This document shows, one piece after another, positions 1 to 64,000 of a stretch of DNA of 64,000 nucleotides. How positions within the stretch are numbered: position 1 is the stretch's first letter; every line of letters begins with the position of its first letter. Made by a program: the position numbers and the translations under genes. Below the pieces are notes generated by a model. That model made no database searches and had not been told where the DNA came from. It was given only the letters and a program-made list of their open reading frames with translations. Source of the DNA: Gammaproteobacteria bacterium (lineage in GTDB: Bacteria > Pseudomonadota > Gammaproteobacteria > Chromatiales > Chromatiaceae); contig JAJRUY010000320.1 in NCBI GenBank assembly GCA_024277555.1, positions 12,388-76,387 on the forward strand, written 5' to 3'.

Positions 1-1441
1 CACCGAGACCCACCACTGCGGTACGGAAGACCTCCGGGTGGGTGTTGAAAATGGCTTCGACCTGATCTGCGTACAACACTTGGTCGGCCATGCGAACCCG
101 CTGTGAGGTCCGACCGCAATACCACAAGTAGCCATGGGTATCGAAGTAACCGGCGTCACCCATGCGGTGCCAGACCAGGCCATCGGTATCGGTGATTTTT
201 GCCAGTTGTGTTTTGTCGGGATGTTGCCAGTATGTGTCGGTGGTCGTCGGGCCGTGCACAACGATTTCACCGGTGATGCCGACCGGCAGTTCTACGCTGC
301 CTTCAAAGGTTGCAACTTCGGTATCCGTAACTGGAATGATTCTGATTTTATTCGGTGCCACCGGCCGCCCCACACAGGTGCCTTCACCACTGGCAGTACG
401 TTGTTCTACTTCCCGGTTCAATTCTGTGCCGGAAACGCTGGCGACCGGCAAACACTCCGTAGCGCCATAAGGAGTGAAGATTTCGGCGCCTGTCGGCAGG
501 GCTGCTTGTAGCCGTCGCACAGTAGAAACCGGCATTGCTGCACCGGCAGAGATAACCCGGCGCACGGAGGGCAGGTGAATTTTTTCTGCTTCCATATACC
601 GGCCCAACACGTTCAGCAAAGCCGGTGAGCCAAAAATGTTACTTACCGAAAAGCGCTCAATAGTTTGCACCAGCAACCTTGGATCTGCTTTGGCCGGTCG
701 GGTGGGATCCATAAAGGGCACCACCGTGGTCATGCCCATGGCCGGATCAAATAGCGCAAAGGGTGGAAATGTTGGCAAGTCGACTTCGCCTTCACGGATG
801 TCGAAAGCCGCTTGCAGCATTTCAACCTGGGCCACAAAGTGGCGGTGCCGGTAAACCACGCCCTTGGGAATGCCGGTACTGCCTGAAGTAAACAGTATGG
901 CAGCGATTTCATCAGCTTGTGTTGCCGCCAGTGCCACAGCGGAGTTTTTTTGCCCGAGTTTGAGCAGTTGCCGCGTACTCAAGCCACCCCAGCCGAGCCG
1001 TGGGCCGGATGTAACCAGCTTGACTTCGGGTACCCAGCCAAGCACCTTGCGCGCCACGTGGGCGCGGGTAACACCAATGAACGCTTCCGGGCTGGCTTCA
1101 GCCAGGCAGGTTTTTAATGGCCTGGTACCGATGCCAGGATCAATCAATACCGGAATCGCGCCGGCTTTGAACAGCGCAAAAAACAGCGCAAAAAAATCCA
1201 GCCCCGGGGTCAGCATCAGCGCTGTGCGCGTGCCGCGGCCGATACCGTACTCGATAAAGCCCCGCGCATATCCATCTGACAGTTCATTGAGGTCCGCATA
1301 GCTTATTGACGCATATTGCAGTTGGCCACTGCGTTTTCCGGTAGGGTAGTGAAGGGCAATATTGCTACCTTGCCGGTCAGCCTGACTGACCAGTGCTGCA
1401 GCGATATTGCAGGACTCAGGCTGCTGCAGTTCCAGCTTCAT
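1..1441 (-). CDS. oleC: Olefin beta-lactone synthetase OleC (AMP-binding enzyme); partial, 3' end runs off the window
   Basis: Not in the ORF track. Manual translation from ATG at 1441 gives MKLELQQPESCNIAAALVSQADRQG...; the adenylate-forming motif LFTSGSTGIPKGVVYRH lies near 850-897. Directly downstream of oleA-oleB. Confidence 0.88.
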   Translation of the reverse strand, partial: MKLELQQPESCNIAAALVSQADRQGSNIALHYPTGKRSGQLQYASISYADLNELSDGYARGFIEYGIGRGTRTALMLTPGLDFFALFFALFKAGAIPVLIDPGIGTRPLKTCLAEASPEAFIGVTRAHVARKVLGWVPEVKLVTSGPRLGWGGLSTRQLLKLGQKNSAVALAATQADEIAAILFTSGSTGIPKGVVYRHRHFVAQVEMLQAAFDIREGEVDLPTFPPFALFDPAMGMTTVVPFMDPTRPAKADPRLLVQTIERFSVSNIFGSPALLNVLGRYMEAEKIHLPSVRRVISAGAAMPVSTVRRLQAALPTGAEIFTPYGATECLPVASVSGTELNREVEQRTASGEGTCVGRPVAPNKIRIIPVTDTEVATFEGSVELPVGITGEIVVHGPTTTDTYWQHPDKTQLAKITDTDGLVWHRMGDAGYFDTHGYLWYCGRTSQRVRMADQVLYADQVEAIFNTHPEVFRTAVVGLG

Positions 1442-2342
1442 TGGCGTCCAGAAAATCACTGATTGCCTGGCTTGCTGCCGGCCCGGCATCTTCCAGGATG
1501 TAGTGGCCACAATCCGGGAAACTCAGAACCCTGGCCTGCGGCAGGATCTGTTGCCACTTGCGTAAGAAATGCAGGTCAAAGACAAAGTCTTTTTCACCCC
1601 ATACCAACAGGCAGGGCTTGTCGATGAAGCCCGGCAGGAGCGCTTCAGTTGACGCCACGATGCCCCAGGCGCTATCTTCCGGTGACAGCGGAATATCCTG
1701 TACAAAGCGCAGGGTTGCAATGCGGTTGGCCCAGGAGTCATAGGGCCCGGTGTAATTTTTACGAACCTCTCTGCTGACCGGTTTCTTGAACGCTACACGG
1801 GCCGCAAGGGCTGAAAATGCGTTCATTCCCTGTACCAGCAATGCACCCAGCGCAGTGTTGCGCACCAGCCACAGGGCAGGGGGAAAATTCTTTTCTTTTG
1901 GCAAGGGGAATGCTGCTGTATTGGCCACCACCATGCTGGCGATTTGTTCCGGCCGTTCTGCGGCCCAGCCAAAACCAATCATACCGCCCCAGTCATGCAC
2001 AACAAGGTGAATGGGTGCGCCGGGCTGGATATGCACCATCAGTGCGCCAAGGTCTGAAATACGCCGTGTGAGGGTGTAGGGGTAGCGACTGCTGGCGGGC
2101 TTGTCTGACAGGCCGCAACCAATATGGTCGGGCACGATACATCGAAAGCGGTCGCGCAGTGCCAGTACCAGGTTACGATAATAGAATGACCAGGTCGGGT
2201 TGCCGTGGACCATCAGCACCACAGGTGCATCTTCCGGTCCTTCATCCAGAAAGTGCATACGCTCGCCGTCAATCTCCAGCCAGTTGGACTTAAATGGATA
2301 GAGTTTTTCTGAAGGTTTGAACACCCTGTGATTAATACTCAA
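1416..2342 (-). CDS. oleB: Beta-lactone decarboxylase OleB (haloalkane dehalogenase-like alpha/beta hydrolase)
   Basis: HGNPTWS, nucleophile motif VVHDWGG, C-terminal GHYILED; lies between oleA and oleC. Confidence 0.9.
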   Translation of the reverse strand: MSINHRVFKPSEKLYPFKSNWLEIDGERMHFLDEGPEDAPVVLMVHGNPTWSFYYRNLVLALRDRFRCIVPDHIGCGLSDKPASSRYPYTLTRRISDLGALMVHIQPGAPIHLVVHDWGGMIGFGWAAERPEQIASMVVANTAAFPLPKEKNFPPALWLVRNTALGALLVQGMNAFSALAARVAFKKPVSREVRKNYTGPYDSWANRIATLRFVQDIPLSPEDSAWGIVASTEALLPGFIDKPCLLVWGEKDFVFDLHFLRKWQQILPQARVLSFPDCGHYILEDAGPAASQAISDFLDANEAGTAAA

Positions 2343-2364
2343 TGAATAGGTTTGGACAGAAGCT

Positions 2365-3381
2365 TTACCAGACGATTTCCGCCATGGAACAATTCAGCCC
2401 GGAGCCGATGCCAAGCAAGGCGACACGGTCGCCTTGCTTGATTCTGCCCATTTCGACGGCCTTCGCCAATGCAATCGGTACAGCCGCGGGGCCAATATTG
2501 CCCAATTCCGGGTAGATGCGACAAATTTTCTCCGGATCCAGCCCCAGCAACTGCATAAGCGAATCGGTATGCGCCTTGCTGACCTGGTGAATAACAAATT
2601 GATCCAGTTCGTCCACGACCCAACCAAGCGCTTCGCGGGCGGCGCCGAAAGTTTTGGTCGCGAGTTTCAGGCCTTCTGTCAGTAGCACCCGGGTATCAGT
2701 GACCATTCTGTCCATCTGGCCATAGCAGAGCTTGTTGAACTCCGTAGCAGCACGGGTCACGCTGCCAACGTAACTGTGGCCCTCGGGGGCCAGTTCACGT
2801 CGCGACATCACCATTGCTGCTGAGCCGGAACCCAGGGTCAGAGAGGCAAATTCCGCACGAAATTGCACTTCTTCCACGCCGGGGTGCAACAGGCGTTCAA
2901 TGGTGGCCTCGGTAATTGGCCGGCTTGATTCGCCATCGACGACCAGCGCGTATTCAATCTCTTCTCGTTCGATCATGCGTGCTGCGATGTCCATGCCGTT
3001 TAAAAAGGCCAGGCAGGCATTACCCACATCAAAATTGACACATTTCTCACCGAGGCCAAGGTTGCCATGTACCAGGCAAGCAGTAGAGGGCTCGAGGTAG
3101 TCACGGCAGACTGATGTATTGATCAACACGCCGATTTTACTGCGGTCTATTCCAGCTTCTTCAATGGCTTTTTCTGCTGCCATGGTGGCTGATTCTGAGG
3201 GTTGGGTACCGTTGTCCCAGAACCGCCGGGCCTTGATCCCGGAAATTTCTTCCAGCAGGCCGGGCCGAATGCCCAGGCGTTCCATTGTTGGCCGCAAGCG
3301 TTCTCCGATTTCAGCAGAGGTAACCCTTACAGGCGCTTCGATAGCTGCAAGTGATTGAATAACAACATTTTTAAATTGCAT
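2365..3381 (-). CDS. oleA: OleA acyl-CoA condensing enzyme (FabH/thiolase-like)
   Basis: YLEPSTA (catalytic Glu), NACLAF (Cys), HQVS (His), GNIGPA, LLGIGSGLNC; 338 aa, typical of OleA. Confidence 0.92.
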   Translation of the reverse strand: MQFKNVVIQSLAAIEAPVRVTSAEIGERLRPTMERLGIRPGLLEEISGIKARRFWDNGTQPSESATMAAEKAIEEAGIDRSKIGVLINTSVCRDYLEPSTACLVHGNLGLGEKCVNFDVGNACLAFLNGMDIAARMIEREEIEYALVVDGESSRPITEATIERLLHPGVEEVQFRAEFASLTLGSGSAAMVMSRRELAPEGHSYVGSVTRAATEFNKLCYGQMDRMVTDTRVLLTEGLKLATKTFGAAREALGWVVDELDQFVIHQVSKAHTDSLMQLLGLDPEKICRIYPELGNIGPAAVPIALAKAVEMGRIKQGDRVALLGIGSGLNCSMAEIVW

Positions 3382-3570
3382 AGAAGTCCGGATGAGATAA
3401 GGGTGATCGCCTGGAATTCAGGCCTTGAATTTGCGAGGCTACATTGTAGCCTAAGCGGAGTTGTGAGGCTATAAGGTACCTGTCAGAACAAAATGTATTA
3501 GACTGATTCCATTGTTCAACAGGGGTGGTAGTTGCGGTACCCGTGCCGCAGCAGAAGACAGGATTATTGA

Positions 3571-4311
3571 GTGATAAAAGCAGGTCAAACAATCGGGCCG
3601 GATTCGTTCAGTCTACGTCAGCTTCCTCTGCGGCAACTTGACAAGCCACAGGGTGATTCCGTGCATTTGTGGCACCTGGATTTCAATCAACTTTCAAATC
3701 CGCTAAATCCGGTTGCTGGCGCGTATGCCAGGGATCTTTCTGTTGTGCAACAGCGCGCCATCAGACGTTTTTACTTACGCTTGTTGCTCGGTGCCTACCT
3801 GGGTTTGCCGGGCAAAGATATTCACATCACGCACAGGATCAAGGGCCGACCGGAACTGGATGTGGCCCAGTCACAAGGCGAACTGGATTTCAGTGTGGCC
3901 CGCAGCAGCGGGTGCTACCTGATAGGTATCAGCAGTGGGGCAGCTATCGGTGTTGACCTGGAAGTTGCCACCCGTCGTGCAGGCCGGCCGCTGGCACTGG
4001 CCCGGCGGTACTTCAGTAAACAGGAAACAGCCGCCTTGTCCTCACTTGATGGAGAGCTGTTGCACCAGGCGTTTGTACATACCTGGTCGTGCAAGGAAGC
4101 GCTGGTCAAGGCGAGTGGTGTGGGTATCGCCAACCAGTTGTGCCGGTTCAGCGTAGACACGAACCCGGCTAACCCACCGGGTGTACTGAGCATGCTGGAT
4201 GATGATCCGGCAGAGTGGCGCATGATGATGGCCACGCCAGCTGAGGACGCGATCGCCGCAGTGGCAGTCAGGCAGCCAGGAATCCAGTTGGAATGTTTTC
4301 GCCTTGCCTGA
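3571..4311 (+). CDS. Sfp-type 4'-phosphopantetheinyl transferase
   Basis: KGRP, IGVDLE and WSCKEALVKASGVG motifs. Confidence 0.85.
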   Translation: MIKAGQTIGPDSFSLRQLPLRQLDKPQGDSVHLWHLDFNQLSNPLNPVAGAYARDLSVVQQRAIRRFYLRLLLGAYLGLPGKDIHITHRIKGRPELDVAQSQGELDFSVARSSGCYLIGISSGAAIGVDLEVATRRAGRPLALARRYFSKQETAALSSLDGELLHQAFVHTWSCKEALVKASGVGIANQLCRFSVDTNPANPPGVLSMLDDDPAEWRMMMATPAEDAIAAVAVRQPGIQLECFRLA

Positions 4312-4392
4312 CTTAATTTGTCACCAACGTGCAGCAATGCCGGACGTTGTGAGATAAAATTGTGAATTCAGCCTGGCGATCACTGCTTACCC

Positions 4393-6192
4393 ATGAAAGC
4401 TGTTTTTTATTCACTCGTTTTGCTTGTCTGTGGCTGTACCACCCAGGTTCAGCCTGACCTGAAGCATGCTGTTGAAGAAATAATAGCCGCCGAACGTCCC
4501 AACAGTACCAGCTGCGAAGCGGCTCGGGATCCTTTTTGTGCCATCCAGTCACCACTGTTGTATCTGGGTGATGTGGATGTGTTGTACAAGCGGCACCATG
4601 CGACATTACTCGATATCGGTGAGAACTCACTGAAGGTTCGGTTGCACCTGATCAGGGCTGCCCGGCACAGCATCGATTTTCAGAACTTCCTGTTTCGCCG
4701 GGACGACACTGGCAGCTTGCTGATGCATGAATTGGTGCAAGCAGCGAAACGGGGAGTGCGGGTACGGGTTTTGTTTGACCAGATGTTTACCACATCCGAG
4801 TTAACTTACCTTGCCGGGCTGGCGCTGGAACACAGTAACTTCGAAGTTCGCCTTTACAACCCATTGTTTAACAATGCAAAAACGACCCGCTCCACCATGT
4901 TTGGTGGGGTCACTTGTTGCTTCAGGCGGACCAACCAGCGTATGCACAACAAGTTGCAAGTCGTCGATGGTGTGGTTGGCATGACGGGTGGCCGCAATAT
5001 TGCTGACCGCTATTTTGATTACGATCCCGACTACGACTTCAAGGATCGGGAAGTGCTGGTTTTCGGGGCGGTCGCTGCTGAGATGAGTGCTTCTTTTGAC
5101 CTGTTCTGGGTCAGTGATATCACTGCCGAAATTAGCCATCTGCGTGACATTGCGCCGCTGATAGCCAATGACGAGGGCTATCGTTCAAGTAGCTACACGG
5201 TTGCTGCAAGGTTGCAGCCCTTGCTGGCCGACATTGTAGATGCACGCTTGATGCACAGGCTTTTTGTACAAACTGCGCATCCGGTTGACTCGGTTGGGTA
5301 CTATTATGACCTGCCGCATGCTGATAACACGGGTGACGTACCTCATATCGATAGCACGGCTGGACTGCATGCCACGCTGGCGCGGGCGGAAAAGTCGGTG
5401 CTTGTACAGTCGCCGTATCTTGTTCTGTCCCGACGCACACGAAATGTTTTCAAGGCCTTGCGCACTGACCATCCGGAAATCGAGTTGGTATTTTCTACCA
5501 ACAGCCTGGCGTCTACCGATGCTTTTTCTGCTTATTCCAACACCCACAAGCACAAGAAACACTACATCAAAGCCCTCGGTTTTGACCTTTATGAATTTCG
5601 CCCGTATGCGGCTGATGCGGCAGAGTTCTTTCCGCGCCTGCCCGCCTTGATTGCTGAAAAACAAAGCGGCATGAACAGCGGGAGGATTCCTGCCGTTGGT
5701 CCTAACCCTACGCTGGACATGCCAGGCCCAAGGGTTGGCCTGCATGCCAAGTCTTTCGTTATTGATGGACATATTTCCATGGTCGGTTCGCATAATCTCG
5801 ACCCGCGCGGTGAAGGCTACAACACAGAGAATGGCGTGATCATTGATGACGTGGCGTTTGCCCGGGAACTGGAAAACAGCATCCGCAGAGACATCGAGCC
5901 GGGCAATAGCTGGGTGGCAGCCATGAAACCTCCAGGACCGCCGTTGTTGGGTAGCATAAACGGTGCCATTGAATCAGTTTCGCGCAGTCTGCCGATTTTT
6001 GATATCTGGCCTTACCGCTCAACAACGGTCTATGAACTACGGTCTGGCGGAACCGTTACTGCACCCGGAAAGGAGGGGTTCTATGAGAACTACCGGCCGG
6101 TGGGCAGCTTTCCCGACGTGACCAGTAGCAAGCGGCGTTGGCAGGTAATTTTGATCAGTTCGTTCATGGGCTTTATTACGCCGGTCCTCTGA
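4393..6192 (+). CDS. Phospholipase D family lipoprotein (ClsC/YmdC-like)
   Basis: Two HKD motifs (HNKLQVVD..GGRN; HAKSFVID..GSHN) and an N-terminal lipobox-like LVCGC. Confidence 0.88.
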   Translation: MKAVFYSLVLLVCGCTTQVQPDLKHAVEEIIAAERPNSTSCEAARDPFCAIQSPLLYLGDVDVLYKRHHATLLDIGENSLKVRLHLIRAARHSIDFQNFLFRRDDTGSLLMHELVQAAKRGVRVRVLFDQMFTTSELTYLAGLALEHSNFEVRLYNPLFNNAKTTRSTMFGGVTCCFRRTNQRMHNKLQVVDGVVGMTGGRNIADRYFDYDPDYDFKDREVLVFGAVAAEMSASFDLFWVSDITAEISHLRDIAPLIANDEGYRSSSYTVAARLQPLLADIVDARLMHRLFVQTAHPVDSVGYYYDLPHADNTGDVPHIDSTAGLHATLARAEKSVLVQSPYLVLSRRTRNVFKALRTDHPEIELVFSTNSLASTDAFSAYSNTHKHKKHYIKALGFDLYEFRPYAADAAEFFPRLPALIAEKQSGMNSGRIPAVGPNPTLDMPGPRVGLHAKSFVIDGHISMVGSHNLDPRGEGYNTENGVIIDDVAFARELENSIRRDIEPGNSWVAAMKPPGPPLLGSINGAIESVSRSLPIFDIWPYRSTTVYELRSGGTVTAPGKEGFYENYRPVGSFPDVTSSKRRWQVILISSFMGFITPVL

Positions 6193-6763
6193 CGTCTGTG
6201 TGAGGTTCAGCTTTCACCTGGATCAGGCTCTCGTTGTGTGGATTTTTGCCCTGCTTGTCCTGGTAAAACTCCCGTATCAGCTCAAAATCCGCATCAATGT
6301 CATCACCTGGATGGAGCGTGTGGCTCACGCCGACCTGTTTCTTTCCAAAATCCAGGTAGCCCAGTGCGATCGGGACTTTAGCGGCCCTGGCGACATGGTA
6401 AAAACCGGTTTTCCAATGATCAGTTTTACTGCGGGTGCCCTCCGGCGCCAGCCCGAAGATAAATTCATCGGACTCCTCAAACAGGTCTGCCAGTTGTTGA
6501 ATCAGGTTCAGGCTGTGTGCCCGGTCGACGGGCCTGCCGCCCAGCGCACGAAAGAACCAGCCAAAAGGCCAGCGGAAGATGGTGTGTTTGCCGATCCAGT
6601 GAACGTCCAGGCCAGCCGCTTTAACCGCCATAATTGCCAGCGGGAAATCCCAGTTACTGGTGTGAGGCGCAGCGATAACTACGTATTTTTTAGCCTTGGG
6701 GAAATCCGCCCTGAGTTCCCAGCCGAGTGCAGTGAGTAGCCACCTGGACAAGTGCGCAACCAT
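6176..6763 (-). CDS. Lysophospholipid acyltransferase family protein
   Basis: APHTSNWDF (HxxxxD) and APEGTR motifs. Confidence 0.88.
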   Translation of the reverse strand: MVAHLSRWLLTALGWELRADFPKAKKYVVIAAPHTSNWDFPLAIMAVKAAGLDVHWIGKHTIFRWPFGWFFRALGGRPVDRAHSLNLIQQLADLFEESDEFIFGLAPEGTRSKTDHWKTGFYHVARAAKVPIALGYLDFGKKQVGVSHTLHPGDDIDADFELIREFYQDKQGKNPHNESLIQVKAEPHTDVRGPA

Positions 6764-6770
6764 GCGTGGG

Positions 6771-8426
6771 TCATCTAAGTGATTTTGAAATCAGCCAGCC
6801 GCCCGCTACCAGCAACAGGAGACCCGGAACAGAATACCCCCACAGAAACCAGGGGCCGGTTTCCATCGCGGCGAGAACGGCGCCAGAGATGCTCAATGAT
6901 CCCCCGGCCAGCGCCTGCACAGTCTGGTGTTGCGCCCTGGTTTTTTCCTGCCTGCGTCCCGCCGTATCTCTGGAAGGGTTGGTGAGCATACTGGGGTCGG
7001 CATTGGCTTTGGCCAACAGGTTGTGCATCAGGTCACGAACCTCGGGTGCCTGGGCCAGCCACCTGGGCAAGCGCTCACGCGCTTCGCGGATGAGTTTATC
7101 CGGGCTGTTTTTATTTCTCAGGATCGCTTCAAGTTCAGGTTTGGCGACTGACCAGATATCAATTTCCGGGTCCAGCTGACGGCCCAGACCTTCAATATTC
7201 AGCAGGGTTTTTTGTAACATCAGTAGCTGTGGTTGTAAGGTCAGCTCGAAACGGCGCGCGACGGAGAACAGGTCATACAACAGCTTACCGAAAGACACTT
7301 CATTCAGTGGGCGGGTAAAGTTAGGCTCGCCCACCGTCCTGACCGCTGCTTCCAGCGCATCGAGGCGGGTACTTGCCGGCACCCAGCCTGCGTCTATATG
7401 CAGCGCGGCCACGCGCCGGTAGTCCTGATTGAATAAGGCCAAAAAGTTTTCAGAAATATAGTACAGGTCCCGGGGTGAAAGGCTGGCAACGATGCCAAAG
7501 TCCATCGCGATGTAAGTGGGATCATCCGGATTGGTGGCGTCTACCAGGATGTTGCCCGGGTGCATGTCCGCATGAAACAGATTGTCGCGGAACACCTGGG
7601 TATAGAAGACCCGGATTCCGCGCCGAGCCAGTTTTTTCAGATCGACGCCGTGTGCGCGCAAGCCCTCAATATCACCGATGGGAAGTCCGGATACGCGCTC
7701 CATGACCATTACCCGCCGTTTGCACCACTTCCAGTAAACTTCCGGGATATACAGGTCGTTTGAGTCTTTGAAATTACGCCTCAGTATCGAAGCGTTGGCA
7801 GCTTCACGCTGCATATCAAGCTCATCAAATACCACACTTTCGAATTCTCGCACCACCTCCAGTGGTTGCACCCTGGCGCCGCTCTGCATGAATTTGTCTG
7901 CCAGTCGCGCGATGGTCTTAAGCAGGTCGATATCCTTGCGCAGTTGCTTGTCGATTCCCGGGCGCACGACTTTGACCACGGCTTCACGGCCGTCGTGCAG
8001 GGTCGCGGGGTGTACCTGGGCAATCGATGCAGAGGCCAGCGGTTTGGCATCAAAAGAAGCAAACACTTCATCGACTGGCTTGCCGAGTGCATCTTCAATA
8101 ATTTTTCTGGCCTGCTCACCCGGGAATGGCGGAACCTGATCTTGCAGCAAGGCCAGTTCATCTGCAATATCCTGCGGTAACAAGTCGCGCCGGGTAGACA
8201 GGATCTGTCCGAATTTTACGTACACAGGGCCGAGTTCCTGCAAAGCCAGGCGTAAGCGTTCACCGCGGGGTAAATCCGACAGGTCTTTACCGGTGGGTAT
8301 GAAAGCGCGCAACCAGCGTATGGGTGCGGGCAACTGCACTGTGCTGAACAGCTTGTCGAGTCGGTAGCGCTTGACGATGACACTGATGTGCCAGATGCGC
8401 AGAAACTGGCGCAGGCTACTTGTCAT
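6771..8426 (-). CDS. ubiB: Ubiquinone biosynthesis kinase-like protein UbiB
   Basis: LGPVYVKFGQILSTRRDL, ASASIAQVH, FHADMHPGN, DFGIV; in the ubiE-ubiJ-ubiB operon. Confidence 0.96.
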   Translation of the reverse strand: MTSSLRQFLRIWHISVIVKRYRLDKLFSTVQLPAPIRWLRAFIPTGKDLSDLPRGERLRLALQELGPVYVKFGQILSTRRDLLPQDIADELALLQDQVPPFPGEQARKIIEDALGKPVDEVFASFDAKPLASASIAQVHPATLHDGREAVVKVVRPGIDKQLRKDIDLLKTIARLADKFMQSGARVQPLEVVREFESVVFDELDMQREAANASILRRNFKDSNDLYIPEVYWKWCKRRVMVMERVSGLPIGDIEGLRAHGVDLKKLARRGIRVFYTQVFRDNLFHADMHPGNILVDATNPDDPTYIAMDFGIVASLSPRDLYYISENFLALFNQDYRRVAALHIDAGWVPASTRLDALEAAVRTVGEPNFTRPLNEVSFGKLLYDLFSVARRFELTLQPQLLMLQKTLLNIEGLGRQLDPEIDIWSVAKPELEAILRNKNSPDKLIREARERLPRWLAQAPEVRDLMHNLLAKANADPSMLTNPSRDTAGRRQEKTRAQHQTVQALAGGSLSISGAVLAAMETGPWFLWGYSVPGLLLLVAGGWLISKSLR

Positions 8427-8938
8427 TGGTCACTGTCTTTCAAGAAGTCAGAAAAAATTTTGCCCGCTGCCCGGGCACCTTGCCGCGCTGTCTCCACGCC
8501 CTGGCGAATGCTCTGTGCGGCCTGATAGCCGGCGGTATCGCCGAGCATGCCAATCAACGGACCTTCCCAGTCGGGTTCCAGTTTGCCAAATATACGTTCC
8601 AGATCACGGGCCAGGCTGGCATCTCCGTTAATCTGTACTTTTGAGTCTGGCAGTCCCCAGTCAGCATCTTCCGGCTCGGCCATTGAGAACAGGGCGACAG
8701 GTGTACCGCTGATGGTTGTGTCTGGTTCAGCATCGGCATCCAGACGCACGCGTACGACACCGTATTTGAAGGTAAAAAACAGGGTAATGCTCAGGCCTTT
8801 GATATCCAGCTGTAATAATCGCCCTTCCAGCTTTTTGATTCGCGAGGGTGATTCTTTGTCCAGCTGCAAAACCTGATTAACCGCTGTTTCCAGCGCCAGC
8901 GCCAGCATACCTGGTAAAGGTGTCTGGTAGTCAGCCAC
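8423..8938 (-). CDS. ubiJ: Ubiquinone biosynthesis accessory factor UbiJ (SCP2 domain)
   Basis: SCP2-like N-terminus, LEPDWE motif, position between ubiE and ubiB. Probable GTG start at 8938 (ORF track starts at 8947). Confidence 0.88.
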
Positions 8939-9701
8939 GATAGCCACTGTGGATTGCCACTATTCCACCGGTCATGTTGCGGTAGGTGACGTTGTTGAAC
9001 CCCGCGTCTTCCAGCATGCCCGCCAGTTTGTCCTGGTCAGGGTGCTTGCGGATGCTCTCGGCCAGGTAGCGATAACTGTCCTCATCATCGGCGATGATCT
9101 TGCCAAGGCGCGGCAAAATACCGAACGAGTAGGTGTCGTAGATCTTTTTCAGGCCTTCAAACTCCACTTTTGAGAATTCCAGGATCATCGCCCGCCCGCC
9201 CGTTTTCAGCACCCGGAACATCTCCTTCAGCGCGGCTGGCTGATCGGTGACGTTACGCAGGCCAAAGGCGATGGTGACCGCATCAAACTCGGCATCTGCA
9301 AAGGGTAGTTGCTCGGCGTTGGCCAGGGAATACTCGATATTGCCGACCAGTCCGCGGTCTTCCATACGTTGCCGGCCGACAGCCAGCATAGCCTCATTGA
9401 TGTCGCTCAGAACCACGCTGCCGGTTGTGCCGACCTGCTTACTCATCAGAGCGGCGATATCACCGGTGCCGCCGGCGAGGTCCAGCACACGCTGTCCAGG
9501 CTGGATACCACTGATGGCAATAAAATGGCGCTTCCACAAGCGATGTACGCCCAGTGACATCAGGTCGTTCATCAGGTCGTATTTTCCGGCTACGGATTCG
9601 AATACGTCATGTACCAGTTGGGTCTTTTCCTCAACTGCGACATCGCGGTAGCCAAAATGCGTAGTACCTTTTGCGTTTGCTTTGTTGTCTGCCTGTTCCA
9701 T
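8931..9701 (-). CDS. ubiE: Ubiquinone/menaquinone C-methyltransferase UbiE
   Basis: [41 protein letters not shown]. Confidence 0.97.
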
Positions 9702-9744
9702 GTGGCTATTGTACCCGCTGGGTGGACATTGATGTCCACCATAA

Positions 9745-11094
9745 TTACAGGATGTAGCGGCTCAGGTCTTCGTTACCTGCCAATGCGTCAAGGTGCTCAT
9801 TTACATAGTCGGCATCCAGCATGATCGCTTCTCCGCTACGGTCTGGCGCCTCGAAGGAAATGATATCCAGCAGGCGCTCCATGATCGTGTGCAAACGACG
9901 GGCACCAATGTTTTCGGTGTTTTCATTCACCTGCCAGGCAATTTCGGCAATCCGTTCCACAGCACTGGCATCAAACTGGAGGTCCACGCCCTCGGTAGCC
10001 ATCAGTGCGGTGTATTGCTCGGTCAATGAGGCCTTCGGCTCAGTCAAAATACGCACGAAGTCCTTGGCGACCAGCGCCCGCAGTTCAACGCGGATGGGCA
10101 GGCGGCCCTGTAGTTCAGGGATCAGGTCAGAAGGCTTGCTCAGGTGAAATGCCCCGGATGCAATAAACAGCATGTGGTCAGTTTTGATCATGCCGTAGCG
10201 GGTAGAAACAGTACAGCCCTCAACCAGCGGTAAAAGGTCACGCTGTACGCCTTCGCGTGAAACATCTGCTCCGGCGAATTCAGAACGCTTGGCAACCTTG
10301 TCCAGTTCATCGATAAACACGATGCCATTTTGCTCGGCTGCTTCCAGTCCCTGCTGCTTGATCTCCTCATCATTGATGAGCCGTGCTGATTCTTCTTCAA
10401 TCAGCAATGGCATGGCATCCTTGATGCGCATTTTTCGCTTCTGGGTTTTGTTGCCCCCGATGTTCTGGAACATGCCCTGTAACTGGCTGGCCATCTCCTC
10501 CATGCCTGGCGGTGTCATGATCTCCACCCCAATCTGGGCAGAAATATCAAATTCGATTTCGCGCTCATCCAATTCGCCGGCAAGCAATTTACGCAACATT
10601 TTCTGCCGCGTTGAGGCCTGCTTGTCATTGTCTGTGCTGATTTCCGGCGTAGGTTCATTGGCGAAACCAATCGGGTTCGGCTGTGGCAGCAGAAGATCGA
10701 GGATGCGGTCACGGGCCGCGTCCTCGGCACGGGCACCAACTTTTGCCACCGCTTGCTCGCGCAACATATTGATGGACATATCCACCAGGTCGCGGATGAT
10801 GGATTCAACGTCCTTGCCAACATAACCGACTTCGGTGAACTTGGTCGCTTCAACCTTAATGAAGGGCGCGTTGGCCAGTTTGGCCAGACGCCGCGCGATT
10901 TCTGTTTTGCCCACGCCCGTGGGACCGATCATCAGGATGTTCTTTGGGGTTATTTCATTGCGCAGTTCTTCATCGACCTGCATACGCCGCCAACGGTTGC
11001 GCAGGGCGATAGCAACAGCGCGCTTGGCATCTGATTGGCTAATGATATGAGCGTCCAGTTCCTGGACGATTTCCCTTGGGGTCATTTGAGACAT
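9745..11094 (-). CDS. hslU: ATP-dependent protease ATPase subunit HslU
   Basis: [37 protein letters not shown]-terminal DLSRYIL. Confidence 0.98.
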
Positions 11095-11096
11095 GC

Positions 11097-11639
11097 TTAT
11101 GTGATTTCCAGTGTTTCTATAACGATATTTTCATTGGTATAAATACAGATATTGGCCGCGATGCCCAGTGACTTTTTGACAATTTCTTCAGCAGACATTT
11201 CCGTGCCATCAAGATAGGCCATGGCTGCTGATTGTGCGAAGGGGCCGCCGGAACCGATGGCGATAAGGCCATGCTCCGGTTCGATGACATCACCATTTCC
11301 TGAAATAAGCAGCGAGTTTTTCGTGTCGGCGATGGCCAGCAGGGCCTCAAGGCGCCGCAGCATGCGATCGGTGCGCCAGTCCTTAGCCATTTCCACCGCC
11401 GCGCGAACCAGATTGCCGGAATGTTTCTCGAGTTTGCCTTCAAATCGCTCGAACAGGGTAAATGCGTCTGCGGTAGCGCCGGCAAAGCCTGCGATGACCT
11501 GATCTTTATATAACCGACGCACTTTGCGTGCGTTGGATTTCATCACGGTATTGCCCAGGGTTACCTGGCCGTCGCCACCCATCACCACCTGGTTGCCCCG
11601 GCGTACCGAGCAGATGGTTGTTCCACGATACTGTTCCAC
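11097..11639 (-). CDS. hslV: ATP-dependent protease subunit HslV
   Basis: [31 protein letters not shown] start at 11639 follows an AAGGAG RBS. Confidence 0.97.
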
Positions 11640-11668
11640 GCGTTTCTCCTTCTGAATGCGTGCAACAA

Positions 11669-11697
11669 ACGTGGGGTTTTCAGCAAACGATTGCAAG
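11669..11697 (-). promoter_or_regulatory. Sigma32 (RpoH)-type promoter of hslVU
   Basis: Minus strand reads CTTGCAA-N14-CCCCACGT, close to the RpoH consensus CTTGAAA-N13/14-CCCCATNT, about 30 nt upstream of the hslV start. Confidence 0.75.
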
Positions 11698-11751
11698 CAT
11701 CACACAAACCATAGATAGTTCCACGCGTGGGCATCTGTGAAAGGAGATCTT

Positions 11752-12276
11752 GTGGACATAGTGATTGAAGCAGTATGGGCCTTAGCGTTAGTGGGCGTAC
11801 CGATCGCACTGTTTACACTCGCAATCGTCTGGTGGGGCATGCGCAATGGCCATTTCCCCAATGTGAATAACAGCAAGGAACTCCATCGCGAACTGAAAGT
11901 GATGACCGGCAAGAACAAAGACCCTGAAGGCAGGAAACAGGGCTTGATCTATAAAAAATGGGCAAAATTTGGTGGCGGTTTTTATGGGATTGTGGCTTTT
12001 TTTACCTATATTGTCGTGGAAGTGACTGAAATCGCCACCATGATCATAAATTTTGGTGGCTTTTGGGTTTTTATAAAGCAATTCGATATTGGCGTCATTA
12101 TCAGCATATTCGTTGAAGCACTGGTCAACTTTATTGCCGCTATTGTGTGGCCGTTGTACTGGATGAAGCGAATCGATACCGAGCAAACCTGGGTGTGGTT
12201 TGTGGCCGCTTATGCAGGTTATTCGCTTGGCCTCAGGTTGGCTCAGTTGCTGAACCAGCGCCGTTCGCAGATCTGA
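11752..12276 (+). CDS. Hypothetical integral membrane protein
   Basis: Several hydrophobic segments; AAGGAG RBS before GTG at 11752; lies on the opposite strand between xerC and hslV. Confidence 0.75.
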   Translation: MDIVIEAVWALALVGVPIALFTLAIVWWGMRNGHFPNVNNSKELHRELKVMTGKNKDPEGRKQGLIYKKWAKFGGGFYGIVAFFTYIVVEVTEIATMIINFGGFWVFIKQFDIGVIISIFVEALVNFIAAIVWPLYWMKRIDTEQTWVWFVAAYAGYSLGLRLAQLLNQRRSQI

Positions 12277-12365
12277 GCCTGGCACGTTCTGGTTGGTTTT
12301 GATGCCATGTATTCCTCTGAAGTATGCCCCCCACTAGCACAAACTAACCCTTACAACCCCTCGCG

Positions 12366-13253
12366 CTATTTCTTCTTCGCCCGCGGATGCGCCTTGTCAT
12401 AGACTTTAGCAAGGTGCTGAAAGTCGAGGTGGGTATAAATCTGAGTGGTGGAAATATCAGCATGGCCGAGCAGTTCCTGGACACTTCTCAGGTCACCGGA
12501 TGATTCCAGCATGTGACTGGCGAAACTGTGTCTGAGCAGGTGGGGGTAGACATTTTGCGGCATACCCTGGCGTTTGGCCCAATAGCGTATACGTGACTGG
12601 ATGGTGCGTGGCGAGATCGGGTTGCCACGCTGGCTGACGAACACATGGGGTTCCTCAAAACTGGCGTACTGCCCACGTACCTTACGCCACTCGAGTAGCG
12701 CCTCCGCGGCGATGCGACCGACCGGCACCATGCGACTGCGGTTGCCTTTACCGGTAACGGTCACCATGCCCGATGGCAGGTCTATCTGTTCCCAGCGCAG
12801 GTCAGTCAGTTCTGACAGGCGCAAACCGGACGAGTAAAACAATTCCATAATGGCCTTGTCGCGCACTGCCAGCGGTTTGTCGGTAGGTATGTCCAGCAGT
12901 TGGCCGACGGTGTCGGCGTCAAGTGTTGCTGGCAAGTGTCGGGGGCTTTTGGGGGCTCTGACCGCTTTTGCCGGGTTGTGCCGGGCGATGCCCTCGCGGA
13001 GCATCCAACGGAAGAAACTGCGTAAAGCCGATAGCAAGCGTTGCAGCGATTTCCCGCCCAGGCCCTGGCGGTGTTTCTGTGCAATCAGCGCGCGAATATG
13101 GTGCTGGGTCACCTGCTCAGGATTGTCTACTGCCTGTTCCTCAAGAAACGCCAGCAATTCGGCTACATCCCGACGATAGGCTATCAGCGTCCGCGCAGAC
13201 AGGCCCCGCTCATGTTCGAGATAGGCAAAGAAATTTCTGGCGTGGGTGTCCAT
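12366..13253 (-). CDS. xerC: Tyrosine recombinase XerC
   Basis: GLRLSEL, GKG, HLLRHSFASH, LLGHADISTTQIYTH, C-terminal YDKAHPRA; follows dapF-yigA. Confidence 0.95.
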   Translation of the reverse strand: MDTHARNFFAYLEHERGLSARTLIAYRRDVAELLAFLEEQAVDNPEQVTQHHIRALIAQKHRQGLGGKSLQRLLSALRSFFRWMLREGIARHNPAKAVRAPKSPRHLPATLDADTVGQLLDIPTDKPLAVRDKAIMELFYSSGLRLSELTDLRWEQIDLPSGMVTVTGKGNRSRMVPVGRIAAEALLEWRKVRGQYASFEEPHVFVSQRGNPISPRTIQSRIRYWAKRQGMPQNVYPHLLRHSFASHMLESSGDLRSVQELLGHADISTTQIYTHLDFQHLAKVYDKAHPRAKKK

Positions 13254-13307
13254 GTCTGACCAGCTTACACCGGCAGTGGTGGAAAATGACCTTTTAACTT
13301 AACCTGA

Positions 13308-14000
13308 TCAGGCTGATTTGCGTTGTTCTGCGGGCTCCTCAAGAGCAAGCCGGCTGGTTACAACAGCAGCCAGAAGGTCGAGGAACAGGGTTCCCATGCC
13401 AGGATAGAAGCGGGCCGGGTCGCTACTGCCGATGGCCAGCAGGCCATCCTCGCCCAGTGGTACCAGTGCCGTTGACTGCACCCATTGCCCGCGTGAAGCG
13501 AACAAGTGATCACGCTTGTTGCGGTTCAGGCGACCACAGACGCTGACACCTTTCTCGAGGTGATCCTGGAATTGTTGCAGTTCAGGGTCGTCGCGCCGGG
13601 TGTGGAAAACAGGCGTCTTTGGGCCGGCCTCAATTTCCAGGTCAAACAGGGTGATATTGAGGATATCAGCGTTGAATTCACTTAACAGGGCTTCACTGAG
13701 GCGGTCAAAAAATGCTGGTAAATCCCGCATTGCCATCAATTCCAGCGTTAAAACATGCAATCTGGACATCAGTTTTTCATTGTCTGTGGCAACTTGTATA
13801 AGCTGGCTCAGGCGCTGTTCCAGGACTTCGTTTTCACTGCGCAGGTATTGCACCTGTTTTTCAATCAGGGAAACTGCCGGACCGCTGGAGTGGCTTAGCT
13901 CAATATCCTTTAACAACGCGGGCTCGCGCTCCAGAAAATCAGGGTTTTGGCGTAGAAATTTCGTTACGATTTCTTCCATTGACCTGGTGGTGTCGCTCAT
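13308..14000 (-). CDS. DUF484 family protein (YigA-like)
   Basis: AVSLIEKQ and LLAIGSSDPARFYPGMGTLFL motifs; between dapF and xerC. Confidence 0.9.
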   Translation of the reverse strand: MSDTTRSMEEIVTKFLRQNPDFLEREPALLKDIELSHSSGPAVSLIEKQVQYLRSENEVLEQRLSQLIQVATDNEKLMSRLHVLTLELMAMRDLPAFFDRLSEALLSEFNADILNITLFDLEIEAGPKTPVFHTRRDDPELQQFQDHLEKGVSVCGRLNRNKRDHLFASRGQWVQSTALVPLGEDGLLAIGSSDPARFYPGMGTLFLDLLAAVVTSRLALEEPAEQRKSA

Positions 14001-14824
14001 ATCAAATTCCCTTCGAATACGTGTGTAGCTGGCCCTGTCATAATGACGGGATCATTCCCCCCCGTCCATTCTATTATAAGGATTCCCCCCGCCTGGGTCA
14101 CCTGCACTGTTTTTTCGACCAATTCCGCCCTGCGCAAAATGCTCATGGCCGCACACGCGCCAGAGCCGCAGGCCCGGGTTTCAGCGGCCCCGCGTTCAAA
14201 TACCCTGAGCTGTATATTGCTGCGATCCGTGATCTCTGCAAAGCCGGCGTTACAACCTTCCGGAAAGGCGCGGTGGTGGCTGATAGCGCGGCCCAGCACT
14301 TCTACATCAGTATTGGCAACATCCTCTACGATCATCAACGCATGCGGGTTGCCCATTGAGGCCGCACCCAGTCGATACTGTTCCGGACCCACAGCCAGTG
14401 TGTACCAGCCAGCCGATGGTCGCAGGTTGACAGGGATGCTTTCCGGCTCGAATAGCGGCGTGCCCATTTCCACCTGGACCTGCCCGTCAGGCAGGCAGTT
14501 TACCCCGACTTCTCCGCTTGGACCGCCGAGGATAAATGCATGCCCGCGGGTTTCTGCGCGCATTTCTAGGTAGCGGCCGATACAACGCACACCATTGCCA
14601 CACTGCTCTGCCTGGCTGCCATCTGAATTCCATATCTCGAAAGACGCCAGTTGCTGCTCAGTCGTTGCTTCGCGTAAAACAAGCACCTGGTCACAGCCGA
14701 TACCGGTATGCCGTGCGGCGAGTTGGCGGGCGACCCCGGGGTCAAGCTGGAAATTTTGGGTGCGTAAGTCCAGCAATAAAAAGTCATTGCCCAGACCATG
14801 CATTTTATGAAATGTGACAGACAT
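13997..14824 (-). CDS. dapF: Diaminopimelate epimerase
   Basis: KMHGLGNDF, EQCGNGVRC, MGNPH, ERGAAETRACGSGAC. Confidence 0.96.
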   Translation of the reverse strand: MSVTFHKMHGLGNDFLLLDLRTQNFQLDPGVARQLAARHTGIGCDQVLVLREATTEQQLASFEIWNSDGSQAEQCGNGVRCIGRYLEMRAETRGHAFILGGPSGEVGVNCLPDGQVQVEMGTPLFEPESIPVNLRPSAGWYTLAVGPEQYRLGAASMGNPHALMIVEDVANTDVEVLGRAISHHRAFPEGCNAGFAEITDRSNIQLRVFERGAAETRACGSGACAAMSILRRAELVEKTVQVTQAGGILIIEWTGGNDPVIMTGPATHVFEGNLI

Positions 14825-14843
14825 TTTTGCTCAGCCTGAAAGG

Positions 14844-15053
14844 TCAGCTGCCGCTGCTGTCTTCTTTGTCACTGCCTGCCTGTTTGTCACTGTCTTCCTG
14901 TTCCTGCTGCTGGTTTTGTGCTTCGGTGGCTTGTGGTGTGCCTTCTTCGGGCGTGGTGGCTTCGTCGGGAAGGTACAACGGGCCCCGGAGCCCACAGGCA
15001 GCGAGCAGGCAGCTGAACAAGAGTGCCAGCAATATGAATTTAACAGTGTGCAT
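14844..15053 (-). CDS. lptM: Small lipoprotein LptM (YifL/LppL family)
   Basis: 69 aa from ATG 15053; signal peptide, then LAAC-GLRGPLYLP and an acidic tail; upstream of dapF. Confidence 0.85.
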   Translation of the reverse strand: MHTVKFILLALLFSCLLAACGLRGPLYLPDEATTPEEGTPQATEAQNQQQEQEDSDKQAGSDKEDSSGS

Positions 15054-15093
15054 AAGTGTTACCAAACCCTGATTGACTGCTACACTATACGCC

Positions 15094-15807
15094 ATGAATA
15101 ACAGCAAATCAGCAGATAGCACGGAACAGGAATCTGACGGTGTAAAACTGCTTGAAACAGTTGAAGTCACAACCGCTGACAGCCCGGAGTTTGCCGTAAT
15201 ATGGATGCATGGCCTCGGTGCTGACGGCCATGATTTTGAACCCATCATCCCGTTTCTTGGCTTGCCGCCCGAAGCTGCGGTGCGTTTTGTTTTTCCGCAC
15301 GCGCTGATGCGGCCCATTACGATTAATGGTGGGGCGGTGATGCGCGCCTGGTACGACATTATTGAGATCAGTGCCAGTAAAGGCCAGGATGAGGCTGGCA
15401 TTCAACACAGTGCGGTCAAGGTTCAAGAGTTGATTGAGCGTGAGATAGCACGGGGTATCCCGGCTGAAAAAATCATCCTCGCCGGCTTTTCCCAGGGTGG
15501 GGCGATGGCCCTGCATGTCGGCCTGCGCTTCCCGAAGAAGCTGGCGGGCATCATGGCTCTGTCTGCTTACCTGGTGTTTCCTGAGCGTTTGGACGCTGAG
15601 CTTTCACCGCAGAATTCTGCCACGCCGGTTTTCATTGGCCATGGAACGCAGGATCCGATGGTGCCCTTCTCGCTGGGGCAGGCTGTGAAGGCGGAGCTTG
15701 AAAAAGGTCAGTGGCCTGTCGAATGGCACAGCTATCCAATTCCACATTCGGTATCTCAGGCGGAGATCGCAGATATCGGGCGCTGGCTGAAAACCTGTTT
15801 TATTTGA
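15094..15807 (+). CDS. Phospholipase/carboxylesterase (alpha/beta hydrolase)
   Basis: WMHGLGADGHDF, MRAWYDI, GFSQGG, HGTQDPMVP. Probable ATG at 15094. Confidence 0.92.
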   Translation: MNNSKSADSTEQESDGVKLLETVEVTTADSPEFAVIWMHGLGADGHDFEPIIPFLGLPPEAAVRFVFPHALMRPITINGGAVMRAWYDIIEISASKGQDEAGIQHSAVKVQELIEREIARGIPAEKIILAGFSQGGAMALHVGLRFPKKLAGIMALSAYLVFPERLDAELSPQNSATPVFIGHGTQDPMVPFSLGQAVKAELEKGQWPVEWHSYPIPHSVSQAEIADIGRWLKTCFI

Positions 15808-15824
15808 TTGAATGGTAACCCTGC

Positions 15825-16745
15825 ATGAGCACAAAAATGATAAAAATCGCAACACGTAAAAGCGCGCTGGCCTTGTGGCAGGCCAACCATGTGCAAGCAC
15901 TTTTGCATGAAGCCCATTCCGGGATTGAAATTGAGCTGGTAAAAATTGTCACTGAAGGTGATCGCATTGTCGACCGGCCACTTTCGCAAATAGGCGGCAA
16001 GGGCCTGTTCCTGAAAGAGTTGGAGCGCGCCTTGCTCAACGGCGAGGCCGATCTGGCTGTACATTCGATGAAGGATGTGCCGGCGGATATGGCGGACGGT
16101 CTGGTGCTGGAGGCAGTACTGCCAAGGGCCAACCCGTATGATGCGCTGGTCAGCCGTGATGGCAGAAAGCTGGCAGAGTTGCCTGCAGGTAGCCGTATAG
16201 GCACCTCCAGCCTGCGCCGCCAGTCATTGTTATTGGCATTGCGCCCGGATCTGGTCGTGGTTGATTTGCGTGGCAACGTGGATACCCGCCTGAGAAAGCT
16301 GGATGAGGGCCAATACGATGCAATTATTCTGGCCTGTGCCGGCTTGCAACGTTTGGGTCTTGGCGACCGGATTACCGAAACGCTGGATTCAACCGGCTGG
16401 CTGCCAGCTTCAACCCAGGGGATTATTGGTTTGCAGTGCCGTGAAGCTGATGCTGAAACAAAAAGCCTGATCAGGCCGTTGGCCGATCAGGGTACAGCCG
16501 TTGTTGCTGATGCTGAGAGAACCGTGGCGCGGGTTCTGGAAGCAACCTGTCAGGTGCCCCTGGCGGTGCATGGCGTGTTGGTGGGAGAAACCATCCAACT
16601 CGAGGCGGTCGTGGCGACGCCGGACGGCAAAGAAATTGTCAAGGTGTCAGGTGAAGCCGATGCGGCCGATGCGGTTGCGCTCGGTGAGCGGCTGGCAGCC
16701 GAACTTCTGGAAAAAGGCGCCGGGAAAATTATCGCGGCATTATAG
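15825..16745 (+). CDS. hemC: Hydroxymethylbilane synthase
   Basis: ATRKSALALWQA, GGKGLFLKELE, VHSMKDVP, GTSSLRR, LRGNVDTRL. Confidence 0.97.
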   Translation: MSTKMIKIATRKSALALWQANHVQALLHEAHSGIEIELVKIVTEGDRIVDRPLSQIGGKGLFLKELERALLNGEADLAVHSMKDVPADMADGLVLEAVLPRANPYDALVSRDGRKLAELPAGSRIGTSSLRRQSLLLALRPDLVVVDLRGNVDTRLRKLDEGQYDAIILACAGLQRLGLGDRITETLDSTGWLPASTQGIIGLQCREADAETKSLIRPLADQGTAVVADAERTVARVLEATCQVPLAVHGVLVGETIQLEAVVATPDGKEIVKVSGEADAADAVALGERLAAELLEKGAGKIIAAL

Positions 16746-16802
16746 CGGGACCGCGCGGGGCTGCTATTGAGCGGAGAAATACGACATTCGTATTCAACAC
16801 AG

Positions 16803-17564
16803 ATGACCAGTGTACTGATAACCCGCCCCCGGGCAGCGGCCCTGCAACTTGCAGGGCCGCTTGGCCAGCTTGGCCTGCAGCCCATTGTAATGCCCCTGTA
16901 TACATTCTCTCCACGGCAACCAGAAATCGACATCAGCACGGCCCTGGTCTCGGGCAACAGGCGGACTATCGTCATTTTCACCAGTCCGAGAGCGGTTCGG
17001 TTCGGGCTTGAACACATTCCGACAGACCTTTTGAGCAGCCTCGAGTTCGCAGCTGTTGGCGCAGCAACCCGTGCCCGTCTTGAAGCCAGCAACCTTCAGG
17101 TTACACTTCAGGCTGACTCCGGATTTACTTCTGAAGACCTTTTGCAGGTGCCGGCGTTGGCTGTGGATCCTGGCCTGGCAGTTATTTTCTGCGCGCCTGG
17201 TGGCCGCAGGAAGCTGGCCGCGGGGTTGCAGGAGTTGGGCTGGTCAGTGTCGATGGCCATGGTGTATGAACGCCAGCCGCTGAAACCTTCGCAACAGCAG
17301 GTGGATGAGTTGCTGGCAGCTGGCGACCTGGTCAGTGTCTGGACCAGCATCTCGGCATTTGACCTGGCCAGGGAGTTGTTGCCGGCGGCGGCCTGGGACA
17401 AAATTCTGCATACACCGGCACTGGTGATTTCTGCCCGCATAAAGCATCATTTACAGCAAGCAGGTGTGGCCCGGGTTGAAGTGGCCGGGGGGCCGGGAAA
17501 TAAGGATTTGCTCAGGTCACTGCAAACGCGATTGATCAAAACAGGACAGCAAGCCATTGAATGA
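16803..17564 (+). CDS. hemD: Uroporphyrinogen-III synthase
   Basis: VLITRP, IFTSPRAV, AVGAAT, SEDLL, VYER; follows hemC. Probable ATG at 16803. Confidence 0.88.
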   Translation: MTSVLITRPRAAALQLAGPLGQLGLQPIVMPLYTFSPRQPEIDISTALVSGNRRTIVIFTSPRAVRFGLEHIPTDLLSSLEFAAVGAATRARLEASNLQVTLQADSGFTSEDLLQVPALAVDPGLAVIFCAPGGRRKLAAGLQELGWSVSMAMVYERQPLKPSQQQVDELLAAGDLVSVWTSISAFDLARELLPAAAWDKILHTPALVISARIKHHLQQAGVARVEVAGGPGNKDLLRSLQTRLIKTGQQAIE

Positions 17565-18741
17565 AGAAATTGAAGATACCGTAACCGACCCGGTGGACAA
17601 GTTACTGCAAGAGAAAAAACCCGCCTCAACAGGTAGAGGACTGGCTGTATTGGCATTGCTGTTGGCCTTGATAGCGGCCGCAGCTACGGGTTGGTTGTGG
17701 TGGCAGAAGTACTCCACGGCTGATGATGGCGCAACGCAACAGGACACGCTGGCTGCGCTGCAAGTGCAACAGGAAGGGCTGGTTCGATCAGTGGCATCCC
17801 TTGAATCTCAACTTGACGCTGTGGAGTCGCCGGTGGGTGCGGGTGAGTTTGCCAGGCTTGGTGAGCGACTTGCTGTCGTTGAGCGCAAGATAGTTGCTTT
17901 GCAGGGACAGTCGAGTGAGGATCAGGCTTCGGTATCAGCGGTTCAGGGCAGCGTGCGTTCCATAGCCCAGCGCCTGTCGACGGTTGAATCCGGCCTTACC
18001 AGCGTTGCGGCGAAGAGCCAGAACAGCAGTGTCGAGCTTGAAATAGCAGAGATTGATTTTCTGTTACGTGCTGCCAATGAACGCTTGCAGTTATTTTCTG
18101 ATCCACAGGCAGCCGATCTCGCGCTGCAGGCCGCAGATGTACAGCTTGAAGCATTGAATGATCCGTTGTTCCTGAGTGTTCACCAGCGCATTACCGCTGC
18201 CCACCAGGCATTGGCCAGCGTGCCGCACATAGACCGGGTTCAGCTTTCGGCCCGGTTTACAGAAATGCAAAGCAGTATCCCGAAGCTGCCTTTTCGAGGT
18301 GAAGATGAGGTTGCCCCGGAGCCTGAAGCGCCAGTAGACAGCGGTTGGTGGGACAGCCTGACCGATACCCTGTCATCGCTGGTTACTATCCGGCGGCGCG
18401 CCCCGGAGGACGAATCGTTGCTGAGCCTTGAGGACAAAGACTACCTGCGCCAGGGCTTATGGCTGCAGCTTGAATCCGCGCGCCTCGCACTGATGCGCAA
18501 CGATGCCGGTGTTTATGTTTCATCTTTGCAGCGGGTCGACAGCACGCTGGTGCAGTTTTTTGAGAATGAGACGCCTGCGGTAAGATCCTTGATGCGTGAG
18601 GTCGCATCCATGAAGCAAACTGAGATAGCCCCTGAGATGCCGGACATCAGCGCACCCTGGACACAACTTCGACAACTGAGGGATAGCCGCAGGTTGCTGC
18701 AGGCTGTGCCGGCTACAGAAAACACTGAGGCTGCCGAATGA
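17557..18741 (+). CDS. hemX: HemX family membrane protein
   Basis: N-terminal TM segment, coiled coil, EIDFLLRAANERLQL, LQLESARLAL; hemCDXY order. Confidence 0.88.
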   Translation: MNEEIEDTVTDPVDKLLQEKKPASTGRGLAVLALLLALIAAAATGWLWWQKYSTADDGATQQDTLAALQVQQEGLVRSVASLESQLDAVESPVGAGEFARLGERLAVVERKIVALQGQSSEDQASVSAVQGSVRSIAQRLSTVESGLTSVAAKSQNSSVELEIAEIDFLLRAANERLQLFSDPQAADLALQAADVQLEALNDPLFLSVHQRITAAHQALASVPHIDRVQLSARFTEMQSSIPKLPFRGEDEVAPEPEAPVDSGWWDSLTDTLSSLVTIRRRAPEDESLLSLEDKDYLRQGLWLQLESARLALMRNDAGVYVSSLQRVDSTLVQFFENETPAVRSLMREVASMKQTEIAPEMPDISAPWTQLRQLRDSRRLLQAVPATENTEAAE

Positions 18742-19946
18742 AACGTGGTTTCCTCATCGTGTTGGTACTGTTGCTGTTGCTGCTGGCCGGTGCATTGGCA
18801 CCGATGTTTAAAAACGACCCGGGGCACGTGCTGATAAATTTTGGCGACTGGACAGTTGAGACCAGTGTGCTGGTACTGGCTGCTGCACTGGCGGTCGTCT
18901 GGTTCAGCGTACAGCTCATTACCTGGCTGTGGCGGATGCCGGTAGAAACCGCCAGAAGAATGCGTGAGCAGCGTGCTTTCAAGCAACTGGAAAAGGGTTT
19001 GCTGGCGTTGACTGAGGGTGATTGGAGCGCTGCTGAGAAAGCGTTGGAGAAATCGGCCAGTGTGCAGGGTAAAACTACGGCCCACTACCTTGCAGCGGCC
19101 CAGGCTGCAGATGGTCAGGACGCCCATGACCGGCGCGAGTACTACCTCGAACAGGCTGATAGCGGGGGTGCTAAAAAGCGCTTCCTGGTTGAGCTGACAC
19201 GTGGACGTATGTTGCTGGAGAATGGTAACTACGCTGCTGCGCTGCCGGTACTTCAGGCGCTGCATAAACGCCGCCGCAAGCACCCGCAGGTGCTGGATTT
19301 ATTACTCCGATGTTACCGCCAGTTGGGTGCCTGGGATGAGTTGCAGGCGATGCTACCGGCTTTGCGCAAGGCCGATGTACTGGACGATGAGCAGGCGTTG
19401 GCGTTGCAGGAAGAAGTGGCCGCTAACAGTTTACGTTCAGCTGGGGACGCGGAGGCACTACAGGCGGCGTGGAAGAAGATTCCGCGGGCAATGCGTCTGC
19501 ATGCAGCGGTCGTTGAGTCCTTTGCAGTCGCCGCGAGTCGCCTTGACCAGCCAGAGCGGGCGGAGCCTGTTATCAGCTCCAGCCTCCGCAATGACTGGAA
19601 TCCGGCGCTGGTTTTGCGTTATGGCGATACCGGTGATGGCGACCGGTCAAAGCGCATGAAGCAGTGTGAAAAGTGGCTCAAGCAATATCCTGAAGATGCC
19701 AGCCTGCACCTCGCACTGGGGCGTCTGTGCGCTGGGGAATCCCTGTGGGGTAAAGCCCGGGAACACTTGATCAAAAGTCTCGAGCTGGAACCCAGCAGCC
19801 TGGGTTACGATGCCCTTGGGCAGTTGCTGGAGCGGCAGGGTGAACTGGAGCCCGCCATGATCTGTTTCCGCAATGCCTTACGTATGAACCAGGGCCAGCC
19901 GCCATTGCCATTGCCAGCGGGTACGGCTCGCATTTCCGGCCCCTGA
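18738..19946 (+). CDS. hemY: HemY_N/TPR membrane protein
   Basis: DPGHVLI..VETS, GLLALTEGDW, LALGRLC..LWGKA; follows hemX. Confidence 0.9.
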   Translation: MKRGFLIVLVLLLLLLAGALAPMFKNDPGHVLINFGDWTVETSVLVLAAALAVVWFSVQLITWLWRMPVETARRMREQRAFKQLEKGLLALTEGDWSAAEKALEKSASVQGKTTAHYLAAAQAADGQDAHDRREYYLEQADSGGAKKRFLVELTRGRMLLENGNYAAALPVLQALHKRRRKHPQVLDLLLRCYRQLGAWDELQAMLPALRKADVLDDEQALALQEEVAANSLRSAGDAEALQAAWKKIPRAMRLHAAVVESFAVAASRLDQPERAEPVISSSLRNDWNPALVLRYGDTGDGDRSKRMKQCEKWLKQYPEDASLHLALGRLCAGESLWGKAREHLIKSLELEPSSLGYDALGQLLERQGELEPAMICFRNALRMNQGQPPLPLPAGTARISGP

Positions 19947-19973
19947 CTCTTCTACCAGCTACCTTGTGGAACG

Positions 19974-21023
19974 CTAGTGTGGCTTGGCCAGAACCCTGAC
20001 GGGTACATCCAGACCGAACTCAAACGAATCAAAAAATATCCGTTGCCGGTCAGCGTTGTGCTCTATGAAAGCTGCGCGGCTTGCATCAATCATCGCGGGC
20101 GGGCCGCTCATATAAATATCGAAACCGGATAAGTCCGGGTACTGCTGAAGCACTGCCTGATGTACAAAACCGTGGAAAGTGTCGTCATTGTCACCATCGG
20201 CTGGCTCTGAAAGGGCCGTAGAAAACCGGATATGCTCGTGTTGTTCTGCCCACTGACGCGCTGTTTCGTACAAATACAATTCCGACTGGCTGCGGACGCC
20301 CCAGAACAGGTGAAGTGGCCGCTTATCCTGGTGTGAGAGCAAGTCTTCAAGCATCGATTTCAACGGTGCAAAGCCGGTGCCCCCGCCCATGAAAATCATC
20401 GGTCGGTCGGGTGAGTCATGGCGGACAAAAAAAGTGCCCAGCGGTGCTTCAATGCGCAGAATATTGCGCAGTTCCAGCTCATCGAAGACCCAACCGGTAA
20501 AATCGCCGCCTTCCACATGGCGCACATGCAATTCAATTTCATCTTCCATTTGCGGTGGGCTGGCGATAGAAAAGGCCCTCCGCTTACCGTCCGGTAACAG
20601 TATTTCCAGGTACTGGCCGGCCAGAAACTGCAGTCTCTGCGCGGCCGGTAGTTTCAGCTTTAAGCGCATCACATCGTTAGCCAGCAGTGTTTTATCGATG
20701 ACCCGAACTGGCATTTTACGCACCTGGATGTCGCGTATCGCTGCGATTTCACGGGCTTGTATTACCAGGTCTTCGGTCGGCTCCGCCTGGCACAGCAGTG
20801 CGGCGCCAGCAGCGATTTCTGCCCGGGTCAGTGCCAGTGGCGGGTGGAAAGGGTAGTGCACATCACCAGACTCCAGGTGGCCTTTACAACTGCCACAGGT
20901 GCCGTTCTTGCAACTGTAGGGCAGCATCACCCCCTGGCGCAGGGCGGCAGTCAGCACCGTTTCGCCCTCATTGACGGTAAAGGTCGCACCGCTGCTGGTG
21001 ATCTTGACTTTGTATTGCTTCAT
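19974..21023 (-). CDS. 2Fe-2S ferredoxin / FAD-NAD(P)H reductase (CDP-6-deoxy-delta-3,4-glucoseen reductase-like)
   Basis: CKNGTCGSC...LLC, RAFSIAS, GGTGFAP, SGPPAMI. Confidence 0.88.
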   Translation of the reverse strand: MKQYKVKITSSGATFTVNEGETVLTAALRQGVMLPYSCKNGTCGSCKGHLESGDVHYPFHPPLALTRAEIAAGAALLCQAEPTEDLVIQAREIAAIRDIQVRKMPVRVIDKTLLANDVMRLKLKLPAAQRLQFLAGQYLEILLPDGKRRAFSIASPPQMEDEIELHVRHVEGGDFTGWVFDELELRNILRIEAPLGTFFVRHDSPDRPMIFMGGGTGFAPLKSMLEDLLSHQDKRPLHLFWGVRSQSELYLYETARQWAEQHEHIRFSTALSEPADGDNDDTFHGFVHQAVLQQYPDLSGFDIYMSGPPAMIDASRAAFIEHNADRQRIFFDSFEFGLDVPVRVLAKPH

Positions 21024-21136
21024 AAATTACTGGCTAAAAATGTATGCCTGAACCAAATGGTTGCGTATTGTCGCCCAAAAAGCGACTGGAAACATTGAAA
21101 AATGTGTCGGGTCACCTTTTTGTTCTGTGATAATCT

Positions 21137-21934
21137 TTGCGGCACTTTGCAGCACCAGTAACAACGATGATTTCATTTATTTCCTCAATACTGCGATTTA
21201 CTTATCGCACCATACTGCTTGTCAGTTTTCTGCTGTTGCTACTTTTCCCGGTATTGATGCTGGTTAACCATCACCGCAAAAGCAATACCGCAAGCGGTCA
21301 TTTGAAAGCGGATGCGATTGGCGCCTGGCTGTCTACCCGGCTGGTGTGGTTTTTTGGGGTTCGGGTGCGCCCCCGGGGTACACTTGCGGAAGGGCCGGTG
21401 CTGATGGCTGCCAACCACATATCCTGGCTGGATATTCCGGTTCTGCACTCAGTCTGTGCGATGGGTTTTGTGGGCAAGGCAGAAATAAGAAAATGGCCGA
21501 TATTCAGATATATAGCACGTACCGGTGGCACAATATTCCATCAGCGTGGCAGCCATGATTCTGCCAATGACGTTGCCATCTCAATGGTACAGAGGTTGAA
21601 GCAGGGACGCCGCGTCGCCATCTTTCCCGAAGGTGGCATATTGCCTGGCAATGCGATACGGGTATTTCATGCCCGCATGTTTCGCGCGGCGGTAGAGGCT
21701 GAGTGTGCGGTCCAGCCGGTGATGATTCGCTATCTGCGTGATGGTGTCCGGGATGATGATATTTCCTTCCGGGACGGTGAGAGTATGCTGAAAAACTTTA
21801 CCCGCTTGCTGGCACGGCCCGGCCTTGATGCAGACATTCTTTTTTTTCCGGCGATAGATGCTGTCGGAGTGCCCAGGCGTATGTTGGCTGAGCAGGCCCG
21901 GGCAGCCGTAGTGAGCAGTTATGATGACAAATAG
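21137..21934 (+). CDS. Lysophospholipid acyltransferase (PlsC/OlsA-like)
   Basis: ANHISWLDI, FVGKAEI, IFPEG. Start codon uncertain. Confidence 0.88.
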   Translation: MRHFAAPVTTMISFISSILRFTYRTILLVSFLLLLLFPVLMLVNHHRKSNTASGHLKADAIGAWLSTRLVWFFGVRVRPRGTLAEGPVLMAANHISWLDIPVLHSVCAMGFVGKAEIRKWPIFRYIARTGGTIFHQRGSHDSANDVAISMVQRLKQGRRVAIFPEGGILPGNAIRVFHARMFRAAVEAECAVQPVMIRYLRDGVRDDDISFRDGESMLKNFTRLLARPGLDADILFFPAIDAVGVPRRMLAEQARAAVVSSYDDK

Positions 21935-22948
21935 ATGAAGCAAACCTACATCACAGCAGATATATTCCGGCCGGGTTTTGGCTTGCGCAATACCCATGCC
22001 CAGTCGCTGATTAACAGCAGCGGTTTGCGTCGGCAGGTGGTCAGCCGGCGAGCCAGGGCGCTGTTGGCTGCCGAGCGGGATTGGGTCGTTGACGGTGGTG
22101 GAGGCGTGCGTTTGCTGGGCCACTATTCAAAGCAGGCCGACCGCAGTAAAGGCCTGGTAATATTGTTTCATGGCTGGGAGGGCAGCAGCCGTTCCAACTA
22201 CGTGGTGGGTGTTGGCGGTGAGTTGTTCAAACAGGGCTTTGACATATTCCGCCTCAACTTCCGCGACCATGGTGATAGCCATCATATGAACGCGGGAATT
22301 TTTCACTCCTGTTTGCTGGATGAGGTTATCCATGCGTTGAAGGACATTCAGCAGCGTACCGGTGCACAGAACTGGGCCCTTTCAGGCTATTCCCTGGGTG
22401 GGAACTTCGCCTTGCGGGTTGCTCTGCGGGCTCCGGAATCCGGTCTGTCGCTCGCCCAGGTAGTTGCAGTTTGCCCGGTCGTATCGCCTGCAAATGTACT
22501 CAAAGCGATGGAGGACGGCCCCTCGTTATATGAGAACTACTTTATCCGTAAATGGGCGAAATCGCTTAAGCACAAGCAAACGCTGTTCCCGGACGCATAT
22601 GAATATGAAGAATGGCATCAACTGGAGGGGCTGCGTGCACGGACCGGTTTTTTTGCCACGCGCTATTATGAATTTGAGTCGCTGGAGCAATATTTTGAAG
22701 GTTACTCAATTGCCGGTGACCGGCTGGCAGGAATACGTGTACCGACAACCATTCTGACCTCGGAGGATGATCCGGTGGTTCCGGTGGCTGACTTCAGGGA
22801 ATTGCCGGAGAATAACCATATTGAATTGCTGGTGGCCCGTTATGGTGGCCACTGCGCATTTTTGAAGAACTGGAAAATGGACAGTTGGGCAGATGAGCTG
22901 ATATTGGAACGCGTGCAGCAGAGTGTGCAAAGGTCTCAGGCAACATAA
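21935..22948 (+). CDS. YheT-family alpha/beta hydrolase
   Basis: NTHAQS, HGWEGSS, GYSLGGN, DDPVVP, GGHCAF. Confidence 0.88.
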   Translation: MKQTYITADIFRPGFGLRNTHAQSLINSSGLRRQVVSRRARALLAAERDWVVDGGGGVRLLGHYSKQADRSKGLVILFHGWEGSSRSNYVVGVGGELFKQGFDIFRLNFRDHGDSHHMNAGIFHSCLLDEVIHALKDIQQRTGAQNWALSGYSLGGNFALRVALRAPESGLSLAQVVAVCPVVSPANVLKAMEDGPSLYENYFIRKWAKSLKHKQTLFPDAYEYEEWHQLEGLRARTGFFATRYYEFESLEQYFEGYSIAGDRLAGIRVPTTILTSEDDPVVPVADFRELPENNHIELLVARYGGHCAFLKNWKMDSWADELILERVQQSVQRSQAT

Positions 22949-22987
22949 ACAGGTAATCAGGAAACAGGAAATCAGCAGGCATTGAGC

Positions 22988-25099
22988 ATGATCAAAAAAG
23001 TCATAAAACTACTGGAAGAAGGCAAGTTTAAACAAGTGGAAGAAATTCTGCGTCCGGTTATTAAGAAATCACCGATGGATACCGAGGCCCTGTTTCATCT
23101 TGCGCTGGCCCGGCGCGACCAGGGTGATCTCAACGAGGCCATTGAACTGATAGAACGCGCTATCAAGACCCAGCCCAGGAATGCAACTTTGTATTTTGCC
23201 CTTGGGAATATGCAATTGGCCATTCCGGATTATGACGAGGCCGAGGGTAGCTTTCTCAAGTCTACCGGCCTGGACCCGAATAATGTGGATGCTCGCACGG
23301 GCCTGGCTTTTCTGGAGATACGCCAGTCCCGCTTTAAAGCGGCTGAACATTCCCTGATGATCGCCTTGAGTATTGACCCGAACAATGTGCAGGCGTTGAT
23401 ATTCATCGGTATCGCCCTGCTGGAGCAGGGTCAGCATGATGGGGCCATTGAATACTTGCAACAAGCCGTCAAACTGAGTCCTGACAACGTTCAGGCACAG
23501 TTCTGTTTTGGCCGCGCGTTACTTACTGCCGGCAATTCCGGCTTTGCGGTCCAGTGCTTTGAGAACACTGTGAAAGCGGAACCTGAGACTGCAGAGTTCA
23601 GAGACTGGCTGGGCTGCGCCCAGCTCAATTGCGGCCAGATCAAGGAAGCGGGGGAGAGCTTTCATAAAGCGCTGCAGTTAGGCCGGGTCAATATTGAGGT
23701 GCTGACCGGGTTGGTCAAGGTTGAGACACTACAAGGCAACCGGGTAGCTGCTTTACAGATGATGGAACAGGCCGTGCAACTGGCGCCGGAGCGAAATGAC
23801 CTGTTGCTGCAGTTTACCGAAATGTTGATGGAAGGTGGCCGCCTCGACGAAGCCATCCAATGGCTGCAAAGCCTGCTTGCAACGGGCTTCGAGCCAGCGT
23901 TGGTGAGTGTGCGCCTGGCGACGGCATTTATGCAAAAAGGTGATGCAGCCCAGGCCCTGGAAACGCTGGAGCCGCTGGAACAGCAGGCGAACCAGGAAGA
24001 TGCAGTCATGGCACCAGAGACCCGCCTGATGCTGGCCTGGGCTTTGCAGGAGTGTGGTAAGAGGGAATCTTCGGTAGCGCACCTGGACATAATTTTGGCG
24101 CTCGAGAAGCCACCATTTGATGCCGTGCTGTTCCGTGCGCGGCAAATGTATGATGCGGGTGACAGCGAGGCTGTCAGGTTGTTGCGCCAGGTGCTCCAGC
24201 GCGATGATATCGGTGCAGAGCATTCCCGCCAGGCGCAGATACTGTTGGCGGCTGCGTTGGAAAAGGCTGGCGATTACAAAAGTGCTGTCATCGAATATCG
24301 TGGTTTGGCAGATCGCCCGGCCGCAGTGGCACAGATTGCAGAGCAGTTCTACCAGGGTGATGTCGTCGGTGAGGCACCGGTTTCGGCCATGGACGCAGCG
24401 GTGACTGCAGGCTGGCCCCAGCAACCGCCAGCGGATGATCGTGGAGAGCCCATATTCGCCTTCGCCTGGCCCGGGTCCGGGCGTACACGGGTACTGGCTG
24501 CGCTGGCTCAACATCCTGGCCTGCTTTTTCTGCCTGACAGTCCAAATCAGCAGGGCTCGCGCCTGATCAGGTTGACCGACCGGCAGGGGGCGAATGGCCT
24601 GGGAACTCTTGATGAGGCCAATATCAGGTTGAGCCGCCGTCACTACTGGAAAGCAACGGGGTTGGACAAGCAACTGCCTGAGAACACGCAGGTTCTTGAT
24701 ACGCTGTGGCTGAACGTTGAATTGCTGCCGGTCATTGCCAGGTATTTCCCCGGCACCACCGTGATCGTCCTGACCCGGGAACCACGCGATATGGCGGTGG
24801 CATGGATGCAGACTGGTTATCAGGACCTTGAAGCACTGGCCAGCCAGTACCAATCACAGCTGGAACTTTTGCAGCAGTGTCGCAATTCACTGCCTTTAAA
24901 ATTTATTGAAATAGAGTACGATAAACTCTGTGAAGACCCACACAACGGTTTGCAGGGTTTGCAGGCGTCGCTTGGCCTTGAGCCGGATGCAGCGGTGGTT
25001 GAACATTTCAATGCCGCCATAGCGCGGGTGCCGGCAAAGCCTGGCGACTGGAAGCACTACCGGGACGAATTGGCGACCGTGTTTGACAAGTTTGTATAA
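22988..25099 (+). CDS. TPR protein with a degenerate C-terminal sulfotransferase-like domain
   Basis: Many TPR repeats; C-terminal PIFAFAWPGSG, REPRD, YDKL..DP and WKHY echo the sulfotransferase fold. Confidence 0.75.
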   Translation: MIKKVIKLLEEGKFKQVEEILRPVIKKSPMDTEALFHLALARRDQGDLNEAIELIERAIKTQPRNATLYFALGNMQLAIPDYDEAEGSFLKSTGLDPNNVDARTGLAFLEIRQSRFKAAEHSLMIALSIDPNNVQALIFIGIALLEQGQHDGAIEYLQQAVKLSPDNVQAQFCFGRALLTAGNSGFAVQCFENTVKAEPETAEFRDWLGCAQLNCGQIKEAGESFHKALQLGRVNIEVLTGLVKVETLQGNRVAALQMMEQAVQLAPERNDLLLQFTEMLMEGGRLDEAIQWLQSLLATGFEPALVSVRLATAFMQKGDAAQALETLEPLEQQANQEDAVMAPETRLMLAWALQECGKRESSVAHLDIILALEKPPFDAVLFRARQMYDAGDSEAVRLLRQVLQRDDIGAEHSRQAQILLAAALEKAGDYKSAVIEYRGLADRPAAVAQIAEQFYQGDVVGEAPVSAMDAAVTAGWPQQPPADDRGEPIFAFAWPGSGRTRVLAALAQHPGLLFLPDSPNQQGSRLIRLTDRQGANGLGTLDEANIRLSRRHYWKATGLDKQLPENTQVLDTLWLNVELLPVIARYFPGTTVIVLTREPRDMAVAWMQTGYQDLEALASQYQSQLELLQQCRNSLPLKFIEIEYDKLCEDPHNGLQGLQASLGLEPDAAVVEHFNAAIARVPAKPGDWKHYRDELATVFDKFV

Positions 25100-25134
25100 T
25101 GGCTTAGCTTGGAATTTGGAAGGGTGTTAAGGCT

Positions 25135-25863
25135 ATGAAAAAGAAACTACTGATCGGTTTAGGCGGCATTGTGCTGGTGCTGGGTGTTTTCCTCTGGCAG
25201 GTGGTTGCCAATCTCGACAATATTGTTGCCGGTGTTATTGAAAGTGTCGGCTCGGATGTATTGCAGACAAAGGTCAGCGTCTCCGGAGTTTCGATTAACC
25301 TGAAAGAGGGTAAAGCAGGTATCGATGGGTTGACAATAGCGAACCCTGCCGGGTTTTCCAGTGCCGATCTTTTCGCCATGAAAGGCATCGAAGTTGACCT
25401 TGATTTGCAGTCTGTGGGTGGTGATGTGCTGGTGATTAAATCTATCCGCATCAGTGATCCAAAGGTTGTTTTTGAGGCCGATAATACCGGCGGCAGCAAC
25501 ATGCAGGCCTTGCTGGATAACATGAAAAGCAGTTCCAGCGGGGATAATGAAACCAGCAGTGGCAACGCTGTGAAGATGATCATTGCGAGCTTCGAGTTCA
25601 CCGGCGGCAAGGTTAAAGCGACGTCGACACTGAAGCCGGGTAAGACGGTAGACTTCAAGCTGCCTGCAATCCGGATGTCAGACATTGGCCGTGCTGAGGG
25701 TGGCGTGACAGCAGACGTGGTCATGCAGAAAATTATCTCGAAACTGGTTAATAACGTTATTGAAGCGACACTCAGAGCGGAAGTTGACAAAGCGCTGGAA
25801 GGAAAGAAATCAGATTTCAAGAAAAAGCTGGGCGATATTATTCGCGGTAGCGGAAACAGCTAA
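25135..25863 (+). CDS. AsmA-like / DUF748-like membrane-anchored protein
   Basis: N-terminal TM anchor followed by beta-rich repeats, GLTIANPAGF, GGSN. Confidence 0.6.
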   Translation: MKKKLLIGLGGIVLVLGVFLWQVVANLDNIVAGVIESVGSDVLQTKVSVSGVSINLKEGKAGIDGLTIANPAGFSSADLFAMKGIEVDLDLQSVGGDVLVIKSIRISDPKVVFEADNTGGSNMQALLDNMKSSSSGDNETSSGNAVKMIIASFEFTGGKVKATSTLKPGKTVDFKLPAIRMSDIGRAEGGVTADVVMQKIISKLVNNVIEATLRAEVDKALEGKKSDFKKKLGDIIRGSGNS

Positions 25864-25886
25864 GGCCAAGCGGTAAAGATCAAAAC

Positions 25887-25960
25887 GCGGGTGTAGTTCA
25901 ATGGTAGAACTTCAGCTTCCCAAGCTGACTACGTGGGTTCGATTCCCATCACCCGCTCCA
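25887..25960 (+). tRNA. tRNA-Gly(CCC)
   Basis: GCGGGTG/CACCCGC acceptor stem, anticodon arm TCAGC-TTCCCAA-GCTGA, T-loop GGTTCGATTCC, encoded 3' CCA; 74 nt. Confidence 0.97.
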
Positions 25961-26011
25961 TTGATGCGCCAGTTGCAGCGTAAAATCGGGCTCCTTGATG
26001 AATAATCCGGA

Positions 26012-26767
26012 CTAGTGGTGGGTGTTCAGGTGTCTCCGACGGTATTGGGCAGGTGTCATTCCGACGTGTCTTTTGAACGCGGAGTAAAAAGCTGAATTAG
26101 AATTGAACCCCACATTAAACGCTATCGTCAGTATAGCGTTGCTTTGGCTGCCGGAGCTTTCCAGTAATTTTCTGGCATGTTCAATACGGTAACGGTTCAC
26201 GTAATCAAAGAAATTTGTACCAAACCCGGAATTGATCACCTGCGACAGGATGTTGACCGAACAACCAACGGCCTCTGCCAGTTTTGGCAGGGTCAAACCA
26301 GATTCCAGGTATTCCTCTCTGGATTGCATGATCTGGTCGAGTTGTTGCTTATGTGTGAGCAGTTGGTTTTTGGTCAATCCAGACTTGGCGTATTTATTCA
26401 ATTGCTGTTTGATAGGAATATCATAGTAGTCAGTGATCGCCATCGCTTCATCACCCTTCAGGGTCATGAATTCCGCACCATGATAGGAAATGGGCTTTTC
26501 ACTTTTCTTGTTGTTCTTGTACAGAAACATTCGGTATTGGAATGCTATGGCATTTTCACTTTTCTGAATTTCACCGATCAATTCGTAGCGATGCCGGAAC
26601 GCGATAAAAAAATTGTCCAGGTTAGCAATCAGTGCGCCAGGAGAAATTTGTTTGTTCTCCGGAACATCACGATAGACTCCCCCAGCGGCGAGGTGGTCTG
26701 CTATACCCTTTGAATCTCGTTGATTCCAGGCATCAAAATAGCTTTCTACAAATTTTGACTTACGCAT
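26012..26767 (-). CDS. AraC-family regulator with N-terminal SnoaL/NTF2-like domain
   Basis: YFDAWN..D N-terminus; C-terminal LSQVIN..FFDYVNRYRIE..GFNSNSAFYSAFK..TP. Confidence 0.85.
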   Translation of the reverse strand: MRKSKFVESYFDAWNQRDSKGIADHLAAGGVYRDVPENKQISPGALIANLDNFFIAFRHRYELIGEIQKSENAIAFQYRMFLYKNNKKSEKPISYHGAEFMTLKGDEAMAITDYYDIPIKQQLNKYAKSGLTKNQLLTHKQQLDQIMQSREEYLESGLTLPKLAEAVGCSVNILSQVINSGFGTNFFDYVNRYRIEHARKLLESSGSQSNAILTIAFNVGFNSNSAFYSAFKRHVGMTPAQYRRRHLNTHH

Positions 26768-26966
26768 TCAATTGTGCTCGGAATTTTAACCGTTGCTTGG
26801 TATCCTACCGCATCCCGTTAATGAATGCTGTTTTAAAACAGGAGTCTGTCGCAGCGCATTTTTGGAGCACACCAGCAGCATAGAGTTTGATCACTGTGAA
26901 CTGCCTGTGGTATATCGGTGAGCGAGGCTGTGAATACGCGCCATAAGGAAAATCACTCAAGCTACT

Positions 26967-27698
26967 ATGCAATTTACAATTTCAGCGCGCGGTAAGGCGT
27001 CAGCAATACCCATCCAGCGGTTTATCAAGAATAATTATTCTCAAATACCACTGGAACAAATTGATAGCTTCTTTGGTTTCGCAGAGGCATCCACGCTTTA
27101 CGGCGGGCGTTTTTTCGCCAACACGGAACTCAGTCGCTATGATGTCCGTGCCTTGTACATGATGAACATCAATGTAAGGTTGCCGGTCACAAATCATTAT
27201 GTGACACCAGATGAATATGAGGAAAATCAACCTTTCCTGGAAAAATACCACCGTCCCGGCAATTCACTGATCATCACCAACGATGAACTGGCTGGGTGGA
27301 TACGCGGTGACTTTCCGGATTATCGACTGGAAGCCAGCGTCATTAAAAACCTACACACGATGAAAAAGGTGGAAGAAGCTTTTCGAATTTACGATACCGT
27401 GATCTTGCCGATGGCATCCAACGATGATGAAAAACTACTCAAGTCGATCGACAACAAGAAAAATGTCACGCTGTTTGCAAACGCAGGGTGTGCCTATACC
27501 TGTCCTGCAAAGATTTGTTACCCCAGTGTTTCAAAAGCTAACAAAACTGGTGACCAAAACCTTTTCCAATGTTCCCGGAAACTTAAAGAGCGCAACACCA
27601 TCGGTATGTATGATTTTGATTTGGAATACCTGCAATCACTTGGCTTTGAGCGCTTTAAACTATTGCGTCCACGTCAGGGTGATATGACGGGGTACTAG
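26967..27698 (+). CDS. U32 peptidase-like protein (putative Fe-S hydroxylase)
   Basis: LEASVI, FANAGCAYTCPAKIC...FQC (four Cys) and GFERFKLLR resemble U32-family hallmarks. Assigned by eye only. Confidence 0.55.
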   Translation: MQFTISARGKASAIPIQRFIKNNYSQIPLEQIDSFFGFAEASTLYGGRFFANTELSRYDVRALYMMNINVRLPVTNHYVTPDEYEENQPFLEKYHRPGNSLIITNDELAGWIRGDFPDYRLEASVIKNLHTMKKVEEAFRIYDTVILPMASNDDEKLLKSIDNKKNVTLFANAGCAYTCPAKICYPSVSKANKTGDQNLFQCSRKLKERNTIGMYDFDLEYLQSLGFERFKLLRPRQGDMTGY

Positions 27699-28258
27699 TT
27701 CGAACGGCCCAATTCCTCTGGTGGAACATAATCGAAAATAAATGTAATGCGGCTTTCTTCGCCCTTGTTCATCACGCTGTGTCTTTTCTGATTATTGATT
27801 TCATAAGCCTGGCCAGGTTGCAATTGGTGCGGCCGGCCATCGATCATGAAGCGGACCCTTCGATTGGTCGTGATCGGAACGTGTATCCGGTGACCTTTGT
27901 GAAAAGACGGGTGGGCATCAACATGCGGCATTATTTTGCCACCAGCGAGTAATTTTGCCGCCATGGCCCGGATGATGGTGCCACCCGGTGGGTAAGCCCT
28001 ACGAATGATCTCATGCATGACGGGCAAGGCTACTTCAGCGAGACGGTCCCAACCGGGCTCCTTGCAAATATCGACCTCGGGCCAATCTTCGAGTTTTGTG
28101 AAAACCAGTGCAATTGTTTCAGTTTGCCGGTGGACTTCATAGGTTTCCTGGCGATAATGGCTTTCATGCCAGGCGTCATTTTCCTGGGCCAGGATGGTTT
28201 TGGATAAAGCCGTTATATCAATCGGACCGAGTTCGCGGATACGGCCTTCAATATTCAT
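27695..28258 (-). CDS. Aspartyl/asparaginyl beta-hydroxylase domain protein (Fe(II)/2OG dioxygenase)
   Basis: IMPHVD (HxD), RIHVPITTN, EINNQKRHSVMN..RITFIFD. Confidence 0.88.
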   Translation of the reverse strand: MNIEGRIRELGPIDITALSKTILAQENDAWHESHYRQETYEVHRQTETIALVFTKLEDWPEVDICKEPGWDRLAEVALPVMHEIIRRAYPPGGTIIRAMAAKLLAGGKIMPHVDAHPSFHKGHRIHVPITTNRRVRFMIDGRPHQLQPGQAYEINNQKRHSVMNKGEESRITFIFDYVPPEELGRSN

Positions 28259-28410
28259 TGGATTCCGTGAAGCCGCTGTTTTTCTCTAACCCAGCATATT
28301 CCTTTACATTAAAGGTCATTATAATTCATCTGATTTTTGTGTCTTTCTCTATGTAGTATAAATGGTGACCTTGTGAACCGACCTTTAATCATCAACACCA
28401 AGGGCAGGAA

Positions 28411-30447
28411 ATGCAACATCAAGTGATATCGAAATCTGTTTTTGCTGAAGCACTGGAATTGATAAATTCCGGCCAACTGGCAGCAGCAGAACGTATCTGC
28501 AATAGCACTATATCGCAGTTCCCCAACGACCCCAACATCAACGGACTGCTGGGTGCATTGCTGGTGAAGATGAAAAAATATGAAGAAGCGGAGAAACTTC
28601 TTAACAAGACCATCGAACTGGCACCAACTTTTGCCAAACCCCATGAGGATCTGGGTTTCGTGTTGCTTGAACTGAACAGACCCCATGAAGCCATTGAAGC
28701 GTTGAAGAAGGCAACCCGACTTGATCCCAAACTCAACCTGGCTTTTCTAAACCTGGGCAAGGCCCTCGCCGCCGTTGGAAAAGGCAAGGAAGCAGACGCA
28801 GCATTTGAGAAGTCATTTGAATTGTCACCTGAACACAAACTGCTTGCCAGGGCAGTTGAATGTCTGCAGGCAAACCAATTTGAAGAAGCGGAAAGATTAA
28901 GCCGGGAAGTCATCAGAATTAACCCTGGTAACGTCGAAGCACTGCGCCTGATGGGAAGAATGGCGGCACGACAAAACAGGGTTGGGATCGCGGAAAGACA
29001 CTATCGCAAGGCACTGGAAGTCGCACCGGATTACACCGGTGTCATCGTTGATCTGGCAAAATTGCTTCGCGATGACGACCGTTTTGATGAGGCCATTGAA
29101 TGCTTCAGGCAGGCGATTGAAATGGAACCGGAAAATGCCCGGTTCCATGATTTGCTTGCAAACGCGCTGGCGCCAGCGGCATTGACGTATGAGGCGATCG
29201 AGGCTCATCAAAAAGCCATTGATCTAGATCCAAAGCTGGCCATTGCATGGCTCGGCCTGGGACATATGTTAAAAACGGTAGGCCGGCAGGATGAAGCTAT
29301 CGAGGCGTATCACCAGTGTTACGAGTTGGAACCGGACATCGGTGCCATCCAATGGAGCCTTGCCAACCTCAAAACCTACCACTTCACGGATGAAGAGATT
29401 AAAGATATGGAGGCAAAGATCGAACGTGACGATCTGGGGGCGGAATCGAAAGTGAATTTCTTGTTCGCACTCGCCAAGGCCTGGGAAGATAGAAAAGAAT
29501 ATGGCCGGGCATGGCGCTATTATGATGAGGGCAATTCATTGCGTCGTATCCAGGAATTATACGACCCGGTCGACACCGAGGTTATGAATGACATGATCGT
29601 TGATGTTTTCAGCCCTGAACTTCTGCAAGCGAATGCCGGTGCCGGATGTGCCGACCCATCACCCATATTTGTCATAGGCTTGCCGCGCTCCGGATCTACC
29701 TTAATTGAACAGATACTTGCCAGTCACAGCCTGGTGGAGGGCACGAGCGAATTACCTTACGTAACGCGTATTACCAGATCACTCAATAGAAACCGTGCCG
29801 ATGGTATCAATTATCCTAAGGCGGTTGCCGAACTCGATGAGAAGCATTTCGCAGCCATGGGCCAGGATTACGTCAGTTTTTGTCAAATGCACCGAACCGA
29901 AGGAAAACAGTATTTCATCGACAAAAACCCAAATAATTTTCCTGCCGTCGGATTTATTCACCTGATGCTGCCCAATGCAAAAATAATTGATGCCCGCCGT
30001 CATCCAATGGATGCCGGTTTCAGTTGTTACCGGCAATTATTTGCCAAGGGTCAGCCGTTTACTTATGACCTGACTGAAATTGGGGAATATTATCTGCAAT
30101 ATCAACGCATGATGGATTACTGGCATGAAGCCCTGCCAGGACGGGTATTAACCATGCAATACGAAGAAGTCGTCGCTGATTTTGAAAATCAGGTGCGTCG
30201 TCTGCTTGAATACTGCGGTCTTCCATTTGAGCAAGGCTGTCTGAATTTTTATGATACGGATCGCCCGGTTCGAACCGCCAGTTCGGAACAAGTACGTCAG
30301 CCTATATATTCTCAATCTGTAGGCAGATGGCGTTTATATGAACAGCACCTGGATGAGCTGAAGGAAGTTCTGCAGCCCTTGTTGCCCCGCTACGAAAAAT
30401 ACGAAGAAATCGGAAATGAGAACAAAGTCAAAGACAACGACCAGTGA
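28411..30447 (+). CDS. TPR-containing sulfotransferase
   Basis: TPR repeats; PIFVIGLPRSGSTLIEQIL (5'-PSB loop), FIDKNPNNF, RRHPMD, TASSEQVRQPIY. Confidence 0.92.
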   Translation: MQHQVISKSVFAEALELINSGQLAAAERICNSTISQFPNDPNINGLLGALLVKMKKYEEAEKLLNKTIELAPTFAKPHEDLGFVLLELNRPHEAIEALKKATRLDPKLNLAFLNLGKALAAVGKGKEADAAFEKSFELSPEHKLLARAVECLQANQFEEAERLSREVIRINPGNVEALRLMGRMAARQNRVGIAERHYRKALEVAPDYTGVIVDLAKLLRDDDRFDEAIECFRQAIEMEPENARFHDLLANALAPAALTYEAIEAHQKAIDLDPKLAIAWLGLGHMLKTVGRQDEAIEAYHQCYELEPDIGAIQWSLANLKTYHFTDEEIKDMEAKIERDDLGAESKVNFLFALAKAWEDRKEYGRAWRYYDEGNSLRRIQELYDPVDTEVMNDMIVDVFSPELLQANAGAGCADPSPIFVIGLPRSGSTLIEQILASHSLVEGTSELPYVTRITRSLNRNRADGINYPKAVAELDEKHFAAMGQDYVSFCQMHRTEGKQYFIDKNPNNFPAVGFIHLMLPNAKIIDARRHPMDAGFSCYRQLFAKGQPFTYDLTEIGEYYLQYQRMMDYWHEALPGRVLTMQYEEVVADFENQVRRLLEYCGLPFEQGCLNFYDTDRPVRTASSEQVRQPIYSQSVGRWRLYEQHLDELKEVLQPLLPRYEKYEEIGNENKVKDNDQ

Positions 30448-30492
30448 AGCTGCTTCAGTTCTTGACCATGATTGGCTGGTTGTTGGGTCAGC
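30416..30492 (+). pseudogene. Possible N-terminal relic of a ChoD-like GMC oxidase
   Basis: Frame reads ...VLDHDWLVVGS and then diverges; resembles the D-x-D-W-L-V-I-G-S-G-F-G-G start of cholesterol oxidase-like enzymes (compare 35204). Confidence 0.35.
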
Positions 30493-30703
30493 CGTGGGTG
30501 ACCGTGCTGCGGTTCCCGCCAATCCCGGCGTCCACCCCGGTTTATTCGTGCTGTCCGTTGTTACTCCCCAATTAGTCTTTTTTGAACCTTTTTTGTTTAA
30601 TTACTTAGCTGCATAATGTGCTATTAAGCGGAGCTGCAGGCATTATCCGGCTGAACCGGGTAATCAACTGACCCGAAAACCCCACACAGCCGGTGTTAAA
30701 ACG

Positions 30704-32140
30704 ATGCTGAAATCCACAGAACAATTAACCCATCAAGCCCCTTCTATTGAAGCGGCCTTCCAGCAACAAAAGCAACGCGCCCTTAAACTCAGAACTTCTA
30801 CATACGAGGAAAGGCTGTCAAGGCTCAAAAAGCTGAAACAGGCGGTTCTGGATAATCAGGAAGACATGTGCAAAGCAGCCTGGGCTGATTTCAGGAAGAC
30901 ACCTGCGGAAGTGGAATTTGCCGAAATTTTTGCAGTGCTGTCGCAGGTGAACCACGCCATTTCCCACCTGCGCAAGTGGATGAAGTCTAAGCGGGTAGCA
31001 GCCCCACGCTCCCTGATAGGTACCAGCAGCTATGTTCATTACGAGCCTAAGGGAACCACGCTGATCATATCGCCCTGGAACTATCCGTTTACGCTCAGCT
31101 TTGGCCCGCTTGTTTCGGCACTTGCTGCGGGTAATACGGCCATTATCAAGCCTTCTGAAATGACCCCCAATATGTCGTCCGTGATACGCCGTATGCTGGA
31201 GTCCACTTTCGATGAACAGGACGTTGCAGTTTTTGAAGGGGGCATTGAGACATCCACGGCCCTGCTGGATTTGCCATTTGACCATATTTTCTTTACCGGC
31301 AGCCCCATGGTCGGAAGGGTCGTCATGTCAGCGGCTGCAAAAAACCTGACATCCGTCACGCTGGAACTTGGCGGAAAGTCGCCAACCGTCATCGACAAGA
31401 CAGCCAATATCAAAAAGACTGCGCGCAATCTGGCCTGGAGCAAGTTTCTCAACAATGGCCAGACCTGTATCAGCCCTGACCATATCTATGTCCATGAAGA
31501 TATCATCGACGAGTTTTGTGCCGCAGTGGAAGAACGCGTGCAACACAGCTACGGAAAAACCATCCAGGACCAGTCAAGCAGCCCGGATTATTGCCGTATC
31601 GTCAACCGCAAGCACTTTGAACGCCTGTCGGGACTGATCGATGATGCGGTTCAGGGTGGTGCAAAAGTTGTATTCGGAGGCGAAACCGGGGCCGAAGAAC
31701 GCTTTATAGCGCCTACGCTCCTGCGCAACGTCAGCGGTGATTCGGCGATAATGCAGCAGGAAATTTTCGGTCCGATCATGCCGGTATTTCCGTATCGGGA
31801 TATCGACAAGGTTATTAATGAAATCAATGCCCGTCCGAAACCACTTGCGCTCTATGTCTTTTCCGGAGACAAACAATTTATCCAGCAAGTCGTCAATAAA
31901 ACTTCTGCCGGCGGTACCTGCATCAACACCAGTGTTGTTCATTTCCTGCAGGAAAACCTTCCCTTTGGCGGTGTCAACGAATCTGGCATCGGCAAGGCGC
32001 ACGGTGTGCACGGTTTCAAGGCGTTCTCCAATGAGCGCGCGGTGATCCAGGATAAATTCAGTATGGGCCATTTGATGTTTCCGCCGTATACGCCAAAGGT
32101 GCGAAAATTGATACAGGCGGCGATGCGTTACCTGACCTGA
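30704..32140 (+). CDS. Aldehyde dehydrogenase (AlkH/coniferyl-aldehyde DH-like, class 3)
   Basis: [41 protein letters not shown]. Confidence 0.93.
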
Positions 32141-32150
32141 GGATACTTCA

Positions 32151-33752
32151 ATGCAACAGGAGTTTGATTATATCATCGTAGGTGCCGGTTCTGCCGGTTG
32201 TGTAGTGGCATCACGGCTATCAGAGAATAGGAACATTAGTGTTTGCCTGCTTGAAGCCGGTGGAAAAGACAGCAGTGTATTCGTCCACGCCCCTGTTGGT
32301 GTGGTGGCAATGATGCCGACCAAGCTCAACAACTGGGCATTTGAAACCGTGCCTCAGCCCGGATTGAATGGCCGCAAAGGCTACCAGCCCAGGGGAAAGG
32401 TCCTGGGGGGCAGCTCATCGACCAATGCCATGCTGCATGTACGAGGTCACAGGTGGGATTATGACCACTGGGCCTCGTTGGGTAATCCCGGTTGGAGCTA
32501 TCAGGAAGTCCTGCCCTATTTCCGGAAATCTGAACATAACGAGCGCTTTGACAACGAGTATCATGGTCAAAGCGGCCCGCTCAATGTATCTGATGCGACA
32601 GATGCCAGTGAGCTGAATCAACCCTTCCTGGCGGCATGTGAAAAGTCTGGTATCCCCAGAAATGATGACTATAACGGTGCGCAGCAGGAAGGCTGTTTCA
32701 TGTATCAGCGTAACGTAATTAACGGTGAACGTTGCAGCGCGGCCAAAGCATTCCTGACCCCACACCTCGATAGGCCCAACCTGACGGTTATCACGCATGC
32801 TCATACGGAAAAAGTGCTGTTTGAAGGTAACAAAGCCGTAGCCGTTCGGTTTTCCAGCAAGGGGCAACAGCAAACTGTTAAAGCGAAAAAAGAAATTATC
32901 ATCAGCGGCGGTGCGTTTGGTTCACCACAAATCCTGATGTTGTCAGGCATAGGCCCGGCAGAACACCTGCAGCAATATAATATTGATGTAATACATGATT
33001 TACCGGGTGTCGGGCAAAACCTGCAAGACCACATTGACTATGTGCAAACCTTTAAAGTGGCTGCCAGCAAGGAAACCTTCGGTGTCAGCGCGAGCGGTGG
33101 GGCAAAAATGCTGAGTGCCATGCTGCAATGGAAAAAGTTCAGAACAGGGAAAATAACCAGCACGCTGGCCGAATCCGGCGCTTTCTTCAAATCAAATAAC
33201 GATGTCGACATCCCCGACGTGCAATTGGTGTGGGTCGCAGGTATCGTCGATGACCACGCCAGGAAACTCAACATGGGCCATGGTTATAGCTGTCACATCA
33301 CGTTGCTGCGCCCTGAGAGTACCGGTGAAGTGAGGTTGCGTAGCAGCGACCCTTTTGAGCCACCTGATATTGATCCCAGGTTCTTTGACAAGGATAAGGA
33401 CATGCAGGTGCTGCTCGATGGCGCTGAGAAAATGCAGAAGATTCTCGAAAGTGAGTTCTATGACGACATTCGCGGCAAGATGTTATATCCGGTCAGACAA
33501 GGTGACAGAAAAGGATTGGAGCAAGATATTCGCAACCGCGCCGACACCCAGTATCACCCGATTGGCACTTGTAAAATGGGCCCGCAAAATGATCCCATGG
33601 CCGTGGTTGACGCCGAACTAAAGGTATACGGCATTAAAGGACTGCGGGTTGTAGACGCCTCGATCATGCCGAAGCTTACAGGCGGCAATACCAATGCACC
33701 CACCATCATGATTGGTGAAAAAGCGGCGGACATGATCAAGGCAGCGCACTAA
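32151..33752 (+). CDS. GMC oxidoreductase (AlkJ-like alcohol dehydrogenase)
   Basis: [43 protein letters not shown]. Confidence 0.92.
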
Positions 33753-33755
33753 CCA

Positions 33756-35111
33756 GTGCAGGTGTCAGCCCGACTGGTACTATTTTTATTTGTCATTGCA
33801 TTACCGGTGCATAGCCTGGCCGGGGCGCGGCCGGATGAAATCCATCGGCTTTCAGAAGACCTGACCCCGGTCGGCGCCGAGCGAAACGGAAACGAGGCGG
33901 GCACGATCCCCGACTGGACGGGGGGCATAACCGCACCTCCGGTTCCCTATGAGCCAGGCGACTACCACCCTGATCCTTTCGCCGGTGAGGAACCGCTTTT
34001 CCGAATCGATCACAGCAACGTGGATCAATACCGGGCATCACTGGGAGAAGGCCAGATCGCGATGCTTGCAAAGTATCCTGACATGTACTTCAGTGTGTAC
34101 CCCAGCCACAGAACAGCTGCATTTCCGCAGCGTAGCTACGAAATGACCGCAAGGAACGCCGCCACCGGTACACTGGCAGAGGATGGCGATGCCGTTACCG
34201 GCGTGGCCGAAGGTTTGCCGTTCCCGTTTCCTGAAAATGGCCAGGAACTGATCTGGAACCATCGCCTTCGCTACAAGGGCACCGGTAGCATCCGCTATAT
34301 CAGCCTGGTCGCACCCACCGCGAAGGGAGCCTTCACTGAGGTAAAAATGACGGTGAAAACGACCAACCTGTACCACCAACCGGGTGAGACGCTGGAAAGT
34401 ATCGACAACCACCTGTTGCTGTTCCTGCAACAAACGACCTCACCATCCCGTTTGTCAGGCTACATGCTGCTGGTGTACGAATCTCTGAACCAGGTGATTC
34501 AGCCCCGCGCCGCCTGGATTTACAACCCGGGTCAAAGACGCGTGATCCGTGCGCCGCAAGTCGCATACGACAGCCCTTCGGTATCGACGGAGGGTCTGCA
34601 GGTCAGCGACATGACCGACATGTTCAACGGTGCGCTTCACCGCTTCGACTGGGAACTGAAGGGCAAGCGCGAGATGTACGTGCCCTACAATGCCTACCGG
34701 ATTCATAGCAATAAACTGGATTACGAGGACCTGGTGAAACCCGGCCACCTCGATCCCCGCTACCTGCGATACGAACTGCACCGTGTCTGGGTCGTGGAAG
34801 CTCGCTTGCGCGATGGCTACCGACACATCAATCCACGCCGCACTTACTACCTGGACGAAGACAGCTACCAGATTCTTATGGCCGACCACTACGACGTACG
34901 TGGTGAATTATGGCGTTACTCGGAAGCGCACCCGATCAATTACTACGATGTACCGGTCTTTTGGACCACGCTTGAGATCCACCACGATCTCGACGCGCGC
35001 CGTTTTGCCTCCTACCGGCAGGACCCACGCAAGCCGGTATCCGCCTTCAACATGAAAATGGATCCCAGGCAATTCACGCCCCAGGCATTACGGCGAATGG
35101 GACGGAAGTGA
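33756..35111 (+). CDS. DUF1329 periplasmic protein
   Basis: Signal peptide, LTPVGAERNGN..TIPDWTGG, AWIYNPGQRRV.RAP, RYELHRVWVVEA, DEDSY, FTPQALRR. Confidence 0.9.
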   Translation: MQVSARLVLFLFVIALPVHSLAGARPDEIHRLSEDLTPVGAERNGNEAGTIPDWTGGITAPPVPYEPGDYHPDPFAGEEPLFRIDHSNVDQYRASLGEGQIAMLAKYPDMYFSVYPSHRTAAFPQRSYEMTARNAATGTLAEDGDAVTGVAEGLPFPFPENGQELIWNHRLRYKGTGSIRYISLVAPTAKGAFTEVKMTVKTTNLYHQPGETLESIDNHLLLFLQQTTSPSRLSGYMLLVYESLNQVIQPRAAWIYNPGQRRVIRAPQVAYDSPSVSTEGLQVSDMTDMFNGALHRFDWELKGKREMYVPYNAYRIHSNKLDYEDLVKPGHLDPRYLRYELHRVWVVEARLRDGYRHINPRRTYYLDEDSYQILMADHYDVRGELWRYSEAHPINYYDVPVFWTTLEIHHDLDARRFASYRQDPRKPVSAFNMKMDPRQFTPQALRRMGRK

Positions 35112-35203
35112 CCGCCTCGAATATTTGATAAAATAGCTAAGTTCAAGCCTCAATAAGCGCGCTGGTTACTGCTGGTTAAAGAGAAATAGATACGGGTATT
35201 GAT

Positions 35204-36754
35204 ATGAATAGTGAAAATTCCACCGAAGATCTTGAATTTGACCAAATCATCATTGGCTCTGGTTTTGGCGGTTCGGTCAGTGCGCTACGCCTCAGTGAAA
35301 AAGGTTACAAAGTACTGATTCTGGAAAAAGGTAAACGCCGGAAAGACCACGAATATCCAGAAACTAACCTGGATTTTAAAAACTACGTTTGGGAACCTAA
35401 GCTGGGCATGAAAGGCTCGTTGCAAATGACTTACACCAGCAAAGCCACCATTTTGCATGGCGTAGGTGTCGGCGGTGGTTCACAAATTTATGCCAATGTG
35501 CACCTTATCCCTGAGGACAATGTTTTTCAGTCGCCTGCCTGGACCCAGACACGAGATGACTGGAAAGATACTTTAGCGCCTTACTATGCCCTGGCTCAAC
35601 GTATGTTAGGCACTACAAAGAATACTTACACCAATATTGCCGACGATGCTTTTAAACAGGTTGCAGAATCCATGGGACTGGGCGATAGCTATAAAACTGT
35701 GTCCACCGGGGTGTTTTTCCCTCAAGAAGATAACCAGCGGGGCAAGACCTTTAGCGATCCTTATTTTTCCGGTGATGGTCCTGATAGAGCAACTTGTAAG
35801 TTTTGTGGTAGCTGCATTATTGGTTGCAGGGATAATGCCAAAAATACCCTGATTAAAAATTATCTGTATTTTGCTGAAAGAAATGGTGTCGAAATTCGCC
35901 CGGATTCTGAGGTAAAACGCATTGAGCCATTGGAAAAAGAGGGTAAAAAAGACGGCAGCAGTGGATATGTTGTGACCGTTTTTGATAGCACTGATAAGCG
36001 TGAATATCGTATTAAAGCCCGTGGTGTGGTAATTTCTGCAGGCGTTTTGGGGACAGTGCCTTTACTGTTGAGAATGCGGGATCAATTTAAAACCCTACCA
36101 AATATTTCTTCATGGCTGGGTCAGCAAGTACGCACTAATTCTGAAACCTTGACCACAGCGAATGATACCAAGCATACGGTGCATGATGGTGTTGCTATCA
36201 GCTCGATGATTTCTGTTGATGATGATACCACCATGGAAATCAATCGTTTTCGTAAAGGCTCCGATGGCACCTGGTTACTATTGCCTTATGTTCCCATGGT
36301 ATCTGGCGCCGGTTTTACACGTTTCCTTAAGTTTTTAGGCAATACTATTGCTCACCCGGTTAAAACTTTCAAAGTGCTCCGGTCAAAAGGCAAAGCGGAA
36401 AAATCCATTCTCTTTTTGGTGATGCAAAAATCTGAAGCGTTTATTCATCTGGAGTGGCGCAGAAGATGGTATCGCTTGTTCAGAAAAGATATTTCCGCAG
36501 TACAAAAGAAAGGCGATACCCCGCTTAAGGTAGTTTTCCCTAAAGCGGAAGAAGCCACCCGACGCTACGCTGAGATTTTAGGTGGTGAGCCAGGCTCTGC
36601 GCTACCTGAAATTATTCTCGGTACACCTTTCACGGCACATATCATTAGCGGTGTTGCGATTGGCAAAGACAGTGCACATGGGGTGGTCGATGAATCGGGC
36701 GAACTTGTTAAAGTTATCAATCAACATGACAAATTCACTGAGGTCACCGCTTAA
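35204..36754 (+). pseudogene. Cholesterol oxidase-like (ChoD) GMC enzyme, C-terminally truncated
   Basis: IGSGFGGSVSALRL, GVGGGS.IYAN, CKFCGSCIIGC, TAHIISG and GVVDESGE are present. The expected ...DGS....GVNPSLTI tail is absent; the ORF ends about 15 codons after 36706. Confidence 0.7.
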
Positions 36755-38469
36755 CCAGCGCTGCGGAGTTTCCGTTCCACACCGCTGCCCTCAACTTCGT
36801 TGATCCGTCCCCGGTCGATCAGGGTAGCGCAATCAATTCTATCGGGCAACATGCCATAGGTGTTGCCGGAGCCAGCCCCCAAGCGTGCTGAGCTAAACGC
36901 CTGGGAAACATATTCCGGTGCGTTTCGTAGCAGCAACGAGCCCTGCAGTGCCAGTGCCATTTTCTCGACGATACCTCGCGCGCGATACTCGATATTATCC
37001 TGCCGGGCAAATTCGGCCTGCAGCGCAGAATAATAACTGTCGAACTGCTGATTGCTACCAGTGCCCCTGCCGACTTCTGCAAGGAAGGCCTCCAGGGAAT
37101 GTGGATCCCTGTCAATGGCACGCAACACGTCCAGGCATTGCACATTACCCGAGCCCTCCCAGATGGTGTTGATAGGTGCTTCCCGGTAGAAGCGCGGCAT
37201 GATGCTGTTTTCCATCACCGCCGAACCGCCAATACATTCCATGGCTTCATAGGCGTGCCCCGGTTGGCGTTTGCATACCCAGTATTTACCCACGGCGGTC
37301 GCTATGCGGGCGAAACCTGCCTCAAAGTCATTTCCAGCCTGTGATTCATCCAGTGCCTTGGCCACCCGGAAAGCCATATGGGTGGCTGCTTCGGCTTCCA
37401 GTTCCAGGTCAGCCAGTACGTTCTGCATCAAGGGCTGCCTGTCCAGGTAATTTCCAAAGGCCTGGCGGTGACTGGTGTGATGGATGATCTGGGTCATGTG
37501 CTGGCGCATGGCACCGGCTGACGTGACCAGGCAATCGAAGCGGGTCATGGCCACCATTTCCAGGATGTTGGCGATACCCCGTCCTTCCTCGCCGATGAGC
37601 CAGCCCAGCGCACCACGCAGCTCGGTTTCGCACGAGGCATTCGACGCATTACCCATCTTGTCTTTTAACTGGAGAATTTGCAGCGGATTCTTGCTGCCGT
37701 CCGGGCGCCAACGCGGTACCAGGAAGCAGGAGATGCCACCTTCGGCCTGTGCCAACATCAGAAAGGCATCACACATGGGGGCGGACACGAAATACTTATG
37801 GCCCACCAACTCGTAGCTACGGCCCGGACCTGGCCGGTCAACGGCATAGGCACGCGTGGAATTACTGCGCACATCACTACCGCCCTGTTTTTCCGTCATC
37901 GCCATCCCGATGGTGACCGATTGTTTCTCAGTATGCGGCACATTACGTGGGTCATAACCGGTAGACAGTACCTTCGGAAGCCATTCCTCAGCAATGTCTG
38001 CCTGTTTTTTCAAGGTAGGTACCGCTGCAAATGTCATGGTGACAGGGCAACAGTGGCCTGCCTCTACCTGACCGGTCATGTAACTGCCTGCCGCCCGGGC
38101 GACATGTGCGCCATTTCCAGGCCGGGCCCAGGGCGATCCCGCCAGACCCTGCGCCAGGGACGAACCCATCAGTTCATGGTAGGCCGGATGAAAGGTCACC
38201 CGGTCGATACGATTGCCGTAACGGTCATGGGTTTCGAGTACCGGTTTGACGCGGTTGGCCTCACAGCCCCGGAGGATCCATTCGGCACTACCACACGACT
38301 GGCCGTAATCTTTAAGGTTCTGAATGGCCCAACCGGCGCCCTCACGCGACAACGCTTCCATTAGCGTGATGTCACTGGAGAACATATTGTAGTTCTCCAG
38401 AATGGGTGGCATATTTTCAACAATATGGGTGCTGGCAGCACAGGCTTCGGCTTTCGGATATTGGCTCAT
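36751..38469 (-). CDS. AidB-like acyl-CoA dehydrogenase
   Basis: GHCCPVTMT, MAMTEKQGGSDV, LKDKMGN, KYWVCKR, INTIWEGSGN. ATG 38469 overlaps the tetR stop (ATGA). Confidence 0.92.
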   Translation of the reverse strand: MSQYPKAEACAASTHIVENMPPILENYNMFSSDITLMEALSREGAGWAIQNLKDYGQSCGSAEWILRGCEANRVKPVLETHDRYGNRIDRVTFHPAYHELMGSSLAQGLAGSPWARPGNGAHVARAAGSYMTGQVEAGHCCPVTMTFAAVPTLKKQADIAEEWLPKVLSTGYDPRNVPHTEKQSVTIGMAMTEKQGGSDVRSNSTRAYAVDRPGPGRSYELVGHKYFVSAPMCDAFLMLAQAEGGISCFLVPRWRPDGSKNPLQILQLKDKMGNASNASCETELRGALGWLIGEEGRGIANILEMVAMTRFDCLVTSAGAMRQHMTQIIHHTSHRQAFGNYLDRQPLMQNVLADLELEAEAATHMAFRVAKALDESQAGNDFEAGFARIATAVGKYWVCKRQPGHAYEAMECIGGSAVMENSIMPRFYREAPINTIWEGSGNVQCLDVLRAIDRDPHSLEAFLAEVGRGTGSNQQFDSYYSALQAEFARQDNIEYRARGIVEKMALALQGSLLLRNAPEYVSQAFSSARLGAGSGNTYGMLPDRIDCATLIDRGRINEVEGSGVERKLRSAG

Positions 38470-39092
38470 GATAGTTCTCTCTTGCTGCCGGCAGCCCTGA
38501 GGCAAAGCCGACAGATCTCTTCAGTTAAATGTTTCTGTTGTAATGGGTTAAAGCTCTGGGCAGTCGGGGCCAGCGGGCCCACCAGGGATTCCGCCAGCAT
38601 TCCAACCATTGCTGCGGCGGCTATACTGGTGTCCATGGCTACGAACTCGCCACTGCTGACACCTTCTGCAAGGAGGGCCTGGAATAATTCTGCGTAGGCC
38701 CGGCGAAAATTGAGACGCTCCTGCTCCAGGGCCGGGTCCAGGGGTTCAGCAATCAGGGCATAGGCCAGGTGTCGACCACGGATAGCCCGACTGGCAAAGT
38801 TACGAACTGTGTTTGCCAATCGCCCGGTCGCGTTGCCGCTACCCTGCGTAAATTTCCTGACCTCATCTACCTCCCGCTGGGAGGCATTGCGGAACAATTC
38901 AGTACACAGTGCGGTTTTATTGTGGAAATGCCGGTACAAACTACCGGTGGCGACACACGCATCCGCTGCAACTACGCTCATGGACACCGCAGCAAAGCCC
39001 CCCGACAACACTCGCTGCTGTGCGGCGTCCAGTATGCGTTGCCGGGTGCTCAACCGGTGTGCTTCTGTCTTTGCTGTCGCTCGATATGCCAT
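38466..39092 (-). CDS. TetR-family regulator
   Basis: MAYRAT..., HTH VAADACVATGSLYRHF, LAYALIAEP. Confidence 0.9.
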   Translation of the reverse strand: MAYRATAKTEAHRLSTRQRILDAAQQRVLSGGFAAVSMSVVAADACVATGSLYRHFHNKTALCTELFRNASQREVDEVRKFTQGSGNATGRLANTVRNFASRAIRGRHLAYALIAEPLDPALEQERLNFRRAYAELFQALLAEGVSSGEFVAMDTSIAAAAMVGMLAESLVGPLAPTAQSFNPLQQKHLTEEICRLCLRAAGSKRELS

Positions 39093-39149
39093 AATATGAA
39101 CTGTGATTCATTACTTTCTGTAAGAATTGAACCACAATTCATATTATGG
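39089..39149. promoter_or_regulatory. Candidate tandem TetR operator (long inverted repeat)
   Basis: CCATAATATGAACTGTGATTCA (39089-39110) and TGAACCACAATTCATATTATGG (39128-39149) are inverted, 20/22 matched. Each arm contains TGAA-N6-TTCA, and the left arm covers the tetR ATG. Confidence 0.65.
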
Positions 39150-40125
39150 TGCAAGTGAGTGGGAACGAAACCCGGGAATCCGGACTGGCTCTGCGTTGTG
39201 TCCTGGTCCGTTCTTTGCACCAGCGCCCCGGTGGCATGCCGTACCAGCGCTGGAAGGCATTGTTGAAAGCGGCCTGGTCAGCGTAACCCAGCATGGCGGC
39301 AACCTGGGACAGAGTTGCACGGGTTTCCAGCAGGTAATCCACGACCAGGTCCTGACGCGTCCGGTCGACAATACCACGAAAGTCAGCCCCCAAACTGCGT
39401 AGTTCCCGCTGCAGTGTCCGTGGGTGCATAGCCAGGACATCGGCGACATTTTGCAGGGTACATCGCCCCGTAGGTAATAACTGATGTACCAGTAGCACGA
39501 CCCTGCGGAAGCGGTTGTCTCCGGTCCCGCCAAGATGGTCTCTCACGTAGTTAACCGCAATATTTCGGAACTCGGGATTGGCAGTAGGTACCGGCTTTGC
39601 CAACACCTCTTTTGGCAAGGTGAAGGCATTCAGTGAACCATCAAAATCCAGGTGAGCGCCAAAGCGGCGTTGCAATGGGCGCAAATCGTCCGCCCTGCAA
39701 TGCGTGAACTGAATATGCCCGGCGTAAAACCCCGGCCCAATCAGCATATTGAGGATGCTTTGGCCTATACCCATACTCAGCTCGTTGATCTGCCGCCTGG
39801 CGCGCAGTCCGGGAATCAACACCTCGAAAGTCAGCAGTGTGTGGCTCGAATCCGCGTCTACCAGTTGCACTGATGCGGCAGTGGTGTGTACATAGAAAAA
39901 GGTCGTGATAGCCCTCAGCGATGCAGCCACCGTATCCGAATAGTGTGCAATCAATGCCGCCGGGCCCAAAATATTCAGATCCTGGTAATAGGAAAGTCGT
40001 AAGCCGAAATCCGGGCATTCCAGCTCACGCGCACAATTTTCCAGCAACTCGATCATCGCCGCATAAGAAATCCGGTTGTCCGGCGAGGCCAGCGCAACAG
40101 GGTCTATGCCGTTCCTCCGCAGCAA
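39139..40125 (-). CDS. AraC-family regulator (OruR/Arabinose_bd_2 type), probably 5'-truncated
   Basis: DFGLRL..LG.., C-terminal HTH LAMHPRTLQREL..LGYADQAAFNNAFQRWYG. Begins at TTG with no RBS and an in-frame stop 11 codons upstream. Confidence 0.75.
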   Translation of the reverse strand: MLRRNGIDPVALASPDNRISYAAMIELLENCARELECPDFGLRLSYYQDLNILGPAALIAHYSDTVAASLRAITTFFYVHTTAASVQLVDADSSHTLLTFEVLIPGLRARRQINELSMGIGQSILNMLIGPGFYAGHIQFTHCRADDLRPLQRRFGAHLDFDGSLNAFTLPKEVLAKPVPTANPEFRNIAVNYVRDHLGGTGDNRFRRVVLLVHQLLPTGRCTLQNVADVLAMHPRTLQRELRSLGADFRGIVDRTRQDLVVDYLLETRATLSQVAAMLGYADQAAFNNAFQRWYGMPPGRWCKERTRTQRRASPDSRVSFPLTCTII

Positions 40126-40163
40126 GCGCAGAAAATATTTTCCCCCATCAAACCGTCAAGTCA

Positions 40164-42626
40164 TTGGGACAAATCGGCTACGAAGAAGACAGCTGGGGTG
40201 TCGGCGTTTCCGGCGTGGTGAATGACCCTTCGCCGTTTCCGCGGATCAACCGATTAAGGGATTGGTACCTCGACGAATGCCCTTGTACCATTGATGCTGA
40301 GAGGGCTGTGTTGCTTACTGAAGCCTACAAAAAATTTGAGAACGAACCCCAACTGATCAAGGTCGCCAGAGCATTGGCCCATGTGATGCGCAATGTTACG
40401 CTGCACATTGTTGATGGTCAGTTGCTGGTCGGCGACAGCGCTGCACCACCCAAGTCCTGCCCGATCTATCCGGAATTCTCCTACTCGTGGATCGCTAACG
40501 AATTGAGTGAGTTTCCGCCCCGCGAACGGCCGAACAACCGCTATGACTACAACGACGACACCGAGAGACAATTGCTGGAAATCACGGATTACTGGCAAGG
40601 CAAAACGGTATCCGACAGCATACTTGACCGCATGACGCCGGAAGAGATGAAGGGCGACTTCATGGGCATTATGCTGTACTCCACGAGTCTCTATCACATC
40701 GCTGGCGTGGGACACCTGGTTCCCGACTTCGACACGCTCTTAAAGAATGGTTACGGGGGCTTGCAGCAGGATGTACAGGACCGGCTCAACGCCCTCACCG
40801 GTGATGACCCGGATACAGAAGAACAACGCCATTTCTACCATGCCCAACTTATTACGCTGGACGCGACGATTGACTACATCAGGCGATACGCCGCGCTGGC
40901 CCGGGAAAAAGCTAATACTGCAGGTGGCCAGCGCCGCGATGAACTTCTGCGAATGGCGGACAATATCGAATCGATCTCCACCAATCCGCCGGAGACTTTC
41001 TGGCAGGCATACCAACTGGTGCATTTCGCCTGGAGTATCATCCAGATCGAGTCCAACGGTCACTCGGTCTCTTGGGGCAGGTTGGACCAGACCTTGTATC
41101 CATTCTTCCTCAAGGACCTGGCCCAGGGCACTGCCAGTCGCGAGTTCATGCAGGAAGTGATCGAATGTCACGCGCCGCTGTGTGCCAGTTTCATGAAACT
41201 ACGCGATTGGGTAACCACCCAGGCCAACAGTGGACGGGGACTGGGCACAATGACAGTGACGCTGGGGGGTGTGGACGCCGACGGCAATGACGCAAGCAAC
41301 GAGCTTTCCGGCATGTTCATAGACATGGTCGCGCACACTCGTCTGGGATATCCCTGGACTGCTGCCCGCTTCCATGAGAACACACCGGAGTGGTTCTCGG
41401 CTAAAGTGGCCAAGGCCATGCGCATGGGCACCGGCGAGCCGAAGATTTTTAGTGACCAGGTCATCATCCCAACGATGAAGCTGCGGGGTATTTCCGATGA
41501 AGACGCCCACAATTATGCCATTGTCGGTTGCGTTGAATTGAGCGTTCCCGGACGAGAGTATGGCTGGCACGATTCAGCTTATTTCAGCATTGCACGGGTG
41601 TTGGAGCTGGCGATTAATGATGGTTACGCCATCGGCCATGAGGACAAGGGCCGGCTGGGACCGGCAACCGGTAACCTGGAAGACTTTCAGTTTTTCGAAG
41701 AAGTGCAAAAAGCCTACGAGGAGCAAATGGCTTACTGGGTTGAGACGCAGGCCCGCAGCACGGACATCATGGATGACGTGCATCGTGAAATGAAACCGCT
41801 GCCCTATCTGTCTTTGTTGATTGAGGGGTGTACCGAAACTGGAAAAGATGTCAACACCGGAGCCGCTCCCTACAACTTCACCGGCCCCCAGGCGACTGGC
41901 GTTGCCTCAACGGCCGACAGTCTGGCCGTGATCAAGCAACTGGTATTTGAAGAGAAGAAGGTCAGCGCCGGCGAGCTGATGGACGCGATCAAGTCAGACT
42001 GGGAGGGGTTCGACGCCCTGTATCACCTGGTCAACAGCGACAAGATGCACCAGTACGGCAATGATGATGATTACGCTGATGAACTGGCCATCTACGCAAC
42101 GGATGTCTATTGTGACAAGGTTGAAGGAAGGCCGAACCCACGAGGTGGCATCTACCAGCCAGGCGTGTACACGGTCTCTGCCAATGTGCCTTTCGGTATG
42201 GTACAGGCGGCTTCACCTGACGGACGCAAGGCTCACGAGCCGTTGTCTGACTGTATCGGACCCGTTCACACCTATGTTGGTTCGCACGACCGCAAGGGTC
42301 CCACTGCGGTGATCAAATCCGCCAGCAAGCTCCACCAGCAGCGGATGTCCAACGGAACACTACTCAACCTGCGGTTCTGCCCCAGCAGTCTCTGCGGGGA
42401 AAGTGGTGTCAAGAACCTGGTGTCTCTGGCCACAGCCTACTTCAGGAAAGGCATGCACATGCAGATCAATGTTCTCGGCCGCGAATTGCTGGAAGACGCT
42501 TACCAGCACCCCGAGAAGTATCGTGGGCTCATGGTGCGGGTTGCGGGGTACAGCGCCCAATGGTCCGATCTTAGCGATGAACTGCGCCGGGATATCATGA
42601 CCCGAACAGAGATGTCCTTCGACTGA
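40164..42626 (+). CDS. Glycyl radical enzyme (PFL2/diol dehydratase-like); start codon unresolved
   Basis: Gly loop LMVRVAGYSA, Cys loop GCVE, GVGH, ESNGHS, GWHDSA, YTVSAN. The track start at 39921 lies inside the antisense araC gene. Confidence 0.9.
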   Translation: MGQIGYEEDSWGVGVSGVVNDPSPFPRINRLRDWYLDECPCTIDAERAVLLTEAYKKFENEPQLIKVARALAHVMRNVTLHIVDGQLLVGDSAAPPKSCPIYPEFSYSWIANELSEFPPRERPNNRYDYNDDTERQLLEITDYWQGKTVSDSILDRMTPEEMKGDFMGIMLYSTSLYHIAGVGHLVPDFDTLLKNGYGGLQQDVQDRLNALTGDDPDTEEQRHFYHAQLITLDATIDYIRRYAALAREKANTAGGQRRDELLRMADNIESISTNPPETFWQAYQLVHFAWSIIQIESNGHSVSWGRLDQTLYPFFLKDLAQGTASREFMQEVIECHAPLCASFMKLRDWVTTQANSGRGLGTMTVTLGGVDADGNDASNELSGMFIDMVAHTRLGYPWTAARFHENTPEWFSAKVAKAMRMGTGEPKIFSDQVIIPTMKLRGISDEDAHNYAIVGCVELSVPGREYGWHDSAYFSIARVLELAINDGYAIGHEDKGRLGPATGNLEDFQFFEEVQKAYEEQMAYWVETQARSTDIMDDVHREMKPLPYLSLLIEGCTETGKDVNTGAAPYNFTGPQATGVASTADSLAVIKQLVFEEKKVSAGELMDAIKSDWEGFDALYHLVNSDKMHQYGNDDDYADELAIYATDVYCDKVEGRPNPRGGIYQPGVYTVSANVPFGMVQAASPDGRKAHEPLSDCIGPVHTYVGSHDRKGPTAVIKSASKLHQQRMSNGTLLNLRFCPSSLCGESGVKNLVSLATAYFRKGMHMQINVLGRELLEDAYQHPEKYRGLMVRVAGYSAQWSDLSDELRRDIMTRTEMSFD

Positions 42627-42717
42627 AAGGGCTGCCAGGGTCATGTTTTGCGAAGTTCATGAAGCATCGGGAACCGGGAGCGCCGCACTGTCAGGAGAGG
42701 CGGCGCAGAACCACATC

Positions 42718-43695
42718 ATGATGACAGAATACGACACCGGGCTAACCGGAACGGTGTTCGACATCCAACGCTTCAGCGTACATGACGGGCCGGGTATCAG
42801 GACGGTGGTCTTTATCAAGGGTTGCTCCCTGCGTTGCATCTGGTGCAGTAATCCCGAGAGCATAAAACGAAGACCGCAGATCGGAATCTACCCGGACCGC
42901 TGTATCGGCACCGGTAAGTGTGGCGAGTGTCTTGAAGCTGTCCCCGCTGCCGACCTGTTAATCGTAAAGGAGCGCAAGGTCGTCGGCTTGAATACCGATC
43001 GACCGGAAGTTTGCCTGCCGTGCGCCGCAGTCTGCCCGACCGGTGCCCTCAAGGTCTGGGGCGAGAAGACCACGGTGGGTGAAGTCATGACAGAGGTGCT
43101 GTCGGACCGGCAGTTTTACGAGGAATCCGGTGGCGGCCTGACACTGTCTGGCGGAGAATCACTCATCCAGGCCCGGTTTGCCGTTGAACTATTGAAAGCG
43201 GCCCATGTGGAGGGGTTAAATACCTGCGTTGAAACCGCACTGAATTACGACGCAGAGGTTCTCGACAAGGCCCTTCCCTATATGGATCTGGCTTATTGCG
43301 ATTTGAAACACATGGACTCCGGGGCCCACAAACGCTTTACCGGCGTTGCCAATGAACGGATTCTCGAAAACCTGAAGAAAATCGTTGATTCAGGTACGCG
43401 CGTGGTCATCCGCATACCGGTTGTTCCCGGGCACAACGGTACCGAGGAGAACCTAAGGGCAACGGCAAAATTCCTGGTCGATGACATCGGTGGCAACGTG
43501 GTCCAGATTCAGCTGTTGCCGTTCCGCAAGCTGGGCGTTGAGAAATACGCTGCACTCGGAATGCCTTATCCAATGAAAGACTTTGAGGCACCGCCGCGCG
43601 ACGTATGGGAACGGGATATCCGGCAGTTCGCCGCTATGATGTCCGCCTACGGACTTAATGCAGTCGCCGGCTCCGGGGCCAGAATCCCAAAATAG
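42718..43695 (+). CDS. Glycyl-radical enzyme activating enzyme (radical SAM)
   Basis: FDIQRFSVHDGPGIRT, GCSLRCIWCSNPES (CxxxCxxC), ferredoxin-like insert CIGTGKCGEC...CLPCAAVCP, GGGLTLSGGE. Start could be 42643, 42718 or 42721. Confidence 0.93.
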   Translation: MMTEYDTGLTGTVFDIQRFSVHDGPGIRTVVFIKGCSLRCIWCSNPESIKRRPQIGIYPDRCIGTGKCGECLEAVPAADLLIVKERKVVGLNTDRPEVCLPCAAVCPTGALKVWGEKTTVGEVMTEVLSDRQFYEESGGGLTLSGGESLIQARFAVELLKAAHVEGLNTCVETALNYDAEVLDKALPYMDLAYCDLKHMDSGAHKRFTGVANERILENLKKIVDSGTRVVIRIPVVPGHNGTEENLRATAKFLVDDIGGNVVQIQLLPFRKLGVEKYAALGMPYPMKDFEAPPRDVWERDIRQFAAMMSAYGLNAVAGSGARIPK

Positions 43696-43768
43696 CCAGC
43701 TATCCAACCTCGCGCAAACGCATTAAATCACCGGCAGCCAATAGCAGCTCAAGGAGCAAAAGGAATTT

Positions 43769-44851
43769 TCAGGCAGTCGTTGCCTGGAGTATCTCAACTT
43801 TATAACCGTCCCTGTTTGACAAAAAATCCGCGCCCACCAACATGGAAGCGGTAAAATACCCCCCTCCCTTAGCATCATCTTCGGCCTTGAGCGCAATGGC
43901 GACCGCTGTTTCAGCGGTAAGATCATAAACACTGGGGCCGGTAACGGTCCCGCTGCACTCCCGGCCATCATCTGTACTCACACGTCCCCAAAACTCAGTA
44001 TGGGTGTTAGCGCGGGTTTTTTCATCCGGACCATCGTCAAGAAATTTTCCTGCCAGTGAAATCATCCATTTCTGCAGGCCAGCACTGGATAACAATCCAC
44101 GCATTGGATTTGATAATCGAGTCAACCAGCAGGCATAAACCGGCAGCGCCCCATAAACGATTGCACTGGGGATGCCGGTGGAAATTTGTGTGGTAAACAC
44201 ATCCCCCCAGGGCAGACTGACAGCCCACAGCTCAGAGCGTGGGAATGGGACCTTGCGAATACGGTAACCGAGCTTAACGTTTTTCAGCTTACCTTCTTCG
44301 CGTATCAGACAACCTTCACCAATACTCCCAATGGCTGTTCTGGTTGTTCCCATGCTGGGAAGCGTACCAAAGTCGAAGGCCAATTCCAGTTGGCTTGCAT
44401 CCGGTAATTTAAGCTTCAATAAAGCGGCCAGGCAATCCGTTGGTACAATGTCAAAGCCCACACCCGGGCATAATATGGTCTGTTGCCTGATGGCTGTATC
44501 ATGCCGCTGATGGGCAGCCTGGAAAACAGAGATCTCTCCGGTCACGTCAAAATAGTGCACGCCATGTTCCAGGCAGGCATCCATAATGGGTTCTGCCGTT
44601 ACCTCAAAAGGGCCCGCACAATTAATCAGTGTGCCGACACTATCAAGGTGGTCAGCGGTATCATTAACGCTAAACGCCCTTATTGGCAGATCATATCTCT
44701 CAGCAAGAAGTTTAAGACTGGCTTCGTTACGGCCGGCAAGGATTGGTTTTCGCCCATTCCTGAGCGCTTCATTTACAATTAACTCTCCGGTGTAACCATA
44801 GGCTCCATAGATGAGCCAGTTTTTGCGATCTGATATGGTCATAATATTCAT
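43769..44851 (-). CDS. Saccharopine dehydrogenase-like oxidoreductase (trans-acting enoyl reductase family)
   Basis: IYGAYGYTG, LAGRN, NCAGPF, HYFDVTGE, GFDIVPTD. Confidence 0.85.
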   Translation of the reverse strand: MNIMTISDRKNWLIYGAYGYTGELIVNEALRNGRKPILAGRNEASLKLLAERYDLPIRAFSVNDTADHLDSVGTLINCAGPFEVTAEPIMDACLEHGVHYFDVTGEISVFQAAHQRHDTAIRQQTILCPGVGFDIVPTDCLAALLKLKLPDASQLELAFDFGTLPSMGTTRTAIGSIGEGCLIREEGKLKNVKLGYRIRKVPFPRSELWAVSLPWGDVFTTQISTGIPSAIVYGALPVYACWLTRLSNPMRGLLSSAGLQKWMISLAGKFLDDGPDEKTRANTHTEFWGRVSTDDGRECSGTVTGPSVYDLTAETAVAIALKAEDDAKGGGYFTASMLVGADFLSNRDGYKVEILQATTA

Positions 44852-44971
44852 TATCAGGTCCGCCTTGGTGAAATGTCCGGGTCAATGCTCCACCGCCGTA
44901 TACTCCCAACTCACCGTACCCCAGGTTATCTACAATGTATGGTTAAGGTTCTCCTCAAGGTGCAAAGAGTA

Positions 44972-46777
44972 TCAGCGTAACGATATATGAGGATCCGGCA
45001 GTTCTTCGCGCCTGTCCATGACGGCGAAGAACTCTATCACCTTTCCCGACTCTCCCTTGACCTTGACAGCACCGCTGTCAATGCCACTCTGCCAGGTTTC
45101 CTCGCCGAGGAAAATCCGATTACCAAATTTGCGGCTCATGGTCACCGTGGCATCGGCCTCAGATGGCAGTTCATCCATAATTTCCAGCACACTGTTGCGT
45201 AACGTGAGCGTGAATGTCTCGCCTGTGTCCGTGAAGCTAAAGCCGAGTGTGCTGTGCTTGCCGTCCGCACGTTCTGGATTAATGCTGTAACGCAGGTTGT
45301 CGAAAATGATCGCGGTTTCCGTGGTCTCAATTGAAAATATCTGCTTGAGAATCATATCCTGCAGAGCACGAACGGGAATTTTGCCTTCAATCTCAAGTGC
45401 ACCGGTCAGGTAGAAACCTCGCAGGCTGCTGCTGGTCTGGGCATAACCGAGTACACGCAATGCAGCTGCCTTGAGGTATCGCGCCTGCCAGTCTTCCTTA
45501 TTGACGCGGATCAGGGGTGTTGTGAGTTCGGCTGCCCATTGCGCATCCCCGGCGAAAAAGGCTTTCTCGGCTGCGGCAAGAACCTTGTCACGTCCACCCA
45601 TGATTTCGACCGTGCGACGCGCTTTTTCCAATCTGGGCGTGGGGCGTAATTCGGCCGGGTCGCCATTCCACCAACTGATGTAACCGCCGTAAATATTGCG
45701 GACACTCACATCGACATTGCCGTAATATTCAACTCCCCAGGGTTCAAGCTGGACAGCCCCGGGAAGCCTGATAGTCTCCGCGAGTTCATCGGGTGTTAAG
45801 CCCATGTTGATCAAACGTACCGACTGATCGTGAACATACAGCATGGCATCACGATAGTTGGTAAGTATCTTGCTGATTTCCGCCTGCCCTGAAACAGTTG
45901 GACCATGACTGGGAACCATGTGATCGACCTGGTAGCTCCGCATTTTGTCCAGGGCGCCTGCCCATCGCTCGATGTCCCTTGGGCGTGTACCTCGCAGGGA
46001 GTGTAATTGTGGGAAAGTCGGACCCTGGATTTCATCGCCCGTGAAGAGGACTTTCTGATCGGGCATATAAATGGCCATATGGCTGGCAGACTCACCACCG
46101 GTGTGAAAGAAGACAAAGCGGTAACCTACCAGCGTCATCTCCGTTTCACCCTCGAGAGAAATGCTTGTATTAGGTGGAATAAACCCACCCGTGCCCCTGA
46201 CATTAAACCCACAACATCCGACATGGTATTGCTGTCCCTCGGCATCTGCGGGCAGCATCACACCATACATATAGCCTGCCCGCAGCCCCATGATCGGGCC
46301 GGTCGCAACATTCTCCTGCACGGTTTCGCGCATCAGGTTTTCACTGGCGATGACCTTAACTTTGCCGCTAGCTGCGTCTTCACGTGAAATAAACACGGAA
46401 GCACCGTTTGTATGATCAGCATGGTGATGGGTATAGATCACTGCCTCAATAGGCTTGTCGGTCATTTCTTTTAACCGATCCACAACGACCTGCGCGTGTT
46501 CGGTCGCAACCGTGGTATCAATCACAACCAGGCTGGCGTCACCTTCGATGATGATGGAATTGCCAAAGCCGTGATTGGGGGTGTTAAAACTCCAGATTTT
46601 GTACGGGCCAACCTGAATGGTCTCTTCTTTGAACAATCGGGCGTGGTCGATATAGTTCTGGGGCGCGGAGAAAGGTACGAAGTATTTTTCCGGGCGAGGT
46701 GGCGGCGTATTTTCGGCCATCAGGTTCCCTGAAACCACCGAAATAAGTAAAAGTGCAACGAATGCTTTCCTGATCAT
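44972..46777 (-). CDS. Secreted alkyl/aryl sulfatase (SdsA1-like metallo-beta-lactamase fold)
   Basis: Signal peptide, YTHHHADH, LHSLRGTRPRD, PSHG, EYYG, dimerisation region and SCP2-like C-terminus. Confidence 0.88.
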   Translation of the reverse strand: MIRKAFVALLLISVVSGNLMAENTPPPRPEKYFVPFSAPQNYIDHARLFKEETIQVGPYKIWSFNTPNHGFGNSIIIEGDASLVVIDTTVATEHAQVVVDRLKEMTDKPIEAVIYTHHHADHTNGASVFISREDAASGKVKVIASENLMRETVQENVATGPIMGLRAGYMYGVMLPADAEGQQYHVGCCGFNVRGTGGFIPPNTSISLEGETEMTLVGYRFVFFHTGGESASHMAIYMPDQKVLFTGDEIQGPTFPQLHSLRGTRPRDIERWAGALDKMRSYQVDHMVPSHGPTVSGQAEISKILTNYRDAMLYVHDQSVRLINMGLTPDELAETIRLPGAVQLEPWGVEYYGNVDVSVRNIYGGYISWWNGDPAELRPTPRLEKARRTVEIMGGRDKVLAAAEKAFFAGDAQWAAELTTPLIRVNKEDWQARYLKAAALRVLGYAQTSSSLRGFYLTGALEIEGKIPVRALQDMILKQIFSIETTETAIIFDNLRYSINPERADGKHSTLGFSFTDTGETFTLTLRNSVLEIMDELPSEADATVTMSRKFGNRIFLGEETWQSGIDSGAVKVKGESGKVIEFFAVMDRREELPDPHISLR

Positions 46778-46859
46778 CTGAAACTCCGTATATGTTCAAT
46801 AGTCGATGTTAGTGAATGTGAAGTTGTTCCCAGAGCCGATATAGTTCTTTACACCGAAT

Positions 46860-48260
46860 TCACGATTTTTGTGTGTTGTCGAAAACCGCGCTTTCAAGAT
46901 TCTGGAATTCTTCCTCCATGTATTGCGCCAGTGTGTCCAGATTTTCCATGTCGTGGGTGGCGACAATCCCGAAATGCAGTTTGCCGGCGTAACTGAACAG
47001 GGTGATATTCATACGCAGACCGGGGATCAGGGTACTGATTGGGTACATCTGTTCCAGCGTTGCGCCTTTCAGGTACAGCGGGGTTTTTGAACCGGGCACG
47101 TTGGAAACCAGCGTGTGACCGTTCGCCGGCAGCTTGTCACTGAGCCCGACCTTATCAACCAGCTCACTGAACATTGCCGACAAGATGGTATATTGTTCAA
47201 CCGAAGAGCCTGGTACACCATCGATCTGGTTCCTGACATTGCGCAAGGTAAAACCGATTTCACGTAAGCGCACGAATGGATCGTCAGTCGGTTCCGCCAG
47301 CTTGACCAGGACGATGCCAATCTTATTACCGGTGTTTTTGTCACCATCTTTGCGCAGGTTGACCGGCATCTGGATCGTGACCGGGTGATCCAGGGGATAG
47401 CCCTGATCTGCCAGGTAGCGGTGCAGGGCGCCGTCGATGCAGGTCAGCGCCACGTGGTTCAGCGTGGAACGTGTTGCCTTGCAAATCCGCTTGACCCTGG
47501 TCATCGGCACCCACGCAGTGCCGAGGCTGCGGCCTGGAGAGGTACTTCCGGTCATGGGTGTTTCCTGACGTGCGCTAAATGGCAAAGAGACGGCATTGCG
47601 GGTGATACCAATGAACTCCAGGTATTGTTGCGTTGTAAGCTTGGCAATGCCGCCGGTCGTTAGCAATTGATCCCAGGCCTGCTTTGTCAGGCTGCCGATC
47701 ATGCCGCCAACAGCAGAACTACCTTCCTCTTCTTGCTTCGATCTGCCGCGTTGCGGCAATGTCCAGATCGGAGACACTTGCTGCTCTTCAGGTGAATCGC
47801 TAAAAGTCCTGTTCAGCCAGGATGTCATTGTCATGCCATCGGCATAGGCATGGTGCAACTTGAGGTAAATTGCGAACTTTTTGCCCTTGATCCCATCGAT
47901 CAGGTGAAACTCCCAAAGTGGCCTGGAACGATCCATCAGGGGCTCATGCAGCTGGGTTACAAGTTCTTTTACTTCTTCCCAGGTGATTGCCTTTTCCGGC
48001 CGGTGATAAAACACGTGTTCGTCGATACAGAAAGCTGAGCAGCGTTTCCAGTGAGGTCCCTTCCAGCCAATGAAGTTGATTACCAGGTTAAACGGCTCGG
48101 TCACCTTGTCATGGGTTTTCAATTCTTCAACCAGTTTGCCGGTAAAATCAGCCGGGCATTTTGCAGGCTTCTTGAAAAGCAGGAGTCCGGCAACATGCTT
48201 GGGACTGCCTTCCGATTCTGCAAGAAAAAAGGCCAGATCAAGTACAGACAGTTTCTTCAT
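46860..48260 (-). CDS. Wax ester synthase / diacylglycerol acyltransferase (WS/DGAT)
   Basis: MKKLSVLDLAF, P.HV, RPLWEFHLI, HHAYADG (HHxxxDG), VSNVPG, NITLFSY. Confidence 0.93.
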   Translation of the reverse strand: MKKLSVLDLAFFLAESEGSPKHVAGLLLFKKPAKCPADFTGKLVEELKTHDKVTEPFNLVINFIGWKGPHWKRCSAFCIDEHVFYHRPEKAITWEEVKELVTQLHEPLMDRSRPLWEFHLIDGIKGKKFAIYLKLHHAYADGMTMTSWLNRTFSDSPEEQQVSPIWTLPQRGRSKQEEEGSSAVGGMIGSLTKQAWDQLLTTGGIAKLTTQQYLEFIGITRNAVSLPFSARQETPMTGSTSPGRSLGTAWVPMTRVKRICKATRSTLNHVALTCIDGALHRYLADQGYPLDHPVTIQMPVNLRKDGDKNTGNKIGIVLVKLAEPTDDPFVRLREIGFTLRNVRNQIDGVPGSSVEQYTILSAMFSELVDKVGLSDKLPANGHTLVSNVPGSKTPLYLKGATLEQMYPISTLIPGLRMNITLFSYAGKLHFGIVATHDMENLDTLAQYMEEEFQNLESAVFDNTQKS

Positions 48261-48297
48261 GGCCGTGTTTCCTGTTGGATGTTATTGATAAACACTT

Positions 48298-49332
48298 TCA
48301 TTTCTCCCGGGTGTTGCGTTCATAGTGTTGCATGCGGTAAGTCCTGGGTGGCACTCCGGACCAGCGTTTAAAGGCATGGGTGAAATTACCGGGTTCGGTA
48401 TAGCCGAGGAGTTCCGCAATCTGATCCAGCCTGAAGTTGGTGGTCAGCAAATAGTTGCTGGCCAGGCCAAATCGAATCTCGTTGACCAGTTTCTGAAATT
48501 TGGTGTTATGCGCAGTCAGGTGGCGGCGCAAAGTGCGCGACGACATGTGCATTTTTTCAGCGATGCTGTCGATATCCGGAAAGTAACCTGGCTGTGAAAG
48601 GATGGCGTAACGCACATCATCCACCAGGTTGCCTTGCTTGCTGAGCTTTGAAATCAACAATTCACATTGCTGGATGCATAGTTCTCTCGACTCCTTGCTG
48701 GTGTCACTGACGGTTCTGTCCAATACCTCAGCGGGTATCACCATTTCGTTAAACGGGCGGCCAAAATTAACCGGGCAGTCAAAATGTTTTGCATAGCAAG
48801 AGGGGGATTCACCGCCGGAATGGACGAAGTTGATTTCGATGACAGGCAGGCTGCCTCGTACCAGTTCCTGGTATATCAGGTGAATGGCCGAGACTTCACG
48901 ATCGGACATCACGTTCAACAAGTCCCCATAATCCATTAACGGTGCCATCCGGTGAGTTGCGGTGCCTCCCTGTTCAATCAATTCGTGCCTGAAGCAGGTA
49001 AATGAAAGGTTGACCAGCCGCAGGCCCAGGTGAACGGCCTGGCGCAGGGTCCTGGCACTCATCATGGCAAATCCGAACATTCCGTAATCGGCAACGTGTA
49101 TTGCGCTCCCTAGCGCAAGCCCCAGGTACCGGTCGGCACTCAACTCCCGGATGTTTTGGCAGAACCGCAGTAGTTGTCCCAGGTAAATTCGTGAACTGCC
49201 GTCCTGCAATGTTTGTTTGCTGATGCCAGTGCCAATCAGGCATTGATCCAGGTTCAACAAATGGCTGTCGATATAGCGCAACGGGGCGGCCAGGCTGGAT
49301 ACGGAATGTTGAATCTGTCGATCAGAAGGCAT
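48298..49332 (-). CDS. AraC-family regulator (Arabinose_bd_2 type)
   Basis: YGMFGFAMMSA.TL; HTH MSSRTLRRHL..LGYTEPGNFTHAFKRWSG. Confidence 0.9.
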   Translation of the reverse strand: MPSDRQIQHSVSSLAAPLRYIDSHLLNLDQCLIGTGISKQTLQDGSSRIYLGQLLRFCQNIRELSADRYLGLALGSAIHVADYGMFGFAMMSARTLRQAVHLGLRLVNLSFTCFRHELIEQGGTATHRMAPLMDYGDLLNVMSDREVSAIHLIYQELVRGSLPVIEINFVHSGGESPSCYAKHFDCPVNFGRPFNEMVIPAEVLDRTVSDTSKESRELCIQQCELLISKLSKQGNLVDDVRYAILSQPGYFPDIDSIAEKMHMSSRTLRRHLTAHNTKFQKLVNEIRFGLASNYLLTTNFRLDQIAELLGYTEPGNFTHAFKRWSGVPPRTYRMQHYERNTREK

Positions 49333-49397
49333 GGCTGAGACATATTCTGACTATCGGACAGACATATTAGGATAGCTGTCCGATATTCACAAGTTTT
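49222..49397. repeat. Direct repeat copy 1 (176 bp; araC 5' end plus upstream region)
   Basis: Matches 51226-51401 with 5 substitutions by manual alignment. Confidence 0.95.
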
Positions 49398-49434
49398 CAG
49401 CTTTGTGTCAGTGGAAATGATACTGCTTGATACG

Positions 49435-49510
49435 GTGCTGATGTTGCATTTTCATCCAGACGAGTAAGTATCTTCTGAATAACGGCTGGGTCTTCAATCC
49501 TGGCGATGAC
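49435..49510 (-). mobile_element. Relic of an IS91/ISCR-type transposase C-terminus
   Basis: Minus-strand translation VIARIEDPAVIQKILTRLDENATSA resembles the (V/I)IACIEDPxVIxKILxHL tail of IS91-family transposases. Confidence 0.6.
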
Positions 49511-49511
49511 G

Positions 49512-49601
49512 TGTGAACCCGAAGCCGCCGGTCGCGCAATTGATCTTGCCTACCAGACCGGCTGTGCATTTTATATCGTTCACGCCACCTGCGAAGAGAC
49601 C
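49512..49601 (+). pseudogene. Fragment of a dihydropyrimidinase/amidohydrolase
   Basis: EPEAAGRAIDLAYQTGCAFYIVHATCEE matches the E.EA..RAI.LA...G..LYIVH.S segment of cyclic amidohydrolases. Confidence 0.55.
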
Positions 49602-49933
49602 ATTTTGCGGGGTACAGTGGCTATGGTTTGCCTGGCTCACCGTTGCGCATACGGAAGAAAAACGCCCCCGTCCCTGAATTGGCAATGACAAGATCAGGAT
49701 TATCCTTGTCCCCAAGGGCGCTCACCAGGCGGGTCCCTGGTAATGTGCCCAGTTCCGCTGCACTGTCGCCCCAGCCGAGGCCATTGCGGTAATCAGAAAA
49801 TTCGCCAAGAAACTTTTTACTCTTTTTTGAAAACGAAACGCATCAAGCGCAAGATATACAAGCAGTCAGACTGCCTGACAGTATTGCTCTGAGCCACACT
49901 TGGATGGCTCACTTTCTACTTGCAAATACACAT

Positions 49934-51100
49934 TCAAGCTCCAAAAAAACTGAGCCAGTTACTTAGCTGTATGTCCTTGAACACGCTTTCATTTATGCCG
50001 GAGTAAATCAGGCTCCCTTTAATTTCTGCTGGAAGGACTTCATCACCCTGCAACTTATTAAGATACAGGATGTTTGCTATAAAACTGCTGTGAAATGTTT
50101 CACTTGATTTTATTTCTATCGGGAATAGAAAGGTGGATCGATCCTCAATCAAATCAACTTCATGACCTTTCTGATCACGCCAAAAATAGAGGTTGACTTC
50201 GGTTCCGGAATTGTTGAGTTTTTTCAAGTATTCACTCACCACAAAGTTTTCAAATATGTTGCCTCTCAAGGGATGTGTATCAAGTTGATCCATTGAATTG
50301 ATCCCCAGCAAGTAACACAGCAAGCCCGTGTCATGGAAGTACAACTTTGGAGTTTTGACAATTCGCTTATTGTAATTATTGAAATGGGGAGAGAGAGTGA
50401 AGCATATATACGTAGAATTTAATGCTGAAATCCATTCCGAAATAGTGGGACTGCTTACGCCCACTTCATTTGAAAGTGAGGATGCGTTAATTAACTGACC
50501 AACGCGGCCAGCAGCCAGTTTTACAAATTTTTCGAATAAGTCAATTTTTGTAATATTTGTTAATAAGCGAATATCTTTTTCGACATAAAGCTGGAAATAG
50601 TTTTTTAACCATTTTGTTGGATTAAGCTGTGAATTGTATATCCGCGGGTAGCCACCATGAAACAGAAACTCATTCAGGGTAAAACCGGGGTTATGTTTGA
50701 TAATTTCAGATACAGCTAGCGGATGCAGGTGAAATAGCTCTGTTCGGCCCGCCAGTGTCTGGGTAATCGAATCAACCAGAAGAAGGCCGTTAGATCCTGT
50801 CAAAACAAATTTATTTTGATTCCCTGGTTCATCAACAATGGTTTGTATATAAGAACTGAGCTCAGGAACACGCTGAAATTCGTCAAGAATACAGTGTGTG
50901 GAAAGTTGATTGAGAAACCCCCTCGGATCAGATCTGGCCATCTCACGAACATCCGGATCTTCAAGAGATCGATAATCGTATTGGCTAAATAGTTTTCGTA
51001 CCAGCGTGGTCTTGCCAGATTGACGCGGACCCAGAAGTGTTAACACCGGATAGCTTTCAAGTGATTGGGTCAGTTGCTCTGAGATTGATCGCTCATACAT
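49934..51100 (-). CDS. AAA_14 ATPase with wHTH and DUF4143 (PD-(D/E)xK-like) domain
   Basis: Walker A GPRQSGKTT, Walker B ILDEFQ, LTGS, LAGR, GGYP, PKLYFHDTGL, EVDLI..IEIKS; visibly AT-rich. Confidence 0.92.
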   Translation of the reverse strand: MYERSISEQLTQSLESYPVLTLLGPRQSGKTTLVRKLFSQYDYRSLEDPDVREMARSDPRGFLNQLSTHCILDEFQRVPELSSYIQTIVDEPGNQNKFVLTGSNGLLLVDSITQTLAGRTELFHLHPLAVSEIIKHNPGFTLNEFLFHGGYPRIYNSQLNPTKWLKNYFQLYVEKDIRLLTNITKIDLFEKFVKLAAGRVGQLINASSLSNEVGVSSPTISEWISALNSTYICFTLSPHFNNYNKRIVKTPKLYFHDTGLLCYLLGINSMDQLDTHPLRGNIFENFVVSEYLKKLNNSGTEVNLYFWRDQKGHEVDLIEDRSTFLFPIEIKSSETFHSSFIANILYLNKLQGDEVLPAEIKGSLIYSGINESVFKDIQLSNWLSFFGA

Positions 51101-51106
51101 ACGAAA

Positions 51107-51135
51107 ATAATGACACCCCTTACTAAGGGTGTCAA
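51107..51135 (-). promoter_or_regulatory. Sigma70 promoter (leaderless) with an embedded palindromic operator
   Basis: Minus strand TTGACA-N17-CATTAT (preceded by TGn), then 6 nt to the ATG. Inverted repeat TGACACCC-N8-GGGTGTCA at 51111-51134. Confidence 0.75.
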
Positions 51136-51225
51136 TTTAATATGCCGCTTTAAATTAACACCGAATAACATCTTTTGAAGGCATGAAGTTATTAATTTAC
51201 TCATACACGATTGGTTTGTGGATAA

Positions 51226-51401
51226 GATGCCAGTGCCAATCAGGCATTGATTCAGGTTCAACAAATGGCTGTCGATATAGCGCAACGGGGCGGCCAGGCT
51301 GGATATGGAATGTTGAATCTGGCGATCAGACGGCATGACTGAGACATATTCTGACTATCGGACAGACATATTAGGATAGCTGTCCGATATTCACAAGTTT
51401 T
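51226..51401. repeat. Direct repeat copy 2 (orphan araC 5' end, 37 codons, plus divergent regulatory region)
   Basis: Matches 49222-49397; ORF 51070..51336 begins MPSDRQIQHSISSLAAPLRYIDSHLLNL and then diverges. Confidence 0.95.
51356..51389. promoter_or_regulatory. Candidate AraC binding site (also present at 49352-49385)
   Basis: TATCGGACAG-N14-CTGTCCGATA perfect inverted repeat, overlapped by an AGACATATT direct repeat 22 bp apart; lies between the araC start and the divergent operon. Confidence 0.55.
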
Positions 51402-51485
51402 AAGCCGAATCAAACATTCTTCATTTTTTCAGCCAGTTATATGATGAATGCCTTGAATTTATAACTATGAAGCTTGGAGTAACCC

Positions 51486-52607
51486 ATGTCGCAAGAACGC
51501 AAAGTGCTGGTTTATGGAGCAAACGGCTATACCGGTAAGCTGGTTGCTGAAAGCCTGGCAGACCGAAATATTCCTTTTTACATGGCGGGTCGCAGTCGGG
51601 AGAAGCTCGAAAAAGCACTGGAAGTTGTGCAGCAACGCCACGCTGGCCCGGTCGATGCAGAAATCGTAACCGCATCCAACGATCCTGTAGAGTTACGACC
51701 ATTATTTGAACGTGTGGACGTGGTCATCAATGTCTCCGGCCCGTTCATGCAAATTGGTTGGCCGATCGTCGCGACGGCGCTGGAAATGAACTGCCACTAT
51801 CTCGATACCACCGGTGAGCAGGATTGGACCAATGCCATCAAGGAGAAGTACGGACAGGCGTTTGCCGACAAAGGCCTGCTGTTGAGTCCAGCCTGTTCCT
51901 ATATGTGGACGGCCGGTGCGCTGGCGGCAGAAGTCGTGCTGGAAAACCCCGAAATCGACAGCCTTGACATCGTCTACCAGATCGATCATGGCTTGCCATC
52001 TGAGGCATCCACCAAGTCATTTTTGCGCATGGTCTGTAATGATGTCTCCCAGTACTACCTGGAACTGAATAAGTTTGTTGCCTGGCCCAACGACCAGGTC
52101 GTCCAGGCCGTTGTTCCCCACCGTGGTTCCACGCTCAGCGCCCACCCCTGGGGCGGTGCCTGTGAACCGATCTGGTACAAAGACGATCCGCGCGTACGCA
52201 ATTGCAAAGTGATCACGGCTATTGGTGAGCACATGGTCGCGGGTATCGTGCAGGCTATCCAGGCGTTTAATGCGGCAGCCCCGGGAATGACGCAGGAACA
52301 ACGTGAAGAGTTTACCAACCAGATGGGTAACCAGATGGACACCGGCGAGCCGCCGAAAGACGATGTTGATGTCCAGCGCAGCGTGATTGTCTGTAATGGC
52401 CAGGGCCAGCAGGCGACAACTCAGTATGTGATGAATCTTTCGGCCCCCTATTCATGGACGGGTGAGATGTGTGCAGAAGGTGCGCAGCGCCTGTTGAACG
52501 GCCAATTGAAACAGACCGGCTTTCAATCGGCGGCAAAGGCATTTGGCCATCGCGAATTGATCACCCGGTTCCATGAACTGGGCTACTGCAGCGCGCTGCC
52601 GGATTGA
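51486..52607 (+). CDS. Saccharopine dehydrogenase-like oxidoreductase
   Basis: VYGANGYTGKL, AGRS, NVSGPF, HYLDTTGEQ; GGAG RBS. Confidence 0.82.
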   Translation: MSQERKVLVYGANGYTGKLVAESLADRNIPFYMAGRSREKLEKALEVVQQRHAGPVDAEIVTASNDPVELRPLFERVDVVINVSGPFMQIGWPIVATALEMNCHYLDTTGEQDWTNAIKEKYGQAFADKGLLLSPACSYMWTAGALAAEVVLENPEIDSLDIVYQIDHGLPSEASTKSFLRMVCNDVSQYYLELNKFVAWPNDQVVQAVVPHRGSTLSAHPWGGACEPIWYKDDPRVRNCKVITAIGEHMVAGIVQAIQAFNAAAPGMTQEQREEFTNQMGNQMDTGEPPKDDVDVQRSVIVCNGQGQQATTQYVMNLSAPYSWTGEMCAEGAQRLLNGQLKQTGFQSAAKAFGHRELITRFHELGYCSALPD

Positions 52608-52619
52608 GGGAAAACCCTG

Positions 52620-53849
52620 ATGAAAATGAATGCTTACATCGCCGGTGTGGGGATGACCCGCTTCGGCAAGCACCTGGAAACACCGCTGAAATCTTTGGCC
52701 GGTGCGGCCGTTAAAGAGGCTCTTGCCGATGCCGGCCTGGTAAATGGGGACATCCAGGCCGCCTACATGGGTAATGCCGCCGGCGGGGTGGTCCAGGGCC
52801 AGGAGATGATCTCCGGCCAGGTGGCTCTGCGGGAGCTTGGCATTGGCAAAATTCCCGTGGTTAATGTGGAAAATGCCTGTGCGACTTCTTCGACGGCCTT
52901 CAACCAGGCCTGCGCGATGGTCACTGCCGGCTTTTACGACGTGGTCCTGGTGTGTGGCTTTGAAAAATTGTTTCATGAAGACAAGGCGCGCACTTTTGCG
53001 GCTTTCGATGGCGCAGTCGACACCGAACAAGCTGACGGCATGACAGGCGCATTACAGGCCCTTGCTGACCTGGCGGGTGAAGAAGTGGATTTTGCCAATG
53101 CCGGCAAGACCCGTTCCGTTTTTATGGACATCTATTCGCTGATGGCGATTGCCCACATGAAAGACTATGGGACAACGGTTGAGCAGTTCGCCGGTGTAAC
53201 AGCCAAGAATTCATATCACGGAAGTCTCAATCCGCGGGCGCAGTTCCAACAGGAAATGACCATTGGGGAAGTGCTCGAATCCCGTGAAATTATTTATCCG
53301 CTGACCCTGCCGATGTGTTCACCCATCGGCGATGGTGCCGCGGCGCTGGTGGTCGTCAGCGAACGCAAAGCGAAACAGATGGGCTTGAGCAAGCCGGTCC
53401 GGGTGTTGTCATCAGCACTGGTTTCGGGCTGGGATAAAGATCCAGACGTGGGAGCCTATGCAGCGGGCCTGGCCTATGCGGCTGCCGGTGTTGGCCCGCA
53501 AGACCTGAGTCTGGTGGAGCTACACGATGCTTCCGCCCCGTCTGAGATTGTCGCCTATGAATACCTTGGCCTGTGTGCCAAGGGCGAGGGCGGTCGGTTG
53601 ATCGATGAAGGCACCACCCGCCTAGGCGGAAAGTTACCGGTGAACGTATCCGGTGGCCTGCTGCGCAAAGGGCACCCCATTGGAGCCAGCGGCACCGCAC
53701 AACTGGTGGAAATCACCGAGCAATTGCAGGGCCGATGCGGATCCAGGCAAGTTGAAAATGCCCGCATCGGACTGGCCCACAATGGCGGTGGCATGATCGG
53801 GCTCGACGCCGCCGCCACTGTTGTTTCAATTCTGGCTCGCGAGGACTGA
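52620..53849 (+). CDS. SCP-x-type thiolase
   Basis: GVGMTRFGK, VENACAT, CSPIGDGAAA, ELHDA, GHPIGASG, HNGGG. Confidence 0.9.
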   Translation: MKMNAYIAGVGMTRFGKHLETPLKSLAGAAVKEALADAGLVNGDIQAAYMGNAAGGVVQGQEMISGQVALRELGIGKIPVVNVENACATSSTAFNQACAMVTAGFYDVVLVCGFEKLFHEDKARTFAAFDGAVDTEQADGMTGALQALADLAGEEVDFANAGKTRSVFMDIYSLMAIAHMKDYGTTVEQFAGVTAKNSYHGSLNPRAQFQQEMTIGEVLESREIIYPLTLPMCSPIGDGAAALVVVSERKAKQMGLSKPVRVLSSALVSGWDKDPDVGAYAAGLAYAAAGVGPQDLSLVELHDASAPSEIVAYEYLGLCAKGEGGRLIDEGTTRLGGKLPVNVSGGLLRKGHPIGASGTAQLVEITEQLQGRCGSRQVENARIGLAHNGGGMIGLDAAATVVSILARED

Positions 53850-53852
53850 ACC

Positions 53853-55451
53853 ATGAGTAATCTGTCTATTTTGGCCAACCGTGTTGCTGACTGGGCTGCT
53901 AAACGGCCCGATGATGAATTACTGACTTTCGTCAGCATCGACGACAACGGTAACTTTGTGGAAGAAACACGCAGCTACCAGCAATTGTGGGATAAAGGCC
54001 AGCGTCTTGCTGTCTGGTTGAAACAAAAGGGCATGCAAAAAGGCGACTCCTTCGGCGTCGTCATGCAGAACCACCCCGAGTTCGTGGACCTGATGATCGC
54101 TTCTTCCATCGCCGGGACCATCTTTGTCCCGATTGATGCCCGTGTACGGGGCAGTAAACTCAAATACATGCTGGACTTTGCCGAATGCAAGGGCGCTGTG
54201 GTGGCAGACTATGCCATGGGCAGCGTTACAGAAGTCTGGATGGACCGGCAGCAGAACTGGATATTGCCCCTGACACCGGCCGGAGCCGCCGACGGCGGTG
54301 ACAATGTTACGGACATCCTTGCCAGCCCCATGCCATCACCGCAGTTGCCCGTCGCCAGCACAGACCCATCGGCGCCGATGCAGATGTTATATACCTCCGG
54401 CACGACAGGTGATCCGAAGGCCATATTGTCGGCCCATAACCGCCTGGATGCGGTACCGGTGATCGCAGGCGTACTGGGCCTGACGGAGGAGGACAGACCG
54501 TACACCGGCTTGTCACTGACCCACGCAAATGCCCAATTGGTTACCCTTGGCTGCATCCTGGTGCTGGGGCTTCGCGGGGTAATCAGTCGTAAATTCACCA
54601 AGTCGCGTTTATGGGATATCACCCGCCAGTATGGTTGTACCTGGTTCAATTTACTGGGTGGTATGACAACAGCCATTTTTGCAGAACCCCCGCAAGACAA
54701 TGACGCGGACAACCCGGTGCGCATTATCCTCAGTGCCGGCATGCCGGCTGCTATCTGGGACGAATTCGAACATCGCTTCGATATCAAGCTGGCCGAATTT
54801 TACGGCGCTGCTGAAGGTGGCTTGACGTTTAACCCTGCAGGGGTCGGTCCGGTCGGCAGTTGCGGCAAGGCACCACCGTTCCTGGAGTTAAGAATATTCG
54901 ACGCCGACGGCAATGAGTGTGGGCCCGGTGAGTCGGGTGAGGTATGTTTCCGGAATGCAGATGGCAGTTCTCCGGTGGTGGAGTATTACAGGAACCCCGA
55001 GGCATCGAGGCAGAAGACCGAAGGCGGCTGGCTACACATGGGCGATATCGGTCATGTGGATGAAGACGGCTGGCTGTTTTTCGAGTATCGGGTCGGTGGA
55101 GGAATTCGCCGCAACGGTGATTTCGTCAACCCGGCTTTTGTAGAGAAAGTTCTGTCACAGATCGATGTGATCGATGACGTGTTTGTCTATGGCGCGCCCA
55201 TGCCGGGCATGGCACCGGGTGAAATGGAACCGGTCGCAGCGATGGTGCTGAATGACCCGGCGTCATTCGCGCCAGCAGATGTGTTCAGCCTGTGCCGGGA
55301 TCACCTGGAAGCCAACTCTGTCCCGGGTTTTCTGCAAATCGTCGATAAAATCCCCAAAACCGCTTCAGAGAAGCCCCAGGAACGGTTCCTGCTGGAAAAA
55401 TTTAATGTGGCTGCCAGCAATGTCTATGCAGCCTCGGACTACCGGCGATGA
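53853..55451 (+). CDS. Acyl-CoA synthetase (CaiC-like AMP-binding protein)
   Basis: YTSGTTGDPK, FYGAAEG, GWLHMGD, IPKTASEKPQ. Confidence 0.9.
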   Translation: MSNLSILANRVADWAAKRPDDELLTFVSIDDNGNFVEETRSYQQLWDKGQRLAVWLKQKGMQKGDSFGVVMQNHPEFVDLMIASSIAGTIFVPIDARVRGSKLKYMLDFAECKGAVVADYAMGSVTEVWMDRQQNWILPLTPAGAADGGDNVTDILASPMPSPQLPVASTDPSAPMQMLYTSGTTGDPKAILSAHNRLDAVPVIAGVLGLTEEDRPYTGLSLTHANAQLVTLGCILVLGLRGVISRKFTKSRLWDITRQYGCTWFNLLGGMTTAIFAEPPQDNDADNPVRIILSAGMPAAIWDEFEHRFDIKLAEFYGAAEGGLTFNPAGVGPVGSCGKAPPFLELRIFDADGNECGPGESGEVCFRNADGSSPVVEYYRNPEASRQKTEGGWLHMGDIGHVDEDGWLFFEYRVGGGIRRNGDFVNPAFVEKVLSQIDVIDDVFVYGAPMPGMAPGEMEPVAAMVLNDPASFAPADVFSLCRDHLEANSVPGFLQIVDKIPKTASEKPQERFLLEKFNVAASNVYAASDYRR

Positions 55452-56209
55452 AAACAGTATTTATAACGGGTGCGGCAGCGGGAATCGGTCTCGCAATAGC
55501 AAAACGGTTTGCCACCGAAGGGTGGTTCGTGGGCCTGTATGACATCAATAAAGAGGCCATTGATCAGTTGCTGCAGACGCAGGAGTTCAGTAATGCCTGT
55601 GGTGGCCACTGTGATGTAACCAGCCGTGATTCGGTCAGCCGGGCACTACAGGGCTTTGCCGAACGCAGCGGCGGACGCCTGGACGTACTGGTCAATAACG
55701 CAGGCGTGCTTGCCTCAGGACTTTTCGCGGACATTGATCATGCTGCACACGAAAGAATTATCCAGGTCAATGTGCAGGGTCTGACCAATGTGGCTCAAAT
55801 CGCTTTTCCGTGGTTGAAAAAAACCCCGGGTTCCACGCTGGTCAATATGTGCTCTGTGTCTTCCGTACACGGGATTCCGCAACTGGCTGTTTACAGCGCC
55901 AGCAAATTCTATGTCAACGGATTGAGCCAGGCACTGAGCATCGAATGGGCCGAACACGGTATCCGTGTTTTGGCAATTAAACCACCATTTGTGAAAACGG
56001 CCATGGTTGAGAATATTCCGGAGCAATTGATGGACAAGTTTACCGTGGACCTGGTTCCGGAACAGATTGCCGATGTTGTGATGTCCGCACTGAACGGTTC
56101 GGGTCAGAGCTATATCGTGAGCATGAAGGCAAAAGTCTGGGCGGCGCTGGTAAAGCTTCTTCCCGGGCGCCTCGGGCGCGGTCTGACAAAGTCACTGACC
56201 GGTTATTAA
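55448..56209 (+). CDS. Short-chain dehydrogenase/reductase
   Basis: TGAAAGIG, NNAG, YSASK. Confidence 0.92.
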   Translation: MKTVFITGAAAGIGLAIAKRFATEGWFVGLYDINKEAIDQLLQTQEFSNACGGHCDVTSRDSVSRALQGFAERSGGRLDVLVNNAGVLASGLFADIDHAAHERIIQVNVQGLTNVAQIAFPWLKKTPGSTLVNMCSVSSVHGIPQLAVYSASKFYVNGLSQALSIEWAEHGIRVLAIKPPFVKTAMVENIPEQLMDKFTVDLVPEQIADVVMSALNGSGQSYIVSMKAKVWAALVKLLPGRLGRGLTKSLTGY

Positions 56210-56266
56210 GGCGCGCACGCTGGTGTTAAACAAATACATTGAAAAATCAATTTGACGGTGAAAATT

Positions 56267-57496
56267 ATGTCTGAATATATCAATTTACCCCTTAGCGGCC
56301 TGGAAGGCCCCTTGTCAGAAATGGAAGAAACCGTGCAGGATACGGCACATCGTTTTGCCAGGGATGTCCTGCGACCTGCGGGCGAGACTATCGATGCCCT
56401 GTCTGCCGATGAAGCGCTGGCACCGGAATCTCCATTGTGGAAGGTATTGGAACAGGCAGGCGAACTTGGTCTGACCGTATCCGCCATGGCCGAGATGTCA
56501 CCATCGGAAGGCGCAAGGCTGATGTTAATTGCTACTGAAGAACTGGCCTGGGGCGATGCCGGCCTGGCTGGAATGATGCTGGTCAGCCAGATGCCTGCGG
56601 TTTTCAGCGTGGTTGCCGGTCGCCTGGATCTGATTGAATATTGTGAAAGTAAAATTGGTTGCTGGGGTATCACCGAACCGGATCACGGCAGCGACATGCT
56701 GGATCACGACGGCTCAATGCAGGCTGGCAATGGCCAATACGGCCGGCCCAACTGTGTGGCCCGTATTGATGGCGACAAGGTGATCATCAACGGTCAGAAG
56801 TCTGCATGGGTATCCGGTGCCATGACAGCAAACCTGTGCGCGCTTTATTGCCATATCGAGCAGGACGGTGATATCAAGCCCGGCATCACGGTACTGGTAC
56901 CGCTTGATTTGCCTGGTGTCAGTCGGGGCAAGCCGCTGGATAAAATTGGTTTCCGCGCACTGAATCAGGGTGAGCTGTATTTCGATAATGTCGAAGTGCC
57001 GATCAATTTGATGCTGGCCGGGCCGGACAAATACGCGCACCAGGTGTACCACACACTGGCCGAGGCCAATGTGCATGTTGGCAACATTGCGGTTGGTATT
57101 GCACGTGCAGCTTACGAGCACGCCCTGGCTTATGCCCACGAGCGCAAGGCCGGCGGTCAGACCATCATTTTGCACCAGAATGTCCACTACCGGCTATTCC
57201 ATATGTTCCGCAAAATCGAGGCGGCCCGTGCGCTGGTTCGCCGTGCGGCTGAATACAACGCAACCGCGCCATCCGCAGCCCTGCAAGGTTCTATTGCAGC
57301 CAAGGTGACCGCCACTCAAGCCGCCTTTGAAGTTGCCAGCGACGCCATGCAGATTTTCGGCGGTAATGGTGTGTCGAAGGAATATCCGATGGAAAAACTG
57401 CTGCGGGATGCCAGGGCTGGCCTGATCGCGGATGGCTGCAACGAAGTGCTTGCTATGAAAGGCGGGTCCCTGCTGATCAATCCTGAGCTGTTATAA
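56267..57496 (+). CDS. Acyl-CoA dehydrogenase
   Basis: EELAWGD, WGITEPDHGSD, GQKSAWVS, QIFGGNG..EYPMEKLLRDAR. Probable ATG at 56267. Confidence 0.9.
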   Translation: MSEYINLPLSGLEGPLSEMEETVQDTAHRFARDVLRPAGETIDALSADEALAPESPLWKVLEQAGELGLTVSAMAEMSPSEGARLMLIATEELAWGDAGLAGMMLVSQMPAVFSVVAGRLDLIEYCESKIGCWGITEPDHGSDMLDHDGSMQAGNGQYGRPNCVARIDGDKVIINGQKSAWVSGAMTANLCALYCHIEQDGDIKPGITVLVPLDLPGVSRGKPLDKIGFRALNQGELYFDNVEVPINLMLAGPDKYAHQVYHTLAEANVHVGNIAVGIARAAYEHALAYAHERKAGGQTIILHQNVHYRLFHMFRKIEAARALVRRAAEYNATAPSAALQGSIAAKVTATQAAFEVASDAMQIFGGNGVSKEYPMEKLLRDARAGLIADGCNEVLAMKGGSLLINPELL

Positions 57497-57513
57497 ATGA
57501 CTGTGAAAAAGAA

Positions 57514-57894
57514 ATGCCGATGAAAGCCATGTTTATTTCTGCGGCCTGGTTCAACTGGATTGCGGCGCTTGGTTTTGGCTTTGCAGGTGAGTGGCTGCTG
57601 CCGATGTTTTCCATGCAGCCTTCACCAACTGCGCTGTTTTTTGTTCATCTTTTCTGCGCACTGGTGTTTGTATTCGGCTTTGCGTACTACCGGGCGGCAA
57701 CAGATCTGGCCGGGCAGGCACCAGCCATCCGGCTGGGTGCCATCGCAAAACTGGCCATTGTCGTTGTTGCATCCGTGGATGTAATCCTGGGGCTGGTCAG
57801 TTGGCCAATACTTGTTGTCATTGCTGGCGATCTGATCTATGCACTGCTGTTCTTCAGGGCCCTGGCCTGCTTGCCCGCGCCGGTGAGGGTTTGA
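57514..57894 (+). CDS. Small hypothetical membrane protein (about 4 TM)
   Basis: Hydrophobic throughout; co-oriented within the operon. Confidence 0.7.
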   Translation: MPMKAMFISAAWFNWIAALGFGFAGEWLLPMFSMQPSPTALFFVHLFCALVFVFGFAYYRAATDLAGQAPAIRLGAIAKLAIVVVASVDVILGLVSWPILVVIAGDLIYALLFFRALACLPAPVRV

Positions 57895-57940
57895 ATTGAA
57901 TCAATGCAACAACATGACCTGGGAAGTTGAGGAGTAGAAA

Positions 57941-58717
57941 ATGACTGAAAGACTGAAATCAAAAGTATGCCTGGTAACCGGTGGCGGCAGCGGCATCGGA
58001 GAGGCCATTTGTAAACGATTTGCCGAAGAAGGTGCAAACGTGATTGTAGCGGACATCAACCCCGAATCAGCCCGGCGCGTGGCAGGCGATATATCAGCCG
58101 CCGGCGGGAAGGCTGTGGCCAGGGAGCAGGATGTAACCGATCCTGACCTGTGGAACAGCCTGGTGGATGGGATCGTCGGGGAGCTCGGTAGTCTCGATGT
58201 ACTGGTCAACAACGCGGGCATCGGTGTGATCATGCCCATCGAACAGGAAACCCTCGAAGGCTGGCGCAGGATGCAGTCAGTAAACATGGAATCCGTGTTT
58301 CTCGGCACCCAGGCTGCCATCCGCGTGATGAAGGGTCATGGTGGCTCAATCGTCAATATATCTTCAATCGAGGGAATCATCGGTGAACCGCTGGTTCCGG
58401 CCTATAACGCATCCAAAGGCGGGGTGCGTATCTTCACCAAGTCCGCCGCATTGCATTGTGCCCAGGAGGGTTACGGCATTCGCGTGAATTCCGTGCATCC
58501 CGGCTATGTCGGCACCGCGATGGTTGCGGAAGCTATCGGCAGCATGCCACCTGAGCAGGGGCTGGCCTTTCAGCAGGAATTACTGACACGGATACCGTTG
58601 GGTCGCGTCGCTGAAGCGGTGGAAATCGCCAACACGGTTCTGTTTCTTGCCTCGGACGAAGCCAGTTACATGACTGGCTCGGAACTCGTAGTGGACGGGG
58701 GCTACACAGCTCGTTAA
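57941..58717 (+). CDS. SDR oxidoreductase (3-beta/17-beta-hydroxysteroid or cyclic alcohol dehydrogenase-like)
   Basis: TGGGSGIG, NNAG, NISS, YNASKGG, IRVNSVHPG, VVDGG; GAGGAG RBS. Confidence 0.88.
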   Translation: MTERLKSKVCLVTGGGSGIGEAICKRFAEEGANVIVADINPESARRVAGDISAAGGKAVAREQDVTDPDLWNSLVDGIVGELGSLDVLVNNAGIGVIMPIEQETLEGWRRMQSVNMESVFLGTQAAIRVMKGHGGSIVNISSIEGIIGEPLVPAYNASKGGVRIFTKSAALHCAQEGYGIRVNSVHPGYVGTAMVAEAIGSMPPEQGLAFQQELLTRIPLGRVAEAVEIANTVLFLASDEASYMTGSELVVDGGYTAR

Positions 58718-58762
58718 GCCCCATATTACATGAACATTTAAATACAGAAAATTAAACCAAGC

Positions 58763-60814
58763 ATGAATACTACAATGAGCAGGGAAATAGCAATGAAAAT
58801 CAGAATTAAAATCAGACAACCATTGACAAATCCGGCGCTTGCCACATTATTTTTGATCGTGGCGTTGCTTCCCGGCACGGCTGTCTATGGGGCGACAAAA
58901 GTAACGCCTGATACCTTTATCCGGGCTGAGTCCGACCGGATGTTTTCAGATATTGCAAAGCAGGCCAGCGGCGTCAATAAACTCTTTCATTTCCGTCATA
59001 TCACACCGCTGGACAGGCAGACGGTCATCCGCATGAACAAGGATACGCTCTATTCCATGGGCATTGTGGATACACACAAGGGGGCAACCATCACCTTTCC
59101 TGAAATCCCCGATGGTCGTTACGCATCGATTTACCTGGTGGATAACGATCACTATGTGCCGGCGGTGTTTTACAAGCCGGGTATATACAAACTGCCCCGG
59201 GACACCAAATATCTGGGCATAGGCGTACGTATCCAGTTGTTCAATCCGGATGATCCGGAGGAGATCAAACTGATCAACCAACTGCAGGACCAGTTCGTTA
59301 TCAAAGCCAATTCGGCTGATCCATTCCCAGCTTTCAAATGGGACAAGGCATCTCTGAAAGCCCTGCATGCCCAGTATGAAAAAGAAGCGACCGGCTACAG
59401 TAACTGGAATGGCACGCAGGGTCCACGTGGAAAAGTTAATGAAAAGACCCGTCATATCGCCGCCGCAGCCGTCTGGGGGCTTTTCCCGGAAAAGGATGCA
59501 ACCTATCTGAATTACAGTGGTGAACATGATACCGGCTCTTGCTGGCAGGCAAGCTATCCGGCTCCGGAAAACAAGGCATTCTGGTCGATCACGGTATACG
59601 GCAAGGACGGTTTCCTCAAGCATGAGAACTCGATCGTTAATTCATCCAACGTCAAGCTCAATAATGATGGAACCTTCACCGTCTATTACGGTTCTCGTGC
59701 GCTGTGTGGAAAGGTTGCCAACCGGCTTGACGTTACACCGGGCTGGAACTTTCTGATGCGTATTTATCGCCCCGGAGAATCGGTGTTGGACGGCAGCTAT
59801 AAGTTGCCGGAAGCACAAAGGTATGTGCGCGACATGATCGAGAACTATATCCGGGAATTTCCCAACCAGGAACAGGCCGAGATGATGAATGCCTGGTTGA
59901 AGGAGCACGACAAGGGCACCTTCTGGTTCACCGGCCTGGTGGATCCGGACGATGATACCGTCATTACGCCGCAGGCTACCGTGGATTACGGCTACAACTG
60001 GTTCAGCCTTTCCGATGGACCAGCCATTGTGAATACTCCGCAGTACGATAAATTCTTCTCCGTGTCAGTGTTTGACATGAAGCACAACGTACCTGCAGTC
60101 ATCGTCAATCCCGGCAAACCCATTGTGTTAATGCGACCAGGGCAGGAAAAGCCCAGCGGTGATTTCCATGTGGTGGAACTGGAAACAGATCAGGGCCTGG
60201 TGTTCACGCGAATGGTGGTGGTTGACAACCTGCAAGAAGTTGAAGGTTTGAGACAGTATTTCAGCATGGAAGGCGGCAAGGGTGATATGCATCGAGAGGT
60301 CTATAAGTTCTCTCCCGCGATCAAGAAATCAGCGCTGGCGATGATCAGCCATTCTTTGTCTTATGTGAATCCGGATGTCGCGTTTGGTGAAAAATCCGGT
60401 GATGCGGGTGAGTTGAGCCTGGCTGCAGGTGTCATGCTGGGGCAATTGGGTACCCCGGCAGATACGGTGCGCTATGGTCTTATTCTGGCTGATGAGCATG
60501 GCAAGCCATTCAATGACAAGGACACTTATGTCCTGACCGTTCCAGCAGGTATTGTGCATGACAACGGCTATTTCTCGGTAACGCTTTACGGCTCTGATAA
60601 TAAGCTGCTGATACCCAACGACAGAAAAGTCTACGACAGCACGACCTATACCGCAGAGAAAAATTCAGATGGCACCTACACCGTCACACTGAGCCCTTCC
60701 GGTGAAGGCGAGAACGGCATACCCACCGGTGGAAAAGTATTTTACGGAATACTCAGAGCCTACGTCCCGGTCAAGGGAGCGGATATGACGGTCAGGGTAA
60801 AGACAAAGAAATAG
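58763..60814 (+). CDS. Secreted tandem DUF1254/DUF1214 protein
   Basis: Signal-like segment; unit 1 has RMNKDTLYS, FWSITVY and GWNFLMRIYRP; unit 2 has DYGYNWFSL, FSVTLY and ILRAYVP. Confidence 0.75.
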   Translation: MNTTMSREIAMKIRIKIRQPLTNPALATLFLIVALLPGTAVYGATKVTPDTFIRAESDRMFSDIAKQASGVNKLFHFRHITPLDRQTVIRMNKDTLYSMGIVDTHKGATITFPEIPDGRYASIYLVDNDHYVPAVFYKPGIYKLPRDTKYLGIGVRIQLFNPDDPEEIKLINQLQDQFVIKANSADPFPAFKWDKASLKALHAQYEKEATGYSNWNGTQGPRGKVNEKTRHIAAAAVWGLFPEKDATYLNYSGEHDTGSCWQASYPAPENKAFWSITVYGKDGFLKHENSIVNSSNVKLNNDGTFTVYYGSRALCGKVANRLDVTPGWNFLMRIYRPGESVLDGSYKLPEAQRYVRDMIENYIREFPNQEQAEMMNAWLKEHDKGTFWFTGLVDPDDDTVITPQATVDYGYNWFSLSDGPAIVNTPQYDKFFSVSVFDMKHNVPAVIVNPGKPIVLMRPGQEKPSGDFHVVELETDQGLVFTRMVVVDNLQEVEGLRQYFSMEGGKGDMHREVYKFSPAIKKSALAMISHSLSYVNPDVAFGEKSGDAGELSLAAGVMLGQLGTPADTVRYGLILADEHGKPFNDKDTYVLTVPAGIVHDNGYFSVTLYGSDNKLLIPNDRKVYDSTTYTAEKNSDGTYTVTLSPSGEGENGIPTGGKVFYGILRAYVPVKGADMTVRVKTKK

Positions 60815-60824
60815 AGGATCCCTG

Positions 60825-61604
60825 ATGAACACACTAGCCAATTCAGCCCTTCCCGGCGGCAAGCGAGCGTCAGCCCCCGGCTGGGCCGTTGCCATGAACC
60901 GGTGGTTGCGCTACCTGACGGAAGACCTGGGCGGCGGCCCGCGTGTAATCCGGATCGCGCAGATGATCAATTTTCATAAAGTAATCACCATTTTCCTGAT
61001 CTACGCGATGATGGTGTACTTCAATAATTACTCAACGGCTGCCTGGATATACCTGGCACTGCAAGGTACCTACGGTTACTGCTGGTTGATCAAGGATTTC
61101 TCTTTTCGCGATGTTTATTTCGACAAGCGGGTGACCTTCGGTGGTGTCCTGGCGACTTATGCAGGGCTGGTTGGGTGGTACTGGCTATTGCCGTACCTGT
61201 TCATTTCCGGAAACGTCCAACCATCGAATGAGATGCTGTGGTTTTGCGTTTCGTTGCACACTCTGGGTTGCGTGCTGATGGTCGCGGCCGACCTGCAGAA
61301 GAACATCGTGCTGCGCCTGCGCAAAGGCCTGATCACGGATGGCGTGTTCACCTATTCACGCAACCCGAATTATCTCGGTGAGATCATGATCTATGGAACC
61401 TATGCACTGTTGGTCGGACACTGGGCTGGTTGGGCTGTAGTTTTGTGGTGCTGGTTCGGTGTGTTCCTGCCACGCATGCTTCTCAAGGATGCGTCCATAT
61501 CCCGGCACTCCGGTTGGTCGGAATACAAGAAACGCAGTGGGCTGCTGATGCCGTGGCGGGTATTCAACGGGCGGGCTGTTTTTGATCGGGTAAGCAGCAG
61601 ATGA
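60825..61604 (+). CDS. DUF1295 / steroid 5-alpha-reductase-like membrane protein
   Basis: Multiple TM segments; ADLQK, GLITDG.F.YSRNPNYLGE. Confidence 0.8.
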   Translation: MNTLANSALPGGKRASAPGWAVAMNRWLRYLTEDLGGGPRVIRIAQMINFHKVITIFLIYAMMVYFNNYSTAAWIYLALQGTYGYCWLIKDFSFRDVYFDKRVTFGGVLATYAGLVGWYWLLPYLFISGNVQPSNEMLWFCVSLHTLGCVLMVAADLQKNIVLRLRKGLITDGVFTYSRNPNYLGEIMIYGTYALLVGHWAGWAVVLWCWFGVFLPRMLLKDASISRHSGWSEYKKRSGLLMPWRVFNGRAVFDRVSSR

Positions 61605-61679
61605 CTATAAAAGCGAAGCGCTCATTGTTGGTCCCCCGCATTTCCCTGGTGCTATTTAAGTGTAAATGCCGGAAATTGC

Positions 61680-61693
61680 TTGACTTAGGTCAA
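61680..61693. promoter_or_regulatory. Palindromic regulatory site TTGAC-N4-GTCAA (FNR/CRP-like or TetR)
   Basis: Perfect 5-bp arms in the AT-rich spacer about 170 bp upstream of the DUF1302 gene. Confidence 0.4.
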
Positions 61694-61860
61694 TTGTCCT
61701 TAATGTATACCACCAATGACCTCTTTAAGCCTTTTCGATACCTGTCAGGTTTTTTAGTATGTTGTGTTCAGGAATTATACGGGGTGCAGTACTCGTGAAA
61801 TCTTGCGTGGAACTGAATCCAATTCGAGTTGACTTTGTTAATCGTCTATAGGGAGCGACC

Positions 61861-63708
61861 ATGAAGACTAGAATAATTGGCACAGAAAAAAGGCGTTGGG
61901 TTTTGCGCTCTGCGATCGTCGCAGCGCTGGCAATATCTTCAACTGCACAGGCAGCTACCTGGGAGTGGGGTGACTGGGAAGGTAGCTGGGACAATACCGT
62001 CACCTACGGTATTTCCTTCAGAGGGGAGGATCCGGACCCTGCGTTGATCGGTGGCGGCAACGGAGGAACTCCAAAGGGCGCCCCGTCGACACTGGTGACG
62101 GACGACGGTAACCTGAACTTCGAAAAGGGCGATATTTTCTCCAATGTCCTCAAGGGCACATCCGAGATGGAACTGAGCAACGGCCAGTTCGGATTCTTCG
62201 GCCGCATCAAGTACTGGTACGACTTCGAACTGAAAAACGGCAAAATGCCGCATGGTCACTCACCGAATAACTACGAAGCGGGAGCAAAGCTGAACGATGA
62301 TGACTTTGCTGACTATGCAAAGTTTTCCGGGCTGGAACTGCTGGATCTGTTTGTCTACGGCAACTTCGATCTGGGCGATTACCCTCTTGATCTGCGTGTA
62401 GGCCGCCAGATGGTGAACTGGGGTGAGTCGACTTTCATCCAGGGTATCAACGTACTCAACCCCATTGATGTCACCGCTTTACGGCGCCCTGGTGCTGAAC
62501 TCAAGGAAGCCTTTCTTCCCGTGGCCTTAATCTACGGCAACCTTGGCCTGGGTGGAGGCTGGAGTGCTGAGGCTTACTACCAGATTAAATGGGAACAAAC
62601 AGTCATCGATGGTTGCGGTACCTTCTTCTCGACAGTGGATTTCGCATCCGCAGGCTGTAACTCGTTGCTCGCCCCCGACCCCGGATTACCGGATGTCATT
62701 ACCCAGAACATCATTAACGTAAAGAAAGACCCATTTGTCGACGAAGCCAGCGACAGCGGGCAATATGGCATCGCCTTACGCAACTATGTCGAGAAGCTCG
62801 ATACCGAGTTCGGCTTCTACTACCAGAATCTGCACAGCCGCACACCGAAGGTTAACGTACGCTATAACATGGGTGCGATTGCAGCTGGTTCCATCCTTGG
62901 CGGCAGCCCCGTACCGGCGTATTACCAGATTGCCTATCCGGAAGACATGGGCGTCTGGGGTGTGAGCTTCGCAACCAATATCGGTGCTGTCGCAGTGTCC
63001 GGTGAAGTCAGCTACAAGCAGGATATGGCTATTGGCGTGAATGGCACAACAGAGTTAATCGGTGGCCTGGGATCTCTTGGCGGCCTCGCTTTTGTTCCTG
63101 AAGCCGGTAACGTTGTTGCATGTCTCATACCGCCGCCGGAAGCTTTGGGACAATTTGGTCCGAGAGCATGGGCAGCAGCTTGCGAATTTGCCCAGACAGG
63201 TGATGGTCTGGCACAAGGCTGGGATGCCTTCGACGTTACCCAGGCGCAGACCACTGCCATTTACTTCTGGGAACAGGGTCTGGGCTCCCAACGCGTCACG
63301 CTGGTTGGTGAGGTAGCCTGGATAGGCGTTAGTAATCTGCCGCCAAATTCAGAAATGGTCTACGGACGGAATCCCATTTTCGGTGCGCCGACAAACCTCG
63401 GTGGCACGAGTAATGAAGGTTTCGTTACATCCAATTCCTGGGGCTACCGGCTGCGCGCCGTTGCGGACTATCCCAACGTATTTGCAGGGGTTGGTCTCAA
63501 ACCCAGTATTGCCTGGTCGCATGATGTCAGCGGCACCTCGCCCACGCCCTTCTTTTCAGATGGCCGCAAAGCATTCAGTCTCGGCCTGGGCGCTAACTAC
63601 CTGACCAAGTACCGGGGTAATATCTCCTACACCTGGTTCAGCGGTGGTGTTGCGAACCCGGCAGCAGACCGGGATTTCTTCTCACTCACACTCTCATTAG
63701 ATTTCTGA
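61861..63708 (+). CDS. DUF1302 outer-membrane beta-barrel-like protein
   Basis: Signal peptide, DDGNLNF, GRQMVNWGESTFI, PGAELKE, WGYRL, C-terminal DRDF..L..F. Confidence 0.9.
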   Translation: MKTRIIGTEKRRWVLRSAIVAALAISSTAQAATWEWGDWEGSWDNTVTYGISFRGEDPDPALIGGGNGGTPKGAPSTLVTDDGNLNFEKGDIFSNVLKGTSEMELSNGQFGFFGRIKYWYDFELKNGKMPHGHSPNNYEAGAKLNDDDFADYAKFSGLELLDLFVYGNFDLGDYPLDLRVGRQMVNWGESTFIQGINVLNPIDVTALRRPGAELKEAFLPVALIYGNLGLGGGWSAEAYYQIKWEQTVIDGCGTFFSTVDFASAGCNSLLAPDPGLPDVITQNIINVKKDPFVDEASDSGQYGIALRNYVEKLDTEFGFYYQNLHSRTPKVNVRYNMGAIAAGSILGGSPVPAYYQIAYPEDMGVWGVSFATNIGAVAVSGEVSYKQDMAIGVNGTTELIGGLGSLGGLAFVPEAGNVVACLIPPPEALGQFGPRAWAAACEFAQTGDGLAQGWDAFDVTQAQTTAIYFWEQGLGSQRVTLVGEVAWIGVSNLPPNSEMVYGRNPIFGAPTNLGGTSNEGFVTSNSWGYRLRAVADYPNVFAGVGLKPSIAWSHDVSGTSPTPFFSDGRKAFSLGLGANYLTKYRGNISYTWFSGGVANPAADRDFFSLTLSLDF

Positions 63709-63738
63709 TCACGCATTCAGTTAAAGGAGTTATTTGAT

Positions 63739-64000
63739 ATGAAACATATTTATATAAAAGCTGCAATTTGTGCAGCACTGGCGCTGAGCGTGACCACCGC
63801 GATCGCCAAGGTACCAGAATCGGAACTGGCACGACTGGACAGCGACCTGACCCCGATGGGCTCGGAAAGGGCCGGCAACGAAGCAGGCACCATTCCGGAA
63901 TGGACCGGCGGACTCACCACGGCGCCGGCGGGCTACACCCCTGGCGACCACCTGGTGGATCCTTTCCCGGATGACCAGCCGCTGTTTACCATTACTGCGG
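63739..64000 (+). CDS. DUF1329 periplasmic protein; partial, runs off the window
   Basis: Manual translation MKHIYIKAAICAALALS...LTPMGSERAGNEAGTIPEWTGG; AAGGAG RBS. Confidence 0.88.
   Translation, partial: MKHIYIKAAICAALALSVTTAIAKVPESELARLDSDLTPMGSERAGNEAGTIPEWTGGLTTAPAGYTPGDHLVDPFPDDQPLFTITA

Follow-up and report, generated by a model that had tools for sequence, protein, structure and literature searches.

An uncatalogued protein family with a predicted U32 fold, likely Fe-S dependent, is linked to sulfotransferases in bacteria and phages

The closest described relatives of the protein reported here are the U32 Fe-S hydroxylation factors UbiU/UbiV, TrhP and RlhA of E. coli (PF01136; solved fold Mk0906, PDB 5D88). 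According to the papers cited here, U32 proteins bind a [4Fe-4S] cluster through four Cys, spaced CX6CX15CX3/4C in the canonical case, CX6CX16CX38C in UbiU and CXnCX12CX3C in UbiV (PMC6747719), and the oxygen donor of the hydroxylation is prephenate (PMC10990095). A Glu preceding the first Cys is essential in TrhP (E162) and RlhA (E161). By the same literature, no U32 protein has yet been directly seen to hydroxylate in vitro, in part because of the nature of their known substrates, a membrane lipid or RNA (PMC10990095, PMC11574389). The described U32-linked reactions take place on ring carbons, whereas the residues hydroxylated by beta-hydroxylases are Pro, Asp or Asn. For clusters of a beta-hydroxylase with a sulfotransferase, a hydroxylate-then-sulfate logic was predicted by Iyer et al. 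2010 (PMC2938197). U32 is mentioned nowhere in the main text of that paper, and in the open literature we found no paper tying U32 proteins to sulfotransferases, although the supplements of PMC2938197 and PMC5727448 may carry the family unnamed.

The window, a stretch of 64,000 nucleotides, contains a four-gene block (Table 1) whose open reading frames are all intact, exactly at the coordinates given in the preliminary description. The block lies directly behind tRNA-Gly(CCC) and has a GC content of 0.47, compared with 0.52-0.54 on both flanks. In two further public runs (X2 and X6), contigs bridge the junction of the U32-like and Asp/Asn beta-hydroxylase-family (AspH) genes, and the stretch between AspH and the sulfotransferase is crossed by contigs of runs X1, X2 and X6; since contigs of other runs span these junctions, the gene order is not an assembly artefact. 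Three runs leave the flanks of the block without cover, and this lack was not counted as evidence. Among the matching runs listed there is one RNA run, its type guessed and its share small.

Table 1. Features of the four-gene block and its surroundings (positions in the window)
Feature	Position	Strand	Basis or remark
tRNA-Gly(CCC)	25887..25960	+	left edge of low-GC block; context
SnoaL-AraC regulator, 251 aa	26012..26767	-	SnoaL_2 (E 1.5e-6) and HTH_18 (E 1.3e-21); divergent from U32-like gene
FNR-like site, 8/10 consensus positions	26887..26900	+	upstream of U32-like gene; candidate site, position not conserved in relatives
U32-fold protein, uncatalogued family, 243 aa	26967..27698	+	AlphaFold2 model, Foldseek; predicted Fe-S, O2-independent hydroxylase
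Cys motif C175-x3-C179-x4-C184-x17-C202, predicted metal-cluster ligands	27489..27572	+	column conservation, 232 domains
4-nt overlap, convergent stop codons of U32-like gene and AspH	27695..27698	.	sequence; not conserved
Asp/Asn beta-hydroxylase-family Fe(II)/2OG oxygenase (AspH), 187 aa, optional partner	27695..28258	-	Asp_Arg_Hydrox PF05118
TPR-repeat PAPS-dependent sulfotransferase, 678 aa	28411..30447	+	TPR repeats and Sulfotransfer_3 PF13469, E 4.8e-48

The overlap between the two convergent stops, CTAG being common to both, is present as had been described; the X2 contig carries 13 extra letters at this point, and we do not regard the overlap as functional. Promoter and terminator scans gave chance-level results only, and a repeat of the tRNA end, as an attachment site, was not among the 20 largest repeat families. 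FNR-like boxes show a modest enrichment upstream, 14 of 83 compared with about 6 in mononucleotide shuffles, their position not being conserved in relatives. A glycyl radical enzyme pair is encoded on the same contig, and the host therefore probably meets anoxia. The contig looks mis-binned and appears to derive from an organism other than its assigned genome, so the counts for that genome (3 U32, 8 sulfotransferase and 1 AspH) were dropped.

No match above cut-off was returned for the 243-aa protein by Pfam (PF01136 included) or NCBIfam, and a PDB sequence search with the protein and two alignments gave nothing significant. The preliminary U32 assignment had been made by eye from SVI and FK motifs and a C-x3-C-x4-C...C pattern, all of which are present, and it is now backed by fold. 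With the AlphaFold2 model (pLDDT 96.3), Foldseek finds 5D88 as the best PDB match (E 8.5e-9, TM 0.67; next match 3.0e-4), and in a VIA comparison, likewise of the predicted model and not a solved structure, 5D88 reaches Z 17.2 (rmsd 3.5, 216 aligned) against Z 11.0 for the next barrel. Phosphosulfolactate synthase (VIA Z 11.0) was dropped as a lead; it sits among unrelated barrels. At the sequence level the resemblance is faint: PF01136 is touched by 2 of 93 family members at E<=0.1 (best E 0.0066), hhalign against small TrhP, UbiU and UbiV alignments gives P 0.003-0.16 at a probability of 10% or less, the alignment of the N-terminal half to UbiU and TrhP is weak, and comparison with the same three alignments in global mode returned nothing. 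Among the Atlas neighbours are clusters in which 13% of members carry PF01136, which we treat as a lead only. The family has 341 representatives at E<=0.001 and comprises no fewer than 341 clusters at the 50% identity level; a search of annotated phage records gave no match to it, and a plasmid search only the sulfotransferase half of one fusion, in a record unannotated at that place.

The only Cys of the protein are C175, C179, C184 and C202, and these columns are 99-100% conserved across 232 near-full-length domains, 219 of which begin the motif with CX3CX4C, bearing out the conserved Cys set claimed earlier. Neither of the two outcomes that the preliminary description had named as refuting it was observed: the protein does not lack U32/TIM-barrel similarity or a conserved Cys set, and it is not the case that its homologs never co-occur with AspH/sulfotransferase genes. 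The spacing CX3CX4CX17C corresponds neither to CX6CX15CX3/4C nor to the UbiU and UbiV variants; in a weak profile alignment, the four near-invariant Cys fall in the same barrel region as in UbiV. The Glu of TrhP and RlhA has no conserved counterpart in the family, position 168 being T, R, I or V when mapped through the weak UbiV alignment. Conserved charged residues are R8, R48, K164 and K231. Judging from the predicted fold, the gene probably represents an uncatalogued branch of the U32 fold and likely encodes an Fe-S, O2-independent hydroxylase.

The sulfotransferase of the window has intact GLPRSGST (423-430), SELP (446), DKNPNN (504) and RHPMDAGFS (530) motifs, the first and last being the 5' and 3' PAPS-binding motifs; these two and its Pfam match identify it as PAPS-dependent. 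Among the best 150 representatives of the U32-like family, 23 are long (>=400 aa), and when all 23 were scanned 21 proved to be sulfotransferase fusions (Pfam Sulfotransfer_1, _2 or _3, N- or C-terminal) in five architectures, leaving one with TIGR03032 and one with TPR. Longer proteins searched separately were sulfotransferase fusions in 4/4 cases, of which two share 49-54% identity with the window protein, and one search found no longer homologues across 945-2695 aa. Within the window's own subclade, 5 of 18 loci have a TPR-sulfotransferase within 3 kb, against an expected 2-3% or so; among the five are the window protein's two nearest tree relatives, in which it is no more than 1.5 kb from the U32-like gene. 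The sister subclade has a sulfotransferase within 3 kb in 0/15 loci, for 5/33 overall in related genomes; the related loci are kin, so these counts overstate independence. Relatives of the window TPR-sulfotransferase (42-44% identical) stand no more than 1.5 kb from a U32-like gene in four loci, and in a fifth they adjoin it or lie near it. No sulfotransferase is nearby in 27 of the 32 metagenome groups that are well flanked, nor in 22 of the 32 phage groups. The partner enzymes belong to several unrelated subtypes, which have PAPS in common and not the acceptor. A complex prediction for the U32-like protein with the sulfotransferase domain scored 0.02 and was not used as evidence. The proposed tie to the sulfotransferase is therefore borne out by fusions and neighbourhoods, but it is not obligatory.

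In marine phages the U32-like gene has sulfotransferase, APS kinase and 2OG oxygenase genes for neighbours. In 32 de-duplicated phage groups, the neighbours include a 2OG/JmjC oxygenase (12/32), a sulfotransferase-like protein (10/32), an APS kinase (6/32) and a Trp halogenase (4/32), with six groups having 2OG oxygenases and no sulfotransferase within 3 kb.

The reading we favour, with a confidence a little short of even, is that a U32-fold barrel with an Fe-S cluster carries out O2-free hydroxylation of an acceptor for its partner sulfotransferase, while AspH, O2-dependent and not always part of the tailoring kit, likely modifies another carbon. C175, C179, C184 and C202 would hold a [4Fe-4S] cluster, and prephenate would donate the oxygen as for UbiUV, perhaps held by R8, R48, K164 and K231. 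The carbon attacked would be in an aromatic ring, in line with all described U32-linked reactions; the ring could be that of a Tyr, Trp or Phe residue in a protein or peptide, or that of a phenol or indole. The TPR-sulfotransferase would then sulfate the hydroxyl so formed, using PAPS whose synthesis is encoded at another place in the genome; APS kinase is present in 84 of 94 related genomes. The likeliest targets may be proteins that are exported or on the surface (a TonB receptor, IPTL-CTERM-type proteins, phage fibres) and that would be modified while still in the cytoplasm. Somewhat unlikely, in our estimate, is the wider claim that a separate U32-fold Fe-S branch with its own four-Cys motif uses prephenate to hydroxylate proteins or peptides without O2 for sulfation by fused or neighbouring sulfotransferases, which would make it the first U32 chemistry to modify proteins, applied to surface proteins of bacteria and carried by marine phages for the decoration of their fibres.

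The preliminary description had taken the U32-like protein and AspH for redundant anaerobic and aerobic routes to one hydroxyl, then sulfated, as in TrhP/TrhO and UbiUV/UbiIHF; this we consider quite improbable. AspH matches PF05118 at 44.2 bits (cut-off 22.6) with its Fe/2OG residues H112-x-D114, H160 and R170 present, and its family name suggests Asp or Asn of a protein as substrate; ring and aliphatic chemistry differ. Its orthologues follow a TonB-dependent receptor in 14/16 loci and have a U32-like gene nearby in 0/16, AspH is found in the examined flanks of 0/29 U32-like family loci, and the co-occurrence of the two at genome level (16/28 versus 28/66) is not significant (Fisher p 0.26). 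Where the closest pair of AspH and TPR-sulfotransferase genes lies (90% and 86% identical), the examined stretch contains no U32-like gene. The three genes do stand together in the window and at L013, L020, L162, L184/185 and L191, and the probable anoxia of the host and the modest enrichment of FNR-like boxes would suit redundancy. Also in favour of a shared acceptor, a single Sulfotransfer_3 subtype occurs as a fusion with AspH in one organism (L013) and with a U32-like domain in five proteins of others (33-55% identity), but the window TPR-sulfotransferase is only 20-25% identical to it. SnoaL-AraC is an occasional member of the same kit, its orthologues being near the U32-like gene at L152, L226 and L246 and near AspH and the sulfotransferase at L268. 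Among relatives the kit of TonB receptor, beta-propeller-like protein, AspH, TPR-sulfotransferase, SnoaL-AraC and U32-like gene is reshuffled; the scanned neighbours in the window include no substrate candidate (TonB receptor or propeller), nor does the window contig match the receptor or propeller of L004. Parallel tailoring of different carbons is likelier than two routes to one hydroxyl, and of the co-occurrence expected for homologs of the U32-like protein, that with sulfotransferases stands and that with AspH is weak.

It is unlikely, in our view, that the protein works on its own as an Fe-S enzyme hydroxylating the ring of a small aromatic (indole, phenol) or a nucleobase, with sulfotransferases recruited in some lineages and the window an island without a common substrate. 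Sulfotransferases are absent from most bacterial loci, the block sits behind a tRNA at lower GC, and the U32-like gene abuts a tryptophanase-family gene in 14 groups belonging to one lineage, is followed by a tyrosine phenol-lyase gene on its own strand at L129 and by a TET-associated glycosyltransferase gene in phage L041; yet the tryptophanase link is convergent and mostly confined to one lineage, and neither the 21 fusions in five architectures nor the TPR-sulfotransferase kept close by in the two nearest relatives would be expected. Fusion to unrelated sulfotransferase subtypes, the APS kinases of phages and conserved Arg and Lys that could bind phosphosulfate would also fit service to the sulfotransferase cofactor (PAPS/APS supply or recycling, or an Fe-S redox step) with no acceptor hydroxyl made. 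This is quite unlikely given that APS kinase occurs in 84 of 94 related genomes and the U32-like gene in 28 of 94, that six phage groups pair it with 2OG oxygenases and lack a nearby sulfotransferase, and that such chemistry is found in none of the U32 proteins described in the cited literature. Very unlikely, finally, is a zinc-binding or structural role of the Cys in a non-redox enzyme or binding protein: their spacing is unlike every described U32 motif and the cluster motif is missing from some U32 subfamilies (PMC6747719), but against this stand their near-invariance in the same region as in UbiV and, in one phage group (L065), IscA-like and IscU-like genes, recognised by eye, within 2.3 kb of the U32-like gene.

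The family, missed by Pfam, NCBIfam and PDB sequence search despite its size and frequency in phages, points to a tailoring step, so far unannotated, in the hydroxylation/sulfation kits of bacteria and viruses. Its 243-aa single-domain member and natural fusions, with the sulfate tag (+96 Da, 35S) as readout, offer a simple test of prephenate-dependent hydroxylation and a route to the missing oxidant.

Compared with known systems, the window shares with the neighbourhoods of Iyer et al. 2010 (PMC2938197) an adjoining AspH-family oxygenase and sulfotransferase, and loci related to the window likewise have the TonB receptor, Trp halogenase, PAPS-supply genes and phage versions; those neighbourhoods co-encode a candidate substrate (tail-collar or collagen-like protein, TonB receptor), whereas none is among the window's scanned neighbours. 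As in the dual pathways TrhO/TrhP and UbiIHF/UbiUV (PMC6599085, PMC10990095), a U32-fold protein coexists with an O2-dependent hydroxylase, but those pairs serve the same ring carbon, while the window's O2-dependent enzyme is of the beta-hydroxylase family and inherited separately. With UbiU/UbiV, TrhP and RlhA the family has in common the predicted barrel and four conserved Cys in the C-terminal part; unlike them, it lies below Pfam detection, its 243-aa member is free of RNA-binding or extra domains, its partners are sulfotransferases and 2OG oxygenases instead of UbiT or RNA, and it is frequent in phages.

The 243-aa product of the U32-like gene gave no match in Pfam or NCBIfam, or by sequence in the PDB, and belongs to a family of 1003 proteins at 90% clustering (341 representatives at 50%). 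A structure model built from 93 sequences (pLDDT 96.3) matched best the U32 protein Mk0906 (5D88), both in Foldseek (E 8.5e-9, with the next at 3.0e-4) and in a second structure comparison (Z 17.2 versus 11.0), bearing out the U32 assignment made by eye in the preliminary description. The conserved cysteine set expected there is also present: C175, C179, C184 and C202 are 99-100% conserved across the family domains, and CX3CX4C is matched by 219 of 232 near-full-length domains, after 47 of 279 sequences were excluded as partial. Other conserved residues are R8, Y45-G-G-R48, N99, S124, F170 and K231. Given this structural match and these cysteines, the protein has a U32 fold, as modelled, and its mode of action is probably that of a U32 protein. 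A distant relative (27%) in genome G147 carries a CX6C-type motif and is adjoined by genes that by eye are radical SAM, YcaO-like and TfuA-like, which suggests another U32-fold branch within a peptide-modification cluster.

In the window, this unannotated protein is encoded between genes for a SnoaL-AraC regulator and an Asp/Asn beta-hydroxylase-family oxygenase (AspH), with a TPR-sulfotransferase gene completing the four; all four ORFs sit where the preliminary description placed them and are intact. The block is preceded by tRNA-Gly(CCC) and has a GC content of 0.47, compared with 0.52-0.54 in its surroundings. AspH retains H112-x-D114, H160 and R170, and the TPR-sulfotransferase retains its PAPS motifs. 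Since contigs of other public runs span the gene junctions, and one of them has 13 extra letters at the stop-codon overlap, we take the gene order to be real and reject the 4-nt overlap as a functional feature, regarding it as incidental. A further TPR protein is encoded across the tRNA, at host GC; its sulfotransferase domain (PF13469, E 1.8e-10) is degenerate, and its PAPS loop is altered. Elsewhere, a low-GC stretch contains an ORF bracketed by two 180-nt direct repeats that are 97% identical. The window also encodes a glycyl radical enzyme together with its activase; the enzyme most resembles (2S)-3-sulfopropanediol dehydratase HpfG, which it matches at 943.6 bits against a cut-off of 1000, and the pair points to anaerobic metabolism in the source organism.

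Coordinates of features in the window and in other loci (L numbers)
Feature	Location	Coordinates	Strand
TPR protein, degenerate sulfotransferase domain	window	22982-25099	+
tRNA-Gly(CCC)	window	25887-25960	+
SnoaL-AraC regulator	window	26012-26767	-
U32-like gene	window	26967-27698	+
AspH	window	27695-28258	-
TPR-sulfotransferase	window	28411-30447	+
Glycyl radical enzyme and activase	window	39921-43695	+
Direct repeat, first copy	window	49222-49401	
ORF between repeats	window	49934-51100	
Direct repeat, second copy	window	51226-51405	
TIGR03032/DUF4915-sulfotransferase fusion	L010	1949-6614	
TIGR03032/DUF4915-sulfotransferase fusion	L250	1046-3004	
Distant U32-fold relative	L012	8936-9733	
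Tandem U32-like genes, sulfotransferase-like gene	L034	5347-7007	
IscA-like and IscU-like genes	L065	3613-4751	
Tyrosine phenol-lyase	L129	3054-4580	
Tryptophanase-family gene	L169	6782-8161	

The contig holding the window (C271) is probably mis-binned in its assembly, G000, judging from composition and sequence identity. It is the longest contig of G000, its tetranucleotide composition lies at the edge of the G000 spread, a second HslU in G000 (contig C316) is only 70% identical to that of the window, and the window's HslU is about 70% identical to those of the assembly's genus and 79-82% to those of three genomes of another family (G803-G805). As true relatives we used the 94 genomes of the G804 family, and genome-wide counts from G000 were discarded.

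The proposed tie to sulfotransferases held. Among the 150 best family representatives, 23 were at least 400 aa long and all were scanned; 21 proved to be sulfotransferase fusions, leaving one with TIGR03032 and one with TPR repeats. The fusions fall into five architectures: the U32-like domain with Sulfotransfer_1 (15 of 21), with another Sulfotransfer_1 type (1), with C-terminal (2) or N-terminal (2) Sulfotransfer_3, and with N-terminal Sulfotransfer_2 (1). They are scattered over several regions of the family FastTree tree and may have separate origins. A separate search for longer proteins returned four matches, all sulfotransferase fusions. In two genomes TIGR03032/DUF4915, for which literature searches found no paper naming the family, is joined to a sulfotransferase in a gene beside the U32-like one; in protein P0140 it is fused to the U32-like domain itself.

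The association is not constant, however. In the window's own subclade (at least 66% identity), a TPR-sulfotransferase lies within 3 kb in 5 of 18 loci, including the window's two nearest relatives in the tree, with a sixth at 3.5 kb (chance expectation about 2-3%, from 9-14 such genes per genome), but in none of 15 loci in the family's other subclade. Of the 7 genome groups that the initial searches yielded, 5 have a sulfotransferase. The best 80 of 478 metagenome loci, all one clade, gave 58 groups after de-duplication, with an intact sulfotransferase in 4 of 32 well-flanked groups, a 64-aa remnant in one, and none in 26 groups with short flanks. Within 3 kb in 32 phage groups we found a sulfotransferase-like gene in 10 (seven called by a custom profile seeded partly with the same proteins, not by direct Pfam match), a 2OG or JmjC oxygenase in at least 12, APS kinase in 6 and Trp halogenase in 4; fibre-like genes often adjoin these neighbourhoods. 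One phage contig carries two U32-like genes in tandem with a sulfotransferase-like gene after them, and in one phage group genes that by eye are IscA-like and IscU-like precede the U32-like gene by 1.1-2.3 kb.

The link to AspH is looser. The window and five other groups (L013, L020, L162, L184/185 and L191) carry all three genes together, but AspH was absent from the flanks of all 29 family loci fetched. Of the 94 genomes, 44 have an AspH orthologue: 16 of the 28 that carry the U32-like gene versus 28 of the 66 that lack it (p 0.26). Among 16 orthologue loci, fetched out of the top 20 of 48 matches, a TonB-dependent receptor precedes AspH in 14, a TPR-sulfotransferase is nearby in 2 and the U32-like gene in none. 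The AspH and TPR-sulfotransferase pair closest to the window's among the matches listed (90% and 86% identical) has, in the stretch fetched, no U32-like gene. That gene sits directly beside a related TonB receptor in L004 and L224 and in the same locus as one in L228. The genes are best described as a shuffled kit rather than a fixed three-gene pathway.

Four cysteines hold a [4Fe-4S] cluster in UbiU and UbiV (PMC6747719). The oxygen donor for UbiUV is prephenate, and UbiUV when expressed also functions in air (PMC10990095), its direct activity being still unproven (PMC10990095, PMC11574389). As far as the available texts go, reactions described for U32 proteins are at ring carbons, and beta-hydroxylases target Pro, Asp or Asn (PMC2938197). 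From this chemistry and these specificities we tentatively favour, at somewhat under an even chance, a scheme in which the U32-like protein would be an Fe-S enzyme hydroxylating a ring carbon independently of O2, the sulfotransferase would then sulfate the product, and AspH would work in parallel on a different carbon. A non-Fe-S protein, to be set beside the near-invariant cysteines and the divergent motif spacing, is very unlikely. In 14 metagenome groups (L169, for example) a tryptophanase-family gene lies directly beside the U32-like gene in tail-to-tail orientation, and in L129 a tyrosine phenol-lyase is found downstream on the same strand; these neighbours hint at an indole or phenol substrate. 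Judged from gene neighbours only, exported proteins and phage fibres are candidate acceptors. Another recurrent neighbour, present in 11 loci or groups (L004, L223, L224, L247 and seven more), is an MTHFR-like gene, which lies within 75 bp of the U32-like gene four times.

A stand-alone ring hydroxylase tied to sulfation only sometimes would suit the other subclade better than the fusions, and we consider it rather unlikely. Service in PAPS supply, to be read alongside both the phage APS kinases and the fusions to sulfotransferases themselves, seems improbable. The preliminary description had the U32-like protein and AspH making one hydroxyl by redundant routes; the best support comes from a single sulfotransferase subtype that has AspH as its fusion partner in L013 and the U32-like domain in five proteins, and with the two genes so rarely neighbours we find this quite improbable.

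Hydroxylate-then-sulfate clusters were already predicted in PMC2938197, the main text of which leaves U32 unmentioned, and literature searches found no paper joining U32 proteins and sulfotransferases. Despite its predicted fold and conserved cysteines, the window's family differs from known U32 proteins: its cysteine spacing is unlike the motifs described in the available text of PMC6747719, the Glu reported as essential in TrhP and RlhA (PMC6599085, PMC5727448) has no conserved counterpart, and by profile it resembles TrhP, UbiU and UbiV weakly; the protein falls outside PF01136 as defined.

What the first reader, a model, noticed from the sequence alone, without database searches (positions are those of the whole stretch)
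40164..43695. Uncharacterised glycyl radical eliminase embedded in a lipid/steroid catabolic region
Seen: a GRE plus activase with a ferredoxin insert, and no microcompartment genes, small subunits or ADH partner nearby. Compared from memory with B12-independent glycerol/propanediol dehydratases, it keeps GVGH, ESNGHS, GCVE, GWHDSA and Y-x-VSAN. However, the substrate loop F(G/A)GY..(Y/F)QN is replaced by NSGRGLGTMT, and GCVEPQ becomes GCVELS. It lacks the adjacent Cys-Cys of PFL. Inference: 1,2-elimination chemistry on a bulkier, possibly hydrophobic substrate (long-chain 1,2-diol, alkylglycerol ether or steroid diol), giving an aldehyde or ketone for the nearby ALDH/SDR/beta-oxidation enzymes. 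That would be an anaerobic entry route in a ubiquinone-producing Gammaproteobacterium.
Basis: partly seen in the sequence, partly recalled or inferred. Interest (0 to 1): 0.78.

Follow-up and report, generated by a model that had tools for sequence, protein, structure and literature searches.

The report
Promoter-less HpfG-related radical diol dehydratase
This is an unstudied relative of a known oxygen-sensitive enzyme (HpfG) that likely removes water from a substituted glycerol, possibly a greasy one such as an ether lipid, but this copy lacks its start codon and control sequence and so is likely silent or mis-assembled.

Summary
The GRE and activase are real and the motifs are as described. 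HpfG has the same loop type (RNGRGFGG versus NSGRGLG). It is not HpfG: Arg363, Asn364 and Asn678, fixed in 121 HpfG-like sequences, are Asn, Ser and Ser in all 51 clade members, and no hpfD or tauE gene is adjacent. The recurring unit is a divergent AraC-GRE-activase cassette with a tandem operator. The lipid/steroid flanks are local, and a same-family genome has the cassette among housekeeping genes. In the window about 250 bp are missing at an 8-bp repeat (40119-40126), removing the operator, both start codons and the AraC N-terminus. This is a recent deletion (about 60%) or an assembly join (about 40%). The contig is also mis-binned. Most likely chemistry: dehydration of HOCH2-CHOH-CH2-X to 3-X-propanal. 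An uncharged, lipophilic X is favoured (about 45%; hydrophobic cap segment, no transporter), but this is untested. A steroid substrate is unsupported. The scan noted sister HpfG-like clades on other DNA before. A sister paralogue clade lacks the catalytic Cys.

The parts
39139..40126 (-). AraC-family regulator (Arabinose_bd + HTH_18), cognate of the cassette; its start codon and N-terminal part are missing
   Evidence: Pfam match starts at profile position 7; homologues have a longer N-terminus; a related contig in run X2 continues the frame past 40126
40119..40126 (.). 8-bp junction shared by the AraC frame and GRE codons 2-4; about 250 bp (divergent promoter, tandem operator, RBS, both starts) are missing here
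   Evidence: X2 contigs align 39993-40126 and from 40119, with loose ends of 121 and 151 nt; the latter ends in an RBS-like stretch plus ATG; spacer 39 bp versus 241-303 bp in 16 of 16 relatives measured; operator pattern 0 matches in the window
40119..42626 (+). Glycyl radical enzyme of an HpfG-related clade, codon 2 to stop (835 of 836 aa); start codon absent
   Evidence: only 3 departures at 414 conserved columns, 2 of them shared with its nearest relatives
41226..41255 (+). Substrate loop Asn371-Thr380 (NSGRGLGTMT); Asn371 faces HpfG Arg363 and, in the better-supported register, GD Phe333
41529..41537 (+). Cys472-Val-Glu474, the thiyl Cys and catalytic Glu (CxE motif)
   Evidence: aligned to GD Cys433/Glu435
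42546..42548 (+). Gly811, the glycyl radical site in RVAGYS
   Evidence: aligned to GD Gly763
42718..43695 (+). GRE activating enzyme (radical SAM, CxxxCxxC) with an HpfH-like ferredoxin insert
   Evidence: TIGR02494 335 bits, above its cut-off of 174; NF048008 HpfH 356, below its cut-off of 500; motif survey

Best explanation
The gene encodes a glycyl radical enzyme of an unstudied clade related to HpfG that likely dehydrates the terminal diol of a 3-substituted glycerol (HOCH2-CHOH-CH2-X to OHC-CH2-CH2-X), with X likely uncharged and lipophilic (for example an O-alkyl ether or an alkyl chain), and the window's copy lacks its start codon and operator and is therefore likely not expressed. Shown: the catalytic residues, the clade, the three-gene cassette, the operator in relatives and the missing segment. 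Inferred from GD/PD/HpfG precedent: the activase installs the Gly811 radical, and Cys472 abstracts H from C1. Glu474 deprotonates the C1-OH, while His200 and Asp486 assist loss of the C2-OH. The aldehyde product goes to general ALDH and beta-oxidation enzymes that are not linked to the cassette. Inferred: the AraC senses the substrate and activates only this operon through the tandem operator. Least certain: the identity of X.
For: Diol-binding set of GD kept: H164, H281, S282, C433, E435, D447, Y640 = H200, H316, S317, C472, E474, D486, Y685, with V687 as in PD and HpfG. Top Foldseek hits for the model of P0002 (90% identical; pLDDT 91.3) are PD 5I2G and GD 1R8W, TM 0.91-0.92. HpfG nests in the same 100%-supported superclade. 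The pocket aromatics of GD are replaced by Asn371 and Gly377, which makes room at C3. HpfG's Arg363, Asn364, Asn678 and Gln180 are replaced in 50-51 of 51 clade members. The cap segment has mean hydropathy +0.64 versus -0.64, or +0.99 versus -0.56 with non-overlapping ranges over 51 and 121 sequences. HpfG Lys357 becomes an invariant Trp365. No transporter, TauE or Fe-ADH family recurs beside the GRE in the 24 clade loci clustered (83 of the 236 ORFs were Pfam-scanned). The operator occurs once per genome, only before the GRE, in G061-G064 and G929. Lipid-type neighbours occur in some lineages: alkyl sulfatase (window, L006, L017), alkenal reductase plus acyl-CoA dehydrogenase (L007), and SDR/acyltransferase/abhydrolase genes beside sister-clade GREs.
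Against: No substrate was tested, and no model coordinates were available, so the pocket and channel geometry are inferred from alignment only. Arg374 (HpfG Arg366) and His194 (HpfG His185) are kept and could bind an anion. In HypD the Phe333-equivalent Ser334 binds a carboxylate (PMC7077986), so a polar Asn there also fits a carboxylate or phosphate. One MAFFT run placed GD Phe333 against Leu376 rather than Asn371. No lipid gene family recurs in more than three lineages, and several loci have only housekeeping neighbours (L002/L004, L003, L011, G929). Alkyl sulfatase and DUF1329 genes are multi-copy in these hosts anyway. No SCP2-type partner, which earlier notes report for sister clades, was found in my loci.
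Confidence: 0.45

Rival explanations
1. Same diol dehydration, but X is anionic: DHPS itself (about 0.1) or an analogue such as 3,4-dihydroxybutyrate, glycerate, glycerol-3-phosphate or a glycerophosphodiester. It would be anchored by Arg374, His194 and Asn371.
For: HpfG is the best profile (944 of 1000 bits). GRG Arg374 is kept in 50 of 51 clade members and His194 in 50 of 51. The HypD precedent shows a polar residue at this position binding a carboxylate. DHPS is reported in anoxic sediments (PMC13335735 passage). Host G063 also has an isethionate/DHPS-lyase-like GRE elsewhere.
Against: R363, N364, N678 and Q180 are invariant in 121 HpfG-like sequences and replaced in the clade. No TauE, HpfD or transporter is adjacent, unlike true HpfG loci L009 and L010. 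The best HpfD matches in five host genomes are 35-47% and unlinked. The cap segment is hydrophobic.
Confidence: 0.27
2. It dehydrates a small neutral polyol that diffuses in (glycerol, 1,2-propanediol, 1,2,4-butanetriol, erythritol).
For: The GD/PD diol residues are all kept, no transporter is needed, and PD/GD are the top structural hits.
Against: Only 37.7% and 39.6% identity to GD and PD, outside their clade. The Phe333/Tyr339 aromatics that close the small pocket are replaced. There is no linked ADH or microcompartment, unlike L030 and L031.
Confidence: 0.15
3. It is an ether lyase with HpsG-like regiochemistry: a radical at C2 of an alkylglycerol, with expulsion of the alkoxide to give hydroxyacetone plus a fatty alcohol.
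For: The pocket is roomy and hydrophobic, and the CxE chemistry allows either elimination (PMC13450708 section 5.6).
Against: His200/Asp486/Tyr685 are the terminal-diol dehydratase set, not the Gln/Arg set of the lyases.
Confidence: 0.07
4. On the state of this copy (independent of substrate): the junction at 40119-40126 is an assembly join across a coverage gap, and the cassette is intact and inducible in the organism.
For: The coding sequence shows no decay (3 departures at 414 conserved columns). All 16 close cluster members compared are full length (836-853 aa) with a Met start. Metagenome contig L026 shows three similar skips in 3.9 kb. Some assemblers join contig ends on short overlaps (recalled, not tested).
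Against: An 8-bp direct repeat is also the usual signature of natural deletion (own knowledge). In run X1 a contig about 88% identical joins 39701 to 43498, so a related population lacks the whole GRE (one contig, laid at 80% likeness, so it may come from another organism). This GRE was not found in 25 genomes of the nearest genus. The neighbouring choD-like gene is also cut short.
Confidence: 0.4
5. It acts on a steroid diol as part of the surrounding region.
For: A cholesterol-oxidase-like gene (486 of 850 bits) and a lipid-transfer-type thiolase (308 of 436 bits) lie in the window.
Against: Neither gene recurs near any clade member. The choD-like ORF is truncated. The residue set is that of terminal-diol dehydratases.
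Confidence: 0.02

Closest known systems
HpfG/HpfH, (S)-DHPS dehydratase and activase (NF048009/NF048008; Klebsiella oxytoca, Enterococcus)
   Same: Same superclade (100% SH-aLRT). Shares H/H/S/C/E/D/Y/V diol residues, the GRG-x-G loop, L192-Y193-H194, the N-terminal extension and an activase with a Cx5Cx2C insert.
   Different: 43-45% identity; 944 bits versus 1644-1658 for true orthologues. R363 to N, N364 to S, N678 to S, Q180 to S, K357 to W; hydrophobic cap. No hpfD, tauE or hpfXYZ. Gene order is AraC(divergent)-GRE-AE rather than AE-GRE-TauE-ADH.
B12-independent glycerol dehydratase DhaB1 (PDB 1R8W) and GRE 1,2-propanediol dehydratase (5I2G, 9RCO)
   Same: Best solved-structure matches (E 1e-178, 1e-174; TM 0.91-0.92). 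All catalytic and diol-binding residues are kept.
   Different: 38-40% identity and a separate clade. The pocket aromatics Phe333/Tyr339 are replaced by Asn/Gly. No ADH or microcompartment genes.
HpsG / IslA sulfo-lyases
   Same: CxE eliminase fold.
   Different: About 30% identity. Lacks the Arg/Gln/Arg sulfonate anchor: His200 and Ala196 at the inferred Gln187 and Arg183 positions. NF048011 scores 484 of 1000.
QhpR / CypR / GliR AraC regulators
   Same: Same Arabinose_bd subfamily (E 1e-53 to 4e-22).
   Different: All below cut-off (182/250, 89/500, 79/570), so the ligand cannot be transferred.

Membership tests
Glycyl radical enzyme, PFL2/GD subfamily | PFL-like barrel, Gly in RVxGY, thiyl Cys, linked radical-SAM activase | tested here: met
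   TIGR01774 712 > 678; TIGR02494 335 > 174; Gly811 and Cys472
GRE 1,2-eliminase | CxE motif on the Cys loop | tested here: met
   C472-V-E474, 51 of 51 clade members; definition in PMC13450708 section 5.6
GRE 1,2-eliminase | Glycyl radical formation and C-O cleavage in vitro | not testable with these tools
   needs EPR and assay
HpfG (DHPS dehydratase) | NF048009 score of at least 1000 | tested here: not met
   944 bits; full-length relatives 888-957. The cut-off is loose: several uncharacterised sister-clade proteins pass it at 1025-1180
HpfG (DHPS dehydratase) | Invariant R363, N364, N678, Q180 | tested here: not met
   121 of 121 HpfG-like sequences versus N/S/S/S in 50-51 of 51 clade members. 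Their role in sulfonate binding is my inference; the PNAS paper with the homology model was not held
HpfG (DHPS dehydratase) | Linked hpfD (Fe-ADH) and sulfonate exporter | tested here: not met
   present in L009 and L010, absent in the window and the 24 clade loci clustered
GD / PD | Clade membership and F333/Y339(F) pocket | tested here: not met
   separate clade; Asn371/Gly377 (the loop register differed in one alignment)
HpsG / IslA | Two Arg plus Gln sulfonate anchor | tested here: not met
   His200/Ala196 at the inferred positions; 484 of 1000 bits
PFL | Adjacent Cys-Cys | tested here: not met
   GCVE; TIGR01255 122 of 994
Expressible cassette of this clade | Tandem operator, RBS and ATG between the AraC and GRE genes | tested here: not met
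   operator in 17 of 17 AraC-bearing loci; 0 in the window; no + strand sigma70-like site in 38900-44100

The most novel reading that the evidence does not exclude
The clade is an oxygen-independent entry enzyme for 1-O-alkylglycerol ether lipids. Dehydration gives a 3-alkoxypropanal that can shed the fatty alcohol by beta-elimination, giving anaerobic ether cleavage. HpfG would be a derived, sulfonate-adapted offshoot (Asn to Arg) of this larger sediment family. In some genomes the enzyme would also be co-encoded with a catalytic-Cys-less paralogue acting as a pseudo-enzyme partner.
Probability: 0.2. Interest if true: 0.85.

Novelty: new variant of a known kind. Interest (0 to 1): 0.5.

Why it matters
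GRE clades without a function are a recognised gap (PMC13450708 section 7). This clade is spread across Gammaproteobacteria (Xanthomonadales, Steroidobacteraceae, Photobacterium), Spirochaetales and Desulfobacterota. It comes with a single-site operator and a cognate AraC, which gives a ready ligand screen. It also shows that the NF048009 HpfG label over-calls sister clades that lack Arg363. If X is an alkyl ether, it would supply an oxygen-free route for breaking ether lipids. The abstract of PMC7911779 (search listing only) names the monooxygenase AGMO as the only known enzyme for this. If X is a small anion or a polyol, it is one more GRE dehydratase. The window's own copy is a poor experimental target; intact homologues exist.

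Tried and rejected
The primary HpfG paper (Liu et al. 2020 PNAS, PMID 32571930) was not held by DOI or PMC id, so its homology-model residues and supplements were unseen and may bear on the Arg363 argument. My HpfG references are orthologues defined by HMM score and neighbourhood (L009, L010) plus 120 hits at 79-100% identity to L009, not the assayed K. oxytoca protein. G000 was rejected as a metabolic background: it holds second, divergent copies of ubiB, ubiE, hslU, hslV, dapF, hemC and fre (45-79% identity) on other contigs, so contig C271 is mis-binned. The 'relatives' search therefore says nothing about the host. No RNA holder was listed, and neither run is clearly the source; X1 has three short exact pieces at depth 2-3, none across the junction. 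Operator search for further regulon members found none. The TauE query found nothing in 5 genomes but had no positive control, so it is uninformative. The choD query found nothing in 5 relatives, so its truncation could not be compared. Order-level searches around G063 and G062 found no new clade loci (1 of 251 and 2 of 301 genomes). A HemC class search was too strict. The PlsA/R-like neighbour of L001 and L023 is one lineage (94% identical) and was dropped as evidence. DUF1302/DUF1329 upstream in L020 was discounted because the GRE has its own operator-like site there. No SCP2-like small partner was found. The Atlas search gave only generic GRE clusters. An E. coli blastn gave only short ybiW pieces. 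PMC9201399 was irrelevant (analytical ether cleavage). No paper on this clade turned up in searches (open-access library only).
Full report
Observation. The window holds a GRE (to 42626, +), its activase (to 43695, +) and a divergent AraC (39139-40126, -). The genes ubiE, ubiJ-like SCP2 and ubiB are in the window. HemC is 79% identical to proteins named Xanthomonadales/Lysobacterales and to genome G950. The contig is mis-binned: G000 has second copies of seven housekeeping genes at 45-79% identity, so G000 cannot serve as metabolic background.

Closest known enzyme. The best NCBIfam profile is HpfG, DHPS dehydratase (944 bits, cut-off 1000), well above PFL2-3 (712), HypD (520), CutC (490) and HpsG (484). 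Reference orthologues from Enterococcus raffinosus and a Fusobacterium score 1658 and 1644 and sit beside TauE and Fe-ADH genes. The window protein is 43-45% identical to 121 HpfG-like sequences, 37.7% to GD and 39.6% to PD. In a 36-row IQ-TREE tree (quick method, SH-aLRT only), HpfG nests within a 100%-supported superclade of mostly uncharacterised proteins. The window's clade (100%) and a paralogue clade (100%) form a 98% sister group to the rest. A FastTree on 121 rows agreed on the two clades being sisters, but did not put them basal to HpfG with support. The model of homologue P0002 (pLDDT 91.3; residues 1-12 disordered) matches PD and GD best (TM 0.91-0.92). HpfG has no solved structure (PMC13450708 section 5.6).

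Active site. Numbering follows the 836-aa homologues. GD H164, H281, S282, C433, E435, D447, Y640 and G763 map to H200, H316, S317, C472, E474, D486, Y685 and G811, each in 50-51 of 51 clade members. V687 matches PD and HpfG. HpfG has RNGRGFGG in 120 of 120 hits, and GCVEIS or GCVELS in 52 of 120. The fixed differences from HpfG are R363 to N371, N364 to S372, N678 to S688, Q180 to S189 and K357 to W365. Across 115 superclade rows, Asn stands at the 371 position in 113 and Arg only in the two HpfG references, which suggests that Arg is HpfG's derived, sulfonate-related change (inference). N371 aligns with GD Phe333 in phmmer and in the first MAFFT alignment, and it ends the matching helix in the model. 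A second MAFFT run shifted that register. Phe333's position is Ser334 in HypD, where it binds a carboxylate (PMC7077986 passages), so Asn371 does not exclude an anion, and Arg374 and His194 are kept. The segment I take as the cap helix, which forms part of the substrate channel according to PMC13450708 section 4.3, is the invariant DFMGIMLY. It is much more hydrophobic than HpfG's. No coordinates were available, so this is alignment-level evidence.

Context. I held 25 clade loci, several of them near-copies (roughly a dozen lineages). Seventeen have the divergent AraC; four have upstream DNA without it (L007, L020, L022, L025); one has too little upstream DNA; three begin inside the GRE. Of the 17 loci with downstream DNA, 16 have the activase next and L026 has a fragment of it. 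A tandem repeat (TGTCGCnAAATaCAA, 4-7 nt, TGTCGCnAATCaCAATA) lies between AraC and GRE in 17 of 17 AraC-bearing loci. It occurs exactly once per genome in G061-G064 and G929, with 0 in the reversed controls. I read it as the AraC operator of a one-operon regulon (inference). Beyond these three genes nothing is conserved. G929 (same family as the host, 97% complete) has the cassette between proAB/GATase-like genes and clpB, by ORF sequence; L011 has it near rne and dnaJ. Lipid-type neighbours appear in some lineages: alkyl sulfatases, an alkenal reductase with an acyl-CoA dehydrogenase, and an LldD-like/GMC/ALDH run. These families are multi-copy in such hosts. DUF1302/DUF1329 are tied to fatty-ester use in P. 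putida (bioRxiv 2020.07.04.188060 passages), but flank only the window and L020. Sister-clade GREs in Desulfobacterota lie beside SDR, acyltransferase, abhydrolase and SnoaL genes. GREs as such are no surprise in this host family: 13 of 64 f157 genomes matched, and the two of those matches that I scanned are HypD. The clade GRE was found in 1 of 401 genomes of the order and 0 of 25 of the nearest genus, so it is patchy and probably mobile.

The break. Close homologues are 836 aa and begin M-A-T/S-S-A-E-N-I-F-P. The window has A-A-S-A-E-N-I-F-P from 40119, with no ATG. The distance from the AraC anchor to the GRE anchor is 39 bp, against 241-303 bp in 16 relatives. In run X2 (a relative about 90% identical), one contig aligns from 40119 with an RBS-like stretch and ATG just before it. 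Another aligns up to 40126 and continues the AraC frame. The 8-bp overlap thus marks a direct repeat. The loose ends (121 + 151 - 30 + 8, assuming the two contigs adjoin; their depths 5.6 + 9.9 versus 15.3 fit) give about 250 bp lost. The operator is absent from the window (0 matches at up to 2 mismatches), and no + strand promoter-like site was found. TTG 40164 has no visible Shine-Dalgarno sequence. The coding sequence is undecayed, so the event is very recent or artefactual. An X1 contig that skips the whole GRE (39701 to 43498) suggests natural loss in a related population. Three skips in metagenome contig L026 show that such joins can also be serial and perhaps artefactual. I put it at 60:40 for a real deletion.

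Mechanism and rivals. By GD/HpfG precedent, the enzyme most likely dehydrates a terminal vicinal diol (about 85% for the chemistry). The enlarged C3 side and the kinship with HpfG point to HOCH2-CHOH-CH2-X. The lack of any transporter or exporter, the lost Arg and the hydrophobic cap favour an uncharged lipophilic X (0.45). An anionic X (0.27, DHPS itself about 0.1), a small polyol (0.15), ether lysis (0.07) and a steroid (0.02) follow. None is tested.

Earlier scan notes. Two notes (e1-6607516, e1-9867227) describe HpfG-related enzymes with an SCP2-like partner on other genomes and reach a similar lipid-diol guess. I found no such partner in my loci, and I count these notes as leads, not support. 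Look-ups by sequence and by place returned nothing.

Papers seen: PMC13450708 (outline, sections 4.3, 5.6, 7, passages); PMC7077986, PMC11489063, PMC9594981, PMC13335735, PMC9201399 and bioRxiv 2020.07.04.188060 (passages); PMC7911779 and PMC8151288 (search listing only); Liu et al. 2020 PNAS (nothing but the reference line). No paper on this clade appeared in searches.

Verdict. A new variant of a known kind: an uncharacterised, HpfG-related diol-dehydratase clade in a self-regulated three-gene cassette, represented here by a copy that has lost its promoter or was mis-joined. Interest 0.5. The ether-lipid reading has probability 0.2 and would merit 0.85.

Noticed in passing
P0059-P0062, P0064, P0065, P0067, P0068, P0071, P0081; L026:1728-3206: Sister clade (10 proteins, 52-55% identical to the window GRE) in which the catalytic Cys is Leu (GLVE/GLAE/GLIE) and RVAGY is YVAGY/YVTGY in 10 of 10. 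A new Cys is invariant at GD Tyr157, while H164, H281, E435, D447 and the Gly are kept. L026 shows GRE, activase and this paralogue in tandem. Six pairs share longest-contig lengths with active-clade proteins (co-location inferred, not seen as DNA). It may be a pseudo-enzyme partner or an enzyme with a relocated thiyl. Not present in the window's contig.
   Followed up: partly
G000 contig C271 (whole window): The contig is mis-binned: a 77-kb Xanthomonadales-like contig in a bin with N50 7.8 kb that has its own copies of ubiB/ubiE/hslUV/dapF/hemC/fre.
   Followed up: yes
window 35204-36754 (+): The cholesterol-oxidase-like GMC ORF stops about 40 aa short of the NF058674 profile and abuts the aidB 3' end; possibly a second break or an insertion edge.
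   Followed up: partly
L070 (G950:C19:92618-94972) and other g205/f157 genomes: Sediment-type Xanthomonadales relatives carry bona fide HypD (1185 and 1312 bits, cut-off 1100), in G950 just downstream of a probable P5C dehydrogenase ORF (read from sequence only); this suggests anaerobic hydroxyproline use in the family.
   Followed up: partly
L043:3507-9380 (G063:C19): An IseG/IslA-like GRE (1059 bits on NF048011, but apparently lacking the Arg anchors in the alignment to 5YMR) with activase, beta-keto acid cleavage enzyme, AraC and MFS genes in an uncultured gammaproteobacterium.
   Followed up: no
P0066-P0120, L057-L063, L008: Many uncharacterised sister-clade GREs pass the NF048009 HpfG cut-off (1025-1180 bits) yet lack Arg363, so the automatic 'DHPS dehydratase' label probably over-calls. 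L060 holds a tandem pair of them with different loops.
   Followed up: partly
run X1 laid on window 39701-43498: One contig (depth 20, about 88% identical) joins the middle of araC to the middle of the activase gene, i.e. a population without the GRE.
   Followed up: partly
window 2-3381 (-): oleA-oleB-oleC-like run (ACP synthase III, alpha/beta hydrolase, acyl-CoA ligase-like ORF), probably long-chain olefin biosynthesis; the ole names are recalled, the Pfam matches for two of the three are.
   Followed up: no
window 26967-27698 (+) and 27695-30447: A 243-aa ORF with no Pfam match even at E 0.01, next to an Asp/Asn beta-hydroxylase and a TPR-sulfotransferase.
   Followed up: no
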